Shown one piece after another: positions 1-64,000 of a stretch of DNA of 64,000 nucleotides. Each line of letters begins with the position of its first letter. The first letter of the stretch is position 1. The translations under genes were made by a program, and so were the position numbers. The notes beneath the pieces are model-generated. The model was given only the letters and a program-made list of their open reading frames with translations. It did no database searches and was not told where the DNA came from. This DNA comes from Promethearchaeota archaeon (GTDB taxonomy: Archaea > Asgardarchaeota > Thorarchaeia > Thorarchaeales > Thorarchaeaceae): contig WJMJ01000123.1 of the NCBI GenBank assembly GCA_014728035.1, positions 1 to 64,000 of the forward strand. Reading direction: 5' to 3'.

Positions 1-34
1 AGGAGTTTATATGGAGTGATCTGGAATAGAGATT

Positions 35-125
35 TGGTCTACAGACACAGGATCCCTGACCAGGACCGAGCCAGTTCCAGTACCGTTTCTGGACGGACAA
101 AGCTCGGGTGTCTAAGTTTGTCCAA
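35..125 (+). ncRNA. Candidate structured RNA (nested stems, possible pseudoknots)
   Basis: Complementary segments: 43-48/108-113, 66-71/102-107, 76-80/89-93, 35-39/58-62, 95-101/117-123. TATA-like TTTATAT at 6-12. Strand is tentative. Confidence 0.3.
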
Positions 126-193
126 CTAAAAATGAACGGTCAATGAACGAGGTATTATATTAAATATGTAGAATATTTGCTCAGGCGAACAAC

Positions 194-706
194 ATGACGA
201 ATGATGGTACAATTCCCAATGAAACCAATCACCGTGAAGCTGAGCTTTTTGAGAGTATTTCCCATCCCACAAGGATTGAGATTCTCTATGCTCTTCATGA
301 AGGCTCATTTGGTTTTGCTGCATTAAAGAGAAAGGTTGGCCTTTCAAGTAGTGGTAATCTTCAGCATCATCTTAGCAAGCTCTCAACTCTCGTTATCACT
401 GATACACACGGCGATTATATGCTATCAGATGAGGGAAGAGAAGCTATCTATGCCATTGGATCTGTGCGAAAACGAATTAAACGAAAACAAGGAACTGACC
501 CTCTAATTGTTCTAGTCACTACTCTTGTGTACTATCTTATCCAGATGAATCTCCCCTTCATTACTGGAACTGTAAATCCGATGACTCCTATCAGTGCATT
601 AGTTGGTTCCGTTGCATTTGGACTCATATTCTACTTGGTATTTTCTTACGCAATGAATCGAGCTTTGGATACTATTGAAGATGAGAAGGATTCTATAGCA
701 AATTAG
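194..706 (+). CDS. ArsR-type winged-helix regulator with C-terminal TM helices
   Basis: FESISHPTRIEIL...GNLQHHLSKL...GDYMLS wHTH followed by two hydrophobic segments. Confidence 0.8.
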   Translation: MTNDGTIPNETNHREAELFESISHPTRIEILYALHEGSFGFAALKRKVGLSSSGNLQHHLSKLSTLVITDTHGDYMLSDEGREAIYAIGSVRKRIKRKQGTDPLIVLVTTLVYYLIQMNLPFITGTVNPMTPISALVGSVAFGLIFYLVFSYAMNRALDTIEDEKDSIAN

Positions 707-798
707 TTTGTGAGTTATTTCACCAATCTTGGTATGCTTTGACGCTTTGGATTTCATTGAATACTGATGAATACCGTTCGTCACCCCTAGAAACCTCT

Positions 799-1257
799 CT
801 AACGATTATAGGTATTCAGAGCCTGAGAGAGACTATCTGCCTTGGATTGAGAAACCTCTCCTTTTCCTTTCCAGAATACTTTTCCCTCTCTATCTACCAG
901 AAAAAGATGGATATTTTCTTCATCTGGAATCTCAAGACTCTCAAGAAATGGTTTCTTATCGATATAGAGTGTAATCGTTCTTCGTCTTGTTTCCGTCGAG
1001 GGAATTCCCGATCTCATTCCTCCATCAATGAATCTTCGATAGAGCGGATTCATTTTTCGAATTGTTGGTAATTCGTAATATTCTAGACTTGTATTGTCTT
1101 GAACCAGAGTTTCTAAAAAAGGGACCCACGAATTAACCAGACCTTGGTGCCACCTTTGAAACGCTATGACCACGATGTTGAGTTCACCATCAAAATCTAA
1201 TGGGAGTGTCTTTTTCTCCTTTAATAGATTCTGACCTTTCACTTCTGGAAAATGCAT
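799..1257 (-). CDS. ATP10-like thioredoxin-fold protein
   Basis: FPEVKGQNL, SW, FIDGGMRSGIP, LFLVDREGKVFW pattern typical of the ATP10 family; no CxxC. Confidence 0.6.
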   Translation of the reverse strand: MHFPEVKGQNLLKEKKTLPLDFDGELNIVVIAFQRWHQGLVNSWVPFLETLVQDNTSLEYYELPTIRKMNPLYRRFIDGGMRSGIPSTETRRRTITLYIDKKPFLESLEIPDEENIHLFLVDREGKVFWKGKGEVSQSKADSLSQALNTYNR

Positions 1258-1266
1258 ACGATCACC

Positions 1267-2175
1267 TTATGCGGAAACAGATACTGATTGAATTTGGTTA
1301 TCCCAGTCAAGACCCAATATGTTGTTTGAGAATTTCCAGACTGCTTTACGAAGTTCTTCATTTCCTACTTTCTTTGAAGGTTTCTTCTCTTTCATATCTG
1401 CAAAGTACTTCCCAGTTACTCCATTTACCTCTGGGGAACTTGCTACATAGATTTGGGTTTCCGCTCCGTGTTCAGGGCTTCTTTGAAACGGACTGGTCAG
1501 TTTAAGGAATATTTTCGATCCCAATCCTGCATTGCTCCGACCGAAGTTTGTTCTGACAAATCCAGGATGAACTGCATTTACGGAAATATCGAGTTTTTCA
1601 AGCTTAGTTGCCAATTCTTTAGTTGCCATTATCATCATCAGTTTTGATGTACCATATGCCTTCATTGAACCATAGCTATTACGGTAGAATGGATCATCTA
1701 AATCAACATCACCGAACGAATGGGCTGCAGAGCTCACATTTACGACTCTTGCAGATTCACTCTTTGCTAGAAGTGGTATCAGTTCGTAGGTTAACAAGAG
1801 TGGTGCAAAGTGGTTTAGTGCAATGGTCATCTCGTACCCCTCTGAAGTTTCTTGTCTATCTCCGATGATTGCTCCTGCATTGTTCACCAAAACATCTACT
1901 TTTTCGTATGTGTCTTTGATTTGTTTCGCTACACTTTGCACTTGCTCCATTTCAGAAAGGTCTGCGACAAAAATATCGATATTGGAATTTCCAGTTTGTT
2001 CTACCATTTCGTTTTTGGCGGTTTCTCCTTTTTCTCTACTTCGAACAACCAATGCTAATCTTCCGCCCATCTCTGCTAAAGCAATCGCTGTTTCTTTTCC
2101 TATTCCTGAATTGCTTCCAGTAACAATACAGACTTTTCCAGTCATATCCTCAGAATATTCCATCATATACACCAT
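1267..2175 (-). CDS. Short-chain dehydrogenase/reductase (retinol dehydrogenase-like)
   Basis: TGSNSGIG, NNAG, YGTSK, HPGFVRT. Confidence 0.92.
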   Translation of the reverse strand: MVYMMEYSEDMTGKVCIVTGSNSGIGKETAIALAEMGGRLALVVRSREKGETAKNEMVEQTGNSNIDIFVADLSEMEQVQSVAKQIKDTYEKVDVLVNNAGAIIGDRQETSEGYEMTIALNHFAPLLLTYELIPLLAKSESARVVNVSSAAHSFGDVDLDDPFYRNSYGSMKAYGTSKLMMIMATKELATKLEKLDISVNAVHPGFVRTNFGRSNAGLGSKIFLKLTSPFQRSPEHGAETQIYVASSPEVNGVTGKYFADMKEKKPSKKVGNEELRKAVWKFSNNILGLDWDNQIQSVSVSA

Positions 2176-2189
2176 TTAACAATTGTTAA
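2176..2189. promoter_or_regulatory. Palindromic operator candidate TTAACAATTGTTAA
   Basis: Perfect 14-bp palindrome abutting the SDR start; partial copy TAACAATTG at 2253-2261. Confidence 0.4.
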
Positions 2190-2302
2190 TTATGTTTATA
2201 ATCGTTGCGCTTGTTCCTCAAACAATCCTCTAGGAACAGAATTTTATTCATGTAACAATTGCACGAACCAATAGTCATCTGGTTAACGAGGCTAGTTCCA
2301 AA

Positions 2303-3739
2303 ATGAACAAGTTACACTTTCTATCAGCAACTAGAATTGTTGATGATATTCGAGAGAATAATGTCACAGCTACAGAAATCATCTCAAATCTCCTAAAACG
2401 AATTGATGAGGTGAATCCACGGATCAATGCTATTGTTCACATTGATAGAGAATATCTCCTCTCCCAGGCAAAAGAAATTGATGACACTATTGCCAAAGGA
2501 AATACTATTGGTCCGTTAGCTGGCTTACCCATAACCATCAAGGATAATATAGAAGTAAAAGATATGATAACAACAGGAGGAATTACTGGTAGAAGTAATT
2601 ATGTTCCTACTTTCACTGCACCTGTCGTCAAACGTTTGAAGGATGCTGGAGCTATCATCATCGGAAAGACGAACTGTCCAGCATTCTGTGCGGGATTCGA
2701 AACGAAAAATGAAATCTACGGGTTAACTAGGAATCCCTGGGATTTATCGAAGACTGTCGGTTCTAGTAGTGGTGGTGAAGCCGCAATAATTGCTTCTGGA
2801 GGGTCTTACCTCGGAATTGGTTCTGACTCAGGTGGAAGTATGAGGTGGCCATCTCATTTTTGTGGAATTGCCAGTCTAGTTCCAACTTTTGGAAGAGTTC
2901 CCAGAACAGGAACGATTCCCCCTTACTTTGGATTCTTAGACACAACTCAAATCGGGCCCATGGCTCGATCGGTAAAGGATCTCTCGCTGGTCTTTCCGTA
3001 TATTGTTGGTCCAGATAATTGGGATTCAAGGTGTATGCCAATGCCCATTGAAGATCCAGATGCGATATCTATCAATAATCTATCTATTTCATATTACACT
3101 GATAATGGATTTGTTGAACCTGAAAAACCAATAACACGTGCAATTACCAAAGCAGTTAGTGTTCTTGAGAATTATGATGTTATAGTTGAAGAAAGATATC
3201 CTCTTGCTTCAAGAGAGTTTTTTGATGTTGGCCGCGGATTAAATCGATTTTCTGCAAATATAGACCCAAGCACGGTCCCTGAGATTACTGAATGGGAAGA
3301 ATCTGTAGAGATGTATCCTGACGATATTTTTGGATTTGCAGATTCTTGGCTTGCAAAAGCTAGTGGAGCAAAAGGCAATGAAGCAATGCTTGGTTTGGAA
3401 TTCTATTTTTGGAGTATTAAATGGGATACATATCGGACGAAAATACTTCAATTCATGAAAAATAATGATGCAATAATCTGTCCCATCTCTGCAATTTCTG
3501 CGTTCTCACATGGTGCATCCTCGAAAGATGAATTCAATCCTCTTGATCTACTAAGCTATACTCATCCATATAGCCTCGTGGGATTACCTGCTGTTACTTT
3601 GCGGGGGGGTACGACTGATGATGGACTACCAGTTGGATTTCAGATTATCACCAACTTTGGAAAAGAGAGCTTAGCACTGAAACTTGGAATGCTTCTGGAG
3701 AGCGAGTTCGATTTCGACGACAGCTCATGTCTTTGTTGA
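2303..3739 (+). CDS. Amidase signature family enzyme
   Basis: PITIKDN, GKTN, GSSSGG, GSDSGGSMR (Lys-cisSer-Ser triad). Confidence 0.92.
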   Translation: MNKLHFLSATRIVDDIRENNVTATEIISNLLKRIDEVNPRINAIVHIDREYLLSQAKEIDDTIAKGNTIGPLAGLPITIKDNIEVKDMITTGGITGRSNYVPTFTAPVVKRLKDAGAIIIGKTNCPAFCAGFETKNEIYGLTRNPWDLSKTVGSSSGGEAAIIASGGSYLGIGSDSGGSMRWPSHFCGIASLVPTFGRVPRTGTIPPYFGFLDTTQIGPMARSVKDLSLVFPYIVGPDNWDSRCMPMPIEDPDAISINNLSISYYTDNGFVEPEKPITRAITKAVSVLENYDVIVEERYPLASREFFDVGRGLNRFSANIDPSTVPEITEWEESVEMYPDDIFGFADSWLAKASGAKGNEAMLGLEFYFWSIKWDTYRTKILQFMKNNDAIICPISAISAFSHGASSKDEFNPLDLLSYTHPYSLVGLPAVTLRGGTTDDGLPVGFQIITNFGKESLALKLGMLLESEFDFDDSSCLC

Positions 3740-3980
3740 GTTTGAATTGAAATATCTCCATTTACGGTAACATAGTACTGGAATAATGTAACGAATTAGC
3801 AAACGGAAGCATTATTTCGCTCTATAGATTATCTATTTCCGTTTTGAGGCACTAATATGACTTCTTAATTGTTGTGGGCTATTCTAGTATAAGATAATCA
3901 TCCAATGTAATCTATTATTATTGTTTTATCACATTCCCAATACTCTAGTGTTTTTGATTTGTATTGTTATTGAGGTTTGA

Positions 3981-4531
3981 GTGATGAGTACATCAGGAAT
4001 TGATGCCAATGAGATTATCTTTCTGTTTGAACAGAGTGAGAAACAGAAATCGTTTTCTGGAATTAGAAACAAGTTCGAAGAACTTGATATTCTATTCGAA
4101 TTTAATCCTCTGAATCCTATTAGTTGGAATGCACTAGCTGTAGTCTACATCTTAACTGAACGAATCCAGCAATCAGAGGAAGTAATTTGTTATTCTTTGG
4201 AGCTGGATTCCGGAAATTATTTGACTTGGAGAATCTGGGGAAAATTGTTGCATCACATTGGAAAAAATAGAGAGGCGGAAAATGCATTCGGATGGCATAT
4301 GAACTAAATCCCTCTGATTATATCAGTCTCTATAACCTTACAAGACTAGTGATGCTCCGTAATGCCTATCCACAAGCTTTGGATTACCTTTTTTCCTTAA
4401 TAGAATTGGATTGCTCAAATCAGATATATTGGGATATGATTACTATCTGTCTTAGAGATCGTGACGAGACTTGTCTGGTCTGCGATTTGGATTCTGTTCA
4501 GTGGAATCTTAGTGAGTGTAGTTCGGAATAG
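3981..4531 (+). pseudogene. Frameshifted TPR protein
   Basis: TPR helices continue from ORF 3981-4307 (EAENAF) into ORF 4292-4531 (MAYELNPSD); adding one base near 4290 restores the frame. Confidence 0.65.
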
Positions 4532-5000
4532 TGTGGCTCAAGGTGTTCTCAGCTGACTCATAGTGGTAAAGACTAGGTGTCGTCATTCAAAGGCATCTGA
4601 CAGTCTTCTAGCTTTTTTCACGGTAGTATCAGCTTCTTTTGGTGTTGGTGTGATGCCATCAAATCTCCTTTCTTAATTATCCATGAAAGAAAAATGGTGA
4701 AGCAGAGTCTACATATATTTGGATACTCTCTTCCCTTCAAGCTCAATTTTAATGAATTCTTCCAAGTCTACCAATGATATTTCTTGAACATCTTTTTCAC
4801 AATCCAATACAAACGATTCAAAATGTGATGCATTTTCAAGACAAGATTTGATAGTATTGTCTGATTTTCTTTTCCAGAAATAACCTAAATTCATCATCCA
4901 AGAAAGTGACCTCGTTGAATGTTGTTTAGATATTCTATCATCTATCGAAATAAATGATGTTTATCACGTTGAGTAAATCGAAAGTGTAATAGATTATAAA

Positions 5001-6251
5001 ATGACAATTAGTGATATGGTAATTCTTGTGGTTACATTCTTTTCCTCAATTGCTCCATCCGATCTGAAGGCACAACTCTTATCACATCTAGCTATAGATG
5101 GTGTAGAATTATATTCAGCTGAAGGATACGGAGAACGGTTTACTTCCTATCGTACAGATGGAAAACAGCTGATTATCTTTATCGGGACCGGTGGAACTGA
5201 ACAGGATGTAAAAGGATTTCTTGAGAGTGTAGCTCCTCCTTCGTCTGTATTGTTGTTAAGTCACCCCGGAAATAACTCCCTTCCTGCTTCAATGGAAATA
5301 AGGTCTTTTTTGGAATCAGCAGAGATAGACTCTGAAATACTGCATCTTACATTATCAAGACTTTCCCAACAATTGACTCACTGGGTGGAATTTGAAAAAA
5401 TAATCTCAAACATTCGTAATACTCGGATGGTTACATTTGGGGAATCCTCGTCTTGGTTAATTGCATCACAGATTGATTATGAACGGGTGAAGAAGAATTG
5501 GGGCTTCAAGATTATTCCACAAATTATGGGGTTGGTAAAACCGAAAGGCCGAAATTCATCTCAAGACACCATTGTTTCACACTGTAAAGATTCAGCTGAC
5601 CAGGTTGAGGTTTCTGAGGAAGCTGTATCTGAGGCAATTCAAGTTCAGAAACTTATAGAAAATGTGATTTCACTTTCCAAAATCAATGCAATAACAATTC
5701 AATGTTTTTCTCTCTTTGAGGATACTGGTATCACTGCTTGTCATGCACTTTCAATACTAAACGAAGAAGAAGAACTTGTAGCAGGTTGTGAGGGCGATAT
5801 TCCATCAACCTTTACAATGATGGTAGTTAAGATGCTGACTGGTCAACCATCTTTTATGGCCAATGTTATCTCTGTAAATGAGGAGCATAATACTGCAATT
5901 TTTGCTCATTGCACAATACCACGGAGCATGACAGAAACGCATGACCTCGTCACACATTTCGAAACCGATGCCAGTGTAGCTATTCGTGGGAAACTTCAAC
6001 CTCAGGATGTTACAATTGTGAAAATTGGTGGACTTGGTCTAAGTAACTATTGGATTTCGAAAGGCACAATTCTTGAAAACCTTCAGAATGAGGATGGTTG
6101 CAGAACACAGATTCATGTCAAGATACAACAACCAGTAGATTACTTCCTTAAGAGATCACTTGCTAATCATCATATCATTGTATTAGGAGATCATACAAAA
6201 CGAATCAAATCATTTCTTAAATTTGCTCTACATAAGAATCCTATAGAGTGA
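5001..6251 (+). CDS. L-fucose/L-arabinose isomerase-like protein
   Basis: TGGTE, NSLPASMEI, GCEGDIP, AHCT, CRTQ, NHH motifs. Confidence 0.75.
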   Translation: MTISDMVILVVTFFSSIAPSDLKAQLLSHLAIDGVELYSAEGYGERFTSYRTDGKQLIIFIGTGGTEQDVKGFLESVAPPSSVLLLSHPGNNSLPASMEIRSFLESAEIDSEILHLTLSRLSQQLTHWVEFEKIISNIRNTRMVTFGESSSWLIASQIDYERVKKNWGFKIIPQIMGLVKPKGRNSSQDTIVSHCKDSADQVEVSEEAVSEAIQVQKLIENVISLSKINAITIQCFSLFEDTGITACHALSILNEEEELVAGCEGDIPSTFTMMVVKMLTGQPSFMANVISVNEEHNTAIFAHCTIPRSMTETHDLVTHFETDASVAIRGKLQPQDVTIVKIGGLGLSNYWISKGTILENLQNEDGCRTQIHVKIQQPVDYFLKRSLANHHIIVLGDHTKRIKSFLKFALHKNPIE

Positions 6252-6669
6252 CCGACTGTTCATCGGGCAATTCGTCTTCTTTGATGGGAAGCACTCCTAG
6301 TTCATACATGACGGTTTCATATTGATTTGAAAAAGAACTGAATTCTTCTTGTGAAATAGACTGAGAGAATGCCATCTCCAGTAATTGTTGTAGTTTTCTG
6401 AAATCTTCAACCTCAAATTTGGTGATTATATTCTTCTCTCTTAGTGTATCAAATAATCTTCTTTCATCATCAAGATCAGGGGTCTCTTGTTTGTATTCCA
6501 GAACTCGACTTTGCATGGCTGAAACAAAAGCATCGTAGAAAGCAGCAATCGCATCAGCAACGTTATGCCTTTTCATCCTAACTCTACCACCTCGAACATG
6601 TAACTTTGCCCGAAGCATTAACTCCTCTTGTAACGGAATATCTTCAGGAATCAGTCCAAAGTGTGGCAT
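6241..6669 (-). CDS. Hypothetical helical protein (possibly HEPN-like)
   Basis: Clean 142-aa ORF, MPHFGL...RAKLHVRGG. Confidence 0.6.
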   Translation of the reverse strand: MPHFGLIPEDIPLQEELMLRAKLHVRGGRVRMKRHNVADAIAAFYDAFVSAMQSRVLEYKQETPDLDDERRLFDTLREKNIITKFEVEDFRKLQQLLEMAFSQSISQEEFSSFSNQYETVMYELGVLPIKEDELPDEQSVTL

Positions 6670-6801
6670 AAATATCGTTAATATCTTACTCGTATAATCG
6701 TATTAGTGTGTTGTTATAGTCAAGGGCTTATCTGAAAAGAAGATGAATCTCTAGAAAATCCTTAATTCTCTCTATGTCTAAAGAGCAATCTGGAACTTGG
6801 A

Positions 6802-7503
6802 GTGTTTAAAATGGAATTCTGTTGTAACCATCCTGAGAGAGAAACATCTGTTATCTGTAATCGGTGTGACAGTCCTATTTGTAAAGAATGCCAAATAAGA
6901 ATCAACGGGTTGGTGATTTGTCCTGATTGCGATATGGAATCAGATTCAAAGAAGGAATCACTGTTTTGGGGGATAATTGGTGTGTTGACTTTACTCGCGA
7001 TTAATTCTGCGTCTTATTTTGTATTCTTTTTCACCGGAAATCTTATTCATACCACTCCATTCAATATCACATTAATTGTTGGTTCATCTCTCCTATTCGC
7101 AGCACTAATTCAATTGAGCAATGAATATGATCAAAACCTCTTTGTAATTAGTGGGCTTCTAATATTTCTACATTCACTTTTTTCATTTACAATCCATACA
7201 CCAACAGAGCCCGAATCTCTTTTTCTTGGACTTTCCAGCACGATTCTATACTTTATTGGATTCATAATACTTGGTCGGGCATTCCTAGCTATCTATCCAG
7301 AATCAGCAGATCCAAAACTAACTAGATTATTGGGAAGATATCTTGTATTATTTTCCTTTGCTTGGATCGTCTTAAGCTTCAGCCTGGGACTCGTATATCT
7401 TCTAAGCATAACACTCAGTTTCATCCTGCTTGTCATCGGATATGTATTACTGCTTATTTTCTTCATGAAAGTGTCTGAAGAGAGAAAGCCCATACAAGAA
7501 TAG
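6802..7503 (+). CDS. B-box-like zinc finger fused to multi-pass membrane domain
   Basis: CCNHP..CNRC..ICKEC..CPDC followed by about 6 TM segments. Confidence 0.75.
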   Translation: MFKMEFCCNHPERETSVICNRCDSPICKECQIRINGLVICPDCDMESDSKKESLFWGIIGVLTLLAINSASYFVFFFTGNLIHTTPFNITLIVGSSLLFAALIQLSNEYDQNLFVISGLLIFLHSLFSFTIHTPTEPESLFLGLSSTILYFIGFIILGRAFLAIYPESADPKLTRLLGRYLVLFSFAWIVLSFSLGLVYLLSITLSFILLVIGYVLLLIFFMKVSEERKPIQE

Positions 7504-7690
7504 GTGGATGACTTTTCGGATAGAATGAATAGATTCAGCTCGGAATCTACGAGCCTAACTTTCTTATCAAGGTAGATAGTCTCGGTCATCTCCCCGGGTG
7601 GTCTCTGTTCGTTCTAGTGAACTAACCGTGTGAAGAACATCCTTGTAGTAGAGCCCACGGGATGTGTGGTATCCTACCGATACCACAAAG
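7503..7690. ncRNA. Candidate structured intergenic RNA upstream of uvrB
   Basis: Stems 7507-7512/7585-7590, 7530-7536/7543-7549, 7598-7606/7650-7658 (bulged), 7665-7673/7679-7687; minus-strand TTTATA at 7721-7716. Confidence 0.3.
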
Positions 7691-7733
7691 GTTACTTACA
7701 TACAGCCAAGAGCTGTATAAACCGAGGCAAGAG

Positions 7734-9716
7734 ATGATGGCAGACTTCAAATTAGATGCACCATTCAAACCAACAGGTGATCAACCTCAAGCGATATCAA
7801 AACTGGTAGAAGGGTTGGAGTCCGGCCTTGATCGACAGACCCTATTGGGTGTTACTGGTTCCGGTAAGACCTTCACAGTTGCTAATGTTGTGGAAGCTTA
7901 CAATCGACCTACTCTTGTCATCTCTCACAATAAGACACTGGCAGCTCAACTTGCATCTGAATACAAGAGATACTTTCCTGATGCTGCTATCGAGTATTTT
8001 ACCAGCTACTATGATTACTATCAGCCTGAGGCATATGTTGCAAGTAAGGACATGTATATCGAGAAGGAAACAGATATCAATAGCGAGATAGAGAGGCTAC
8101 GTAATTCTGCCACCATGTCGTTACTGAGCCGTGAGGATGTATTGGTAGTTGCATCAGTTTCCTGTATCTATGGTCTTGGAAATCCGGAGGATTATGGAAA
8201 ACTCTCACTCTTTCTGAATCTTGGTGATACTGTCGATCGAAGAGAGATATTAGAGAAATTAGTTGCAATGCAGTATGAAAGAAACGATATGGAGATTAAA
8301 CCCGGAGTATTTCGTGTCCGCGGCGATGTAATTGATGTTATCCCAGGCTATTCACGTAGTGCATATCGAATCCAGCTTGATGGGGATAAGGTGGAAAGAC
8401 TATCCTATCATCACCCTGTGACCATGTCCCCTCAGGGGCAAGACACTTGGATTCGTATCTATCCTGCTCGGCATCATGTAACTCAACAGGAGAAAGTTCA
8501 GGATGCAATAGAACTCATTGAAAAGGAGATGTTCGAGAGGATTGAGGAGTTTAGAAATCAAGGCAAGCTGGTCGAAGCAGATAGGATTCGAAGAAGAACG
8601 CTCTACGACTTGGAGATGTTACGAGAAACTGGTTTTTGTTCTGGCATTGAGAACTATTCCCGATACATTGATGGTAGAGATGAAGGACAGAAGCCTTACA
8701 CTTTGATGGATTATTTTCCTGATGATTTCTTGATGATAATTGACGAGAGTCATATGACCATTCCTCAGATAACAGGAATGCATCATGGTGATAGAGCAAG
8801 AAAGACTAGTTTAGTTGATTTCGGATTCAGACTGCCATCTGCGTACGATAATCGGCCTCTTAACTTCGAAGAGTTCGAGAAGTACATGAAGCATGTTATT
8901 TTCACCACTGCTACTCCTGGCCCATATGAACAGAAACATAGTGCTCAAATAGTGGAACAGCTTGTTCGTCCTACCGGACTTATCGATCCGGAGATAACAC
9001 TTCGTCCTATTGAGAATCAGATTGATGACTTAATGGGAGAGATAGACATTGTAGTGAAACGAAAAGAACGCGTTCTAGTTACAACCCTCACAAAGAAGAC
9101 AGCTGAGATGCTAACAGAATATCTGGTTGAGAATGGTGTTCGAGCAAGGTATCTCCATTCGGATATCGGTACAGTTGAACGCATTGAGATTATCCGAGAC
9201 CTTCGTCTAGGTAAATTCGATGTGCTAGTTGGTATCAATCTCTTACGAGAGGGGCTGGACTTGCCTGAGGTTTCCCTTGTTGCAATATTAGATGCTGATA
9301 AAGAAGGTTTCTTACGAAGTGAATGGGCACTAATTCAGACCATGGGGAGAGCTGCAAGAAATGTACATGGACACGTCATTCTATATGCTGACCATGTTTC
9401 AAAAGCGATGCGTGCAGCTATTGATGAAACAAACCGAAGACGAGCTTACCAGATCAAATACAATAAGGAACATGGGATTACTCCTGAATCCATAAAGAAA
9501 GATGTTACAGATATCGCTCAAGGCATGCCTTCAAGAGAGGAAGAACTACAAGCTAAACTGAGTGAGTTCGAAGAATCAGAAATTGAAGAGATTCAGGATT
9601 ACATCATTGATTTAGAAGAACAGATGAAAGAAGCAGCTCGGAATCTTGAATTCGAGAAAGCTGCAACCTTACGAGACCAGATTATTGAGTTACGAAAGAA
9701 AATTGAGGTTAAATAG
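7734..9716 (+). CDS. uvrB: Excinuclease ABC subunit B
   Basis: PTGDQP, GVTGSGKT, SYYDYYQPEAY hairpin, DESH, GINLLREGLD, C-terminal UVR domain; start moved from 7662 to ATG 7734/7737. Confidence 0.97.
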   Translation: MMADFKLDAPFKPTGDQPQAISKLVEGLESGLDRQTLLGVTGSGKTFTVANVVEAYNRPTLVISHNKTLAAQLASEYKRYFPDAAIEYFTSYYDYYQPEAYVASKDMYIEKETDINSEIERLRNSATMSLLSREDVLVVASVSCIYGLGNPEDYGKLSLFLNLGDTVDRREILEKLVAMQYERNDMEIKPGVFRVRGDVIDVIPGYSRSAYRIQLDGDKVERLSYHHPVTMSPQGQDTWIRIYPARHHVTQQEKVQDAIELIEKEMFERIEEFRNQGKLVEADRIRRRTLYDLEMLRETGFCSGIENYSRYIDGRDEGQKPYTLMDYFPDDFLMIIDESHMTIPQITGMHHGDRARKTSLVDFGFRLPSAYDNRPLNFEEFEKYMKHVIFTTATPGPYEQKHSAQIVEQLVRPTGLIDPEITLRPIENQIDDLMGEIDIVVKRKERVLVTTLTKKTAEMLTEYLVENGVRARYLHSDIGTVERIEIIRDLRLGKFDVLVGINLLREGLDLPEVSLVAILDADKEGFLRSEWALIQTMGRAARNVHGHVILYADHVSKAMRAAIDETNRRRAYQIKYNKEHGITPESIKKDVTDIAQGMPSREEELQAKLSEFEESEIEEIQDYIIDLEEQMKEAARNLEFEKAATLRDQIIELRKKIEVK

Positions 9717-9718
9717 AC

Positions 9719-12592
9719 GTGAAAACACAGACCACAACGAAAGAACAAGGCCCCTCATATGGTCCACAATCAATAGTAGTCATGGGAGCTGCAGAACACA
9801 ATCTGAAGCATATTGACGTAGAGATTCCTAAAGATACGCTAACCGTGGTGACTGGAGTTTCTGGTTCTGGAAAAAGTAGTTTGGTTTTTGACACGATATT
9901 TGCTGAGGGTCAACGTCGGTTTGTAGAGTCTCTCAGTGCATACGCTCGACAGTTCTTAGGAATGTTGGAAAAGCCGAATGTTGATTATATGTCTGGACTT
10001 TCACCATCAATATCTATTGATCAGAAAAGTGTTAGTAGAAACCCTCGTTCAACAGTTGGCACAATCACTGAAATCTACGACTTCCTACGATTACTATATG
10101 CAAGGGTAGGAATCCCTCACTGTCCCCAATGTGATAGAAAGATAGAACCGCAGACTGCACAACAAATTGTAGATCGAGTACTGGACTTACCAAAGGGTAC
10201 AAAGATTATGGTTCTTGCACCTATCATTCGAGGAAGAAAGGGGGAATACCGAAAAGAGTTCAAAGATCTAGTAGAGCAGGGATTCATTCGCGCGCGAGTT
10301 GACGGTGAAATCATAGACATTCATGCTGGATTATCATTAGACCGGTACTTTGAACATACAATTGAAGTCATTGTGGACCGTGTTGAAAATGCCACTTCTG
10401 AGCGAAGCAGAATTGCGGAAGCAGTTGAGACCTCTTTGAAGATGGCTGAAGGTGCAGTTACCATAGTAACAGATGAAAATGAATTCACACTCTCAAAGTT
10501 TCTAGCATGTCCCGACTGCGGTATCAGTATCCCGGAGATGGAGCCAAGAATGTTTTCTTGGAATACTCCTCAAGGCGCATGTGAACATTGTACTGGCATT
10601 GGAGTAACTCGTGAGTTTGACCCAGATTTATTTGTACCTGACAAATCCATCATTGTTAGAGAAATTAACGCTTTCCGAGGAATGGGCAAATGGGCTCGCA
10701 ATTGGGAACCTCGTCTCTCTAAGAAATTTGGTATAGACTTTGGCGTGAGGTGGCATGAGCTTCCTGATGAACACAAGAAGATTATACTCTATGGGGCAGA
10801 TGGTGAGTTTGTATTCAAATGGGAAGGGGGAAATGAAGATTGGAAGGTTTCCTACTCTGGTACTTATACACGAAAGTATGAGGGGATAGTAAATACTGCA
10901 AAACGACTCTACCAGAAGACCAAATCACAAGGACGAAAAAAGGAGTTTGAAACCCTTATGTCTGAACAGAAATGTACTGTCTGCAATGGGGGTCGATTAA
11001 AACCAGAAGCTCAATCTGTACGATTCAATGGGGTTTCAATCAATACACTTGACGAGATGTCAATCAAACAACTTAGCGAGTTCTTTGAACATGTGGAAGT
11101 CGCTAAGATGTATATGCCCGTGGCAGAACCCATTTTACGAGAGATCAAGGGGCGGATTGGATTTCTTGAAGAAGTAGGATTGGAATATCTAACACTCAAC
11201 AGGGGTGCTCCTAGTCTATCCGGAGGTGAAGCACAACGTATCAGACTTGCAAGTCAGATTGGATCTAATCTTGTTGGCGTTACTTATGTCTGTGATGAAC
11301 CTTCAATAGGACTTCATGCGCGAGATAATAAACGACTTCTTCGTTCACTAATGCGACTGAGAGACCTTGGTAATACTGTCTTAGTTGTGGAACACGATGA
11401 AGAAACCATGATGAGCGCAGATTATATAGTTGACCTTGGACCTGGCGCGGGATCCGAGGGTGGAGAATTGGTCGTAGCTGGTACTCTTGATGATGTGCTA
11501 GCATGCAAAGAATCTATTACCTCACAGTTCTTACGAGGTGTTCTACAGATACCTGTACCATCTGAGCGTCGTCAACCTAACGGACGGATTCTTGAAATCA
11601 AGGGGGCTCGTCATAATAATCTGAAGAACCTAGATGTCAAGATTCCATTGGGTCTGTTCATAGCTGTTACTGGGGTTTCAGGGAGTGGAAAATCCAGTCT
11701 TGTAGTTGATACATTGCAACGTGCTCTAGCTCGTGAATTTCACCGAGCTGAAGCTAAACCTGGTGATCATGACCATCTTCTTGGTTTAGACCTCCTTGAC
11801 AAAGTGATTGTAATTGACCAGAGTCCAATTGGGCGAACCCCGCGTTCGAATCCAGCTACGTATGTTGGTTTATGGACTCCGGTAAGGGAACTATTCGCAA
11901 GCTTACCTGAATCAAAAATTCGTGGATACAAAAAGGGAAGATTCAGCTTCAATGTGCGGGGTGGTCGATGTGAAAAATGCAAAGGGGCTGGAGTCGAAGA
12001 AATTGAAATGCAGTTCCTTCCACCAGTTCAAGTTACCTGCAGCGATTGTAAGGGACGAAGGTATAACAGAGAAACTTTGCAGGTGCGATACAAAGGAAAG
12101 AATATTGCTGATATCCTAGATATGAGAATTGATGAAGCACTAAAGTTTTTTGAAAATGTCCCTAGAATTCAAAAACGGTTAGAAACTCTCTGCGATGTCG
12201 GAATGGGTTATGTGAAGGTTGGACAACCATCTACCACTTTATCCGGTGGAGAAGCGCAGCGCATAAAACTGAGCAAGTTTCTCTCGCGTCCTGCTACAGG
12301 TCAAACCTTGATAATGTTAGATGAACCAACCACTGGACTTCATTTTGCAGATATCAAAAAGCTTCTTGAAGTTCTCCATAAATTGGTTGACTTAGGAAAC
12401 ACTGTCTTGGTAATTGAGCATCAAATGGATGTGATCAAGACAGCTGACTGGGTGATTGACTTAGGACCGGAGGGTGGAGATGAGGGTGGTTATTTGATTG
12501 CGGAAGGAACACCTGAAGATATAGCAGAATGTGATGCTTCGTATACTGGACATTATCTACGAGAAGTTCTCGGAGAGGAGGGTGATATGTAA
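9719..12592 (+). CDS. uvrA: Excinuclease ABC subunit A (paralogue 1)
   Basis: Two ABC modules (GVSGSGKS twice, LSGGEAQR twice, DEPSIGLH, DEPTTGLH), Zn fingers, PIGRTPRSNPATY. Confidence 0.96.
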   Translation: MKTQTTTKEQGPSYGPQSIVVMGAAEHNLKHIDVEIPKDTLTVVTGVSGSGKSSLVFDTIFAEGQRRFVESLSAYARQFLGMLEKPNVDYMSGLSPSISIDQKSVSRNPRSTVGTITEIYDFLRLLYARVGIPHCPQCDRKIEPQTAQQIVDRVLDLPKGTKIMVLAPIIRGRKGEYRKEFKDLVEQGFIRARVDGEIIDIHAGLSLDRYFEHTIEVIVDRVENATSERSRIAEAVETSLKMAEGAVTIVTDENEFTLSKFLACPDCGISIPEMEPRMFSWNTPQGACEHCTGIGVTREFDPDLFVPDKSIIVREINAFRGMGKWARNWEPRLSKKFGIDFGVRWHELPDEHKKIILYGADGEFVFKWEGGNEDWKVSYSGTYTRKYEGIVNTAKRLYQKTKSQGRKKEFETLMSEQKCTVCNGGRLKPEAQSVRFNGVSINTLDEMSIKQLSEFFEHVEVAKMYMPVAEPILREIKGRIGFLEEVGLEYLTLNRGAPSLSGGEAQRIRLASQIGSNLVGVTYVCDEPSIGLHARDNKRLLRSLMRLRDLGNTVLVVEHDEETMMSADYIVDLGPGAGSEGGELVVAGTLDDVLACKESITSQFLRGVLQIPVPSERRQPNGRILEIKGARHNNLKNLDVKIPLGLFIAVTGVSGSGKSSLVVDTLQRALAREFHRAEAKPGDHDHLLGLDLLDKVIVIDQSPIGRTPRSNPATYVGLWTPVRELFASLPESKIRGYKKGRFSFNVRGGRCEKCKGAGVEEIEMQFLPPVQVTCSDCKGRRYNRETLQVRYKGKNIADILDMRIDEALKFFENVPRIQKRLETLCDVGMGYVKVGQPSTTLSGGEAQRIKLSKFLSRPATGQTLIMLDEPTTGLHFADIKKLLEVLHKLVDLGNTVLVIEHQMDVIKTADWVIDLGPEGGDEGGYLIAEGTPEDIAECDASYTGHYLREVLGEEGDM

Positions 12593-15450
12593 TGGTGGGA
12601 TTCATCTCCGTAAAGAAAGCCGAGGAACATAATCTCAAAGCTATTAACGTAGATATTCCTCGTGACAGATTGGTTGTTGTTACAGGACCATCAGGATCCG
12701 GAAAAAGTACTTTGGTTTTCGATACAATCTTTGCGGAAGGTCAACGACGCTATGTAGAATCACTTTCATCATACGCTCGAAGATTCCTGGGTCGTCTGGA
12801 CAAACCAAAAGTACAGAGTATTACAGGACTTCCTCCAGCGATCTCGATTGAACAGAAAGGGCGTTCAAAGAACCCCCGAAGTACTGTAGCAACAAGTACT
12901 GAGATTCAGGACTATCTTCGATTGTTATATGCGAATATTGGTACACCTCATTGCATCGAATGTGGGAAAGCAATGGAACAACTCACACCTGAGTCAGCTG
13001 CTAAGATTCTTCTAGAGGATAATGGTGGAGAACGAATCTACATTTTAGCACCTGTGGTTCGTGATGAACCTGGAAAACACGAAGATATACTTCAACATCT
13101 GATTGAGAATGGATTTGTTAGAGTGCGAGTTGATGGTGAGATATCCGATATTGATTCTGTTGATATCGATGGTCGTTTGAAGCACGATATTGATGTTGTA
13201 GTTGACAGATTAGAACTTTCGCACAAATATCGCGAGAGACTTACAGGATCTATCGAAACAGCTCTTGAGACTGGTGATGGTATAGCTATTGTTTCAAGAC
13301 CGAATCAAAATGACTTGACTTTTTCAGAACGTTTAATGTGTCCATATTGTGGAGTTCAATATGATAAACTCAATCCCAAGATGTTTTCATATAACCGTCC
13401 AGACGGAGCATGTTCCCAATGTAATGGACTCGGAATCACGATGGATGTATCAATAGATCTTGTCATTCCTGATGAAAGCATGACTATTCGTGAGATTGGA
13501 AAGAGGGCTTTTGAGAATCGAAGATATCTAATGAGAAGAGTTGATTCTTTAGCTGAAATGCTTGGTTTCTCTCCGGAAGCACCTCTAACAGCTCTTTCTA
13601 AGAGGCATCGAGAGATTTTCTTGTGGGGAAACCCGTCCGTCGATATAACATATGGGCGTCAAAAGGAAGATGGGACCTCCTGGGAGGTCACCAGAGCTTG
13701 GCTTGGTATAATTCCTTGGCTCCGTAAAGTCTTTGCTGAGGGGAACTCAAGTGACAAATCATGGTATCGAAGACGAGCACAGAATATAGCTGATAATTTC
13801 ACTAAACAAACAACATGTACTGCATGTGATGGTAGGAAATTGCGTCCTGAAAGTCTTGCAGTTACTGTTGGAGATACCTCCATAGACAAAGTCACAGCAA
13901 TGACAATTGAGGAAGCTCTTCAATTCTTTGAATCAATCGAATTATCAGAACGAGAGATGAAGATTGCAAAACTCATTCTAAAAGAGATTATAGCTAGATT
14001 GAAGTTTCTTATTGCAGTCGGTCTCGAATATCTCAATTTAGACCGGTTGTCACGGACATTGTCCGGTGGCGAGAGTCAACGTATCCGACTTGCAACTCAG
14101 ATTGGGTCCGCTTTAACCGGAGTACTATATTGCCTTGATGAGCCAAGTATCGGTCTTCACCCTCGAGATATTAATCGACTAATCGAAACTTTCTACAATC
14201 TTCGGAGTCTAGGGAATACAGTAGTGGTCATCGAACATGACAGAGATACAATTTTTGCTGCCGACCACATAATCGATCTTGGCCCTCTGGCCGGTCGTCA
14301 TGGGGGTGAGGTTGTTGCTTCTGGTCCTCCTGAGCAAGTATTGTCTGATCCCAAATCGCTTACTGCACAATATTTAGCTGGCGAAAAGCAAATTCCGATT
14401 CCTAAAGAACGTAGGAAAGGAAACGGAAAGGCCATCTATGTTAGAAATGCTCGGCAGAATAATCTGAAGGGTATTGATGTAGAGTTTCCACTTGGTACCC
14501 TTACTTGTGTTTCGGGTGTTTCTGGGTCCGGAAAGAGCTCTCTAGTTTATGAAACATTATACAAAGCTCTTGCCAAAGAGATTAACCAATCGTCAATGAC
14601 ACCAGGGCTTCATGACACTATTGAAGGTGTTGAGAATATTGAACGTCTTGTCCTTGTAGACCAATCCTCTATTGGCAGAACTCCGAGGTCGAATCCAGCA
14701 ACATATACAAAGACTTTCGATCATATCCGCTCCCTCTTTGCTAAGATGCCTGAAGCAAAGACTCGTGGCTATACACCCAGTAGATTTAGCTTCAATACAA
14801 GTTCGGGTCGATGTAGCAAATGCAGAGGAAGTGGAACAATCCGGGTTGAGATGCATTTCATGAGTGATGTCTTTATGGTCTGCGATGCGTGTAAAGGAAA
14901 GCGATTTGATCGTGAAACTCTGGAAGTAAAGTACAAAGACAAGAATATCTCTGATGTTTTGCATATGACCATTGATGAGGCCTTGGAGTTCTTTTCAGAT
15001 ATTCCAAAGATAGCTGACAAATTACAGACACTAATAGATGTGGGTCTCGGATACCTCCAACTCGGGCAACCAGCTACACAGCTCTCTGGTGGAGAAGCTC
15101 AGCGAATGAAGCTTGCATCAGAGCTATGGAGACGAAACCTAGAACCAACATTGTATATTCTGGATGAACCTACAACAGGCCTATCTGCTTCTGATATTCA
15201 CACATTACTACGGGTGTTAGACAGGTTTGTTGATGCTGGCCATTCGATTATTATCATTGAACATAATCTTGATGTGTTAAAAGTAGCGGATTATCTGATT
15301 GACCTAGGGCCAGAAGGTGGGGTAGGTGGTGGAACTGTAATTACAACAGGAACACCAGAAGAGGTATCTGAAGTGGTTGAATCATATACTGGTAATCATC
15401 TTCGAGCTGTGTTATATGGTCCAGATGTAATCTATGGGCCATTGAAGTGA
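12592..15450 (+). CDS. uvrA: Excinuclease ABC subunit A (paralogue 2)
   Basis: GPSGSGKS/GVSGSGKS, LSGGESQR/LSGGEAQR, DEPSIGLH/DEPTTGLS, GRTPRSNPATY; TAATG overlap with paralogue 1. Confidence 0.95.
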   Translation: MVGFISVKKAEEHNLKAINVDIPRDRLVVVTGPSGSGKSTLVFDTIFAEGQRRYVESLSSYARRFLGRLDKPKVQSITGLPPAISIEQKGRSKNPRSTVATSTEIQDYLRLLYANIGTPHCIECGKAMEQLTPESAAKILLEDNGGERIYILAPVVRDEPGKHEDILQHLIENGFVRVRVDGEISDIDSVDIDGRLKHDIDVVVDRLELSHKYRERLTGSIETALETGDGIAIVSRPNQNDLTFSERLMCPYCGVQYDKLNPKMFSYNRPDGACSQCNGLGITMDVSIDLVIPDESMTIREIGKRAFENRRYLMRRVDSLAEMLGFSPEAPLTALSKRHREIFLWGNPSVDITYGRQKEDGTSWEVTRAWLGIIPWLRKVFAEGNSSDKSWYRRRAQNIADNFTKQTTCTACDGRKLRPESLAVTVGDTSIDKVTAMTIEEALQFFESIELSEREMKIAKLILKEIIARLKFLIAVGLEYLNLDRLSRTLSGGESQRIRLATQIGSALTGVLYCLDEPSIGLHPRDINRLIETFYNLRSLGNTVVVIEHDRDTIFAADHIIDLGPLAGRHGGEVVASGPPEQVLSDPKSLTAQYLAGEKQIPIPKERRKGNGKAIYVRNARQNNLKGIDVEFPLGTLTCVSGVSGSGKSSLVYETLYKALAKEINQSSMTPGLHDTIEGVENIERLVLVDQSSIGRTPRSNPATYTKTFDHIRSLFAKMPEAKTRGYTPSRFSFNTSSGRCSKCRGSGTIRVEMHFMSDVFMVCDACKGKRFDRETLEVKYKDKNISDVLHMTIDEALEFFSDIPKIADKLQTLIDVGLGYLQLGQPATQLSGGEAQRMKLASELWRRNLEPTLYILDEPTTGLSASDIHTLLRVLDRFVDAGHSIIIIEHNLDVLKVADYLIDLGPEGGVGGGTVITTGTPEEVSEVVESYTGNHLRAVLYGPDVIYGPLK

Positions 15451-15523
15451 CCAATTATTGCATTACCAAAAGGTCTATGCTTACATGCTTACGTATGTTC
15501 TACTATTAAGGAGTGTACCGTCT

Positions 15524-17338
15524 ATGCCGGAACTTGCATCTCTCGTTCAGGATCTTCCAATTGAACCAGGAGTTTATCTTTGGAAAGATGAAACCGGCAA
15601 GGTTCTCTATGTAGGCAAATCTAAAGCACTTCGAAAGAGAGTGAGTTCGTATCTTCGTCCAAAAAGTCGTGATAGAAAGACTTGGGAACTCATGCAACGT
15701 GCGTGTGACTTGGAAACCATTGTGACCCGTTCTGAGAAAGAGGCATTGATTGTTGAGGCCACTTTGATTAAGAAACACATGCCACCATACAATATCGCAC
15801 TGAAGGATGATAAACGCAATACTTGGATTCGTGTTGATGCTAGATCAACAATTCCAACTTTCGAGGTAACTCGTGAATTTCAACAAGATGGTGCACAGTA
15901 TTTTGGCCCTTACCGAAGCTCCAAACGACTTGAGAGATTTCTTGATACTGTACGAAAATTCATTCCAATTGCGATGTGTAAGGAACCTGATAAGGTTAGA
16001 CGTGCGTGTATGGATTATCATCTTGAACGGTGTTCAGGTCCATGCAAAAATCATATTCCATTGGAAGAGTACTGTTCTCTTGTTGAACAAATGTGTTTCT
16101 TTCTCGATGGAGAGGCGAAAAGTCTTCTCAACCTTTTAGAATACCAGATGAAGAAATCATCAGAGGCTATGGATTTCGAACGAGCTGCTGAAATTAGAGA
16201 TAGAATGACTGATATTGAAATCATGATGCGAAAACAGGGTGTATACTCACCAGACGGGAAGAATCGAGATGTGTTGGGAATATCTCGTACAGAAGAGGCT
16301 GCTCTTGTCGAGCTGCTTATCATTAGAGGAGGAAGACTGATTGGACAGGATAATTTCTACTTTGAACTGGATTTAGACACACCAGACGATGAAGTTCTCC
16401 TTGCTTTCGTTGAACAGTACTATTTCTCATTGCCACAGCTTCCTGAGGAAATACTTCTTCCTCAAAAGATCAAACGAATGAAACTCATGAGTAAATGGTT
16501 AAGCGAAACTGCATCTAAGGAAGTTCTATTGACAAGAGCTAGAACACCTGAAGAAGATGACCTCGTTGAAATGGCGAATGCTAATGCTTTTCGAGCGTTG
16601 AGAAAGATACTCATTCTAGATGAATCAGAAGAAGAAATTGTCGATAATGGAGTAAAGGAACTGAAAGAAGTACTAGGATTAAGTAGGGCACCTATGCATA
16701 TCGAAGGGTTTGACATCGCTAACATTCAAGGCACCGATCCGACTGGTTCATGTGTAGTTTTTAGAAATGGTGAGCCCTACAAGAAATGGTATCGTATGTT
16801 CAAAGTTCGAATCAAAGATACTCCTGATGATTATGCAATGATGCGAGAAGTAGTATATCGTCGATATCAAGGTGTACTTAATCGTGGACATACTCTTCCT
16901 GACCTAATCCTGATTGATGGAGGAAAAGGTCAGCTAAATGTTGCGATAGATGCCTTGAAATCTCTTGGGTTGGAATATCTTCATGTTGCTTCTTTAGCCA
17001 AACGTGATGAGATTTTGTTTATGCGTGGTTTTCCTGAAGGTGTTGAGTTAGAACGTGATTCTCCCGCATTAAGATTGGTTCAACGTGTTCGTGATGAATC
17101 TCATCGTTTCGCTCAGAAATACCATCACAAACTTCGAGAGAAACGATTTAGCGGTTCGATTCTTGAAGAGGTTCCTGGTATTGGATCAAAACGAAGAGCT
17201 GCTCTTTTGAAACACTTTGGGAGCTATGACAAGGTTCGAGAAGCTTCTATTGACGACATACTATCGGTAGACGGAATGACGGAACGGTCAGCTCAAAGTC
17301 TTAAAGATTGGATTGACAAGGAAGACCCACTTCAATAG
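15524..17338 (+). CDS. uvrC: Excinuclease ABC subunit C
   Basis: GIY-YIG (PGVYLW..YVGKS), Cys-rich cluster, GFDIAN, DGGKGQ, HhH; SD AAGGAG before ATG 15524. Confidence 0.95.
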   Translation: MPELASLVQDLPIEPGVYLWKDETGKVLYVGKSKALRKRVSSYLRPKSRDRKTWELMQRACDLETIVTRSEKEALIVEATLIKKHMPPYNIALKDDKRNTWIRVDARSTIPTFEVTREFQQDGAQYFGPYRSSKRLERFLDTVRKFIPIAMCKEPDKVRRACMDYHLERCSGPCKNHIPLEEYCSLVEQMCFFLDGEAKSLLNLLEYQMKKSSEAMDFERAAEIRDRMTDIEIMMRKQGVYSPDGKNRDVLGISRTEEAALVELLIIRGGRLIGQDNFYFELDLDTPDDEVLLAFVEQYYFSLPQLPEEILLPQKIKRMKLMSKWLSETASKEVLLTRARTPEEDDLVEMANANAFRALRKILILDESEEEIVDNGVKELKEVLGLSRAPMHIEGFDIANIQGTDPTGSCVVFRNGEPYKKWYRMFKVRIKDTPDDYAMMREVVYRRYQGVLNRGHTLPDLILIDGGKGQLNVAIDALKSLGLEYLHVASLAKRDEILFMRGFPEGVELERDSPALRLVQRVRDESHRFAQKYHHKLREKRFSGSILEEVPGIGSKRRAALLKHFGSYDKVREASIDDILSVDGMTERSAQSLKDWIDKEDPLQ

Positions 17339-17341
17339 ACG

Positions 17342-19003
17342 TCAATCATTTTCCGATTCTGCATCTTCTTCTATTACTTCTAATTTGGAATCGGGATTCA
17401 CTTCATCCGTAGAGCATTCATCTTCCTTATCCTCAGAAACATCTTCAGAATCTACTTCTTCTGGAGCATCTTTTTCTGCTTTCTCATCTACCTCTTCACA
17501 TTCTGGAACTATCTCTTGGTTTTCCTCTTTCTTTCTGACAGCTAACTCTTCACAGTCATCTTTTAGTGATAGTTCGAGTTCTTCTTCAAATGGCTCATTA
17601 ATGTCGAAATGTTCCTTCAAAATGCTCATTTCAAAGGGAGGATATTCTTGTCGTGCTTCATCAAGAGTCAAGACGCGAACTTTGTGAGTATGCTTCTTTC
17701 CTTTACTGTATCCGTAATAGACGATTACTCCAAAAATCGTACCTATAACACCCAAGATCAAGACTTCAATGTGAAGGAATGGAACAAGAATCAGATGTGA
17801 TACAATTGCTAGTATTGGAAAAGCTGGGAAAAATGGACTCTTGAAGACTCCTTGCACACTGAGATTCTTTCTCCTTAGTCCCATTACGGAAGCATTGACC
17901 AACGTTAGGCCTACAAGGTATCCAAAATCTGCTAGATATGCAGCAAACTCGGCACTACCAGTTAGGGCTACTGCTGAAGCAATTATCAATGAAAGCAGTA
18001 GTGCCTGCAAAGGTACTTTTCTGGTTGGATGGACTTTCTGCAATGCTTTGGGAAAGTAGTTGTCTCGTCCTAAAGAATATGCTACTCTGCTACTGGCAAG
18101 AAATGTGGCATTCAGTGCAGCATAATTAGAGGCTGCCATACCTGCTAAACCTAAGAAGTAACCAAATTTCCCACTGAATAGTATGAATACATCTGCAATG
18201 GGTCGTTCACTAGTAGCAACATTTTCATAACCTGCAATTCCTACGATGACAAAGGTTGCGAGCATGTAGACTATTGTTGCTATCAGTATAGTAAGCATAA
18301 TTGCTCTTGGTATGTTTTTATGGGGTTCTTTGATTTCCTCACTTGCGGTAGTGACCATCTCAAATCCTACAAAACTAATGAACACAAATGAAACTGTAGC
18401 TATGAATTCAAAGGTTCCCGCTCCTTCAGCAACAAGTGTTGTTAGATTGGCACTATCAATGAAGAATACACCGGCTCCAATGAATAATATCAACACACAT
18501 GTTTGTGCTATGTTCAAAATTCCAAGGACACTAGCTACGCCTTTAACACTGACTGCATTCGTTATGGCTGTGATTATGACTAGCACAAATGCTATGATTC
18601 CCACAGTTACAAGAGTTGAGCCTGGAATGAACACTGCTAATGTGTGAGCAACTGCGATAGAATAAAGTCCACAAGCTACGGTATTCCCGATGAAGAGAAA
18701 CCATCCTGTAGCAAATGCTGGAGACCCTCCATATACATCATGAACAAACGTATATCCTCCTCCCTGTTTTGGAATCGAACAAGCAAGTTCAGCATAATTT
18801 ACGGCTGTGAATACACTCAAGATTCCAGCTACAAGATACGCCAGTACGATTGCTGGCCCTATTCTCCCAGCTGCAATTCCTGATATGACATATATACCGC
18901 CGCCTAGCATGGCACCTAGACCAATATTCGTTGCACCTGCAAGCCCTAGTCGTCTTGCGAATTTTGTTTCAGAATCATCGTCACCGAAGGTTTCAACCAC
19001 CAA
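17342..19003 (-). CDS. APC-family amino acid permease with acidic C-terminal tail
   Basis: GAMLGGGIY, YAELA..P..GGGY, FVGFE, about 12 TM. Confidence 0.9.
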   Translation of the reverse strand: MVVETFGDDDSETKFARRLGLAGATNIGLGAMLGGGIYVISGIAAGRIGPAIVLAYLVAGILSVFTAVNYAELACSIPKQGGGYTFVHDVYGGSPAFATGWFLFIGNTVACGLYSIAVAHTLAVFIPGSTLVTVGIIAFVLVIITAITNAVSVKGVASVLGILNIAQTCVLILFIGAGVFFIDSANLTTLVAEGAGTFEFIATVSFVFISFVGFEMVTTASEEIKEPHKNIPRAIMLTILIATIVYMLATFVIVGIAGYENVATSERPIADVFILFSGKFGYFLGLAGMAASNYAALNATFLASSRVAYSLGRDNYFPKALQKVHPTRKVPLQALLLSLIIASAVALTGSAEFAAYLADFGYLVGLTLVNASVMGLRRKNLSVQGVFKSPFFPAFPILAIVSHLILVPFLHIEVLILGVIGTIFGVIVYYGYSKGKKHTHKVRVLTLDEARQEYPPFEMSILKEHFDINEPFEEELELSLKDDCEELAVRKKEENQEIVPECEEVDEKAEKDAPEEVDSEDVSEDKEDECSTDEVNPDSKLEVIEEDAESEND

Positions 19004-19243
19004 CGGAAATCACCTTTGTGAGCTGTGTTCTAAGGGATATCGTTCAGATGAACACTAACTCTTTCAGCTCGGCTCTAGATTGTGCTTTTGAACATTTTGT
19101 ATTCGACAATTAGAAGCTAATCATCTAAATGACAATTTGCGCAAACATTGCCAGAGTTCTCTTATCGCGCCTCTATTCGGCGCCTCCGCTAAAAATTATC
19201 AAACCCTGAAATTTAAATGCAATTCGTACAGCATGAGCTTACG

Positions 19244-19260
19244 GAACTCTTGAAGAGTTC
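19244..19260. promoter_or_regulatory. Palindrome GAACTCTT-G-AAGAGTTC upstream of ferredoxin
   Basis: Perfect 8-1-8 inverted repeat about 27 nt downstream of a TATA-like TTTAAA. Confidence 0.35.
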
Positions 19261-19279
19261 AAAAAGAAGTGACTCAGCA

Positions 19280-19465
19280 ATGATCTGGATTGTAAACGAC
19301 AATTGTACCGCATGTGGTACTTGTGCTGATGTATGTCCTGTTGATCCCACTCTGTATAAGATTGAGGATGTGGCAGTATACATTAAAGAACGTGCTGACG
19401 AGTGTACAGAATGTTACGCTTGTGTAGATAGTTGTCCTGAAGGCGCTATCGAAGAAGGCGAATAA
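19280..19465 (+). CDS. 2[4Fe-4S] ferredoxin
   Basis: CTACGTCADVCP and CTECYACVDSCP. Confidence 0.92.
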   Translation: MIWIVNDNCTACGTCADVCPVDPTLYKIEDVAVYIKERADECTECYACVDSCPEGAIEEGE

Positions 19466-19493
19466 TTCACTAGTACTCGAAGACACAGGAGGA

Positions 19494-19549
19494 CGGCAGG
19501 GATGGATGTCGAAATGAAATCGCATCCCTGTCTGTGATATCCTTTTTTT
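19494..19549 (+). terminator. Hairpin plus T-tract after ferredoxin
   Basis: GGCAGGGATG...CATCCCTGTC stem, T-run shortly after. Confidence 0.45.
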
Positions 19550-19805
19550 ACCTTACTCTATACGGTTCGCCAAAAATTGAATCGAAATATTCTCTTAGCG
19601 ATTCGTCATGCAGCACCACTCGAACTTGAGCAATCTCGTCGCTTTTTGGATCATAACTTCCTCGAACAATCTCAATTCTAGAAGTATCATCAAGCATGAG
19701 GATGGTTCTGTCTTCATCTACCTCTTTGTTCATTCCGAACTTCTTTGCAACTTTGGTCATCTTATCCGAATATTCTGATGGTTTTACCTTGTAGAATAAT
19801 TTCAT
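19548..19805 (-). CDS. Hypothetical protein
   Basis: 85-aa ORF with purine-rich upstream sequence and globular composition. Confidence 0.7.
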   Translation of the reverse strand: MKLFYKVKPSEYSDKMTKVAKKFGMNKEVDEDRTILMLDDTSRIEIVRGSYDPKSDEIAQVRVVLHDESLREYFDSIFGEPYRVR

Positions 19806-19888
19806 GATGGTTCCCTTTTCGTACTATTTGAATCAAGTTATAAGTATTATAACTATAGTTATTCTAAAAATATTTTGAGGATGTTATC

Positions 19889-21532
19889 TTGAAAAAAGCG
19901 CCGAAGATACTAGCTCTCTCACTTGTTGTTCTCATGATTTCAGGAGTTATTCCAATGATTACAACATCAACACATGACGATACAAGTGGGATCTATGAGT
20001 TTACCCCGTCACAATTCACCCTGAATACCATTTCGACAAATATGAATGTAACTACATTTGTATCACCTGATGGTAGCAAAGATGCATTGTGGACCTTTCT
20101 GAATAGTGCACAAGAGAGTATCTATGTTGAGATTTATGGGATAAATAATCCATACATTTTGGAGCTAATCCATGATCTCCATGATACAAAACCATCTCTG
20201 GACATGAAATTTCTTCTAGGTTGGAATAGTCTCGGATATACTTCTGAAAATGATTATGTTGCCAACAATCTTACTGAATTAGGGTATGAAGTCAAATGGA
20301 CCAGCGATTCTGAGTTTACGTATGCCCATCAGAAATTTGTAATTATTGACAATGAAACCACTATAGTACATTCAGGTAACTGGGCAAAGACATCTTTCCC
20401 AGAGTCAGGTAACAAAGCAAATAGAGAATGGTCTATAGCAATGACAGATACACAGGTCACTAATTTCTACAGGTCTGTATTTGACTACGATTGGGCCAAT
20501 GGGATAGACTATGATGCTGGAACGCATGGAACTGGTTCGGCTTTGACCTATACTGGAACTAGCAGTACTTACACTAATCCTTTTGCTACTGCTGGAACAT
20601 TCAGTGGATCCATGAATGTGACACCCATTGTTAGTCCAGATACAAGCTTACAAGGTATTTTGTATTGTATAAACGCAGCTCAGGCTACTTTGGATATTCA
20701 AATTCCATACTTTACTAGTATTGGAGATGAAGGAGCTGTTGACCAAATTGTAGATGCAATAATCGAAGCGAAAGAGCGTGGTGTTACAGTACGTGTGATT
20801 TCAGAAGAAGAGAAAGACTGGATTGAAATCGAGGAGATATTTCTGGAACATGATATTCCAATAGTATGGCAAGATACTCGATGGTTTACTGCTAATCACA
20901 ATAAGGGTATCATCGTCGACGGAAGAATGGTCCTTGTTAGTAGTATCAATTATAGTGATGGTAGTGTCAGTGCAAACCGAGAGGCTGGTGTCATCATAGA
21001 GAATGAAGACGTCGCCCAATGGTACTCTGAAGTATTTGATTATGACTGGGCAATAGCAGGAGCAGAATCTCTTGATGATGTCAATGTGTATTGGACTCCA
21101 AATATCCCCCAAAGTGAAACAGAAATCAATGTAACAGTATACGGCCATGAACTGTTTGGTGATATTGATGAAGTGGAGCTGGCTATCAAGATAAACTCTG
21201 GGGCTTGGAATAATGTAACCATAACTGGAAATGTATATGAGAGTGCCGAAGAAGATCTTGAGAATTACTACTATATCATATCCGGGCAAGCTGATATGAC
21301 CAATATCACTGTTGTTGGGAAGATACGAGAAGGAACTACTTGGCACGAAGGGGTTCCCATGGTTATCAGAATACGTGATACTCTCGGATCAATCGCACCA
21401 ACTACACCGCCAGAACCTACTCTTCTAGAATTGATTATTCAAAATCTTGGTCTAATTCTTCTTGGTTCTATTGCTGTGGTGTGTGGAGGAGCTTCTTACA
21501 AGTATCGAAAACAAATACGAAAGCGACTATAA
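19889..21532 (+). CDS. Exported, C-terminally anchored phospholipase D-family protein
   Basis: Signal peptide, two HKD motifs (HQKFVIID, HNKGIIVD), beta-rich domain, C-terminal TM and basic tail. Confidence 0.88.
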   Translation: MKKAPKILALSLVVLMISGVIPMITTSTHDDTSGIYEFTPSQFTLNTISTNMNVTTFVSPDGSKDALWTFLNSAQESIYVEIYGINNPYILELIHDLHDTKPSLDMKFLLGWNSLGYTSENDYVANNLTELGYEVKWTSDSEFTYAHQKFVIIDNETTIVHSGNWAKTSFPESGNKANREWSIAMTDTQVTNFYRSVFDYDWANGIDYDAGTHGTGSALTYTGTSSTYTNPFATAGTFSGSMNVTPIVSPDTSLQGILYCINAAQATLDIQIPYFTSIGDEGAVDQIVDAIIEAKERGVTVRVISEEEKDWIEIEEIFLEHDIPIVWQDTRWFTANHNKGIIVDGRMVLVSSINYSDGSVSANREAGVIIENEDVAQWYSEVFDYDWAIAGAESLDDVNVYWTPNIPQSETEINVTVYGHELFGDIDEVELAIKINSGAWNNVTITGNVYESAEEDLENYYYIISGQADMTNITVVGKIREGTTWHEGVPMVIRIRDTLGSIAPTTPPEPTLLELIIQNLGLILLGSIAVVCGGASYKYRKQIRKRL

Positions 21533-21572
21533 CTTGTACAAATCAGTGGTGAGATATTTTGATATCTCACTA

Positions 21573-22205
21573 CTATGCCATTTTTTCATCAGAAGCGGAA
21601 TCTTCAGCATCTACTGCAAAACGTTCGCAATAATCTGCATCTCTTCTTTCTCCACGTTTTAGATGAAGACTTGCAGCGATTCGATACGCTCTTGCTACTG
21701 ATCCCCATTCCATTTTGGCATCATAACAAAGAGCAAGTGCTTTCCATGTTTCAGGTTCTTCTGAATCATATTTCAGTGCTTCATTATAAGCTTCTATCGC
21801 ATCATCGATACGTAACAAGCTCTCAAGCGATCTAGCTTTTTTAACCCAGAGGTCTGCAGATTCTGGTGCTTTTTCCAGACCACTTTCTGCAGCTGCCAGT
21901 GCATTATCGAAATCACCAACAGTAAGAAATGCCTCCGCCTTGTTTGCATAAGCTCTAGGATCATCTGGATTTGCAATGATAGCTTTGTCAAATGCTTCTA
22001 TAGCCAACATCTGATCGCCTACATGAATTTGGGTCAAACCAAGTTCGTTGAGTGCGTCAATATTGCCCGGGTCGCCTTTGAGAGCTTTCTCATAAGCTTC
22101 GATAGCTTTTTTATTTTGACCCCTCTGACGAAGAAATCTACCTTTTGATATCCATTGCTCTACAGTTTGACCATCTACTGACATACTGAAATATTCCAGT
22201 TTCAT
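21573..22205 (-). CDS. TPR protein
   Basis: Repeated A...Y/F.KAL..DP TPR units. Confidence 0.88.
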   Translation of the reverse strand: MKLEYFSMSVDGQTVEQWISKGRFLRQRGQNKKAIEAYEKALKGDPGNIDALNELGLTQIHVGDQMLAIEAFDKAIIANPDDPRAYANKAEAFLTVGDFDNALAAAESGLEKAPESADLWVKKARSLESLLRIDDAIEAYNEALKYDSEEPETWKALALCYDAKMEWGSVARAYRIAASLHLKRGERRDADYCERFAVDAEDSASDEKMA

Positions 22206-22309
22206 TGATTTAATGCTTATCCTGTTGAACTCCTCAGATTGACATGTTACACAAGTGTTTTAACATACTTCTGTTTCTTCGACATTAGCAAAGGCTGAGG
22301 AGAAATCCA

Positions 22310-22831
22310 ATGGTTTCAGAGGAATACGATGACGAAGAGTTTGAAGAAGATGATACTTTTCCAGATGCTGAGGAAGATGAATTCGAAGAAATTCGAACAT
22401 ATCATCAACCGCAGGTAGATCGGTGGAAAGTATTTTTGGCGGATCCTTATCCGATAGTGACTTTCATCTTGACTATCATTGGCATTGCATTAGTTGTTCT
22501 TATGCCACCTAACATAGATTACTTCTGGAAATGGAATCTGGTAGGTTTCTATTTTCTCATTGTAATAGTAGGTGCTGGTTCAGTCATGGCTATCAAAGCA
22601 TGGAAGATGGCAGATGGCAAAATAATCCGTTACGGTGGACTGACTAATCTATTTGTTATGATTGCATCGGCTATTATTGCACTAGCTGACATCATCGTAC
22701 AGATATCTACAGGCAATTCCATTGTTCCTGGCTTTTCAGGATCTCTTATTGGCATTGCAGGAATTATTATTCTCTTTTCAGTGTACAGTCTCTGGTTGAT
22801 TCAACGAGTAGTTACATCTGAAGGCAGGTAA
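22310..22831 (+). CDS. 4-TM membrane protein with acidic N-terminus
   Basis: Acidic first 30 aa, four hydrophobic helices, SD GAGGAG. Confidence 0.75.
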   Translation: MVSEEYDDEEFEEDDTFPDAEEDEFEEIRTYHQPQVDRWKVFLADPYPIVTFILTIIGIALVVLMPPNIDYFWKWNLVGFYFLIVIVGAGSVMAIKAWKMADGKIIRYGGLTNLFVMIASAIIALADIIVQISTGNSIVPGFSGSLIGIAGIIILFSVYSLWLIQRVVTSEGR

Positions 22832-22837
22832 TTTCCT

Positions 22838-23209
22838 TTGTCGGATGAAGGTACCAGTCTTGAAGACCTACAAAGAATAATCCGAAATTTTGTTCAGGAA
22901 CGAGGCTGGGAATCTTTTCATCGTCCTACCGCTTTAGCGATTTCTGCAGCTATTGAAATTGGAGAATTGCTTGAAATTTTTCAATGGCGTACAGATAAAG
23001 AAGTAGCTGAAATTATGCGGAATCCATCTTTTCAGGAATCTGTTTCTGATGAGATTGCTGACATTATCATTTACCTGTTGCGACTAGCAGATACATTAGA
23101 AATATCACTTTCTCAAGCGATTCAGCAAAAAATGAAGAAAAACGAAACAAAATATCCTGCAAAGAAATGGGCTGGTAGAACGCCGCATCATTCACCTCCT
23201 TTTGACTAA
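22838..23209 (+). CDS. MazG-like dCTP pyrophosphatase (DCTPP1/RS21-C6 family)
   Basis: ERGWESFH.P, EIGELLEIFQW, DEIADI, KNETKYP. Confidence 0.88.
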   Translation: MSDEGTSLEDLQRIIRNFVQERGWESFHRPTALAISAAIEIGELLEIFQWRTDKEVAEIMRNPSFQESVSDEIADIIIYLLRLADTLEISLSQAIQQKMKKNETKYPAKKWAGRTPHHSPPFD

Positions 23210-24004
23210 CCTTTCATAGAGTTCAGGTGTTCTATCACGTAACACATGATTTCGCTTAGTTATCATCTTATTATCCGCTTCTTCTAGATCAATGTCATGA
23301 TAAACAATAGAAACCTCGTTTTCTCCTAATCTACAGAGAATTTCTCCTTTGGGACTGACGATTTGTGAATTTCCTGAAAAATGGAGACCACGTTCCTTAC
23401 CTATTCTATTTGCAGTTACTGCGAAAATATGATTTTCAATGCATCTTGTAATCATTGCATTTTGACAATAAGGCAATACAAGGTTGGCTGGGTGCAATAT
23501 GACTTGTGCATCCTTCAGAGCTAGAATTCTGGCAATCTCTGGAAATGCCCAATCAAAACATATCATAATTCCATAATGGTGATTGTTAAATTCCACTACC
23601 GGCGGTTCTTTACGACCCGGCTCAAACCACTCTACCTCTTGATTAAAGAGATTGACTTTTCGATATATTGTTCTAAGTTCACCATTTGCGAAAACTACTG
23701 CTGAATTATAGATAGAGGTTTCATATGCTTCACAGATTCCAGCTATTACCATTCTGTCATTTAGTGACCATTTCTTTAGAATTTGACAAAATTCGCTATT
23801 TGGCACTTCTTCTGCTACCAGTCGAACTTCTAGTCCACTTTGAAATGCATAGCCAGAATTTGCTAACTCTGGTAAAACTAGGACATCAACCTCACTTTTT
23901 GCAGCACGCTCTAACATCTCATTTGTTCGAGCAATGTTTTCCGCCTTATCTAGTAGTACTGGTTGCATCTGACCGATTCCAATTCTCACCATATTATTAC
24001 ACAT
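23192..24004 (-). CDS. Carbon-nitrogen hydrolase (nitrilase superfamily)
   Basis: LPEL, YRK, ICFD.AFPE triad motifs. Confidence 0.9.
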   Translation of the reverse strand: MCNNMVRIGIGQMQPVLLDKAENIARTNEMLERAAKSEVDVLVLPELANSGYAFQSGLEVRLVAEEVPNSEFCQILKKWSLNDRMVIAGICEAYETSIYNSAVVFANGELRTIYRKVNLFNQEVEWFEPGRKEPPVVEFNNHHYGIMICFDWAFPEIARILALKDAQVILHPANLVLPYCQNAMITRCIENHIFAVTANRIGKERGLHFSGNSQIVSPKGEILCRLGENEVSIVYHDIDLEEADNKMITKRNHVLRDRTPELYERLVKRR

Positions 24005-24096
24005 CTTTCAGATTCTTTGTGTTTCTACTACCTCTTTGCTTCTTATCCGAAAGAAAAATAACGTTTTCCTCGATACTTTTTTTGAGGTTGAAGGTC

Positions 24097-24186
24097 TTGT
24101 CGTCAGAAGAGGAATTCGATGATTATGATGATTGGCCAGAGGAATTCTGGGACGATGATGTAGAGGACGATTATGATGATTGGTGA
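24097..24186 (+). CDS. Acidic Trp-containing microprotein 1 (29 aa, MSSEEEFDDYDDWPEEFWDDDVEDDYDDW)
   Basis: SD-like GAGGT at 24084-24088, TTG start, D/E/W/Y/F-dominated frame, TGA stop; similar peptide at 25320. Confidence 0.6.
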   Translation: MSSEEEFDDYDDWPEEFWDDDVEDDYDDW

Positions 24187-25025
24187 TCAGCTGTAGTAGA
24201 TTCATCTATTTCTCTAATTTCTACCATCTCTCTCATACCTTGACGGTGCTCAGAGATTGCCCGCCTGGTTAGCAACATAATATTGTACACTTTTCGCAAT
24301 TGTTTTTCACAACTATATTTCCATACCGCTCTAATAATTTCACAAGTTGCTTTACGTTGATTATATCGTGTTGATAGACTTTGGTATCTTGCTTTCAATC
24401 TCTTAGGTGTGATTAATGGATTATCGATATCTTTCTTTAGCTTCTTGAATTTATCAATGAGCATATCTGTTTCAGTTTTTATCATGTCTTCCAATATTCT
24501 CTCAACTAGACTCTGACTCCGTGGTCCTGAAAGTTTAAGTTTCCCCCATCGTGCTACATTAGCTCCAAACTCTACCATCTTTGAAGCAAACTCCTGAGCG
24601 GTATATAATTGAGCTTTGTTTTTTGATTTGTAAATTCTTATCATTTCTTTAGATTTGAGATGTGGAAATAGTAATACTCCTGGACGAATCCGAATGCAAG
24701 GTGATCGGCGAATTAACCTTTGAGTTCTTTTTTTCTGCTGGGCTGTGGGATTTCTAAAATTGTATACTACAAGAGTATAGGTTCGTTTCAGAAGATCTTC
24801 GGTTTTTGTTATTTTAATGCTGGGAATTTCTTTTGTTCGTTTCAATGCAATGTGCGGAATGTCTTGAAAATACGGTCTATATTTTTGTGGGCTTCCAAAT
24901 ATTCTGTATACCCCTTGCACTTTTCTTTCAATTTTGTCTGTCTGAGGTATATTTAGACGCTGTTCCAATTTTCCAGCTATGACAATAACATGTACAGAAG
25001 TAGGTGCCATTTTACTCCCTGTCAT
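24171..25025 (-). CDS. Basic protein with ChrB-N/PaaX-middle/Cas2-like domain plus helical C-terminus
   Basis: TLVVYNFRNPTAQQKKRTQRLIRRSPCIRIRPGVLLFP matches the hhhYxh..R..h.R.L...G...h..SVhhhP pattern; very K/R-rich. Confidence 0.55.
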   Translation of the reverse strand: MTGSKMAPTSVHVIVIAGKLEQRLNIPQTDKIERKVQGVYRIFGSPQKYRPYFQDIPHIALKRTKEIPSIKITKTEDLLKRTYTLVVYNFRNPTAQQKKRTQRLIRRSPCIRIRPGVLLFPHLKSKEMIRIYKSKNKAQLYTAQEFASKMVEFGANVARWGKLKLSGPRSQSLVERILEDMIKTETDMLIDKFKKLKKDIDNPLITPKRLKARYQSLSTRYNQRKATCEIIRAVWKYSCEKQLRKVYNIMLLTRRAISEHRQGMREMVEIREIDESTTADHQSS

Positions 25026-25319
25026 CTACACATCTTTCTCCTATTTTATTCCTGTATTTAGTATTAATCTCGTATTATTACTTTGACTGTAAACAAAATG
25101 AAAGTGACACGGTCGAATTCTGTTATTCCGTCTATTTATTATCTTTTTGCTAATCTATTCTCATCAACTCATTGACAGGATTATGATATTGCTTTTTTAC
25201 AGATATAAAGACCCCATAATCCCTTATTACTCATTTACTGTCTATATTTGATTTATAATTCTCTAGCGTAAATTTAACTCTTATTTTACTTCTTGAATTT
25301 TTGAGGTGAAAAATCCAAA

Positions 25320-25415
25320 ATGAAACCATATCGCGACGAAGATGATTGGGAAGAAGATGACGAAGAAGATTGGGAAGATGATGATTGGGAAGATGATGAT
25401 GACGACGATTGGTAA
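25320..25415 (+). CDS. Acidic Trp-repeat microprotein 2 (31 aa, MKPYRDEDDWEEDDEEDWEDDDWEDDDDDDW)
   Basis: Strong SD GAGGTGA at 25303-25309, ATG, TAA, downstream hairpin; absent from the ORF track. Confidence 0.7.
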   Translation: MKPYRDEDDWEEDDEEDWEDDDWEDDDDDDW

Positions 25416-25444
25416 CCATTCCTAATCTCTGACCCACAATCAGA

Positions 25445-25470
25445 AACGGGTCATCTGTGAAAGACCCGTT
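25445..25470 (+). terminator. Hairpin after microprotein 2
   Basis: AACGGGTC...GACCCGTT followed by T-rich sequence. Confidence 0.5.
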
Positions 25471-25695
25471 CAACTTTATTGTTTTTCTAGAATCCAAAAT
25501 CTTTGAACTTCTTTATTTACTCAGATTATCCAGAAAAATGGTAGATTCCTTTAGTATCGAATACCTGCTATGTTATGATGGTTTCACGAACTTCAGACCT
25601 AAGATCTTTGTTTTTTATCGAATTATCCTATTCCGTAACAGGTAAATAATATCTTAATCATTGTTAACTATTGAAATAAGAAGAAGAGGAACAGA

Positions 25696-26415
25696 ATGAA
25701 AGACGCTAGAGAAAGACCAACTGAAAGCAATCCCCAGAAGGTCAAAGTGCTAATGACCGAATTTGTCACTCACGACGTGAAACGATTTATTGTAGAGAAA
25801 CCAAAAGATTACTCCTTTATTCCAGGTCAAGCTAACTTGGTCTCATTAAATAATGATCAATGGGATGATGAGCTACGTCCCTTTACATTTACTTCTCTCA
25901 ATGAAGATGAAGTTTTAGAATTTACTGTCAAAACCTACCCCTCTCATGATGGTGTCACCACACGACTACATGATTTAGAACCTGGAGATGAGCTTGTCAT
26001 AAGAGACCCTTTTGGAACCATTATCTATGAAGAACCCGGATATTTCATAGCCGCTGGAGCTGGAATAACTCCCTTCATAGCAATATTCAGACATCTGAGA
26101 AATCACGGCAGAATAAAGGATAACTTTTTGATTTTCTCAAACAAGACAAGGAAGGATGTAATTTTGGAGAAGGAGCTTAAAGAGTTCTTCAATGAACACC
26201 TAATACTCACTTTAACTCAAGAGAAATTATCTGGATATGAACATGGACGAATTGACAAAGATTTCCTTCAAAAATATCTCAAGGATCCAAATCGAACCGT
26301 GTATATCTGTGGCCCATCCGGGTTTTTGAAAGCAATGAAATCTGCAGTTGAAGAACTTGGTTTTCCAGAAAAGAAAATCGTCTTGGAGAAATTTGTCTGG
26401 ATGGACATTCAATAA
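25696..26415 (+). CDS. FNR-family FAD/NAD(P)H oxidoreductase
   Basis: RPFTFTS, GVT, AAGAGITPF, YICGP, EKF. Confidence 0.88.
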   Translation: MKDARERPTESNPQKVKVLMTEFVTHDVKRFIVEKPKDYSFIPGQANLVSLNNDQWDDELRPFTFTSLNEDEVLEFTVKTYPSHDGVTTRLHDLEPGDELVIRDPFGTIIYEEPGYFIAAGAGITPFIAIFRHLRNHGRIKDNFLIFSNKTRKDVILEKELKEFFNEHLILTLTQEKLSGYEHGRIDKDFLQKYLKDPNRTVYICGPSGFLKAMKSAVEELGFPEKKIVLEKFVWMDIQ

Positions 26416-26467
26416 TTGTAGAAAGTAAGATACGAGTCCGTTTCAACGGACTCCTTTTCAATATGTC

Positions 26468-27328
26468 CTAAAACAGACCATTCTTCATAGCAGTCTGACA
26501 GTCACAACTTGCATCCTGTGGAATGTTATCAATCATAGCGAAAGTTAGTTTTCGTACTCTCTCTACATTCTTTGACATGGTCTTGAGAACCATTTCGTGA
26601 GTGACATGCTCTTCTGCGTGAACATCATAATCTGTAGGCATTGAAATATTGACAAAACAAATTCCTGCTTCTCGTGCAAGGGCAGCTTCAGGATATGCGG
26701 TCATACCAATGACTTCCCATCCCTGATTATGGAAGAACATTGATTCTGCGCGAGTTGAGAATCGTGGTCCATTAATACAGACATATGTTCCTTTCTCGTG
26801 AACTTTGAATTCCAGAGAATCTGCAGTATCTTTGGCTACTTTTCGTAATTCTGGGCAGAATGGTTCAGCAAACGGGAGATGTCCCACAGGACCTCCTTCA
26901 AAGAATGTATCCTTCCGTTGTCCAAATGTCCGATCAAATATCTGGTCTGCAATGACAAACTCTCCAAGTTTGATCTTTTCTGGTTGCAGACTCCCACATG
27001 CAGCTGGACTGATAATACGTTTGACTCCAAGAGCTTTCATTCCCCATAAGTTAGCTTGGTAATTAATCTGATGAGGAAGAATAGTATGACCTCTCGCATG
27101 TCTTGCAAGAAACACAAAGCTTCTACCTTTCACTTTACCAAGGATAAAGTGATCGGAAGCTGCTCCGTACGGTGTGAAAACCTTGACCTCTGCAGGATCT
27201 TCAATTACTGTTGGGTCATAATTTCCACTTCCTCCAAACATTCCTATCTCAATAGGAAGAAGACTCTCTATGTATTCTTTCTGTGCTCTATCTATCGGCA
27301 CAAGATCAAGTTTAGTCTCAAATGCCAT
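26468..27328 (-). CDS. mtnP: S-methyl-5'-thioadenosine phosphorylase
   Basis: GGSG, TPYG, RH..GH...PH, GPRFSTRAES, GMT..PEA.LARE, TDYD. Confidence 0.88.
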   Translation of the reverse strand: MAFETKLDLVPIDRAQKEYIESLLPIEIGMFGGSGNYDPTVIEDPAEVKVFTPYGAASDHFILGKVKGRSFVFLARHARGHTILPHQINYQANLWGMKALGVKRIISPAACGSLQPEKIKLGEFVIADQIFDRTFGQRKDTFFEGGPVGHLPFAEPFCPELRKVAKDTADSLEFKVHEKGTYVCINGPRFSTRAESMFFHNQGWEVIGMTAYPEAALAREAGICFVNISMPTDYDVHAEEHVTHEMVLKTMSKNVERVRKLTFAMIDNIPQDASCDCQTAMKNGLF

Positions 27329-27448
27329 TTCATTTCAACTCTTATGGCTCTAATCTATCTGCATTTCAGACTATCTTACATTTATAGATACTGACTGAAT
27401 AGCAAAATAAAAAGGAAAGTACTCCAGATGCTATTTCTGGAGTTATAA

Positions 27449-28117
27449 TTACTTTTTAAGCTTCCACACTTTGTCCTGAGGGTACTCAATTTTCTCTAAA
27501 TATCCCATGTGAGCTTTAACTTTTGACAGCTGTTCATCAGAGAGAACAATGTTGTTGTATTCTCGTAAGTGTTTCTTCAGCTGTTGAGTGGTCAACTCTT
27601 TAGCCTTTTCACCCTCAAAAATCTTCATTATGAGTGCTGTAAGATCTTCATAGAAGTTCCACGGCCATATTTCCCATGCCCAAGTGACTTCAACTCCATA
27701 GTAGTCGGGAATGAATTTTGAACCTGCAATGTGCATAAGTGTTGCAGTTCGAATTTCTGCAGGTTTGCCAGTTTCCTCAATATGTTTAACAGCCATTGTT
27801 AGGCTCTCACCAGTATCAGTGATATCGTCAACCACCAATACTTTCTTTCCTTCGACATCACCTACTAAAGGACACGTGAGTTTGGCTTTCCCATCTTTTG
27901 TAGCCGTAACACCCCAGTGATCTACCTTTACACTGAATAGATCCTTTACACCCAGAAGGTCACATTGAATTCTCGCATGAACCCAACCTCCACGAGCGAT
28001 TCCTATAATTGCATCTGGACGCCAATCAGAATCCTTTATCTTTTTAGCAGTTTGATATGCATAGTTTGCAATATCATCATAATCGAGCACATAGCAGAGA
28101 GGTCCCTTAAGTTCCAT
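27449..28117 (-). CDS. Purine phosphoribosyltransferase (archaeal Hpt/Gpt-like)
   Basis: IARGG, VLVVDDITDTGESL, PDYY, W..WPW. Confidence 0.88.
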   Translation of the reverse strand: MELKGPLCYVLDYDDIANYAYQTAKKIKDSDWRPDAIIGIARGGWVHARIQCDLLGVKDLFSVKVDHWGVTATKDGKAKLTCPLVGDVEGKKVLVVDDITDTGESLTMAVKHIEETGKPAEIRTATLMHIAGSKFIPDYYGVEVTWAWEIWPWNFYEDLTALIMKIFEGEKAKELTTQQLKKHLREYNNIVLSDEQLSKVKAHMGYLEKIEYPQDKVWKLKK

Positions 28118-28223
28118 AGGGATTTCACCATGTCTTCGGCCAGTTCTTTTCGTTAAAAGTTTGTCCCCAGCTCAATAAATTATCTATTTCCTGTAACTAA
28201 CATTTGATTAGTGTTCTTTCCAA

Positions 28224-28766
28224 ATGTTAGCCATGAAAACTGCTACGCTTGGAGGCGGCTGCTTTTGGTGTGTTGAAGCAGTCTATCAACAATTGAAAGG
28301 AATCAAAAGAGTAGTATCTGGATATGCTGGAGGTGCTATTGAAAATCCCTCTTATGAACAAGTAGTAACTGGAACGACTGGGCATGCAGAGGTGACTCAG
28401 ATTACTTATGATCCTGATGTAATAACATACAAAGAGATTCTTGAGGTATTTTTCGCAGCACATGACCCAACTACGCTAAATCGTCAAGGAAATGATGTAG
28501 GTACACAATATCGTTCAATTATTCTATATCACAACGATGAGCAAAAACAAATAGCTAAAGATATGATTGACAATTTGCAAGAATCTGGAAAGTTCAAGAA
28601 TTCTATTGTAACAGAATTGGTTCCGTTTGAGAAATTCTATCCAGCAGAAGACTATCATCAAAACTACTACAGAAGAAATCGGAATCAAGGGTACTGCAGA
28701 TTTGTTATTGATCCGAAGATTTCAAAGGTAAAGAGAGAATTCAAACTCATGTTACACGATTCTTGA
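28224..28766 (+). CDS. msrA: Peptide methionine sulfoxide reductase A
   Basis: [27 protein letters not shown]. Confidence 0.95.
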
Positions 28767-29600
28767 GAAGAGTTTGAGGGAGTCAAACTTACCTGGAGTG
28801 AATGAAATATCTACTTGAAGGATATCTCCACTCTTTACCTCTATTGCTTCTCTAAATGGAAGGAATAACTCTCTCCATCCATCTTCCATCCGCAATGTTA
28901 TTTCGGGAACAAGATTGGCTTCGAACATTCCGACAATCCCATGAAGGACTCCCTCTTCGTCTATTTCAAACTCTTGAGTTTTTTTAATTACCATCTCCTC
29001 TTGCCCATTTTGGAGATTGAATTCAGCTAATTTTTGCAAGTCTGAGAGGTCTCTAACAGCTTCTTTGCTAGTGGTTTGTGGTACTCTGGGAAAAACAATA
29101 TCCTCTACAATGAATCTGTTCCAATGGAAAAAACTCTCCACTGGAGTAATAAAGATCGAAACGTTCGAGGGTAATAAATAACCGTCATCTTTCAGCATGT
29201 TCTTGATAATTGCTTTGCTAGCTGGTATTTGTTGTTCTATTAGAAGCATTGATGAAAGCATTTCACACATAACCACATCTGCTTTTTCAGCAGGGATAAA
29301 ATCATCAAAATGTGAGTTTACAAAATCGATTCTATCAGCCACATTGTTTCTTTCTGCACTCTTTTTAGCGTATTCTAGTGATTCCGCATTGATATCAATT
29401 GCAGTTACTTTTCTAGCTCCTTTTTTTGCAGCAAGAATTGCCAATATCCCTGAACCTGTCCCTACATCGATACAAAATGAATTTCGTGTTACTACCCGTT
29501 CAATAGCTTGTCTAAACTTCTTTATTCGTGTAGTGTGTGTAAGGAGACTTATTGCATGCAACATCGAAAATGGAGTAACATATCGAGTCAAGAGTATCAC
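28752..29600 (-). CDS. PRMT-like SAM-dependent methyltransferase
   Basis: [26 protein letters not shown] (double-E loop), [10 protein letters not shown]-terminal beta-barrel with W.ELFLP. Confidence 0.75.
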
Positions 29601-29708
29601 ACCACATCATTTTGCCATATCGTATGGTACTTATAATAAAAATGTGGTTTTCACCTTGAAGTAGTAATCACATCATACTGCAGCTGGATTCGAGGAGACA
29701 AAAACGAT

Positions 29709-30869
29709 TTGACAATTCAACGACTGGCGATTGCTGTAGACGCCTTAGAAAATGGGCGATTTAAGGAAGCTGTGACAATCCTTGAAGAGCTGGTCGAAAC
29801 AACTGCGGATGATCCTGATATCCTGATGTATCTTGGTATTGCTTATGTACAAAATGAACAACCAGAAGATGCACTAGACATTCTAGAAAAGGCAAAGGAC
29901 CTTGTAGAAGACCATTGTGTACTCTATTTGTTTTTGGGAAGGGCTCAGAAAGCAGTTGGGCATCTTGAAGATGCTGAACATACTCTTCGTAAAGCAATCG
30001 AGCTTGATTCTCTACAACCTGAAGCATGGGAGGACCTTGCTGGAGTATTATATGCACGCGGCAAATATGCAGAGTCTATAGCATGTATCGAAGATGCATT
30101 AGTTTACTTTCCTGAAGCGATTTCACTGAGAGCGCTAAATGCAATGGCTTACAATAGACTCGGTGACAGAACTGGTGCTCTCTGTGAGTGGGAGTATATC
30201 CATGAGTTAGCCCCCGATTCCAAGATGGGTCTTATCAACTACGCGTACACCCTTCTAATGCTTCAAAAACCACAAGATGCAGCTCCTTTTGTTCGCAAAG
30301 CAATTGAAGTTGCCCCATCAGATCATAAATCTTGGGTACTATCTACTGAATTGGCAATGCAACAAGAAAAATACAATCTTGCATTCGACAACGTTCAGAA
30401 AGCTCTTGAATTAAATAGTAAATGTACTCATGTTTTAGGACGTTATACCGTTATCAAGAACGAACTTGGAATGTCAGATTATAGTGAAACATTAGCTGAA
30501 TTTGAGAAACAAATAGCTGATCAATCCCAAAGATGGCGTGGGCTATACTATGTTTACAAACATCTTGGTATGACCGATGAAGCTATAAAATCCCTACAAG
30601 ATGGTACTAAGGAAGATTGTGATGCAGCTGCGCCATGGATAGCTTTAGCTCATGAATACGCACAAATGGGAATGGATGAAGAATCCTTGGAAGCTTGGAA
30701 AGTATCTATTCGTCTTCGAAATTATATCAAAGTTCATTGTGATGCGTGTGATAAAGACATGCGAATTCCAGCTAAAACTAGTGGTGGCAAAATTAGAATC
30801 CCAGATATTATCAAATGTAATGGGTGTGGCGAACACATTCCTCTTCCTCAAGGGCTTTCATGTTTCTAA
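29709..30869 (+). CDS. TPR protein with C-terminal zinc ribbon
   Basis: Multiple TPRs; CDAC...CNGC. Confidence 0.85.
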   Translation: MTIQRLAIAVDALENGRFKEAVTILEELVETTADDPDILMYLGIAYVQNEQPEDALDILEKAKDLVEDHCVLYLFLGRAQKAVGHLEDAEHTLRKAIELDSLQPEAWEDLAGVLYARGKYAESIACIEDALVYFPEAISLRALNAMAYNRLGDRTGALCEWEYIHELAPDSKMGLINYAYTLLMLQKPQDAAPFVRKAIEVAPSDHKSWVLSTELAMQQEKYNLAFDNVQKALELNSKCTHVLGRYTVIKNELGMSDYSETLAEFEKQIADQSQRWRGLYYVYKHLGMTDEAIKSLQDGTKEDCDAAAPWIALAHEYAQMGMDEESLEAWKVSIRLRNYIKVHCDACDKDMRIPAKTSGGKIRIPDIIKCNGCGEHIPLPQGLSCF

Positions 30870-30885
30870 TGAAGCGGTGAATTGT

Positions 30886-31344
30886 GTGAATGATAGAAGA
30901 TATCCGAATTTTCCAATTCCAGGAGTTGCAGGAATCGTTGTAAGTCGGAGTGGTATTCTCCTACTCAGACGTGATAAGAATCCTGGTAAAGGATTGTGGA
31001 CTTTCCCAGGTGGTGGAGTAGAGGTAGGAGAAACACAAAAGGAAGCTCTCCGACGAGAGATTAAAGAAGAGGCTGGTATTGATGCCGAAATCCTTGACTT
31101 CTTTACAACTTTTGATATTATAATAGAAGATGGTAGTGGTAAGGTCCTATATCATTTTCTTCTTAATCATTATTTTGCCCGAGCATTATCTGAAGAAGTA
31201 CGTCCTGAATTTCCTGATGGAGAAGTTAATTGGTTTCATTTAGATTCTTTACCAGAGGATGAAATGCCATCTAAAGTTGTTGGATTGTTATATGAAGCAG
31301 AAGTCCAAATTTCGCAGATTATCCATGAATATTTTGCGCAATAA
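30886..31344 (+). CDS. Nudix hydrolase
   Basis: PGGGVEVGETQKEALRREIKEEAG; GTG start after GCGGTGA. Confidence 0.9.
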   Translation: MNDRRYPNFPIPGVAGIVVSRSGILLLRRDKNPGKGLWTFPGGGVEVGETQKEALRREIKEEAGIDAEILDFFTTFDIIIEDGSGKVLYHFLLNHYFARALSEEVRPEFPDGEVNWFHLDSLPEDEMPSKVVGLLYEAEVQISQIIHEYFAQ

Positions 31345-31442
31345 AACTATGAACTGTTAATCCATAGAGCCAAGAGATATAAAAGGTATCTTGAATATCA
31401 TTGATAAAGAGCTACCTACTATATTGTGAGGAAGTACAAAAA

Positions 31443-31901
31443 ATGTTTAGAACAATAATAGCGCTCTTGGTTTGTCTAGTTACTGCAATAGTTATTGGAG
31501 TATTCCAGATTGTTGATGCAACCACACAAGAAATCATTCAGGGCATCACTGGTGGAGCTGCAATAGATTTTGCTAAAGATGCTGGTGCGGTCCTCTTTGG
31601 TGGATTGATTTTTCCATATACATTAGCTCTTAATGGAGGATATGCAGCCATCGCAGCACTTGGTGTTGCTGGCTTCATTGCAGGACTACTTTCAAAGAGT
31701 GGTGTCCGTATGCTGTTTGTATCAATAATTGCACTTGCTTTATTCTTTGTTGGATATGCAGTGCTGACAGCTGGTGCATCTTTAACACAAGAGCAACTGA
31801 CCAATTTGGCTAGTAATATGGTAATAGACCTTGGAGTATCCTTTGGTCTACTCTTCATACCTGGTGTAATTGGCGCATCTCTAACCGCAGAGGAATACTG
31901 A
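31443..31901 (+). CDS. Hypothetical membrane protein
   Basis: 4-5 Gly/Ala-rich TM helices. Confidence 0.75.
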   Translation: MFRTIIALLVCLVTAIVIGVFQIVDATTQEIIQGITGGAAIDFAKDAGAVLFGGLIFPYTLALNGGYAAIAALGVAGFIAGLLSKSGVRMLFVSIIALALFFVGYAVLTAGASLTQEQLTNLASNMVIDLGVSFGLLFIPGVIGASLTAEEY

Positions 31902-31939
31902 TAATAGATTTGGGGACTTTTGTTCCCCTCCCTGTTTTT

Positions 31940-33445
31940 TTATTTTACAGTTCTTCTAATTTCTACACTTACCAGTTCTAGAAATTCGTCAAGATAATCT
32001 TCATGTACGAATGCACCCGCAGCCATGGGATGGCCTCCTGCTTCTGCAACCTTTTCTTCTGCACTCTCATTTACCAATGTAGATGCTGTCGAAAACACTT
32101 CTTTGAGATTGAGACCACGTTTAACAAGACTCTTTTTCGCTCGGCCTGATATTTTCACTCGTGGGCCGTCATCAGAAGTGTTTGTACTAACTCCGATTAC
32201 TGGTTTATCTACTGGTATAATTCGAGAACCTTGTGCCATACCAATGATGATACCAATAATTGTATCAGGAGTTTCTGGATCGTTCACTATATACATACTC
32301 TCAGTTTCATCATATCCATCAGTTTCAAGTCTACGTAAAGCACTAGCCAGGTTTGCTCTATGTTGTTGGAGTAGAGTTATTCCTTCTCTAAGTGCGTCAA
32401 CATCCCCGAGACAGATTTTCACTCCAACGTCTGCTCTTCTATTTCTCCCACATGCATTCAGAAGTGTGGAAAATTCCTTAGCGCTTCTCATTTCTGTTCT
32501 TTCGGGTCTTCTTGGAAGTGTGATAATATTTCCCACAATACCCGAGGCGATTCTTGGATTTTCATAGAATTGTAAAATATGACTGACTAAAGCTTGGATA
32601 ATTTGTTGTTTCTCTTCTTGACATAAATCCATCCAAATTCTCCATCTATCCAAGTCATCTTTCAATGGTATAGAAAGGTCATTATAGAATTTATAACACG
32701 CATCTCGGTCACCTGTGATTCCTGGTAAATATGGGTCAGTTGCATACTCCAGTAGCTGAGGTAGAGGGCGTGTGTTAATCCCAAAAAAGGTAAGATCTTT
32801 ATCTACTCTGATGAATCCACTATATTCCCCAATTTTGATGATTTCCTCATTTACTCCGACGAATCCTTTTCCATAGTATGCTTGAAGGTCTCCAGATGCA
32901 CCTACAATGGCTAATTCTGAAAGATCCGCATTTTCCGTGGATAAACTATATGCTAAAAGGAAAGAAACTCCTGCTCCAGATACATCATAGCTACCACTCA
33001 AATCATGATTGGATGGGTTGATTTCAAGAATTTTGTTAGACTTAAAAGGGCCTTTCGTCAAGCTTGGATTTTTGGGGGGTAAATGATGGTCTAGAATTAT
33101 TATGTGTCTGATATATGGTTCATTTTCCAAGTATTCTTTGATCAGCTGAATCTGCCCAGTTCCTAAGTCACTGAAAATCATAAGGTCTGGTTTATGTTCT
33201 CTTGCCAAGTCTCTGACTTCAAAAATCGTATCAGAATTAAGCTGATGGATGTTTTGCCATGTGGGTGAATGACCCGCTCTCTCAAGCAGAAAAACCACAA
33301 TTGCCATAGCTGTTATTCCATCAGCATCAATATGTGAAATTGCCATTGGCTTTTTGCTAGTTTTAATAATCTCTACAGCTTTGTTCAGGGCTTCTTTCAT
33401 ACTATCTGGAATAGAGTCCAAGCTAATTTCCATATTCAAGCACAA
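31940..33445 (-). CDS. Archaeal RecJ/Cdc45-like DHH nuclease (GAN type)
   Basis: HIDADG, SDLG, DHH, G..TRPL insert, EFSTLLNACGR, GGHPMAAG. Confidence 0.88.
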   Translation of the reverse strand: MCLNMEISLDSIPDSMKEALNKAVEIIKTSKKPMAISHIDADGITAMAIVVFLLERAGHSPTWQNIHQLNSDTIFEVRDLAREHKPDLMIFSDLGTGQIQLIKEYLENEPYIRHIIILDHHLPPKNPSLTKGPFKSNKILEINPSNHDLSGSYDVSGAGVSFLLAYSLSTENADLSELAIVGASGDLQAYYGKGFVGVNEEIIKIGEYSGFIRVDKDLTFFGINTRPLPQLLEYATDPYLPGITGDRDACYKFYNDLSIPLKDDLDRWRIWMDLCQEEKQQIIQALVSHILQFYENPRIASGIVGNIITLPRRPERTEMRSAKEFSTLLNACGRNRRADVGVKICLGDVDALREGITLLQQHRANLASALRRLETDGYDETESMYIVNDPETPDTIIGIIIGMAQGSRIIPVDKPVIGVSTNTSDDGPRVKISGRAKKSLVKRGLNLKEVFSTASTLVNESAEEKVAEAGGHPMAAGAFVHEDYLDEFLELVSVEIRRTVK

Positions 33446-33639
33446 GTAGTTACCTGATTGTATGGAATATAAAATGAGTCCTCGTTCTTAATGAGTATTG
33501 TTTTGATCTCCAGCTAGTGCAAATCTAGATATTGCCAGAAAGTGAACAATACACCATTTCATTGTTCTTCTGTTATAATCACTCAAAGATGTGGAATGAA
33601 ATCTTGTAGTTCAGACCACAAGAAATCATTTCCGATAAA

Positions 33640-34164
33640 CTAGCGTAGTTTGCCTACTTCTTTGTGCCACTCTTTGAGGTCATCTCTTAGCTTTCTCAAG
33701 TCAGTTGGACTAATCGTATCAACTCGACCATATGTCTTGAGAATTCTACCCCATCTGTTCATTTTTAGAACTAGTTGACCAGTACCACCTCTTTGTTCGA
33801 TGGTATCTGCTGCTTCACTAATCTTAACAGCGAGATCACTAGCAATTACTCCCTCTCGAATTTGTGATTCTAGATTTTCAAGTACTGCTTGTAGTGAAGA
33901 TACAGCTCTTTTGTCAGCGAGACCTCCACCAGGTGTAGTTGATCCCGTGGGAGCTGCGACTGAGAGATTAGAAATCTTCTTCATTACCTCATCGATCTTT
34001 TCACCGTTTGCAGCAACTGCTAATGCTAAATCAGAAGTAGCGGTTTCGACTTCTGTAATTTTTGCAATTATCTCGATCATTCGATTGAGTAGGTCGGTCA
34101 TTCTATCGATTGAACCTTTTATTTCTGTAAGCTTTGCCCGCAGATAGGTGTCTTCTTCTGTCAT
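33640..34164 (-). CDS. Coiled-coil protein with Vps28 C-terminal-like four-helix bundle
   Basis: N-terminal heptads, G/T/P linker; C-terminal W..IL......D.I....LR.L..DL spacing matches the Vps28 CTD as recalled. Confidence 0.5.
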   Translation of the reverse strand: MTEEDTYLRAKLTEIKGSIDRMTDLLNRMIEIIAKITEVETATSDLALAVAANGEKIDEVMKKISNLSVAAPTGSTTPGGGLADKRAVSSLQAVLENLESQIREGVIASDLAVKISEAADTIEQRGGTGQLVLKMNRWGRILKTYGRVDTISPTDLRKLRDDLKEWHKEVGKLR

Positions 34165-34357
34165 TATTATCCCCTTAGTTCACGCAGGCTTGTTTGCCTT
34201 GTGGATATAATATGAGCTGTTATTGCTTCTGCAAAATTAACCTTTCTGTGTCATGCTTATTGTACTCATTTTTGATTAAGGTCACATCCTAAAGCTATTA
34301 TATTCTGTATCTCAACAATTAATCGGGAGAGAAGCCATAGAGAGAGGAAAAAATCAC

Positions 34358-34705
34358 ATGTATTGCATTAACTTTCAAGAACGGGATGAGCAGGAGGTCA
34401 ATTTTCCGGGTGCAAAAAATGTAACCGTGAGATGGCTTGTCGGACGTCGGTCTGGTGCAAAAACCTATGCCATGCGGATGTTCACTATATCCCCTGGTGG
34501 CATTATCCCAATTCATACCCATCCTGAAGAGCATGAAATTTTCGTCTTGGAAGGCAGTGCAAAATTACTTGGTGATTTTGAAGGACCTGCCAAAAAAGAT
34601 GATGTCATATTCGTACCTTCAGAGGCATCACATGGGTATGATAATACAGAAGGAACAGAATCTTTTCGGTTTATTTGTGTTATTCCACTACTTAATAACG
34701 ACTAG
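34358..34705 (+). CDS. Cupin domain protein
   Basis: PIHTHPEEHE, GDD-like/VP...HG motifs. Confidence 0.88.
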   Translation: MYCINFQERDEQEVNFPGAKNVTVRWLVGRRSGAKTYAMRMFTISPGGIIPIHTHPEEHEIFVLEGSAKLLGDFEGPAKKDDVIFVPSEASHGYDNTEGTESFRFICVIPLLNND

Positions 34706-34740
34706 TCAATTTCATATATCATGAGCTGATTAGACCTACT

Positions 34741-35556
34741 ATGGCAGACTATTCTCTAGAAGATAAGACTCTCTGGCTGTTTGATGTCGACAATACTCTA
34801 ATTCTTGATGTTGACCATCCTACAGTGTTTTCTGATGCTCTAAATCTTTGGAACCGATTGCTAGAACTTGAAAAAACAAACGCAATACTGACCAATGTAG
34901 GAAGACTCTCTTCGAGACAGATCTATAATGCGGTTAGTGGTGCAGGCTATTCAGTAGATTTGGACAAAACATTCAGTGCAGGAGCAGCTGCAGCTGCCTA
35001 TATTGCGAATCAGCAAACTGGAGCTCGTTGTTTTGTTATTGGTGAAGGAGGAGCACAGGAAGACTTTATCGTCAAGGGATTAGATGTGACGAATAATCCT
35101 CCAGTAGATTTTGTAGCTATTGGTGCTGATCGAGGAATGACCTTTGCAGAATTGAACTTTGCAACCAAGATGGTCAAAGATGGTGCGGGTCTGATATGTA
35201 TCAGTGGAAGTCGCGACTATCCGGGAATCTATCTAGGATCTGAGGATGTCTATATTGGAGAGCGTTCTATTGTTGCAGCGATTGAGGATGCCACTGGGGT
35301 TGAGGCTGTTATTGTCGGGAAACCCCTCCCCGAAATATTTCATGCAACAGTGGAACTACTAGGTTTCTCAATAACAGATTCTGTGATGGTTGGAGATAAT
35401 CCCCAATCAGACATTGCTGGAGGTCGTGCTGCAGGAATGATGACTATTCTCGTTGACCGAGGAAAAGAAAACATTGTTCCCTTCGATTCGGGAGACCTAG
35501 ATAAAACACCTCATATGCATGTGAAGTCTCTAGATGAGATTGTCAAGCTTTTTTAG
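34741..35556 (+). CDS. HAD-IIA (NagD-like) hydrolase
   Basis: FDVDNTL, LTN, GKP, MVGDNPQSDI. Confidence 0.88.
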   Translation: MADYSLEDKTLWLFDVDNTLILDVDHPTVFSDALNLWNRLLELEKTNAILTNVGRLSSRQIYNAVSGAGYSVDLDKTFSAGAAAAAYIANQQTGARCFVIGEGGAQEDFIVKGLDVTNNPPVDFVAIGADRGMTFAELNFATKMVKDGAGLICISGSRDYPGIYLGSEDVYIGERSIVAAIEDATGVEAVIVGKPLPEIFHATVELLGFSITDSVMVGDNPQSDIAGGRAAGMMTILVDRGKENIVPFDSGDLDKTPHMHVKSLDEIVKLF

Positions 35557-35600
35557 ACTATCCTCTCTAATGAAGTAATTATCGCGTTGGTGGAGTAACT

Positions 35601-36506
35601 ATGCCGCAAGTCACCATTGAATACACCGTTTCGGGAAACCATGAAACACGTGAGGTTGATTGTAGTTCAAAGGAAATACGGTTGCATCTTATGCAGGCTG
35701 AAAGTGTGAATCTCTCAGATATATCACGATGTACAGAATTAACCAAGTTTCTTCTCAATAACACACATGCCGAAGAGATTGATTTCTCACCTCTATCGCA
35801 GTGTCATGAGTTAGAATCGATTCATCTTGATAATAATCAGTTTCGTAGTATTGATCTCTCCTTTCTGGAGAGTTGTCCTAAATTACGTTCTCTCTATCTT
35901 CAGAATGCTTTGCTTAAAACCATCGACTTGACTCCACTATCCACTTGTGATAGATTGGAGGTTCTTACTCTCCATTGTGATGCTCTCCAATCTCTCGATC
36001 TAAGTCCTCTTCAAAATTGTAGATCCCTGAAACACTTGTATATCTTTAGTGATGTTATGACCAAGGTCAACCTGAATCCTCTCTCTGTTAGTATTGAATT
36101 AGAATCCCTAACACTGATGGGTTCCGAGCTTCAGGATTTTACTCTTGAATTCCTTAGTCTGTGCCCCAAGATGAAGGAGTTGGCAATCATCAATGCCCCT
36201 ATCACCTTTCTTGATCTAGCTGATTTGAAGACCTGCAGGGAACTGGAACGAATCTGGATACAGGGTACAGAGATTTACGAGATAGACCTCACACTCCTTT
36301 CTCAATCAAGTCAAACGATGAGGGGTATTTGGTTGAACGGTAACGAGCTAAAGCGTGTGGATATTTCCTCACTCTTTTCATGTCCAAATCTTGAGATCAT
36401 CGAATTGGATGAGGACACTATTCCTATTGCTCCACATCATCTTGGTGGAACTAGTATTTTATCAAAGGGAATTCAAGAGATACTTGACAGAATCGAGTGG
36501 TACTGA
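35601..36506 (+). CDS. Leucine-rich repeat protein
   Basis: About 23-aa repeats IDL.PL..C..L..L.L. Confidence 0.9.
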   Translation: MPQVTIEYTVSGNHETREVDCSSKEIRLHLMQAESVNLSDISRCTELTKFLLNNTHAEEIDFSPLSQCHELESIHLDNNQFRSIDLSFLESCPKLRSLYLQNALLKTIDLTPLSTCDRLEVLTLHCDALQSLDLSPLQNCRSLKHLYIFSDVMTKVNLNPLSVSIELESLTLMGSELQDFTLEFLSLCPKMKELAIINAPITFLDLADLKTCRELERIWIQGTEIYEIDLTLLSQSSQTMRGIWLNGNELKRVDISSLFSCPNLEIIELDEDTIPIAPHHLGGTSILSKGIQEILDRIEWY

Positions 36507-36539
36507 TTTGACGGATTTTCACATCGGAGTGACGAAACA

Positions 36540-37220
36540 ATGGACAATCCTTCTATCATCTTTGATGTCGAATATGCGCCTTTGAGCATCGGGGTTCTTG
36601 CTCTGGATGCTGTTTCCGTGTCTAAATCAACATCTGAGTTCGAAGTCTATGAACAACAGGTATTCCAAGAGATACGAAATCGAACCACTCTAGATGAACT
36701 CCGTGATGATGAAATATTTCGGTCTTACAGAGACCTCTATTGGACTCATGGTATGGATCCTACGAAACTTCGAGTTTCCAGCGAGGCTTTGGTCCGTCGT
36801 ATTGTAAATGGTCACAATCTCTGGCGAGTATCCAATCTTGTAGATACTGCTAATCTTGCATCAGCATACCATTCTCTTCCCGTTGGGCTCATTGATACTA
36901 GCTCTCTTTCTGGAGACCTACAGGTACGAATAGCTAGAAAAGATGAAGTATTCGAACGTATTGGTGGGAAGAAGATTACGTGTCGAGGACGGGAGATTGT
37001 TCTTGCTGATGATGAGAAGATAGTATGTTTTGGTTTTGCCACTCATGACTCTCATCCAACAAGAGTCACTATGGATAGTACTAATGTTCTGTTGTTGATC
37101 TATGGCGCGCCTCTTGTATCAAGGGAGCAGATGAACTCAGCTATGAAAATCACTCAAGATATGATCAATAAATGGATAGACTGTACTATTTCTTCATCCG
37201 ACGTATTCACGACAGAATAA
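36540..37220 (+). CDS. Stand-alone B3/B4 domain protein
   Basis: DPTK.R.SSEAL.RR, VD..NL.S, EIVLADD. Confidence 0.85.
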   Translation: MDNPSIIFDVEYAPLSIGVLALDAVSVSKSTSEFEVYEQQVFQEIRNRTTLDELRDDEIFRSYRDLYWTHGMDPTKLRVSSEALVRRIVNGHNLWRVSNLVDTANLASAYHSLPVGLIDTSSLSGDLQVRIARKDEVFERIGGKKITCRGREIVLADDEKIVCFGFATHDSHPTRVTMDSTNVLLLIYGAPLVSREQMNSAMKITQDMINKWIDCTISSSDVFTTE

Positions 37221-37260
37221 AAGGGAGAGTAGTGCCCGTTTAGTACGAGCACATGCTTTC

Positions 37261-39219
37261 TTAGAATTCCAGGAATGGTTCGCCCAGCGCTATCCTTTCA
37301 AGGAAGGAGTTCTTCTTTGCTGTCTTGACCAGCTGTTCGAAACGTTTCTTGAGGCGTTTCTCGTCCACATATTCAGGTTCTTTGATTCCCATGCTTTTGA
37401 TAACCTCTACAAGAACATGCTCGAAATCGTAGACGATATACATTCTCTTTTTGCCCTTTTTATCCTCTTGCTTCTCCTTTCTAGCTAGCCCTTGTTTGAG
37501 AGCTTCTCTGGTTTCTTTTAGGTAGAAGGACATTGCTTTTTCATAGATGAACTTTCCACGTTTCACCAGTTCTTTGAGGAAGGGTAATCCAAAGGTTGTG
37601 TTTGCAATCTTCTCGATTCTCGCAATAAACGCATTGATGAGATCGTCATATGAGAGTTCACCTGCTCTTCCTTTAGTTTCGAAGACCTTTTCCTCATCCT
37701 TTGCCTTGGCAAACTTAGCCTTTTTAGCTGCAAGTTCCTTCTCTCTGGCCTTTCGTTCAGCTTCTTCCTTCTTTCGTTTCTCTTCCTCTTTTTTGCGACG
37801 TTCTTCCTCCTTCTTCTTTGCCTCCGCCGCTTTTCGTCTTTCTTCAGCTCGTTTCTTCTTAGCCTCTTCTTCTTTCTTCTCCCGTTTGAGTCGTTCTTTC
37901 TCCATCTCTTTAAGCAGTTTTTCCTGCTCCTTTCTCAGGTTCTTCATGTGTTTCTGAACGTCTTTCTCAGTAAGAGTGATATGATTCGTGAGAAGCCATC
38001 GTACACCAATATGGTTCACTTTTGGCTTGAGATCCGCTGATGAGAAGATGAAACTCGCCGTCTGTTGTCCTGGTAACATATCAATGATCTCTTCAGATTC
38101 CTTCTCACCGGCAATTGGTTCTAGGATTCGTTCTAAAACCTTCAATGATTGGTCTGAGCTGATTCTACCCGATGCAATAGTGTTGAATTGTTCAAAGGCC
38201 TTGTAGTCAATGTCTTTCGGACTCTGAGTTGCAATAAGACATTCAACTCCATATTTTCGAGCTTGTCTAAAGAGAAGTAGGAATGTTTCTTTAGGGCCTG
38301 GAGCTTTCATACCTGCTGGGATAAATGGTGCAGCTTCATCTTGGAAGAGTATCATCCTTGGATCTTCTTGGTATCCCTGTTTCAGCATCCATGAATAGAG
38401 TTGGTTCAAGACAATCGAAATGAAGAAATGCTTCTCTTCTTCGCTTCGAAGGGTCTTTAGAAAGATGACATTGATAGGAGTCTTTCCGTGAACCGGTTGT
38501 GTTAACTCATCAAAATCAATCTGCCCTTCTTCTTTGAAAAGTAGTTGTGATGAACCAACAGTGAGGGTTCGAATCCTGGTTGCTAAAGTTTGACGTTCAG
38601 ATTCCTTCATGAATGGCTCTAAATCTACACCTATCTCTTCTACGGGTGCAACGAGCATATTTGCAAGGTCTCCAAGACCACCAAGATCTTGTTCATTTTC
38701 CCATATGTTTCTGAGAAGCTCATAGATTACCGCAAACGATTTTGCTTCCCATGAACGAGAGAGACCACCTACTTTCATGAGTACTTTTGTCAGTGTACGT
38801 GCAGAATTATCCATCAATCTTACAATATCATCTGCGTCTGCATTCTTATCTGGCAATTTTAGTGGATTGATTGAGATTGCTAATCCTTTGCTACTTGCTG
38901 GGGTATATACTCGTACCACAACTTTATCCATATATTCCTTGAGTCTTTCTGGAGGAACTCCTTTCTCTTTCAGTTCTTTGGGGTCTCCAGGTAGCATTAA
39001 TGAAGCAATATCTCCTTGAGGGTCAAATGCAATAATTGGAATTCCCTTTAGTGCTGCTTCTTCTAGAATCACCTTACTTAGTACCGTCTTACCCGACCCC
39101 GTCGATCCAAATACGCCTCCATGACGTCTGAGTAGGTCTTGACTAATCTCGAATTTTTTGTCAGTTCGCTTACCTTTATCATCTAAATGGAAACCGAGCC
39201 AGAGCTTTTCATCAGCCAT
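37261..39219 (-). CDS. HerA/FtsK/VirB4-superfamily ATPase (DUF87-like) with long charged helix and C-terminal domain
   Basis: RH.GVFGSTGSGKT, FDPQGD, LFQDEAA, RQARKYG..LIATQSP; about 80-aa E/K/R segment. Confidence 0.85.
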   Translation of the reverse strand: MADEKLWLGFHLDDKGKRTDKKFEISQDLLRRHGGVFGSTGSGKTVLSKVILEEAALKGIPIIAFDPQGDIASLMLPGDPKELKEKGVPPERLKEYMDKVVVRVYTPASSKGLAISINPLKLPDKNADADDIVRLMDNSARTLTKVLMKVGGLSRSWEAKSFAVIYELLRNIWENEQDLGGLGDLANMLVAPVEEIGVDLEPFMKESERQTLATRIRTLTVGSSQLLFKEEGQIDFDELTQPVHGKTPINVIFLKTLRSEEEKHFFISIVLNQLYSWMLKQGYQEDPRMILFQDEAAPFIPAGMKAPGPKETFLLLFRQARKYGVECLIATQSPKDIDYKAFEQFNTIASGRISSDQSLKVLERILEPIAGEKESEEIIDMLPGQQTASFIFSSADLKPKVNHIGVRWLLTNHITLTEKDVQKHMKNLRKEQEKLLKEMEKERLKREKKEEEAKKKRAEERRKAAEAKKKEEERRKKEEEKRKKEEAERKAREKELAAKKAKFAKAKDEEKVFETKGRAGELSYDDLINAFIARIEKIANTTFGLPFLKELVKRGKFIYEKAMSFYLKETREALKQGLARKEKQEDKKGKKRMYIVYDFEHVLVEVIKSMGIKEPEYVDEKRLKKRFEQLVKTAKKNSFLERIALGEPFLEF

Positions 39220-39309
39220 TTAATTATCCATCCTTTTTCTACGCGATAAATTATCAGTTGTCTGAAGATATCAAATACAGAGGTGTTTATGTTATTTGCC
39301 CTGATATTC

Positions 39310-39341
39310 AAAAAAGAAAGAAAAATCCCCCGAGGGGGATT
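39310..39341 (-). terminator. GC hairpin plus T-tract
   Basis: AATCCCCC-GA-GGGGGATT preceded by an A-tract on the + strand. Confidence 0.55.
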
Positions 39342-39371
39342 GATGGAACTGTTCCAACAATTAATCTAGTT

Positions 39372-39986
39372 TTACTCGCCTACTGGCTCGTATCTTCGAC
39401 CTAGGAATATGACAATCATCATTGTGATGACGACTGAAACAATTCCCATAATTCCTGCTGCAAGCTCGTATGAATAGCTCTCATAAATAATATCGAGTCC
39501 TAACTTCAGACCTGCAAGGACTGCTCCTAAGAGCAGAGAAACAAGCATGAATCGTGCTGTCATCTCCTTTACTTGACCTGTGTCGCCACCTTCCGTGATT
39601 GCTGCAGAGAAGAATACGAAGATGAACAGAAATACAAATGCAATCATCATCATTGATGCAATATTGTACATCCATTCTTGATAGAGTAATCCTTCGTCAA
39701 GGATACCAAACATTAGGAATGTACCTATTGTTGTCAGAAAGACAAACATGTTGGCGACTAGCTTATCTTCCGGATGTACAAAGCCAGTCATTTCAGTAAA
39801 CGTTGTAATTATGCTCATTATAATTACAATCGTTAAAATTCCAGCTGCACCAATCCATGTGTAAAATGGATAGGGTGTACCCGTTTCACCCAGGGCCTGA
39901 AGAAGGTACTTGAGTACCGCTGAAAACCCTAGAATTGCTAATCCTATTCCTGCGAGAATGTTGCTAATGGTAGTAAGTCTGACCAT
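39372..39986 (-). CDS. Hypothetical 6-TM membrane protein
   Basis: Six hydrophobic segments; SD GGGGAG. Confidence 0.78.
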   Translation of the reverse strand: MVRLTTISNILAGIGLAILGFSAVLKYLLQALGETGTPYPFYTWIGAAGILTIVIIMSIITTFTEMTGFVHPEDKLVANMFVFLTTIGTFLMFGILDEGLLYQEWMYNIASMMMIAFVFLFIFVFFSAAITEGGDTGQVKEMTARFMLVSLLLGAVLAGLKLGLDIIYESYSYELAAGIMGIVSVVITMMIVIFLGRRYEPVGE

Positions 39987-40147
39987 GGTTGTATCTCCCC
40001 GTGTAATGGGATACTACTAATGGAGAGTTTATTGTTTCTATTAACTGTTATTACTGAATAGTTTCGATTTCAAGGTTATCCACTATTTTTCCGAAACAGT
40101 CATTTACATCTACAAATAACAAAAAACAACTTAGTTAGAATGGAAGG

Positions 40148-41284
40148 ATGGATATGAATCGCACGCCATATTTCATAATAGTACTTACAGTAGCATTATT
40201 GTTATCTGTAAGCTTATCTAATGCAGTGAAACCAAACTTGCAATCTGATAGCTCCCAGCTATCTGAATGGCCTGGAGGCCTCATTATTGATCATAATTGT
40301 ATAGACTTGGACAGCATTCCGTTGGAATGGATACAGGCAGCAAAGGACTCTGTGATTATTCATTATGCTCATACAAGTCACGGTAGCCAAATCAATACGG
40401 GTCTGAGCCGAATAGAGTCTATTAACTCGACATATGATACTAGTGTTGGAGTCTGTTCTCTTCCAGCAACGCTAGATTCACTCTGTATATTTGATGGACA
40501 GGATAATAATTCTGGAGACAACTACATCACTCCTGACGAGTACTGGGAATCCAATGCTGGGATTGATCTGACTCAAGGCACTTTGGATGAGAATCCCACA
40601 ATTAATGTATCATTGTGGTCCTGGTGTACACAATTGAATTATTACTCAGAAGGGCAAGTCGAAAATTATCTCGAAGTCATGAGTCACTTCGAAGATGCGA
40701 ATCCAGATGTGACCTTTGTGTATATGACTTGTAATGCTCAGGCTGGTGGTTCGGAGGGCTATAACCGATGGATAAACAATAACCTCATTCGTAATTATTG
40801 CATCCAAAATGATAAAATTCTCTTTGACTTTGCAGATCTTGATTCTTGGAGTGATGGAGAACAGAATACTTACCAATATGATGATGGAGAAAGTATTCAC
40901 ACCATTCCTATTGAGCATACTGATTTCAATGGCAATGAAGCTGGTCATACAACTTACTCTAGTTGTGAACAGAAAGGCAAAGCATTCTGGTGGTTAGTCG
41001 CAAGTATCGCTGGGTGGAACGCTCCTGATGTTACAACTACAACCACCACTGATACGAGTACAACTGAAACAACTACAACCACCACTGATACGAGTACAAC
41101 TATGCCACCATCAAGTGGAACCACATCGACAACAACAACTGCTACGACAACTTCTACCGCAGAAACTACAACAACGGTAAACTGGGATGATATACCTCTT
41201 AGAAATGAAGTATTCCTTGGAGCTGGATTGTTTTTGGCTGGGCTTGTTATATTGTCTGTTCTCTACGCACGACGAAATGGATAG
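40148..41284 (+). CDS. Exported protein (possible SGNH-like hydrolase) with Thr-rich stalk and TM anchor
   Basis: Signal peptide, YAHTSHGSQ, WSWC, LFDFAD, poly-Thr linker, C-terminal TM. Confidence 0.7.
   Translation: MDMNRTPYFIIVLTVALLLSVSLSNAVKPNLQSDSSQLSEWPGGLIIDHNCIDLDSIPLEWIQAAKDSVIIHYAHTSHGSQINTGLSRIESINSTYDTSVGVCSLPATLDSLCIFDGQDNNSGDNYITPDEYWESNAGIDLTQGTLDENPTINVSLWSWCTQLNYYSEGQVENYLEVMSHFEDANPDVTFVYMTCNAQAGGSEGYNRWINNNLIRNYCIQNDKILFDFADLDSWSDGEQNTYQYDDGESIHTIPIEHTDFNGNEAGHTTYSSCEQKGKAFWWLVASIAGWNAPDVTTTTTTDTSTTETTTTTTDTSTTMPPSSGTTSTTTTATTTSTAETTTTVNWDDIPLRNEVFLGAGLFLAGLVILSVLYARRNG
41033..41101 (+). repeat. Exact 33-nt direct repeat (36-nt period) in the Thr linker
   Basis: ACAACTACAACCACCACTGATACGAGTACAACT at 41033 and 41069. 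Confidence 0.85.
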
Positions 41285-41285
41285 C

Positions 41286-41333
41286 AAAGAAAAGAAAAAG
41301 ACGGCGGGAGCTCAAACCCCGCCTTATCTTTTT
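41286..41333. terminator. Bidirectional terminator
   Basis: A-tract, GGCGGG/CCCGCC stem, T-tract between convergent genes. Confidence 0.55.
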
Positions 41334-41341
41334 GTTAGAAT

Positions 41342-42586
41342 TTAGGCTTCATCATCTACTTCGATAGGTGATATGGAGTCAGTATGTCCATGTGCTTCTG
41401 GTAGGAAATAGGTGCCAATGCATGCTATGGAAATGAAGATTACCACTAGGATTCCTAGTCCCACAATCAATCCCCATGTATCATAGAAGAACTGTCCTGC
41501 TAATGGACCTATTATCATTCCTGAACCAAAGAAGATGCTGTAGACTCCCATTGTACTTCCTCGTGCATCAGCCTCGGAAATATCAGTTAGATACGCCATT
41601 GCAGCTGGAGGAAAGCCTCCCGCAACAAATCCAAGTACAGGTAGAAGTGGCCAGACACTCCACAACTGTTCAAAATGTTCTGCATTTGCAACTAGAAGGA
41701 AAGCCAATACCCCTAATGCAATCAGTCCAGAAACAATGAATGGACGCCGTTTTCTCAAGTGGTCTGAGAGGTGTCCCATGATGATAATACCAAGAACCAG
41801 TGAACCTCCAAGCATTGCGAAGAGTATCAGTATATCGGTTGCCTCAAGACTGAAATGGGTTTCAAGAATGTGTTCAGCTTTAGAAATCACGAGCCCATAA
41901 AGTGAGATGATTGGGACATAAACAGGAATCATTTTTTGAATTCTTTTGTCTTTTGCAACTTTGCTAAGTAATTCAATTATACTGGCTTCCTGTGTTGTTT
42001 CACATCTAGTCTCCTTGATGACAAGATATGCTATAACTCCAGCAATGGCACAAGCAATAGAAGCAGCGATGAGAATAAGATTCACATTGAATCCAAACTG
42101 AATGAGAATCATTCCAAGTCCATATCCACCAGCAAGCCCCATCAAAGTTGATAGGTCATAATACCCCATCAATCTAGCTCTGTCGTCCTCTCCAGAACAG
42201 TCTGCTATTATTGAGAGTGTAGTTGTTACCTTCGATGCTGCACCAATTCCAAAAAGTGCTGCAAATACAAATGCTAGAATAGCAAGTGGAGATATTGCAA
42301 ATAGAAAAGCTGCAATTGCCGTGATGAATAGGCTTGCAACTAAGATTGGTTTTCTTCCTATTTTATCACTGTACGATCCGAAGAACGAAACTGTACTCAG
42401 TTCAGCCAATGGATAGATTGCTAATACCATTGAAGCTCCCCAACCTACAAGTTCGCCACCCATGTAGAAATTACTCTGAATGACTGCAATTGTAGCATAG
42501 AAAGCAGCTCGCATGACCAAAGTCACAAAATATAATGTAATCAAAGTCCATTTGTTTTCGGAAGCTCTCAAGCCCATTATTTTCAC
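41342..42586 (-). CDS. MFS transporter
   Basis: GSYSDKIGRK motif A, 12 TM. Confidence 0.9.
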   Translation of the reverse strand: MKIMGLRASENKWTLITLYFVTLVMRAAFYATIAVIQSNFYMGGELVGWGASMVLAIYPLAELSTVSFFGSYSDKIGRKPILVASLFITAIAAFLFAISPLAILAFVFAALFGIGAASKVTTTLSIIADCSGEDDRARLMGYYDLSTLMGLAGGYGLGMILIQFGFNVNLILIAASIACAIAGVIAYLVIKETRCETTQEASIIELLSKVAKDKRIQKMIPVYVPIISLYGLVISKAEHILETHFSLEATDILILFAMLGGSLVLGIIIMGHLSDHLRKRRPFIVSGLIALGVLAFLLVANAEHFEQLWSVWPLLPVLGFVAGGFPPAAMAYLTDISEADARGSTMGVYSIFFGSGMIIGPLAGQFFYDTWGLIVGLGILVVIFISIACIGTYFLPEAHGHTDSISPIEVDDEA

Positions 42587-42646
42587 CTTGATGTTAGCAC
42601 TGACCTTACATTACGCTTTATAAGGCTCTCCCCATACCTGTTAGGT

Positions 42647-42988
42647 ATGTCAGACGGAACAACTGAATTTGTCTATCTTCAGCTCTATAGATTACGAACT
42701 ATGACGGACGAAGAGAAACACCAGTGGTTCAAAGATTGGGCTGAGATAAGAAAGAACCTCCCTAAAGGAGTGAAGATAGTGACTGAGGCTGGCAATGCAT
42801 TCGGAACTCCCTTTACTGGATTCACGGTTTATGAAGGCCCACTAGAAAAATTTGAAGAGTTAACAGAAATACTTCAGAAAAAATCAGGTCACATCGTTGA
42901 ACGATCGATGACGATAATGGGAACGAAGGGATTCACTCTGCCAAGTGCTAGTATCGAGAAGATTCTTTCAACTCGGCCGATAGATTAG
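42647..42988 (+). CDS. Hypothetical small alpha/beta protein (GYD/dimeric barrel-like)
   Basis: Clean ORF with TATA about 25 nt upstream. Confidence 0.65.
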   Translation: MSDGTTEFVYLQLYRLRTMTDEEKHQWFKDWAEIRKNLPKGVKIVTEAGNAFGTPFTGFTVYEGPLEKFEELTEILQKKSGHIVERSMTIMGTKGFTLPSASIEKILSTRPID

Positions 42989-43050
42989 ATTCTCGTTGCC
43001 GCAGTACCTCAGTTTTTTAACTATCTCTTTAAGGACCAGATACAGCAGAA

Positions 43051-44829
43051 TTGAGAGTGCCATTCATGACTGACGAGATTCCTAAAAAGACCGTTATTGT
43101 GCTGATAATCTCAGTTGTTGCTGGGTTGGTTTTGTATACCTATGCCCCTCCGTCAATTGAACCTGGTGCATATTCAGCAACACTTCACATCGAGTCAGAA
43201 GGGATTTCACTTCAGGATACATATTCTGTAGAATTTGCTGAAGGAATATCTTCAGAAGAACTCATGTTTTCATATAGTGGCACTTCTTCCAACATTACTA
43301 TAACGATAACTGAAAAGGTGAATATTGCTCCATCAAGTGAATTAGTAATTGTTGTTCATGTAATTGGTGATCCTCTTGACGCTGAGGACATTCATGTTAT
43401 CTTGGAAAATAATGATGGATTCTATCAAACTTTGCGACCCACAAAGCAAGATGGACAGACATTTACAATAGCATATCAGCCGCTTGTTAAATCGAATTAT
43501 GCAGTAATGATTCTTGGTGTAGTTGCCATTCTTTGGTTTTCAGAAGGAATAAGTTTGGTTGCAACATCAATACTGATACCAGTTATGATTGTGTTAGCAG
43601 ATATCAGAACACCGAAAGAAGCTCTTTTGCCCTTTTTTGATCCTGCTGTAGCACTGATTTTTGGTGGCTTTCTGATTGGTCGAGCTCTTACGAAATATGA
43701 ATTAGATAAGCGACTTGCTTTGCTAATTCTGTCAAGAAGTGCTGGGTCTGGATCATCCCTGCTTCTGACTGTAATGGGTGTTACTGCTTTTCTCTCAATG
43801 TGGATTAGTAATACAGCGTCGGCTGCAATAATGATCCCTATTGCGTTAGCAGTAATATCGAAGATTCGAAGTGATAATGTAAGAGACAAATATGGGAAGG
43901 CATTGGTACTTGGAGTTGCTTATTCTGCAACCTTGGGGGGTGTTGCCAGCTTGGTGGGATCGCCGCCGAACCCTCTAGCTGCCACTTACATCAAGTCATT
44001 TCTTGGTATTGAATTCTCATTCGTTAGCTGGATACCCTTTGGCTTACCAGTAGTTCTCATCATGCTACCAATTATCTGGAGATATATCATATTCCGTTTC
44101 AAACTACCAAAAGACATCGAGGAGATGCGTGAGCTCAAACATATTTCTCTAAACGAGTATCTGCGTCTTGGTCCAATGACTAACCAGCAAAAAATTGTTG
44201 TTCTGGTATTTTCAAGTGTAATTGTACTATGGCTTACAGAACAATTACCCGATGTCGTGTCCAACTTGATAGGATGGTCTGGGCATGGAATTTCAAGTTC
44301 CATTGTTGCATTACTGGGTGGATTATCTCTATTGGTTCTTAAGTTGCTTGATGAGAAAGACGTATCATCAGAAATCAGCTGGTCATCACTATTGATTCTA
44401 GGTTCAGGGATTGCTTTGGGTGGTGCAATGATTGATACAGGACTTTCAACATTTTTAGCTTTTCAGATGGGAGGCCTTGGAGTATTGCCATCTTTGGCGG
44501 TTGTTGTCATTATTGGGATAATTGCGGTACTGGTTACCATGGTAGCATCCAATACTGGAGCTGCTGTCATCTTGATTCCAATCGCAATACCTCTTGCCAC
44601 TGGACTTGGTATCGATCCATTGCTCATCACGATGGTTATAGCTATAGCTGTATCGATGGACTTCGCACTACCAACAGGAACTCCTCCCTCAACAATTGCC
44701 TATAGCACAGGAAAACTAGAAATTCGTGAAATGATATCTACTGGATTGGTAGTAGATTTGATTTCAGTACTAGTAGTTACAATAATTGCTGTGTGGTTGT
44801 GGTCACTCTTTGGACTTGTAGTCTTATAG
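43051..44829 (+). CDS. DASS/SLC13 anion symporter with extracellular beta insert
   Basis: ISNTAS, GSPPN, ASNTG, P.GTPP. Confidence 0.9.
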   Translation: MRVPFMTDEIPKKTVIVLIISVVAGLVLYTYAPPSIEPGAYSATLHIESEGISLQDTYSVEFAEGISSEELMFSYSGTSSNITITITEKVNIAPSSELVIVVHVIGDPLDAEDIHVILENNDGFYQTLRPTKQDGQTFTIAYQPLVKSNYAVMILGVVAILWFSEGISLVATSILIPVMIVLADIRTPKEALLPFFDPAVALIFGGFLIGRALTKYELDKRLALLILSRSAGSGSSLLLTVMGVTAFLSMWISNTASAAIMIPIALAVISKIRSDNVRDKYGKALVLGVAYSATLGGVASLVGSPPNPLAATYIKSFLGIEFSFVSWIPFGLPVVLIMLPIIWRYIIFRFKLPKDIEEMRELKHISLNEYLRLGPMTNQQKIVVLVFSSVIVLWLTEQLPDVVSNLIGWSGHGISSSIVALLGGLSLLVLKLLDEKDVSSEISWSSLLILGSGIALGGAMIDTGLSTFLAFQMGGLGVLPSLAVVVIIGIIAVLVTMVASNTGAAVILIPIAIPLATGLGIDPLLITMVIAIAVSMDFALPTGTPPSTIAYSTGKLEIREMISTGLVVDLISVLVVTIIAVWLWSLFGLVVL

Positions 44830-44889
44830 TGTTGATTCACGACAGCTTTAAATCAAATAGTAAACCGAGTTAGACCGAGTTGAATAGGC

Positions 44890-45651
44890 ATGAATTGGAT
44901 AGCAAAGATAATTCACGGAAAAGCTGATGAATTTGCTCACGCTAGATTAGTGAAGTTCGGAATGGGTCAACACATTGGTCCACGTGCAGAATTGAGAATC
45001 ACATCTTCCAGAATTACTTTCAAAGTAGATATGGACCTTGAAAAAGCAATGCTCGAGACCTATCTAAGAACTGGACCTGAAGGGTCACATAAAGTAAAGG
45101 GTAGTATTATCACATATGAAGATAGAAGAGAGGAGTTTGCTGCTCTGAACATGCCTCTTGAATTCAAGAAGAAAAAGAAGAAGGGTGGTGCTTTCACATT
45201 TCAAGCAAAATTCAATGAACAAGCACCAAAAGAGGATATTCATGCATTGCTCAAAATTGCTGACTCTGAGACCTTCTATCTTATGAATTTGAGTCCGAAG
45301 CCTGCGAAGCAGCCATGGAAGCTCACGACGAAATCTCGTCCACAAAAACCAATTGCTGAATTAGAAGATGCCAAAGCTCCTAACTTTTGCACTGGTGCAT
45401 TCGATAATACTGATGAAGTGAAGGAAACTCTTTTTGAGGAATTATTTCCTGATGCGAAGGATAAAGTCACAGAAGATGCAAAATCCATCAAGATTCTGAA
45501 TATGCTACATATTGAGGAAATTGAGATTCCCAAAGATCCGAATATGTCATTTAAAGAGAAACGAAAGCAAGCTAAGAAACGTGGAAAGTTAGTTAGAACT
45601 GTTGATATCGATGGGGAAGAGCATACTTTCGAATACGAGTTCTTTGTCTAA
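44890..45651 (+). CDS. Basic hypothetical protein
   Basis: 253-aa ORF, K-rich, TATA upstream. Confidence 0.75.
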   Translation: MNWIAKIIHGKADEFAHARLVKFGMGQHIGPRAELRITSSRITFKVDMDLEKAMLETYLRTGPEGSHKVKGSIITYEDRREEFAALNMPLEFKKKKKKGGAFTFQAKFNEQAPKEDIHALLKIADSETFYLMNLSPKPAKQPWKLTTKSRPQKPIAELEDAKAPNFCTGAFDNTDEVKETLFEELFPDAKDKVTEDAKSIKILNMLHIEEIEIPKDPNMSFKEKRKQAKKRGKLVRTVDIDGEEHTFEYEFFV

Positions 45652-45730
45652 TGCAAAAGCTGAACGACCGTGATGTTTAAATTGACTAGTCATTGGGAGA
45701 ATTAACTACCGGACAAAAGAGGAATCATAA

Positions 45731-45934
45731 ATGCTTCAGATTATTGTTGAAACTCTGTATATCTACTTTGCAGCAGCCTTCATCCTATTTGGGATGATGG
45801 CCTTCGGATGGCTTATTATTCATGTTGAACACGGTCGTCATCTCTCTCTCCCAAGAGTAATAATGTCCGGTATCTTCGCAGCCATCTTCCTTGGTTTCGG
45901 TCTTCATTTCCTCCTCCTTTCATTCATATTGTAA
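45731..45934 (+). CDS. OST5/TMEM258-like oligosaccharyltransferase accessory subunit
   Basis: Two TM helices, G....W in TM1, AAIFLGFGLHFLLL resembling ASLFMGFGVLFLLL of TMEM258. Confidence 0.65.
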   Translation: MLQIIVETLYIYFAAAFILFGMMAFGWLIIHVEHGRHLSLPRVIMSGIFAAIFLGFGLHFLLLSFIL

Positions 45935-46065
45935 TTTAGGATTCTCTCATTCTATCTATTATATGGATGATTTTTAGAAAGAGTACACACAATAAACATA
46001 TTTTATCATAATAGGATACTCAAGCATGACTCATACGAGTCAAATTCAGGATAGAGGAGTATCCA

Positions 46066-47253
46066 TTGCAAACTGATACAGACCTTGAGAAAATTGCAGT
46101 TTCGAGTAGAAAGCGACTCACTAGAGAATTTGCTGAAAAATACACGAATTTGCAGGAGCGTTCACGAAGAATTCCAATTTCTGATGTGAAACAGATAGCA
46201 GAAGATTTCTCATGTCCACTACAGATTGCAATGATTTCTTATTTGGTTAATCTTGATGGTATTATTTCACTTAAAGAGGCTATACTCTATCTGATGACTG
46301 AATTGAATCGACGAGCCTCTGTTGGTGTAGAGGTGCCCAACATTCCTGGGAATATCATGGAGTTCGCTTTGCTGGAGGGGCGCTGGCTCGTTTATGTTTA
46401 CGGAACTTTCATTCGTGATTTTGAGTTTAAGATGCGCGAATTAGCTAACCTTGAAGGGGCTATTGATGAGACCAATATATCCTTAGAAAAGGCAATACAT
46501 GTCAATGCATCTAGAACAAAACTAGCTGAAGGATATCTTGCTCCAGTTGTTGAGGCATGGATTAAAGACCATCCTAATTCCAATAGTGAAAATGCATTGA
46601 TGTTCTTGGGTCCTGCAATCACAAAATGGAAAATTGCCACACTAAAAGGACGCGTTCTTCACCTCCGTAGGCGTTGTCAAGCATTATTCAGGGTTCTAAG
46701 AAAAGCAATGGATGGACCATCAGAATCTGCAACTATTGATGTTTCATTGAAAAGAATCGACCAACTTATACAAGACTTGGATTCTGAATTGAATAGCATG
46801 CCCATTCGCGCTCTCTCTCATCTTCTTTTACATATTGCACCGAAGCCTACTGGACGAGGTGACAAGTCCTCATTTGTTGAAGTAGGTGCTGGATCGACAA
46901 GAGGTGGAAAAAGTGAGCCTGATATGGTATCGCCTTTTGACTTTCTAGAACGAGATGTGTATTTAGCAAAAAGGAGAACAAAGGAAGAACGGATGAATTA
47001 TCTCACAGAGAGAATTGACCGGGTTGTACGCGTTTTGCTATATCAGGGAACACCACTCATTAATTGTGTGATGATGTGTGTCAAAGAAATGAACGAACGA
47101 TTGAAAATAGCTAATCCGCCTCTTGAGGAATTGGAGGATAAGTTCGAACAAAAATTGAATGATTTACCATCCGATCAACGGAACGCATTAGCTGTAGAAC
47201 TAATTTATGATTATATCAATGAATATGTATACGAGGAAACGAAAGTTGATTGA
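46066..47253 (+). CDS. Hypothetical all-helical protein
   Basis: 395-aa ORF, SD GAGGAG, TTG start. Confidence 0.75.
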   Translation: MQTDTDLEKIAVSSRKRLTREFAEKYTNLQERSRRIPISDVKQIAEDFSCPLQIAMISYLVNLDGIISLKEAILYLMTELNRRASVGVEVPNIPGNIMEFALLEGRWLVYVYGTFIRDFEFKMRELANLEGAIDETNISLEKAIHVNASRTKLAEGYLAPVVEAWIKDHPNSNSENALMFLGPAITKWKIATLKGRVLHLRRRCQALFRVLRKAMDGPSESATIDVSLKRIDQLIQDLDSELNSMPIRALSHLLLHIAPKPTGRGDKSSFVEVGAGSTRGGKSEPDMVSPFDFLERDVYLAKRRTKEERMNYLTERIDRVVRVLLYQGTPLINCVMMCVKEMNERLKIANPPLEELEDKFEQKLNDLPSDQRNALAVELIYDYINEYVYEETKVD

Positions 47254-48019
47254 TAGTGCTCCACTCTACTGGTTACTTGATGTTGAATCCTTTGATTATG
47301 ATGTTGGGATTTTTCGTGATGCTGATCTGTCTGGAAAAGCATTGATTATTTCCCGGCAGTTGTGGTCTCTTCTCAGAGGATCTACTGTGATTTCTGGTCT
47401 AATAGGTCCTGGAATCTTTAAGGGTGTGGCAGAAAGTGGTAATCGTCGAATGGACATCATGAAACCTATTTGTGCACTGCTGTTTGATCCTACCGAACTT
47501 AGAATGGACGAACCCGTACCAGCGGTCGATATCATCAATCCCGAGGTAATAGACCCTCTTGGATCTGTTGAAGAAGAAGAGATTGTTACAGTTTTACGAG
47601 AATTAGTTCTAGAGAAAGGTAACGTATTAGCCGAGAGCCCAGTTGCAAAGATCAAGGGTGACACATCAGTTCCTCGAACTATTCACTATAGAGAAATGGT
47701 AAAAAAGATCAGAGTATCTCATGTTTCTGGAGTTATGCGGGCTAAATTCATTCTTGGTGGTGCAAATGGACCAATGTACAAGAAACTAGTCACTACTTTT
47801 GAATCACGTGGATATATGAATCCAGAACGTCTTGAGGTAATGGCAACAAATGAACGTGTATTCAATAGATTCACAGATGAAGAAGCTATGGGTGAATGGA
47901 TGATTGTTGAACGGTCCGGTTTTGATACATCTGTCGGAATTGATGCTTTCCGTGCAGAATATGACGAAACTTTGAAAGTAATCAAGAAAAATGTTGATGA
48001 GTTCATCTATGAGATATGA
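47246..48019 (+). CDS. Hypothetical protein
   Basis: Overlaps the upstream stop; probable TTG start after GAGGA. Confidence 0.7.
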   Translation: MIDSAPLYWLLDVESFDYDVGIFRDADLSGKALIISRQLWSLLRGSTVISGLIGPGIFKGVAESGNRRMDIMKPICALLFDPTELRMDEPVPAVDIINPEVIDPLGSVEEEEIVTVLRELVLEKGNVLAESPVAKIKGDTSVPRTIHYREMVKKIRVSHVSGVMRAKFILGGANGPMYKKLVTTFESRGYMNPERLEVMATNERVFNRFTDEEAMGEWMIVERSGFDTSVGIDAFRAEYDETLKVIKKNVDEFIYEI

Positions 48020-48035
48020 ATAGACCAAAAGAGTT

Positions 48036-50723
48036 TTGCAGAGTAATTTTCTCGCTTGCAAGAGGCCCATTACAGTGGAGGTTGCAGATGCTGATATTCA
48101 GAGGCGGCTTGCCAAACCATATTCTCTTGTACTACGTGATGCTAGGCAAGAAATGAGTGCAACTATCGAGCTCTTTTCTGATGTATTAAGAGACCGTCAG
48201 CGTCGCTATCTTGGTGGAATGATTGAATTTGGTAGAAAAGGAAATGGATTACTAGAAGTACGTCGAATGTGGTTTGTGAAATATAACAAACCAGTATATT
48301 TTCAGCCAAAGGAAGTCCATCAAATTCTTAGAAAAGCTAAACACATATTGGTGCCAAAGAAGCATAAACCTCCTTTCATGCGAGACCTACAGGATTTTCT
48401 AAAAAGAATGCAAGCACGAAAAGCTCGTGTAATCCCAGTTTGCGAAAGCTGTATTCGAAATGATCGTCTTACTATTCTCTCAAAAAGAAATGTTGTCAAA
48501 GTTTCTACAAATGAGGTTGCATGTCTTTCGTGTGCACGTTCGGATATGCATATAGACCTAAAATCAATAGGTGCTAAACTCTCAAAACCTATGCTAAGAT
48601 ATATGGACCATCAACTCTCTCGTGTCAAATCTGTTACAGAAGTTGTTGAATTACTAAAACCTGGCTTTGACCCAGTCTATAATTCTGAAATAACGATGTA
48701 TGATGAGTTACAAGCTGGCAAGCTTGTTGAAGGTCGTAGTATAGATGACCTTGATATTCCTGATAAGCTCAAAGACATTCTAAAAGAAGATGGATTGAAG
48801 CAACTCCTTCCTGTTCAGGAACTAGTAGTGGAAGCTGGATTATTGAAGGGAGAAGACCTGCTTATTGTATCATCCACTTCATCAGGAAAAACACTTCTTG
48901 GAGAGCTTGCAGGGATACCACAAGCACTTGAAGGTAAGAAGTTAATTTATCTTTCACCACTAGTTGCTCTTACCAATGAGAAATACAATGCATTTCGAAA
49001 ACGTTACAAAAAATTGGGGCTTCGCGTTGGTATCCGAGTAGGTATGTCTCGAATTGATATTGGAAAAGATGGAAAGGTAATAGTTGATACTGATGTTAGA
49101 AAAGCACAGGTTATTTGTGCAACTTATGAAGCTCTGGATCTTCTATTCCGATCTGGTGAAAATAAGCAGATTGGAGATATTGGTACCATCATTGTTGATG
49201 AAATCCAGAATCTAGCTGAAGAAGAACGAGGACCCGAATTAGATGGGTTGTTAGCTAGAATGCGGTTCCATTACCCGAAAGCACAAGTTCTTGCTCTTTC
49301 AGCTACAGTCGGGTCTCCAGAGCAATTAGCCAAGGAACTTAAACTCAAACTTGTTGAATATCATGGGAGACCTGTTCCCCTAGAACGACATCTAGTTTTC
49401 GCTCGAAATGATGAGGATAAGAGAAGAATCATTCGTCGTCTTGTGGATGCAGAGTTCAGAACTAAGAGTAGCTCAGGCAACAAAGGGCAATCAATTATTT
49501 TCACATTTTCTCGACGACGAGCTCATTCTATAAGCGATTGGTTACGTGAACATGGAATTCGTAGCGCTGTGTATCACGGTGGGCTGTCTTATAACAAGCG
49601 AAGAAGTGTAGAGTATTCATATGCAAAACAGAGGTATCCGTGTGTCGTCACAACTGCTGCATTGGGTGCAGGGGTTGACCTTCCTGCATCTCAGGTTATA
49701 TTCGAATCTCTGGCTATGGGTGCAGATTGGATTTCTACTGCTGAGTTTGAACAAATGCTTGGTAGAGCTGGTAGACTCGGTAAACACGATAGAGGACGTG
49801 TATACTTGATAGTACAGCCTGAACGGAAGTATCATGGAGGGCAAGATAAATACGAGGACGAGATAGCAACTGAACTCCTAGCTGGCGATATTGAGAATGT
49901 TGAACCATTTGCTGATACAGAACGATGTGCAGAACAGATACTTGCAACGATTTGTTCAACAGGATTGACTGAACTAAAATCAGTTGCCAGATTTTACAAG
50001 CAAATGCTATCAGCTACAGTTCCTCCTTCCGATGCACTCAAACATTTAGTTCGAACTCATATGATTCGAGTCAGAGAGGGTGGAGCTCATCCTACCGACC
50101 TTGGAAAAGCCACCTCTATTTCCTTCTTAACGCCATCAGAAGGATTTGATGTTGCAAAGCACGTCAAAACTATGGATACACTTGAAATCGCAATCAAGTT
50201 ATCTCCTTTTGAAAATGCATATCTTAGCAATAAATTACAGCAGGAGGTTAATGCAGCTTTTAAGACATATATGCCAACACGTCTTTTCTCTGGTGTTTTT
50301 TCTGATATTAGCAATGTAGGAACTCCTGGTACTGGTGCATCTCGATTGCCTCCTTGGGTCTTCAGTATATTTGGAAAATGGGCTCAGACATTCTTCAAAT
50401 GTGAATGCAAAATGTATCCCGATTGTGACCATGGGAAAATAGAATTTGGAAAGTGGGTAGTTGAAAGACGCAAGGAAGGTCTCAACCCAACTGGAATTGC
50501 AAGAGAATTACGAAAGGAATTTGAAATATGGGTTTATCCTGGAGATATATTCTCTTGGCTCGATTCCTTAATCCATCACCTGAAAGCGGTGCAACGTGTA
50601 GCAAAGGTTGCTGGTGAAACGGATATCAACGAAGAAATAGAAGAACAGATTGCTAGGATTGAGAAACCCAAACAAGAATCTGACAAAAAGCAAGAAACTG
50701 AACAGAAAGAAGAAACAGAGTGA
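48036..50723 (+). CDS. Archaea-specific SF2 helicase (COG1202/ASH-Ski2-like)
   Basis: TSSGKT, DEIQ, LSAT, RPVPLERH, QMLGRAGR; N- and C-terminal Cys clusters; start uncertain. Confidence 0.88.
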   Translation: MQSNFLACKRPITVEVADADIQRRLAKPYSLVLRDARQEMSATIELFSDVLRDRQRRYLGGMIEFGRKGNGLLEVRRMWFVKYNKPVYFQPKEVHQILRKAKHILVPKKHKPPFMRDLQDFLKRMQARKARVIPVCESCIRNDRLTILSKRNVVKVSTNEVACLSCARSDMHIDLKSIGAKLSKPMLRYMDHQLSRVKSVTEVVELLKPGFDPVYNSEITMYDELQAGKLVEGRSIDDLDIPDKLKDILKEDGLKQLLPVQELVVEAGLLKGEDLLIVSSTSSGKTLLGELAGIPQALEGKKLIYLSPLVALTNEKYNAFRKRYKKLGLRVGIRVGMSRIDIGKDGKVIVDTDVRKAQVICATYEALDLLFRSGENKQIGDIGTIIVDEIQNLAEEERGPELDGLLARMRFHYPKAQVLALSATVGSPEQLAKELKLKLVEYHGRPVPLERHLVFARNDEDKRRIIRRLVDAEFRTKSSSGNKGQSIIFTFSRRRAHSISDWLREHGIRSAVYHGGLSYNKRRSVEYSYAKQRYPCVVTTAALGAGVDLPASQVIFESLAMGADWISTAEFEQMLGRAGRLGKHDRGRVYLIVQPERKYHGGQDKYEDEIATELLAGDIENVEPFADTERCAEQILATICSTGLTELKSVARFYKQMLSATVPPSDALKHLVRTHMIRVREGGAHPTDLGKATSISFLTPSEGFDVAKHVKTMDTLEIAIKLSPFENAYLSNKLQQEVNAAFKTYMPTRLFSGVFSDISNVGTPGTGASRLPPWVFSIFGKWAQTFFKCECKMYPDCDHGKIEFGKWVVERRKEGLNPTGIARELRKEFEIWVYPGDIFSWLDSLIHHLKAVQRVAKVAGETDINEEIEEQIARIEKPKQESDKKQETEQKEETE

Positions 50724-50734
50724 TTTTTTTAAAA

Positions 50735-50995
50735 TCACTCCTCTGTTTCAAAACGAACACGAATATTATAGACCTGATCTGGAGTTAGTGCATCAAGATT
50801 CACATCTATCCAATTGTGAAGGTCTTGTCGAATCATCTCTTTTGTGGGTAAACCACTTGTCATTCCAATAGGTTCCTGTTCAACTAACTGAAAGCTTGTA
50901 CATCCACATGGACAAGCTCCATCAAGGACCATATCGATATCGGCAGAGGTATTACCACAATTTCTGCATTTGAATATCATTGTCAATCTCTCCAT
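50735..50995 (-). CDS. Small zinc-ribbon protein (OapC/DUF2072-like)
   Basis: CRNCG...CPCGCTSF. Confidence 0.6.
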   Translation of the reverse strand: MERLTMIFKCRNCGNTSADIDMVLDGACPCGCTSFQLVEQEPIGMTSGLPTKEMIRQDLHNWIDVNLDALTPDQVYNIRVRFETEE

Positions 50996-51108
50996 TTTAG
51001 ATTGATACCAATCTAACTATGAGAGTTGGTACAGCTGAGGTAATACTCACTTCCACAGGGGACAGACTTATCTATCATATTACATGGCGATAAATTGGGG
51101 CAAGTTCT

Positions 51109-51366
51109 ATGGCTAAATCATGTCCTCTCTGTCGGGCCAAAACAAAAATCAGGTGTGATAAATGCAGGAACGAATTCTGTCACGATCATGCCATCAAATG
51201 TCCAAATTGTGGAACAATTACATGTATCAGAGACTTGGGGAAATCCATCAAATGTCCTCAATGTGAGGAGAAGTTGGATGTTTGTCCGGAATGTATGCTA
51301 GCTGGAAAACTTGTTCGTACCATAAAAGATGCTGATATATGTCCTGAATGTGGATGGAATGGCTAA
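51109..51366 (+). CDS. Small multi-zinc-finger protein
   Basis: Seven CxxC/CxxH motifs in 85 aa. Confidence 0.75.
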   Translation: MAKSCPLCRAKTKIRCDKCRNEFCHDHAIKCPNCGTITCIRDLGKSIKCPQCEEKLDVCPECMLAGKLVRTIKDADICPECGWNG

Positions 51367-51608
51367 TAGAGAACCAGAATAATATAGGAAATAAATGCGA
51401 CAAATAGGATAGCCATTATTATTTTTCCTTTATCTCCAAAGCCCCATACAATAGGGATGGGACCTATTAGTATAATGCCTTTGTGATCAGTTCTCCCAGA
51501 ATCATGTTGTCCATTCTTATTGGATTGAATAATACCTAAAATAATCAAAATAATTCCAACGATAATTATCGCCATTGATAGTATTTGTAATGAAAAAATA
51601 CTCTGCAC
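51363..51608 (-). CDS. DUF131/TIGR00304 membrane protein
   Basis: GIILIGPIPIVWG. Confidence 0.82.
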   Translation of the reverse strand: MQSIFSLQILSMAIIIVGIILIILGIIQSNKNGQHDSGRTDHKGIILIGPIPIVWGFGDKGKIIMAILFVAFISYIILVLY

Positions 51609-52180
51609 TACAATCTCCTCTTTGTTCTTGTATCGAGTACTTTCTCAGGCAGTGCAAATTCCATACGTTCGTATCCCCCTACCTCTTCTCCCTCCAGTGC
51701 CCAAAGAACGACAAGATCATTATAGATTTCAAACTCAAGCATGGTATCGATATCTGTAATCTTAGTACCCGCAGGAAAACGCCATATTATTTCAAAATCA
51801 TAGGGAGCAATCTCCTCTTCTAACCATGTTACAATTTTGTTTTCTCCCTCCTTGAATCTTCCTGCGAAATCAATCATGTAAGTCACAGCTACAACATCAC
51901 TAACACCTTTGGGAAAGATATCAACATATACAACATTGGAACGAACTCTTTCTGTATTTATCTCAACTCGTTCTTTATCAAGATAATATTGCATGTTGTC
52001 AGCTAGTTTTTCGATTTCTTTTCCAAATAGTTCCTCGTCACGAAGCACTCGTTTGTAATAACCATCTGGGTCCAAGTATTCAAAGGATAATTTCTCATGT
52101 ATCTCTCCAGATATTGCCACAGAGAAAAATGAATCCGCATGGATAGGTTCAACCATCTCAGAGAGTTCAATCTCGAACAT
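51608..52180 (-). CDS. Acidic hypothetical protein
   Basis: Tightly packed between the MBL gene and DUF131. Confidence 0.75.
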   Translation of the reverse strand: MFEIELSEMVEPIHADSFFSVAISGEIHEKLSFEYLDPDGYYKRVLRDEELFGKEIEKLADNMQYYLDKERVEINTERVRSNVVYVDIFPKGVSDVVAVTYMIDFAGRFKEGENKIVTWLEEEIAPYDFEIIWRFPAGTKITDIDTMLEFEIYNDLVVLWALEGEEVGGYERMEFALPEKVLDTRTKRRL

Positions 52181-52184
52181 ATTA

Positions 52185-53189
52185 TCACTCCAGTGGAACA
52201 GCTGTTATACCTTCTTCATGAAGATGAGATGCAAGAATACCCGCATTTCCTGTAAAAACGTATGCTATTCTTGGATCGACATCCTTTGCAAATTGAATCA
52301 AATTTGGAAAGTCAGTATGAGCACTTAGTGGAAAGCCTTTGCCCTTCATTCCTCCGAGTGTCCAGCCGGACAATGAATATGTTAATGCTTTATGTTTAAC
52401 TTCTCGAAATAGGTCAACACCTAAAATTTTCCTGATGTTTGTGAACGTATGTGCAGGTGATGAGCTTACAATAGCACAACCCTCATCAAGGTGGTCAATT
52501 ACATCTCCAGACCGTAATGATACTGCGGTCAATTCAGCACCATGTTTATTGTAAGCCTCATTTACCGAGTCGATTGTTCCATTTCCACTCACCACGGGTA
52601 TTCCTCTATATTGTAATAATGCAATTGCTTCTTGCGCTTTTCCAAGAGAGTATGCTTGGAAAATGGGAATTTTTCCACGATTGATTTCTTCAGTTGCAGT
52701 TTTCAGGATATCAAAGTAAGTCTTCTCCCGTTTAGGAAAAATCCATTCGGGAGACCCATATGTTGCTTCTGTAATGAGTACATCTGCATCTATTGGTACC
52801 GCTGCGTTGTGCACCAAACTATCCTCCACATTGAAGTCTCCCGTATAAAGAACTGATAGGTCATCATCAAACTCAAGCAAGAACATGGTGGAACCCAGAA
52901 CATGTCCTGCATCATAGGCAGTTATTTTGACACCTAGTTGTCCTGTTGATTCACCATAATCAATGATTCTTCTTTCACAGTCAACTTTTCCCTTTCTTGC
53001 TTCAAGTGTATCAAAAGTGCCTTCTGTTGCAATAACACAATGTGCAAGGTCAAGTCGTCCAATATGATCTGCATGTGAATGTGATATGAGTGAGGTTTCG
53101 TTTTGTACTCCCGTATCAAGACCTAATCTTACATGCCCATATTTCAAAAGAAAACCGGTACTTTGTTTCACAAGTTCTAATGTGGGCAT
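52185..53189 (-). CDS. Metallo-beta-lactamase/beta-CASP nuclease
   Basis: SHSHADH, AGHVLGS, YTGD, EATYG, YSLGKAQE, SAHTD. Confidence 0.88.
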   Translation of the reverse strand: MPTLELVKQSTGFLLKYGHVRLGLDTGVQNETSLISHSHADHIGRLDLAHCVIATEGTFDTLEARKGKVDCERRIIDYGESTGQLGVKITAYDAGHVLGSTMFLLEFDDDLSVLYTGDFNVEDSLVHNAAVPIDADVLITEATYGSPEWIFPKREKTYFDILKTATEEINRGKIPIFQAYSLGKAQEAIALLQYRGIPVVSGNGTIDSVNEAYNKHGAELTAVSLRSGDVIDHLDEGCAIVSSSPAHTFTNIRKILGVDLFREVKHKALTYSLSGWTLGGMKGKGFPLSAHTDFPNLIQFAKDVDPRIAYVFTGNAGILASHLHEEGITAVPLE

Positions 53190-53261
53190 AGATTAAATTC
53201 GTCCTATCTGTGCTTTGTCATCCAAATATAAAACCAATATGACTCTCTCGTTATGACAGCG

Positions 53262-54146
53262 TCAGAGATTTTTTCTATATAGGTCCAATTCTTGAATTTC
53301 TGCCTTAGTTTGTAACATTTCCTCCATCATGTCTATCATTTGCATCTGCTCTTTTCCAACGATGGGAAGTTCAATGGAATTCACGTTTCCTAGTTTGTTT
53401 ACTATAATACGAAGTGAATCATCTATGGAAACATCTTTACTAATGAATAATGGTGAAATAATGCCGGTCTCTGCTATTCTCAACAAACCTGCAGAAGCAA
53501 CAACTACATCTTCAATAGTCCGAGTATGAAACGAGTTGCTTTTGAGCATAATATCTCTCAATAACCAGACTTGTGAGAAGTTCAGTCCTGTTTCTTTTCT
53601 AAGATCCCACATAAGTTTTCGACTACCGTCTATGTTCGGTTTTTTGTCCCAAGGGCTGTACTCATTATTTTCAGGAATGATGATATCTTCTAATGTAGCT
53701 TTGTAGAGGATGTCGGTTTTTTCGAAATTTAGAGTTTCAAGTGATTTTGCTGTCCAACATGCTAGCTCGGTTGATATGGGGAATGGAAGATTTGTGGTAT
53801 CATCTGAAGGATTTACGATTGCATCCACATTCCTTATTGCCATACTTTTGAAAAATGGAAGTGATGATTTAATCAGGTGTGCTACGACTCCTTTCCTGAA
53901 TGTTTTCTCCAAAGACAAAAATACTAGAGCCATTGCTAATCGGACTCTATCTCTGTAGACTGCGGTACCTCCGATGTTTTTACCCTCAACTGATGAAATG
54001 AAATACATACTGTCTTCAAGCTGCATAAACTCAACTGCATATTCAGTAAATAGACTTCTCTTCTGACTATCTGGACAACATACTTCAATCCAGGTTTCAA
54101 TCTCATCAGACCGCAATCGTCTATTATACATCACAGGATCTGTCAT
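53262..54146 (-). CDS. Hypothetical protein (degenerate tandem GNAT-like)
   Basis: FRKGVVAHLI resembles the acetyl-CoA motif; ATGA overlap with mer. Confidence 0.55.
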   Translation of the reverse strand: MTDPVMYNRRLRSDEIETWIEVCCPDSQKRSLFTEYAVEFMQLEDSMYFISSVEGKNIGGTAVYRDRVRLAMALVFLSLEKTFRKGVVAHLIKSSLPFFKSMAIRNVDAIVNPSDDTTNLPFPISTELACWTAKSLETLNFEKTDILYKATLEDIIIPENNEYSPWDKKPNIDGSRKLMWDLRKETGLNFSQVWLLRDIMLKSNSFHTRTIEDVVVASAGLLRIAETGIISPLFISKDVSIDDSLRIIVNKLGNVNSIELPIVGKEQMQMIDMMEEMLQTKAEIQELDLYRKNL

Positions 54147-55219
54147 GAGTAATCCCTCTCACGAAAAATAGGGATTATTTCTTTTCCTATTTTCTCTATA
54201 GCTTTTCTTTTATCAGGCCCAATAGGTGATCCTACAATGAAATGGGTTACCCCTACATCTTCCATTTCATGAATCCGATTTATGCAGAACTCCTTATCTC
54301 CTACAATTGCAAAGGCATCAATCATTTCATCCGTGATTAAACTATCAAGGTCTCCATACCTTTTTTCTGATAGTGCGTTTTTAACGGCATCACATTGCTC
54401 GAAATTGAGACTATGGCGTTCAAGAACCGAACTTGGAGAACCTGCAACAATGAAAGCAACAACCATTTTTGTATCACCCTTTAGTGCATCTTGATAGCTG
54501 TCTGCAATACTGAAAGCTGTATATGCTCCGATATCCAAATCCTTGATATCTCGCCCAGATTGATTTACTCCCTCTTTTATGAGTTTCATTGCAATCTCGA
54601 TGTCTTTTGGATGACTCGCATTGGTGAGGATGCCATCTGCTAGAGTAGCAGTTTTTTTCAGCATCATCGGTCCTTGTGCACCAGCATAAATTGGAATTCT
54701 TCTTCCACTAATAACCTCCTTTCCGTCCTTCAGGATTCTCTTGCCATCCTTGTCAACTTGATGTTCCTTCTTTACATGGGATAGTTTTGCTCCACGAATA
54801 TCAAACACACGTCCATGAAATCTTACCCTTTCACCATTGATGAGCTTTCTCAAAATTTGAATTCCCTCAATGACTGTCGTGACAGGTAGATTCCATTGTA
54901 TTCCCAATGTTTCCAGAGTCATTCTGTCTCCAGCGCCCAATCCAACTGCTGTTCTCCCTTCAGTCAGCTCATCAATAGTAACTATTGCTGCAGCTGAAAG
55001 AGCTGGACTTGTATGAAATGGATTAGTAACACCCGGACCAATGGTTACTTTACTAGTATTCAATGCAATTGCTGTCAGAGTTACCCATAGGTTACGATTA
55101 TTGAAGTGGTCAGTAATCCAGATGTTATCAAATCCCACAGATTCCGCTATTTTTGACCAATTTACTATTTGATTCACTGGCTCATCTGGTACAAATTCAA
55201 TTCCAAATCGCAAAGACAA
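54143..55219 (-). CDS. mer: F420-dependent methylenetetrahydromethanopterin reductase (or close paralogue)
   Basis: FGIEFVP, WITDHFNNRN, GPGVTNP, GAQGP.ML, NASHP.D, GSPIGPD. Confidence 0.85.
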   Translation of the reverse strand: MSLRFGIEFVPDEPVNQIVNWSKIAESVGFDNIWITDHFNNRNLWVTLTAIALNTSKVTIGPGVTNPFHTSPALSAAAIVTIDELTEGRTAVGLGAGDRMTLETLGIQWNLPVTTVIEGIQILRKLINGERVRFHGRVFDIRGAKLSHVKKEHQVDKDGKRILKDGKEVISGRRIPIYAGAQGPMMLKKTATLADGILTNASHPKDIEIAMKLIKEGVNQSGRDIKDLDIGAYTAFSIADSYQDALKGDTKMVVAFIVAGSPSSVLERHSLNFEQCDAVKNALSEKRYGDLDSLITDEMIDAFAIVGDKEFCINRIHEMEDVGVTHFIVGSPIGPDKRKAIEKIGKEIIPIFRERDYS

Positions 55220-55348
55220 TCAGCTCCTGAGAAGGTGCAATGCAATCTTTGAAACATATTTATTCTTGATAAGATTATGGCACTTTTGATGCTCTATATC
55301 GCAATCCTTATCCTTTTGGATGCTTAGTCTTTCGTATATTTACTTGAG

Positions 55349-56347
55349 GTGGAAATAATACAAAGTTTGATTCTTACAGATGATGGGCTCCATCTTGCAG
55401 ACGTTCCAATTCCGAGTCTACTTCCAGGAGAGATTAAAATTGAAGTTCGGTATGTTGGCTTATGTGGGACTGATGTTTCAATATGGAAAGGCGACCATAA
55501 TGTAAATCTCCCTCTGGTATTAGGACACGAATTTACAGGCGTAATTCACCAAAGTACTATTCCACAATTCAAGGTAGGCAGTTTAGTCACCGCTGAAACA
55601 GCCATCTCATGTGGCTCCTGTTGGTATTGTACTAACAATATGACTAGACATTGCAAAAAACGTGAGACCCTCGGAATCACTACTGATGGTGCTCTCTCGG
55701 AATTTCTGACAGTACCCTCTGAGATTGTTCATGTATTACCTCCCGATATTGATTCTGTTTCAGGAACCTTTGTAGAGCCTATTGCTTCTGCTATTCAAAC
55801 TCGTATTAAGACTCCAGTTGATGATGGTGAACCAATGGTGATAATTGGGTGTGGAAAACTAGGACTCATCATTGCTCAGGTGTATGATGCTGTAGGAGCT
55901 GAAGTATATCTTCTTGATAAGAATCCATGGAAACTAGGTCTTGCAAAACAACTTGGATTTCGTCGTACTATAGATGTCACAACAGCTGATTGGTCATCTG
56001 CAATTCTAGATGAAACATACGGTGTAGGTCCACGGGTTGTAGTCGAAGCAACTGGAACCGCAAAAGGACTTGATATGGCATTGGATATCGTTCGGAACAA
56101 TGGTGTTATCGCACTAAAGAGTAAACATAGTGATAGATCGAGCATTGATCCCAGTCAACTTGCTGCTCGTGAGGTGCAATTGCAGGGTTCTGCAGACGGA
56201 CCATTTGACATTGCTATTGATATGCTTAACAAGGGTAGAATTGAGGTTAAACGCTTAGTTACAAAGCATTTTCCACTTGAGGACTCCCAGAAAGCTTTTG
56301 AGTATGCTGCAAAACCAGATGTCAATAAGGTCATCATAGGTATTTGA
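55349..56347 (+). CDS. Zinc-dependent MDR alcohol dehydrogenase
   Basis: CGTD, GHE, CGSCWYC..HC, GCGKLG. Confidence 0.9.
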   Translation: MEIIQSLILTDDGLHLADVPIPSLLPGEIKIEVRYVGLCGTDVSIWKGDHNVNLPLVLGHEFTGVIHQSTIPQFKVGSLVTAETAISCGSCWYCTNNMTRHCKKRETLGITTDGALSEFLTVPSEIVHVLPPDIDSVSGTFVEPIASAIQTRIKTPVDDGEPMVIIGCGKLGLIIAQVYDAVGAEVYLLDKNPWKLGLAKQLGFRRTIDVTTADWSSAILDETYGVGPRVVVEATGTAKGLDMALDIVRNNGVIALKSKHSDRSSIDPSQLAAREVQLQGSADGPFDIAIDMLNKGRIEVKRLVTKHFPLEDSQKAFEYAAKPDVNKVIIGI

Positions 56348-56350
56348 AGT

Positions 56351-57634
56351 GTGGTAGTTTTGGAAGAATATACTGTCGATTTACACATTCATAGTCTCCA
56401 TTCAATTGGAGTAAGCAATAAAATGACAATACCAAATTTAGCAAAGGGTGCTGAACAAAAAGGAATTCGCATTTTGGGCACCGGTGACGCGACCCAGCCA
56501 GATTGGTTAGATCATATTAAGAAAACACTTCATCAAAACGATGGATATTTGGAATATGATTCCACTATCTTTCTTCCAACTGTTGAGTTTGAAGATGAAG
56601 AATCAATACATCATGTTATCCTTCTTCCGAATTTAGAATCTGTTGACAGACTAAGAAACCTTGTGAAATCTGATTCACCCAATTTGGATGACGAATGGGG
56701 TGGTCGACCAAGGGTGAATCTTGGTGGTGAAGAAATTGCTGGACATGTTCGTGATGTAGGAGGAATGATAGGCCCAGCTCATGCTTTTACTCCCTTTAAA
56801 GCAATATTTCGTGAAAACAAACATGATAGTCTCGAAAGTTGTTATGCGTCTGAAACAGAGAATATCCATTTTATCGAACTTGGACTATCAGCAGACAGTG
56901 AAACTGCAGATTATATCCCCGAACTGAGAAAACTAACATATATAACATCAAGCGATGCTCACTCTCCGACTCCTAACAAGCTTGGTAGGGAATTCGTGCA
57001 ATTTGTTATGAAAGATCCCAGCTTTGAAGAACTAAAGAAAGCAATTATTCGAAACGGGGGGAGAAAACCAACTTTGAATCTTGGATTCAATCCCCGCTTA
57101 GGAAAATACTTCCTTTCATTCTGTTCCTCTTGTCGAAAGACCCTAGTTATCAAAGATGGAGATGCTCCTCCATCGTTCGACGAATTAAATGTATATTTCA
57201 GCTGCAAAAACGAAGAGGACGCACGGAATCTTATTGATGGTATTCATAGGAGAAAAATATTCTGTCCAGACTGTGGAAAAAAAATGCGGCTTGGAGTTAG
57301 AGACCGGGCAAGGATGATTGGCGAATTGGAGAGCAAGAAACCCACTCATAGACCTCCTTATCTCTATATTCCTCCTCTTCTAGACCTTATCTCCACAGCA
57401 ATTGGTGTGAAGTCAACAAGTTCCAAATCCGTCAGAAATCTATATGGGAAAATTATCGAATCAATGGGGCCGGAATCTTCAGTTCTTACAAAAGGCTCAA
57501 TTGAGTTACTTAAGGAACATGATGAGCGGTTGGCAAAAATAGTTCATGCCTATCGTAATGGTGATGTTAGCTATATATCTGGTGGCGGAGGTAGATACGG
57601 TAAAATAATAGCACCTTGGGAGTCTCAAAAATGA
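56351..57634 (+). CDS. endoQ: Endonuclease Q (TIGR00375 family)
   Basis: DLHIHS, GTGD, PAHAFTP, ELGLSAD, SDAHS..LGRE, Zn finger, GGGG.YG. Confidence 0.85.
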   Translation: MVVLEEYTVDLHIHSLHSIGVSNKMTIPNLAKGAEQKGIRILGTGDATQPDWLDHIKKTLHQNDGYLEYDSTIFLPTVEFEDEESIHHVILLPNLESVDRLRNLVKSDSPNLDDEWGGRPRVNLGGEEIAGHVRDVGGMIGPAHAFTPFKAIFRENKHDSLESCYASETENIHFIELGLSADSETADYIPELRKLTYITSSDAHSPTPNKLGREFVQFVMKDPSFEELKKAIIRNGGRKPTLNLGFNPRLGKYFLSFCSSCRKTLVIKDGDAPPSFDELNVYFSCKNEEDARNLIDGIHRRKIFCPDCGKKMRLGVRDRARMIGELESKKPTHRPPYLYIPPLLDLISTAIGVKSTSSKSVRNLYGKIIESMGPESSVLTKGSIELLKEHDERLAKIVHAYRNGDVSYISGGGGRYGKIIAPWESQK

Positions 57635-57939
57635 CAGTGGTTAAAGGCGTTATCCGCGAGGTTGGAAAGAGTAGCGCAATGCGGATTTCTGCTAGAAGAT
57701 GGCATGCTTCAACACAAATAGTTGTTCAAGATCCAGAAACAAAGAAGACGTACAGTGTTAGAGTTTCATCAAAGACAATGGATCGTTGCCGTTTCCTTCC
57801 AAGAGTAGGTATCCCTGTTGTGATTCATGGTTATGTTGAAGAAGCAGAATTTGGACTCTCAGACTTTGTGGTTTCGAGGGTCACTCACATCAAACGTCAG
57901 GGTGCAGGCATTACAGATGTTCACTCGTTCGATGATTGA
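57631..57939 (+). CDS. Small OB-fold-like protein
   Basis: VKGVI.EV...IVVQD...VG..VVIHG.V pattern; ATGA overlap with endoQ. Confidence 0.6.
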   Translation: MTVVKGVIREVGKSSAMRISARRWHASTQIVVQDPETKKTYSVRVSSKTMDRCRFLPRVGIPVVIHGYVEEAEFGLSDFVVSRVTHIKRQGAGITDVHSFDD

Positions 57940-57947
57940 CATATTGT

Positions 57948-58262
57948 TTACTGCTCAACGATAATAAAAGATGGTGGTAAAATCCACTCTGATTTGCATT
58001 TGGGGCAACGAGATGGTTTCTTGACACTTCTTCTTCCTTTAAACTCGAACTGGCATTTCCCACATGTAGGAGTTCGAGCTACGAGTTGCTTACCATCATT
58101 TTGAACCGATTTTGCAATATGCTTCAAATCTTCAGTAACTAGCGACCTCTGTGGAATTTCAAGAATTTGACAAATCTCAGTGACTGTTAGTGGATGTTCG
58201 ATTTCTTCCAGAAGTTCGGTAATTCTCTGCCTACGAGTCTGCATCTTGTGAAAATCTCTCAT
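57948..58262 (-). CDS. HTH plus Zn-ribbon regulator (COG3357-like)
   Basis: TRRQRI, EDLKHIAKS, CGKC..F, KPSRCPKCKSEWI. Confidence 0.85.
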   Translation of the reverse strand: MRDFHKMQTRRQRITELLEEIEHPLTVTEICQILEIPQRSLVTEDLKHIAKSVQNDGKQLVARTPTCGKCQFEFKGRRSVKKPSRCPKCKSEWILPPSFIIVEQ

Positions 58263-58352
58263 TGGATTGTTGCACTATTCTTTGTAGCTGTACAATCATT
58301 TGAACAGTGTGTTCAAAACGTAGTGTGATATACTATTAAATCTACTATTGTC

Positions 58353-59096
58353 TTGATTATTATGAAGGAGTATAGTGATGGATTCAGTAGGACTGCAATA
58401 ACTCTTGTTGTAATTGCTGTCGTTATTTCATCTGGAATTCTTGTTGTTTCCCTGATGCAACCAAACGGGAATACGACTACTACAACGACTACTACTACCA
58501 CAGCAACCAACAATGGTGCTGGATATGGTTCAGCTGCAGTTGACTATATTGAGAGTAGACGAGATGATGTTGTCTTCTATTGGTCAAGTAACAACACACT
58601 GGTTAATGAAGACCTTAGCTCATATTATCAAGCTACAGAGCCTTCTGCTTTTGTTGATGGTGTATTTATCAATCAGACTGAAAGCGGAGCTGACATCAGT
58701 GTGTTATTTTCCCCGTATCATGAAAATATTGTTGGTGAGGGATCAATTGATTCTGATACCTATGAAACCATGAATGGAGCTCTTCTAGATGAGGGAATTG
58801 GCCTTATGGAGGATGCTTCAACTCATCCTAGCAGTTTTCCGTCAACATGGCCAATCGAACTGTACATCTACATATTTTTTGATGACAATACCTTTTTCTA
58901 TCTAGGACACACCAGCAGTGATGGATATGTCTTCATTCGAAATGGTACGTGGGATGGATTTACATCAGGTGGTGATCCATCTATTACTGGATTTGTTGGT
59001 GATGGACATTGGCTGATTGAAGGAGGTCATCTACAAACTGGAATTTCCTCTCTCTATTCAGTAATTACTAACAATGTTGATTATCCCGAAGCATGA
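58353..59096 (+). CDS. Membrane-anchored extracellular protein with poly-Thr linker
   Basis: N-terminal TM, Thr run, acidic beta-rich domain. Confidence 0.75.
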   Translation: MIIMKEYSDGFSRTAITLVVIAVVISSGILVVSLMQPNGNTTTTTTTTTTATNNGAGYGSAAVDYIESRRDDVVFYWSSNNTLVNEDLSSYYQATEPSAFVDGVFINQTESGADISVLFSPYHENIVGEGSIDSDTYETMNGALLDEGIGLMEDASTHPSSFPSTWPIELYIYIFFDDNTFFYLGHTSSDGYVFIRNGTWDGFTSGGDPSITGFVGDGHWLIEGGHLQTGISSLYSVITNNVDYPEA

Positions 59097-59120
59097 ATAT
59101 GCGACTGAAATCAATTCAGA

Positions 59121-59579
59121 TTGTTGAATCATGGGGATGAGGTAGTGAAACGGGAAACCATCTACAAGCTTGTGAAGGGCAGGACAATGAGTGTCTATGC
59201 CCTTCTACTCACCAATGAAAAGATGGGAGTACGGGAGATACAACGCGAATTGGGATTTTCAAGTCCCAGTTTAGCTCTCCACCACTTGACTAAGCTTATT
59301 GATTTAGAACTTATTGATAAAGATGAACACGGAGAATATTTTGTTACAAAGACTGTTCGGGTTGGCTCGCTATCTCTTTTCGTTCGTATAGGGCAGAAAT
59401 TGTTACCTAGATTTCTCTTTCTTATCGTTTTTGTTGCAAGTATGTTATTCCTGTATACGGCATTTTTCGTATCTACCCCTGTCGAAGGAAAAGATATCAT
59501 GTTCTATTCGTTATGCTTCATCTTCTTCATCGTGGTGGCTTATGAAACAAAACGTATCTGGAATTTGAAACCCGTCTAA
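59121..59579 (+). CDS. Winged-helix regulator with two C-terminal TM helices
   Basis: GVREIQRELGFSSPSLALHHL.KL; two TM. Confidence 0.82.
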   Translation: MLNHGDEVVKRETIYKLVKGRTMSVYALLLTNEKMGVREIQRELGFSSPSLALHHLTKLIDLELIDKDEHGEYFVTKTVRVGSLSLFVRIGQKLLPRFLFLIVFVASMLFLYTAFFVSTPVEGKDIMFYSLCFIFFIVVAYETKRIWNLKPV

Positions 59580-59658
59580 ACTCATTGGAATTGAGTGATA
59601 TGTCTAAATATTTAGATGATTCAATCTTATATTATATCATTAATAGAGCGAGGAATCT

Positions 59659-60918
59659 ATGTCCCAGAGTAAATTAGAACACACTCACCAGAGTAGTCTA
59701 TCATTCAATGATAGGGTGTGTGCTAAATGTATGGGACATCGTTCACTATGTGGTGTCAAGCCTTGTCCATTACTTATGCGAGCTAAGTCTCTGGTAAATC
59801 TAGACACCTCACTACGAGGTCTTGACTTGATTGGATCCTCACCACCTTCGGTATTCGTTGGATCTTATGGATATCCTAAAGTATTGATGGGGCCCTTAGT
59901 TCCACCTGTACGCGGTAGGGAAACTGAACTAATGGAACGACCTGATCTTTGGCTAACCAAATCTCTTGACCAAATTCTCTCGATCCGATTCAAGCTAGTT
60001 AGAACAAAATCTAGAATTCCTGTCCGTGAGCCAGTAGACCCTTCCAGGCTCCTTCATGATACACAGACTTTAGCCTTATCCGAGAAACCTACTGATTCGG
60101 ATGCCACACTTCTGAAACGACCCAAGTTTACTAGTGTTTTCTCTGACAGAACCCTTCCAATTGGTCCTTCTGCACCTCTTGAAAAATTTCGACTGGAAGA
60201 CAATCCTAGTGTTCCACGAAAAGTTGACAAGGTCACTTCTGATACTGATTTCAAAGCAGCTCCAGGTATAGTAGAATTATTTGACGAAGGGATTAAACAG
60301 GAACACATTACTAGGTTATTATCGGTTGGTCTACTAGGTCAGAGAAAAGCACGAAAATTGGTTCCAACTGAGTGGAGTATAACTGCTATTGATGACATTG
60401 TTGGAAAGGAATTACACAAACGAGTACTACGACTGCCATGGATTAATGATTACTATGTCTTAGGAGACTATGCACTAGGAAATACAGTAGTTCTTCTATT
60501 CATGCCACGTGCATGGCAATTTGAAGCACTTGAGTGTTGGCTTTATGGAAAGAATTCCAACGTCATTAGCGATCACGAATTTTCAAAGGGTCGAACAACT
60601 TATGCAAAGAATGTAGTTGGTGCTTACTATGCGACGCGACTCCCCTCTTTAGAGTATCTTACGAGCATCCGTCGTCAGGCTGGGGTAATTGTCTTTATGG
60701 AGATCAATCCTCAAAAATGGGTGCCATTGGGAGTATGGCGTTTTCGCGAGATTGCTAGAAGAGCACTAACAAGAAAACCTCGAAGATACTCCACCTTAGA
60801 AGAAGCTATCTCTGAGGTGAGTAACTATCTTCGAAATCCAATAGAGAATTATCTCAATTCTTCAGTCTTATACAAAGAAGTCAAATCACAAACTATTCTT
60901 CCTGACTTCTTTACCTAG
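59659..60918 (+). CDS. nreA: Nre-family DNA repair protein
   Basis: CxxC..LCG..CP, GSSPPSVFVG.YGYPKV, LVPT.WSITA.DD, PLGVW..RE, C-terminal PIP box QTILPDFF. Confidence 0.9.
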   Translation: MSQSKLEHTHQSSLSFNDRVCAKCMGHRSLCGVKPCPLLMRAKSLVNLDTSLRGLDLIGSSPPSVFVGSYGYPKVLMGPLVPPVRGRETELMERPDLWLTKSLDQILSIRFKLVRTKSRIPVREPVDPSRLLHDTQTLALSEKPTDSDATLLKRPKFTSVFSDRTLPIGPSAPLEKFRLEDNPSVPRKVDKVTSDTDFKAAPGIVELFDEGIKQEHITRLLSVGLLGQRKARKLVPTEWSITAIDDIVGKELHKRVLRLPWINDYYVLGDYALGNTVVLLFMPRAWQFEALECWLYGKNSNVISDHEFSKGRTTYAKNVVGAYYATRLPSLEYLTSIRRQAGVIVFMEINPQKWVPLGVWRFREIARRALTRKPRRYSTLEEAISEVSNYLRNPIENYLNSSVLYKEVKSQTILPDFFT

Positions 60919-60978
60919 AGCATTCTTCTATATGAATCGTACATCTCTTTTATCTATGCATTCCATCTCACTATTATT

Positions 60979-62334
60979 GTGATGAAATTGCACGCCTCAA
61001 GAAATCTTACTCTCGTTTGGATTATTTCGTTATTGCTGTTACCTGCTGTTCTGGCACCAACAGTAGCTGCTTACACACCTGGTGATGAAGCAGAAATTTT
61101 CGGTCACAGCTTTTCGGAAGAATATTGGACGAATGACTCGATAATTGTATCAAATGAGGATACAGGAAATGAAGCTAGTCTGACTGCATCTTATGTCGGT
61201 GTCGGAGATTTTCAAGCTTTCCTGATTGCTTTCAATAACATTAGCACCGGTGATGATGTGTTACAATTGCCGTATCAGCTTTTTGGAATGCATTATCTTA
61301 CACCTGAAAATCAGGAAGTCTTCATTGGTGCCATTTTTGCCTTCTTATTGGTTCATAACGAGTCTTATGGGAACAATAATCTTCCTGATGTTGGGAATGA
61401 GAACGCATGGTACATTGTTCCATTTACACGGAATCTTCCATGGGCTGATGTAAATCCTACAGTTGAAGCTATTCCTACAACAAAACTTGGAGATAACCAT
61501 TATCGTTTTGGAATGCGATACAACAATATGACTGCAAAGATTGTGAATAGTAATGGTACCTTTCTAGACTATTTGCTAGCACCTTTCATGACTGTACTCT
61601 TCTCTGAATTTGTTGTTGAATATGATATTGTGATAAATGAAGATGGCACAGTTAATGCAGAAACGCTATACACGATTGGCCAAGTACAACGTGTTAGAAT
61701 TGGTCTTATTGATGAGACCCCTACTGATGTGATATCTGATTCGATGTGCATTTCTGCAGTGCATTACCTCTCGATTTTCACTTCTGAGTATAACGTAACT
61801 CGAACATCAAGTGGAAATACTATCGAACCTCCAACAAGCACTAATCCAATTGATGATAACATCACCATTACAATTGGAAACAACACACAACGTGCATTTG
61901 ATATTGGGATGGGGCGAGAGTACGCACTCTTGAATGAGTCCACAACTCCTTGGGATATTATCTTAGAGTCTGAAAATGCTCTAAATTCTCTGCTTGGAGC
62001 GAGAAGGAGTGATTTCTTCCTAATCTCTTGGCAGGCACCCATGTCAGCTTGGCTATTCTCCCACATGGCTTATGGTCTCTCGCGACAGGTTCGCAGAACA
62101 TACAACAGTGTAAATAATCTTGTGAGAAATTCAGCTGCTGCATTTCACGATAGCCAATGGTGGTATGCTGTGACATTTCCTGAATGGAATGGATATCGTA
62201 TTCAACAAGATCCTGTTTATACTGCATATACCAATCTTTCTGAAGATGTGTCTGGTGGCAGAACCGGATTCCTTCTTATTGCTGTTGGCATAATAGCTTT
62301 ACTAGCAATTGCTGTTGTTGTAAAACGAAGATAA
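60979..62334 (+). CDS. Exported cell-surface glycoprotein
   Basis: Signal peptide, many N-x-S/T sequons, QDP motif, C-terminal TM plus KRR. Confidence 0.75.
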   Translation: MMKLHASRNLTLVWIISLLLLPAVLAPTVAAYTPGDEAEIFGHSFSEEYWTNDSIIVSNEDTGNEASLTASYVGVGDFQAFLIAFNNISTGDDVLQLPYQLFGMHYLTPENQEVFIGAIFAFLLVHNESYGNNNLPDVGNENAWYIVPFTRNLPWADVNPTVEAIPTTKLGDNHYRFGMRYNNMTAKIVNSNGTFLDYLLAPFMTVLFSEFVVEYDIVINEDGTVNAETLYTIGQVQRVRIGLIDETPTDVISDSMCISAVHYLSIFTSEYNVTRTSSGNTIEPPTSTNPIDDNITITIGNNTQRAFDIGMGREYALLNESTTPWDIILESENALNSLLGARRSDFFLISWQAPMSAWLFSHMAYGLSRQVRRTYNSVNNLVRNSAAAFHDSQWWYAVTFPEWNGYRIQQDPVYTAYTNLSEDVSGGRTGFLLIAVGIIALLAIAVVVKRR

Positions 62335-62340
62335 GTTATC

Positions 62341-62381
62341 ATTTCCCGGCCAGTTTCTGGTTGGGAAATTATTCTTTTTTT
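62341..62381 (+). terminator. Hairpin plus T-tract
   Basis: ATTTCCCGGCCAG-TTT-CTGGTTGGGAAAT then T-run. Confidence 0.55.
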
Positions 62382-62439
62382 GAAATGCGGGTAATTTATG
62401 AGAGCTGATAGTACATGAAATTTTGAGGAAAATTCAGAT

Positions 62440-63969
62440 ATGTACGAACGGGTCTGTCAGTTCTCAAGTAGACTTCCAATTATTGGCAAATTTGGACCGC
62501 GTTATGAGGATAGGGATCTAACTAAAGCAGTAACATTTGTCCAACCAATGATGAAAATATCTGTAGCTGGTGTAGTATCTGCAGCGTATTTCTCGGGTTT
62601 GTTATCTTTTATTCTACTGTTTCTGCTGTTATTTTTACTAGGAACGGACCTGCTCGTCATATTCCCTCTTGCTTTCATTACAGCTATCATTACCTATTAT
62701 GTCATTATCAGTTATCCTGTTTCAGTGATGAATCGCTATAGATTAACTCTATCTGAGGAAGCAGATTTACTCTTTGAACAGTTTATTCTAGTATTTGAGG
62801 CCGGTGGTACAATCTTTGATGCAATTGAGATTGTAGCACAATCAAATCATGAGTATATATCTAATGCATTTCAAGAGATTCTTGGGAAAATTGACCAAGG
62901 AATCCCTCCTGAGGAATGTTTGAGTGAATTCGCTAAGAATCAACCTTCGGATGATCTGAGACGATACATTATGGCTATTCTCTCAGCATTAGAAAAGAAA
63001 ACCGATTTGTTACAAATGCTTTCAGGAGAGTCTTTTGAGGCAGACCTAAGTCTTCGACAAAAAAATCTTGAACTTGAGAGTCGATTATTGATAGTTGCAG
63101 CATTAATCACATATGTTCCGATTATGTTCACATTAGCAGCGTCCCTTGCTGGATGGGCAACTAATCCAGCGATACTTGTGGTAGTTCCATTATTTATCTT
63201 GTTGAATATCATCCTGCGATCTCGTTTTTCGAATCAATTCTCAGCATATTTTGATAGACCTAGAAATCCGGAATTAGTTGGTCCTACTCAAAAAGAGATT
63301 CTAGAAGAATACGAGGAGTTTCTGAATTTTATGATGTTGTTGGGTGAACGCATGAGTAATGGTGATACTTTGGAAGTAGCACTTTCTGAAGTCAGAGATG
63401 ATGTTGATGTTGAGGTTCAGCGACTGATTGATCCTGCAATTCATTCTATCTATGGAGAAGAACAAGATATCCATACCGCAATGAAGAAGGCGTCTGAGCA
63501 AGCTTTAGGGGAGCGAGTTTCAAATATGATTCTCATGGTTTCACGAATGACCGAAGTATCTTCTATTGAGGCAGGTGAGAGAATCACCAGAATTGCAGCT
63601 CGTCTTGTTGAAAGATCTGCAGTTGCGAAAGAACGTGATAGTATAATAGCTGCTCAAAAAATGAAAGTATACCTACTAACATTGACTAGTTCTATAGTCT
63701 TGGGGCTATTAGTTTCTTTAGCACCATTTCTTTCGATTGGATCACTTCTATCATCTGGACCCATGTGGTCTCCATCACTCGTTTCATATGTGGATATTCT
63801 TCCTTTGTATCTTTCACTGGGGATAATCTCTCTCTCTTCGGGTTATCAAAACACATTGATGGTTTCTGGTAACCGTCCTAAAGTATTTGGAATCGTTTGC
63901 ATGTTGTTGTTTTGGATAACCGCTGCATTGACATCTAGTTTTCTAGGGCTTGATTACAGTTGGCAATAG
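62440..63969 (+). CDS. T2SS-F/TadBC-like pilus platform membrane protein (two fused domains)
   Basis: AGGTIFDAIE...ISNAFQEI..I..GIPPEE.L and a second GDTLEVAL domain, each followed by TM helices. Confidence 0.78.
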   Translation: MYERVCQFSSRLPIIGKFGPRYEDRDLTKAVTFVQPMMKISVAGVVSAAYFSGLLSFILLFLLLFLLGTDLLVIFPLAFITAIITYYVIISYPVSVMNRYRLTLSEEADLLFEQFILVFEAGGTIFDAIEIVAQSNHEYISNAFQEILGKIDQGIPPEECLSEFAKNQPSDDLRRYIMAILSALEKKTDLLQMLSGESFEADLSLRQKNLELESRLLIVAALITYVPIMFTLAASLAGWATNPAILVVVPLFILLNIILRSRFSNQFSAYFDRPRNPELVGPTQKEILEEYEEFLNFMMLLGERMSNGDTLEVALSEVRDDVDVEVQRLIDPAIHSIYGEEQDIHTAMKKASEQALGERVSNMILMVSRMTEVSSIEAGERITRIAARLVERSAVAKERDSIIAAQKMKVYLLTLTSSIVLGLLVSLAPFLSIGSLLSSGPMWSPSLVSYVDILPLYLSLGIISLSSGYQNTLMVSGNRPKVFGIVCMLLFWITAALTSSFLGLDYSWQ

Positions 63970-64000
63970 TTTTTATTACACCAAGTAATTGAAAGCTGTA

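Follow-up and report, generated by a model that had tools for sequence, protein, structure and literature searches.

A strongly basic protein with a Cas2-like fold and a hyper-acidic, tryptophan-punctuated microprotein are encoded side by side in Asgard and other archaea, and comparison of their loci makes a solid case that the two genes form a conserved two-part module, kept despite changes of orientation and of neighbours. We describe the pair from a window of 64,000 nucleotides (the whole stretch of Promethearchaeota DNA that was analysed, contig WJMJ01000123.1), in which the basic gene lies between two such microprotein genes, Pep1 and Pep2 (Table 1). The three-part form with Pep1 appears to be a local elaboration, because the Pep1 type was found in three genera only. 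Microproteins of 25-35 residues are mostly missed by annotation; here one family of them is shown to be conserved by comparative genomics alone, and it has one constant partner gene, in Asgard as in other archaea. We see an even chance that the peptide binds its basic neighbour on a Lys/Arg helix face and competes there with nucleic acid, as a regulator.

Table 1. Features of the locus, in window coordinates
Feature	Position	Strand	Remarks
Pep1 SD-like GAGGT	24084..24088	+	read from the DNA; 8 nt 5' of TTG 24097
Pep1, 29-aa acidic microprotein	24097..24186	+	TTG start; 3 Trp; ends DDW-stop
Basic 284-aa protein	24171..25025	-	pI 10.3; two ferredoxin/Cas2-like domains and a three-helix bundle
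A/T-rich TATA-like block	25265..25280	+	40-55 nt upstream of the Pep2 start; identical in L001
Pep2 SD GAGGTGA	25303..25309	+	10 nt 5' of ATG 25320
Pep2, 31-aa hyper-acidic microprotein	25320..25415	+	ATG start; 4 Trp; ends DDW-stop
Hairpin 3' of Pep2	25445..25470	+	8-bp G+C-rich stem, 10-nt loop, then a T-rich tract

Two acidic microprotein genes

On the comparative evidence Pep1 and Pep2 are conserved protein-coding genes. They belong to a set of intrinsically disordered, hyper-acidic microproteins of 25-40 aa that are punctuated by Trp, usually with a free C-terminal Trp; Asp and Glu account for 17 residues of Pep1 and 22 of Pep2. Both translations, with their SD-like GAGGT and DDW-stop, are exactly as a preliminary description of this DNA gave them. 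Frame and SD, on which that description had let its case depend, are kept in the orthologues: a GAGGTGA-type SD stands about 4-10 nt ahead of the start in nearly all of some 50 peptide genes, and the start, the Trp codons and the stop are conserved, with Asp and Glu codons drifting at third positions. Some lineages have Asp-rich versions of the peptide and others Glu-rich ones. Within Pep1 and Pep2 the codons are mixed (GAT/GAC, GAA/GAG), and TRF finds no repeats in Pep1 and only imperfect ones in Pep2, of periods 12, 15 and 24, all multiples of three; the preliminary description had taken the mixed codons as an argument against a simple microsatellite. Pep1 and Pep2 exceed chance expectation: they are the sole free-standing ORFs of the acidic-Trp kind in the whole 4.33-Mb genome, for which the preliminary description had allowed an unlinked, genome-wide occurrence. 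Across 86 genomes of the family, [DE]x4-Trp-stop occurs 160 times, as against 24 for the reversed control. Searches of Pfam, PADLOC and NCBIfam gave nothing for the peptides.

Pep1 has alternative starts in the in-frame TTGs at 24082 and 24088. Its orthologue in L001 (6849-6953, minus strand) has a GAGG at a similar distance ahead of an ATG and differs from it by 10 changes in the last 17 codons, eight of which are synonymous, the other two being V>I and D>E. As had been noticed from the outset, Pep1 is convergent with the basic gene and overlaps its 3' end, by 16 nt; a hand reading of the DNA shows that the changes from L001 within this overlap are silent in both frames. A WPEE-x-W-DDD core is common to the Pep1-type peptides, including those of genera g9 and g13.

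Pep2 is divergent from the basic gene, with 294 nt between the two starts. Differences among its orthologues are mostly at third positions, and gene callers placed genes of 30-36 aa at its position in three related contigs. The spacer has diverged between the window and L001 around the 16 identical nucleotides of the TATA-like block, which we infer to be the probable promoter of Pep2. The hairpin that the preliminary description assigned to Pep2 (-15.5 kcal/mol, z -2.0) is likely to mark the end of its transcript; a terminator scan listed no site, its loop limit of 3-8 nt being smaller than the loop present. With Pep2 as query, a feature search of the ESM Atlas returned scores of 0.82-0.85, too unspecific to be informative. 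An ORF at 25342-25425 was set aside as an alternative frame of Pep2, and a Lys-rich ORF of 57 aa in contig L057 (4493-4666) was read as a frame artefact there because it overlaps a poly-Glu peptide in another frame.

A further account of the peptide genes does without free, unmodified peptides. Their DNA is repeat-like, and Rfam gives a match inside Pep2 to the C/D sRNA sR52 (RF01306), sub-threshold at 22.1 bits against a gathering score of 50, so the GAT/GAA-TGG repeats might be a DNA or RNA element such as a C/D-box sRNA; alternatively, the products might be RiPP precursors that the basic protein recognises. We hold this to be the least probable account of the locus, and scarcely credible. 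SD, start, Trp and stop are conserved, and the third-position drift from GAT to GAC destroys GATGA boxes and keeps the residues, which argues against a non-coding element; no conserved modifying enzyme lies nearby and no leader/core layout is visible, which argues against RiPP precursors.

A pair kept through rearrangement

The basic gene is present in 86 of 400 Asgard genomes, belonging to families f1, f4, f14, f28, f30 and f31, and on other archaeal metagenome contigs. In its flanks, where the preliminary description had proposed to look, an acidic aromatic microprotein adjoins it divergently in 44 of 47 loci of f1, to which the window belongs (contig ends cut two of the three exceptions), and in all 16 loci of f14, there downstream and co-directional. 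Every family that carries the basic gene also has the peptide. The microprotein also accompanies the basic gene in f30 (3/3, two in tandem), f28 (2/2) and f4 (3/3), and one Geothermarchaeota contig carries the basic gene with an acidic peptide. On the other archaeal contigs the order is basic gene, peptide, ABCE1; contigs L053-L060 are provisionally placed outside Asgard by the 'Bathyarchaeota' label of twin ESM Atlas clusters. Counted by genome, [DE]x4-Trp-stop is found in 69 of 85 in f1 and 18 of 19 in f14; in f22, which is without the basic gene, it is found in 11 of 135, near the control level. At the syntenic place in genome G348 both the basic gene and its peptide are absent. Nearly all genomes that have the locus hold a single copy, synteny is conserved across the whole family, and inheritance is apparently vertical.

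The three-part module that the preliminary description put forward thus stands in part: the pair of Pep2 and the basic gene is conserved through rearrangement, but only genera g1, g9 and g13 yielded a Pep1-type peptide that runs convergently into the 3' end of the basic gene. The neighbours considered as a conserved third partner (UPF0182, DUF362, an AMP-binding enzyme, ribonucleotide reductase, MTAP, nitrilase and MazG) each proved to be lineage-specific.

The constancy of the pair also tells against a reading in which the peptides are free-standing W-acidic or DDW motifs that dock on the cytoskeleton or trafficking apparatus of Asgard archaea (through Arp2/3-like, TPR or adaptor-type receptors), the basic gene being only a bystander. 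WASP and cortactin acidic regions and W-acidic cargo motifs have a DDW/acidic-Trp-like composition, which the peptides resemble, and the window has two TPR genes at a distance of 2-4 kb. However, the basic gene is the only conserved neighbour, TPR and other genes vary between genera, and the genomic context gave no support to the suggested link to TPR proteins or eukaryote-type W-acidic receptors: the window's two TPR genes are unlinked to the pair in other genera, and none of the annotated neighbours in other lineages is a TPR protein. The family also occurs beyond Asgard, next to ABCE1 and in Geothermarchaeota, and in f22, a large Asgard family, the motif stays at the level of the control. 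We regard this reading as very unlikely.

The linkage of the pair has its exceptions. Genomes G313 and G315 (97-98% complete) and G323 keep an acidic Trp peptide with no basic gene detectable by a family profile search; the peptide therefore persists without a strict need of the basic partner, and its targets may be wider. Acidic tails with a terminal Trp occur in addition on TBP, a wHTH protein and a Zn-ribbon protein, and such tails on DNA-binding proteins point to wider or other targets of the motif. Nor is the Trp anchor universal: the acidic peptides next to the basic gene in f4 and Geothermarchaeota contain little or no Trp and end in another residue. In genus g11 there is a further free paralogue of the peptide at a distance of about 3 kb. 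In the literature on ChrB/PaaX/Cas2-like proteins, archaeal TBP acidic tails and Asgard acidic Trp small proteins, we did not find the family described.

Fold and family of the basic protein

The protein encoded between the peptides is as rich in Lys and Arg as the preliminary description had it (60 K+R against 27 D+E), and the ChrB-N/Cas2-like identity proposed there is borne out by Pfam matches on family members and by comparison of folds. Its AF2 model (pLDDT 93) begins with a region of about residues 1-78 that is made mostly of strands and is read as a degenerate second ferredoxin-like unit, continues with a Cas2-like ChrB_N/PaaX_M domain (about 80-166) and closes with a three-helix bundle (167-282), with which the chain ends at residue 284. 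Pfam PaaX_M matches two of 35 members of the family (best E 5.5e-8), the window's own protein not being among them. The best Foldseek match is PaaX (8a39, E 3e-3); ChrB_N/PaaX_M clusters of the ESM Atlas align over residues 79-268 with a TM by target of 0.65-0.76, and residues 1-172 match tandem-ferredoxin and Cas2 folds, Cas2 chains having a probability of 0.77-0.93 for the core. A VIA fold search returned generic spectrin-like bundles for residues 175-282 (best Z 11.2) and generic ferredoxin/ACT matches for residues 80-165 (Z at most 6.9), identifying no function for either region, and a PDB profile search with the family gave coiled-coil noise only. Judged from sequence and model, the protein is a member of the ChrB_N/PaaX_M Cas2-like fold superfamily, taken as a ferredoxin-like beta-alpha-beta-beta-alpha-beta core plus a helical bundle that is recognised by PF20803/PF20229 or by fold. 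Its family comprises only 43 clusters among 1.8 billion representatives.

Within this superfamily the protein differs from the described types. The N-terminal winged helix of PaaX-type repressors (PF07848) had no Pfam match in any of the 35 family members, and the ChrB_C domain of the ChrB regulator (PF09828) had none in the family. A metal-binding Asp that closes strand beta1 is conserved in Cas2 and VapD nucleases; in the family alignment the residue that follows the beta1 Tyr varies (N, R, S, H, K and others). No cas genes are present among the annotated conserved neighbours of the basic gene.

VapD-type toxins share the Cas2-like fold, and this fold, together with the opposite charges of the protein and the peptides, would suit a toxin-antitoxin-like pair, one of the readings in the preliminary description, with a Cas2/VapD-fold toxin countered by an acidic peptide antitoxin. 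That reading found no support, and we think it extremely unlikely. The position of the catalytic Asp is variable; the locus is single-copy in nearly all genomes and chromosomally syntenic across the family, with no sign of mobility; and the two genes are divergently transcribed in most lineages. No PADLOC model was significant, the best being AbiEi, twice on one orthologue (E 0.015 and 0.035), and NCBIfam matches were at chance level only.

A different use of the fold is made if the basic PaaX/ChrB-like protein binds DNA and controls transcription of the peptide gene beside it. The job of the peptide would then lie elsewhere, as a general polyanion that shields, or competes for, basic DNA/RNA-binding proteins or readers of Trp-ended acidic tails, with possible feedback on the regulator. 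The divergent layout, with a spacer of about 300 nt that holds conserved blocks, is consistent with such an arrangement, as are the best PDB fold match to PaaX, the genomes with peptides and no basic gene, the Trp-ended acidic C-terminal motif on TBP and wHTH proteins, and the paralogue in g11. Yet the basic protein is without the PaaX winged helix, no operator-like palindrome was identified, and the peptide gene of f14, f30 and the contigs from outside Asgard follows the basic gene on the same strand, not across a shared promoter. We therefore treat this as a possible but rather unlikely alternative.

Proposed competition with nucleic acid and its parallels

Binding of the peptide to its neighbour, the reading that we favour, takes as its starting point the most conserved surface of the basic family, which consists of helix alpha1, rich in Lys and Arg (QQKK..QRL..R), and the beta-hairpin that comes after it in the Cas2-like domain. 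The basic partner is net positive in all lineages and the peptides are strongly negative, and we assume, from its charge and fold only, that the basic protein binds nucleic acid. The acidic run of the peptide would lie along helix alpha1 and the next hairpin, with the Trp side chains, above all the terminal one, serving as hydrophobic anchors. Competition between peptide and nucleic acid would then set the amount of free basic protein, and the peptide would act as an anti-repressor or a charge chaperone. In the window's genus the 3' side would have gained Pep1, a further peptide of this type that has diverged. If the peptide does regulate the Cas2-fold protein by nucleic-acid mimicry, the pair would be a new and very small regulatory module; it would offer a first way into the function of the orphan ChrB_N/PaaX_M fold in archaea, and the organisms closest to eukaryotes would have a prokaryotic analogue, open to test, of the acidic-Trp linear motifs of eukaryotes. 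Its small size suits direct biochemistry, with one synthetic peptide and one recombinant protein.

The basic protein shares with E. coli PaaX (PDB 8a39; PF20803) and the N-terminal part of ChrB (PF20229) a ferredoxin/Cas2-like core followed by a helical bundle. Unlike them it has neither the winged-helix N-terminus of PaaX nor ChrB_C and carries a second, degenerate ferredoxin-like domain N-terminally; it is also far more basic, is confined to archaea and has an acidic microprotein gene alongside. In the literature we did not find an acidic microprotein partner of PaaX or ChrB described.

DSS1/Sem1 is a small, disordered, eukaryotic acidic adaptor and DNA mimic, with conserved Trp and Phe in an acidic context, that clamps basic surfaces of its partners. 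The peptides resemble it in being small, disordered and very acidic, a likeness of composition only: they are half its size, their partner has a Cas2 fold and not a PCI or OB-fold, and there is no evidence of homology. PF05160 gave no match at E up to 10 for Pep1, Pep2 and five relatives, short low-complexity queries that make this a weak test. It is conceivable, though we think it distinctly unlikely, that acidic runs with a free C-terminal Trp form a general docking code in these archaea, which TBP, a wHTH regulator and a Zn-ribbon protein would carry in cis and the free microproteins would supply in trans. The tandem Cas2-fold protein would be the hub that reads this code and the free peptides competitive regulators of the hub, as a prokaryotic counterpart or forerunner of DSS1/Sem1 or eIF3j-motif systems.

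The geometry proposed for the pair has a precedent in eIF3j/Hcr1, whose disordered acidic stretch lies along the basic face of helix alpha1 in the ferredoxin-like RRM of eIF3b, with the conserved Trp52 in a hydrophobic pocket beside it (PMC2824034). There is no sequence homology, and eIF3j is larger with an internal motif, whereas the archaeal peptide gene encodes nothing but the motif, in 3-4 repeats with Trp-COOH at the end; the archaeal pair is known from its genes and its binding is predicted. Competition of the kind suggested here is seen in E. coli, where the polyacidic, disordered tail of ObgE occupies the positively charged groove in which YbiB binds DNA and so keeps DNA out (PMC10123104). 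The ObgE segment differs in being the tail of a GTPase with no separate gene and no Trp periodicity, its partner has the unrelated TrpD2 fold, and the two are not linked as genes. Acidic C-terminal tails offer a further likeness, an acidic run that occludes or docks on basic surfaces: bacterial SSB has an acidic tip ending in Phe, an aromatic end with a free carboxylate. The other example is the HMG-box acidic tail, at the C-terminus of a DNA-binding protein (PMC4207994). Those tails are in cis, whereas the peptides of the window present the tail as a free-standing gene.

The pair of basic and acidic genes

A gene for a strongly basic protein, of the kind that Pep1 and Pep2 flank in the window, was present in 86 of the 400 genomes of the phylum. 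These comprise 59/85 genomes of the window's own family (f1), 17/19 of f14, 3/3 of f4, 2/3 of f28, 3/5 of f30 and one of f31; it was found in 0/135 genomes of f22. About 80 loci were fetched and scanned with a profile of the basic family and a composition filter. In f1 a peptide gene lies divergent and upstream of the basic gene at 44/47 loci; two of the three misses are at contig ends and the third locus has a 3' peptide only. It accompanies the basic gene at 16/16 loci in f14 (same strand, downstream), 3/3 in f30 (two peptide genes in tandem, downstream), 2/2 in f28 (divergent) and 3/3 in f4 (divergent, the peptide being hyper-acidic with few Trp and a last residue of Glu). On metagenome contigs with 262-263-aa homologues, the basic gene, a 27-29-aa Glu/Trp peptide that ends in Trp and ABCE1 follow one another on one strand, and a Geothermarchaeota contig has a 53-aa Glu/Phe peptide convergent with the basic gene. 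The other neighbours vary by lineage (MTAP, nitrilase and MazG; an AMP-binding enzyme and ribonucleotide reductase; UPF0182 and DUF362), so the conserved unit is the pair itself.

The preliminary description had proposed a three-part module. Its pairing of a Pep2-type peptide with the basic gene recurs in f1, f14, f30, f28 and f4, whereas Pep1-type peptides, which are convergent at the 3' end and have a WPEE-x-W-DDD core, were found only in genera g1, g9 and g13; the three-part form is thus a two-part module elaborated locally.

On non-Thorarchaeota contigs ABCE1 (RLI) follows immediately downstream of the basic gene and the peptide gene, all on one strand, with KEOPS Cgi121, Sua5 and THUMP genes near the pair; this type of neighbourhood may reflect a link to translation or merely local synteny. 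In the window, the MazG-like and carbon-nitrogen hydrolase genes share an 18-nt convergent 3' overlap (23192-23209) that is the same in relatives. In genome G348 the ribonucleotide reductase gene next to where the module usually lies has about twice the length of that in G355, and its homologous blocks are interrupted by two insertions, which suggests that these are inteins.

Features in the window, in contigs (C) of its genome and in fetched loci (L)
Feature	Position	Strand	Remarks
Pep1	TTG 24097 to TGA ending 24186	+	29 aa, 17 D/E, 3 Trp
Pep2	ATG 25320 to TAA ending 25415	+	31 aa, 22 D/E, 4 Trp
GAGGT	24084-24088	+	8 nt 5' of Pep1
GAGGTGA	25303-25309	+	10 nt 5' of Pep2
8-bp G+C-rich hairpin, then T-rich tract	25445-25470		3' of Pep2
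Alternative frame of Pep2	25342-25425	+	reads as Lys/Met- or Lys-rich ORF
Basic protein gene	24171-25025	-	284 aa, pI 10.3, 60 K+R vs 27 D+E
TPR-repeat protein	21573-22205	-	2 kb from module
TPR-repeat protein	29709-30869	+	4.3 kb from module
Membrane protein	22310-22831	+	173 aa
MazG-like gene	22838-23209	+
Carbon-nitrogen hydrolase gene	23192-24004	-
Cys-rich, Zn-ribbon-like protein	C37:139294-139593 = L119:1295-1594	-	100 aa, acidic tail; no Pfam match
Coiled-coil + ArsR/HTH_20 protein	C25:306508-307365 = L118:1509-2366	+	285 aa, acidic tail
Main TBP of window genome	C115, Pfam matches 8344-8859		ends EGEDWD
TBPs of genus g11	L065:1501-2088, L069:1320-1928, L078:900-1592, L081:658-1263		acidic tails ending Trp-stop
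ABCE1 (RLI)	L053:4761-6566, L057:4712-6517
Called Lys-rich frame	L057:4493-4666	+
Ribonucleotide reductase, G348	L120:2319-6533	-
Ribonucleotide reductase, G355	L121:6297-8318	-

Coding evidence for the peptides

The two small frames first described match exactly in position and translation, and both end in DDW-stop. The start of Pep1 is ambiguous because there are further in-frame TTGs at 24082 and 24088. Pep1 overlaps the basic gene convergently in its last 16 nt, and a spacer of 294 nt separates the basic gene from the divergent Pep2. The two peptide frames are the sole free-standing ORFs of their kind in the whole 4.33-Mb genome (173 contigs, 39.5% G+C). TRF reported only imperfect repeats in Pep2 (periods 12, 15 and 24) and none in Pep1, so neither is a simple microsatellite. 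The basic protein has its best homologue, at 58% identity, in a hypothetical protein from a Thorarchaeota MAG; the contig of that homologue carries both peptides in unchanged positions. Genes of 30-36 aa had already been annotated by gene callers in the place of Pep2 on two more contigs. A GAGGTGA-type motif lies about 4-10 nt 5' of the ATG, GTG or TTG of the peptide frame at some 50 loci. Orthologous peptide genes differ mainly at third codon positions (GAT/GAC, GAA/GAG), with Trp codons, start and stop unchanged; the last 17 codons of Pep1 differ from those of its orthologue by 10 changes (8 synonymous, 2 conservative), and changes in the 16-nt overlap, read from the DNA, are silent in both frames. 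The SD-type motif, third-position drift and synonymous changes argue that Pep1 and Pep2 are genes. A non-coding reading of Pep2 as a C/D-box sRNA scored 22 against an Rfam threshold of 50 bits and depends on GATGA strings without conservation; the non-coding reading was rejected.

On contig L057 the gene caller took a Lys-rich frame instead of the Glu/Trp frame; this 'lysine-rich micro-gene' is read here as the poly-Glu peptide gene in another frame, and such frames are likely to give rise to spurious 'basic micro-gene' calls.

The basic protein and a proposed mechanism

The window's basic protein had no match in Pfam. The ChrB-N/Cas2-like label first given to it is backed by PaaX_M (in Pfam, 'PaaX protein central Cas2-like domain'), which matches 2/35 family members (E down to 5.5e-8), by E. 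coli PaaX as the top PDB match (Foldseek) of an AF2 model from 35 homologues (pLDDT 93, pTM 0.85), and by an ESM Atlas shape search in which residues 79-268 match ChrB_N/PaaX_M clusters and full-length twins occur in clusters labelled Thorarchaeota and Bathyarchaeota. Residues 1-172, modelled separately (pLDDT 88), match engineered tandem-ferredoxin proteins and Cas2 chains, and a beta-alpha-beta-beta pattern, that of a second Cas2-like unit, is still recognisable in the N-terminal part of the most distant homologues. From these matches and this pattern the protein is predicted to be a tandem ferredoxin/Cas2-like module with a three-helix bundle. It lacks the winged helix of PaaX and the ChrB_C domain of ChrB, its family has no conserved Asp at the Cas2 catalytic position, and its strongest conservation lies in a Lys/Arg-rich helix alpha1 and the next hairpin. 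With 43 clusters among 1.8 billion representatives, the family is small; it forms a new branch of the ChrB_N/PaaX_M fold that is archaeal and doubly ferredoxin-like.

The best-supported reading is that the peptide, as a disordered polyanion, would dock on the Cas2-like domain along its conserved basic face, held by Trp side chains as anchors, and would there compete with nucleic acid. Two solved structures show that contacts of this type exist: the acidic motif of eIF3j places a conserved Trp in a pocket beside the basic helix alpha1 of the ferredoxin-like eIF3b RRM (PMC2824034), and the acidic tail of ObgE occupies the DNA groove of YbiB and prevents DNA from binding (PMC10123104). Such pairs of acidic disordered segment and basic groove are the closest in kind to the module, which differs in having the acidic segment encoded by a conserved micro-gene of its own. 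The peptides have no family match in Pfam, and no description of their family was found in the literature searched.

Two earlier proposals found no support: a toxin-antitoxin-like pair, because no defence or NCBIfam model was significant for the basic family, and a link to nearby TPR proteins (the two in the table), because the pair and TPR genes are unlinked in other genera. RiPP, sRNA and Arp2/3-type readings were likewise unsupported.

Acidic tails and peptides away from the basic gene

Across 86 genomes of f1, [DE]x4-Trp-stop has 160 occurrences and the reversed control 24; by family the pattern tracks the basic gene (f1 69/85 and f14 18/19 against f22 11/135, related genomes not being independent). 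Many of the extra f1 matches are C-terminal tails rather than free peptides, and are borne by two TBP paralogues, a coiled-coil protein with an ArsR-type wHTH, a Cys-rich Zn-ribbon-like protein and one class-V aminotransferase; a second free peptide paralogue occurs in genera g11 and g12. An acidic Trp peptide, adjoining MTAP in G313, is also retained in three genomes where the family profile detects no basic gene: G313 and G315 (97-98% complete) and G323. Given these tails and retained peptides, the peptide probably has targets in addition to the basic protein. The main rival to competition with nucleic acid is that the basic protein would regulate the peptide gene and the peptide would act more widely; these two readings are not mutually exclusive. 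In G348 neither the basic gene nor its neighbouring peptide is present at the syntenic place, and the paralogue elsewhere is retained.

The window genome has two longer, ordinary-sized proteins with long acidic tails ending EDW or DDW, the Zn-ribbon-like and ArsR/HTH_20 proteins of the table; their Trp-ended tails are kept in orthologues of other genera. The tailed TBPs of g11 are of two paralogue types, and the window genome's main TBP ends one residue beyond the Trp. The 173-aa membrane protein of the window, whose position is conserved in the two closest relatives, has a weak 8xMP match below the Pfam cut-off, and its N-terminal ~27 residues consist almost wholly of D/E, with F and Y spaced among them.
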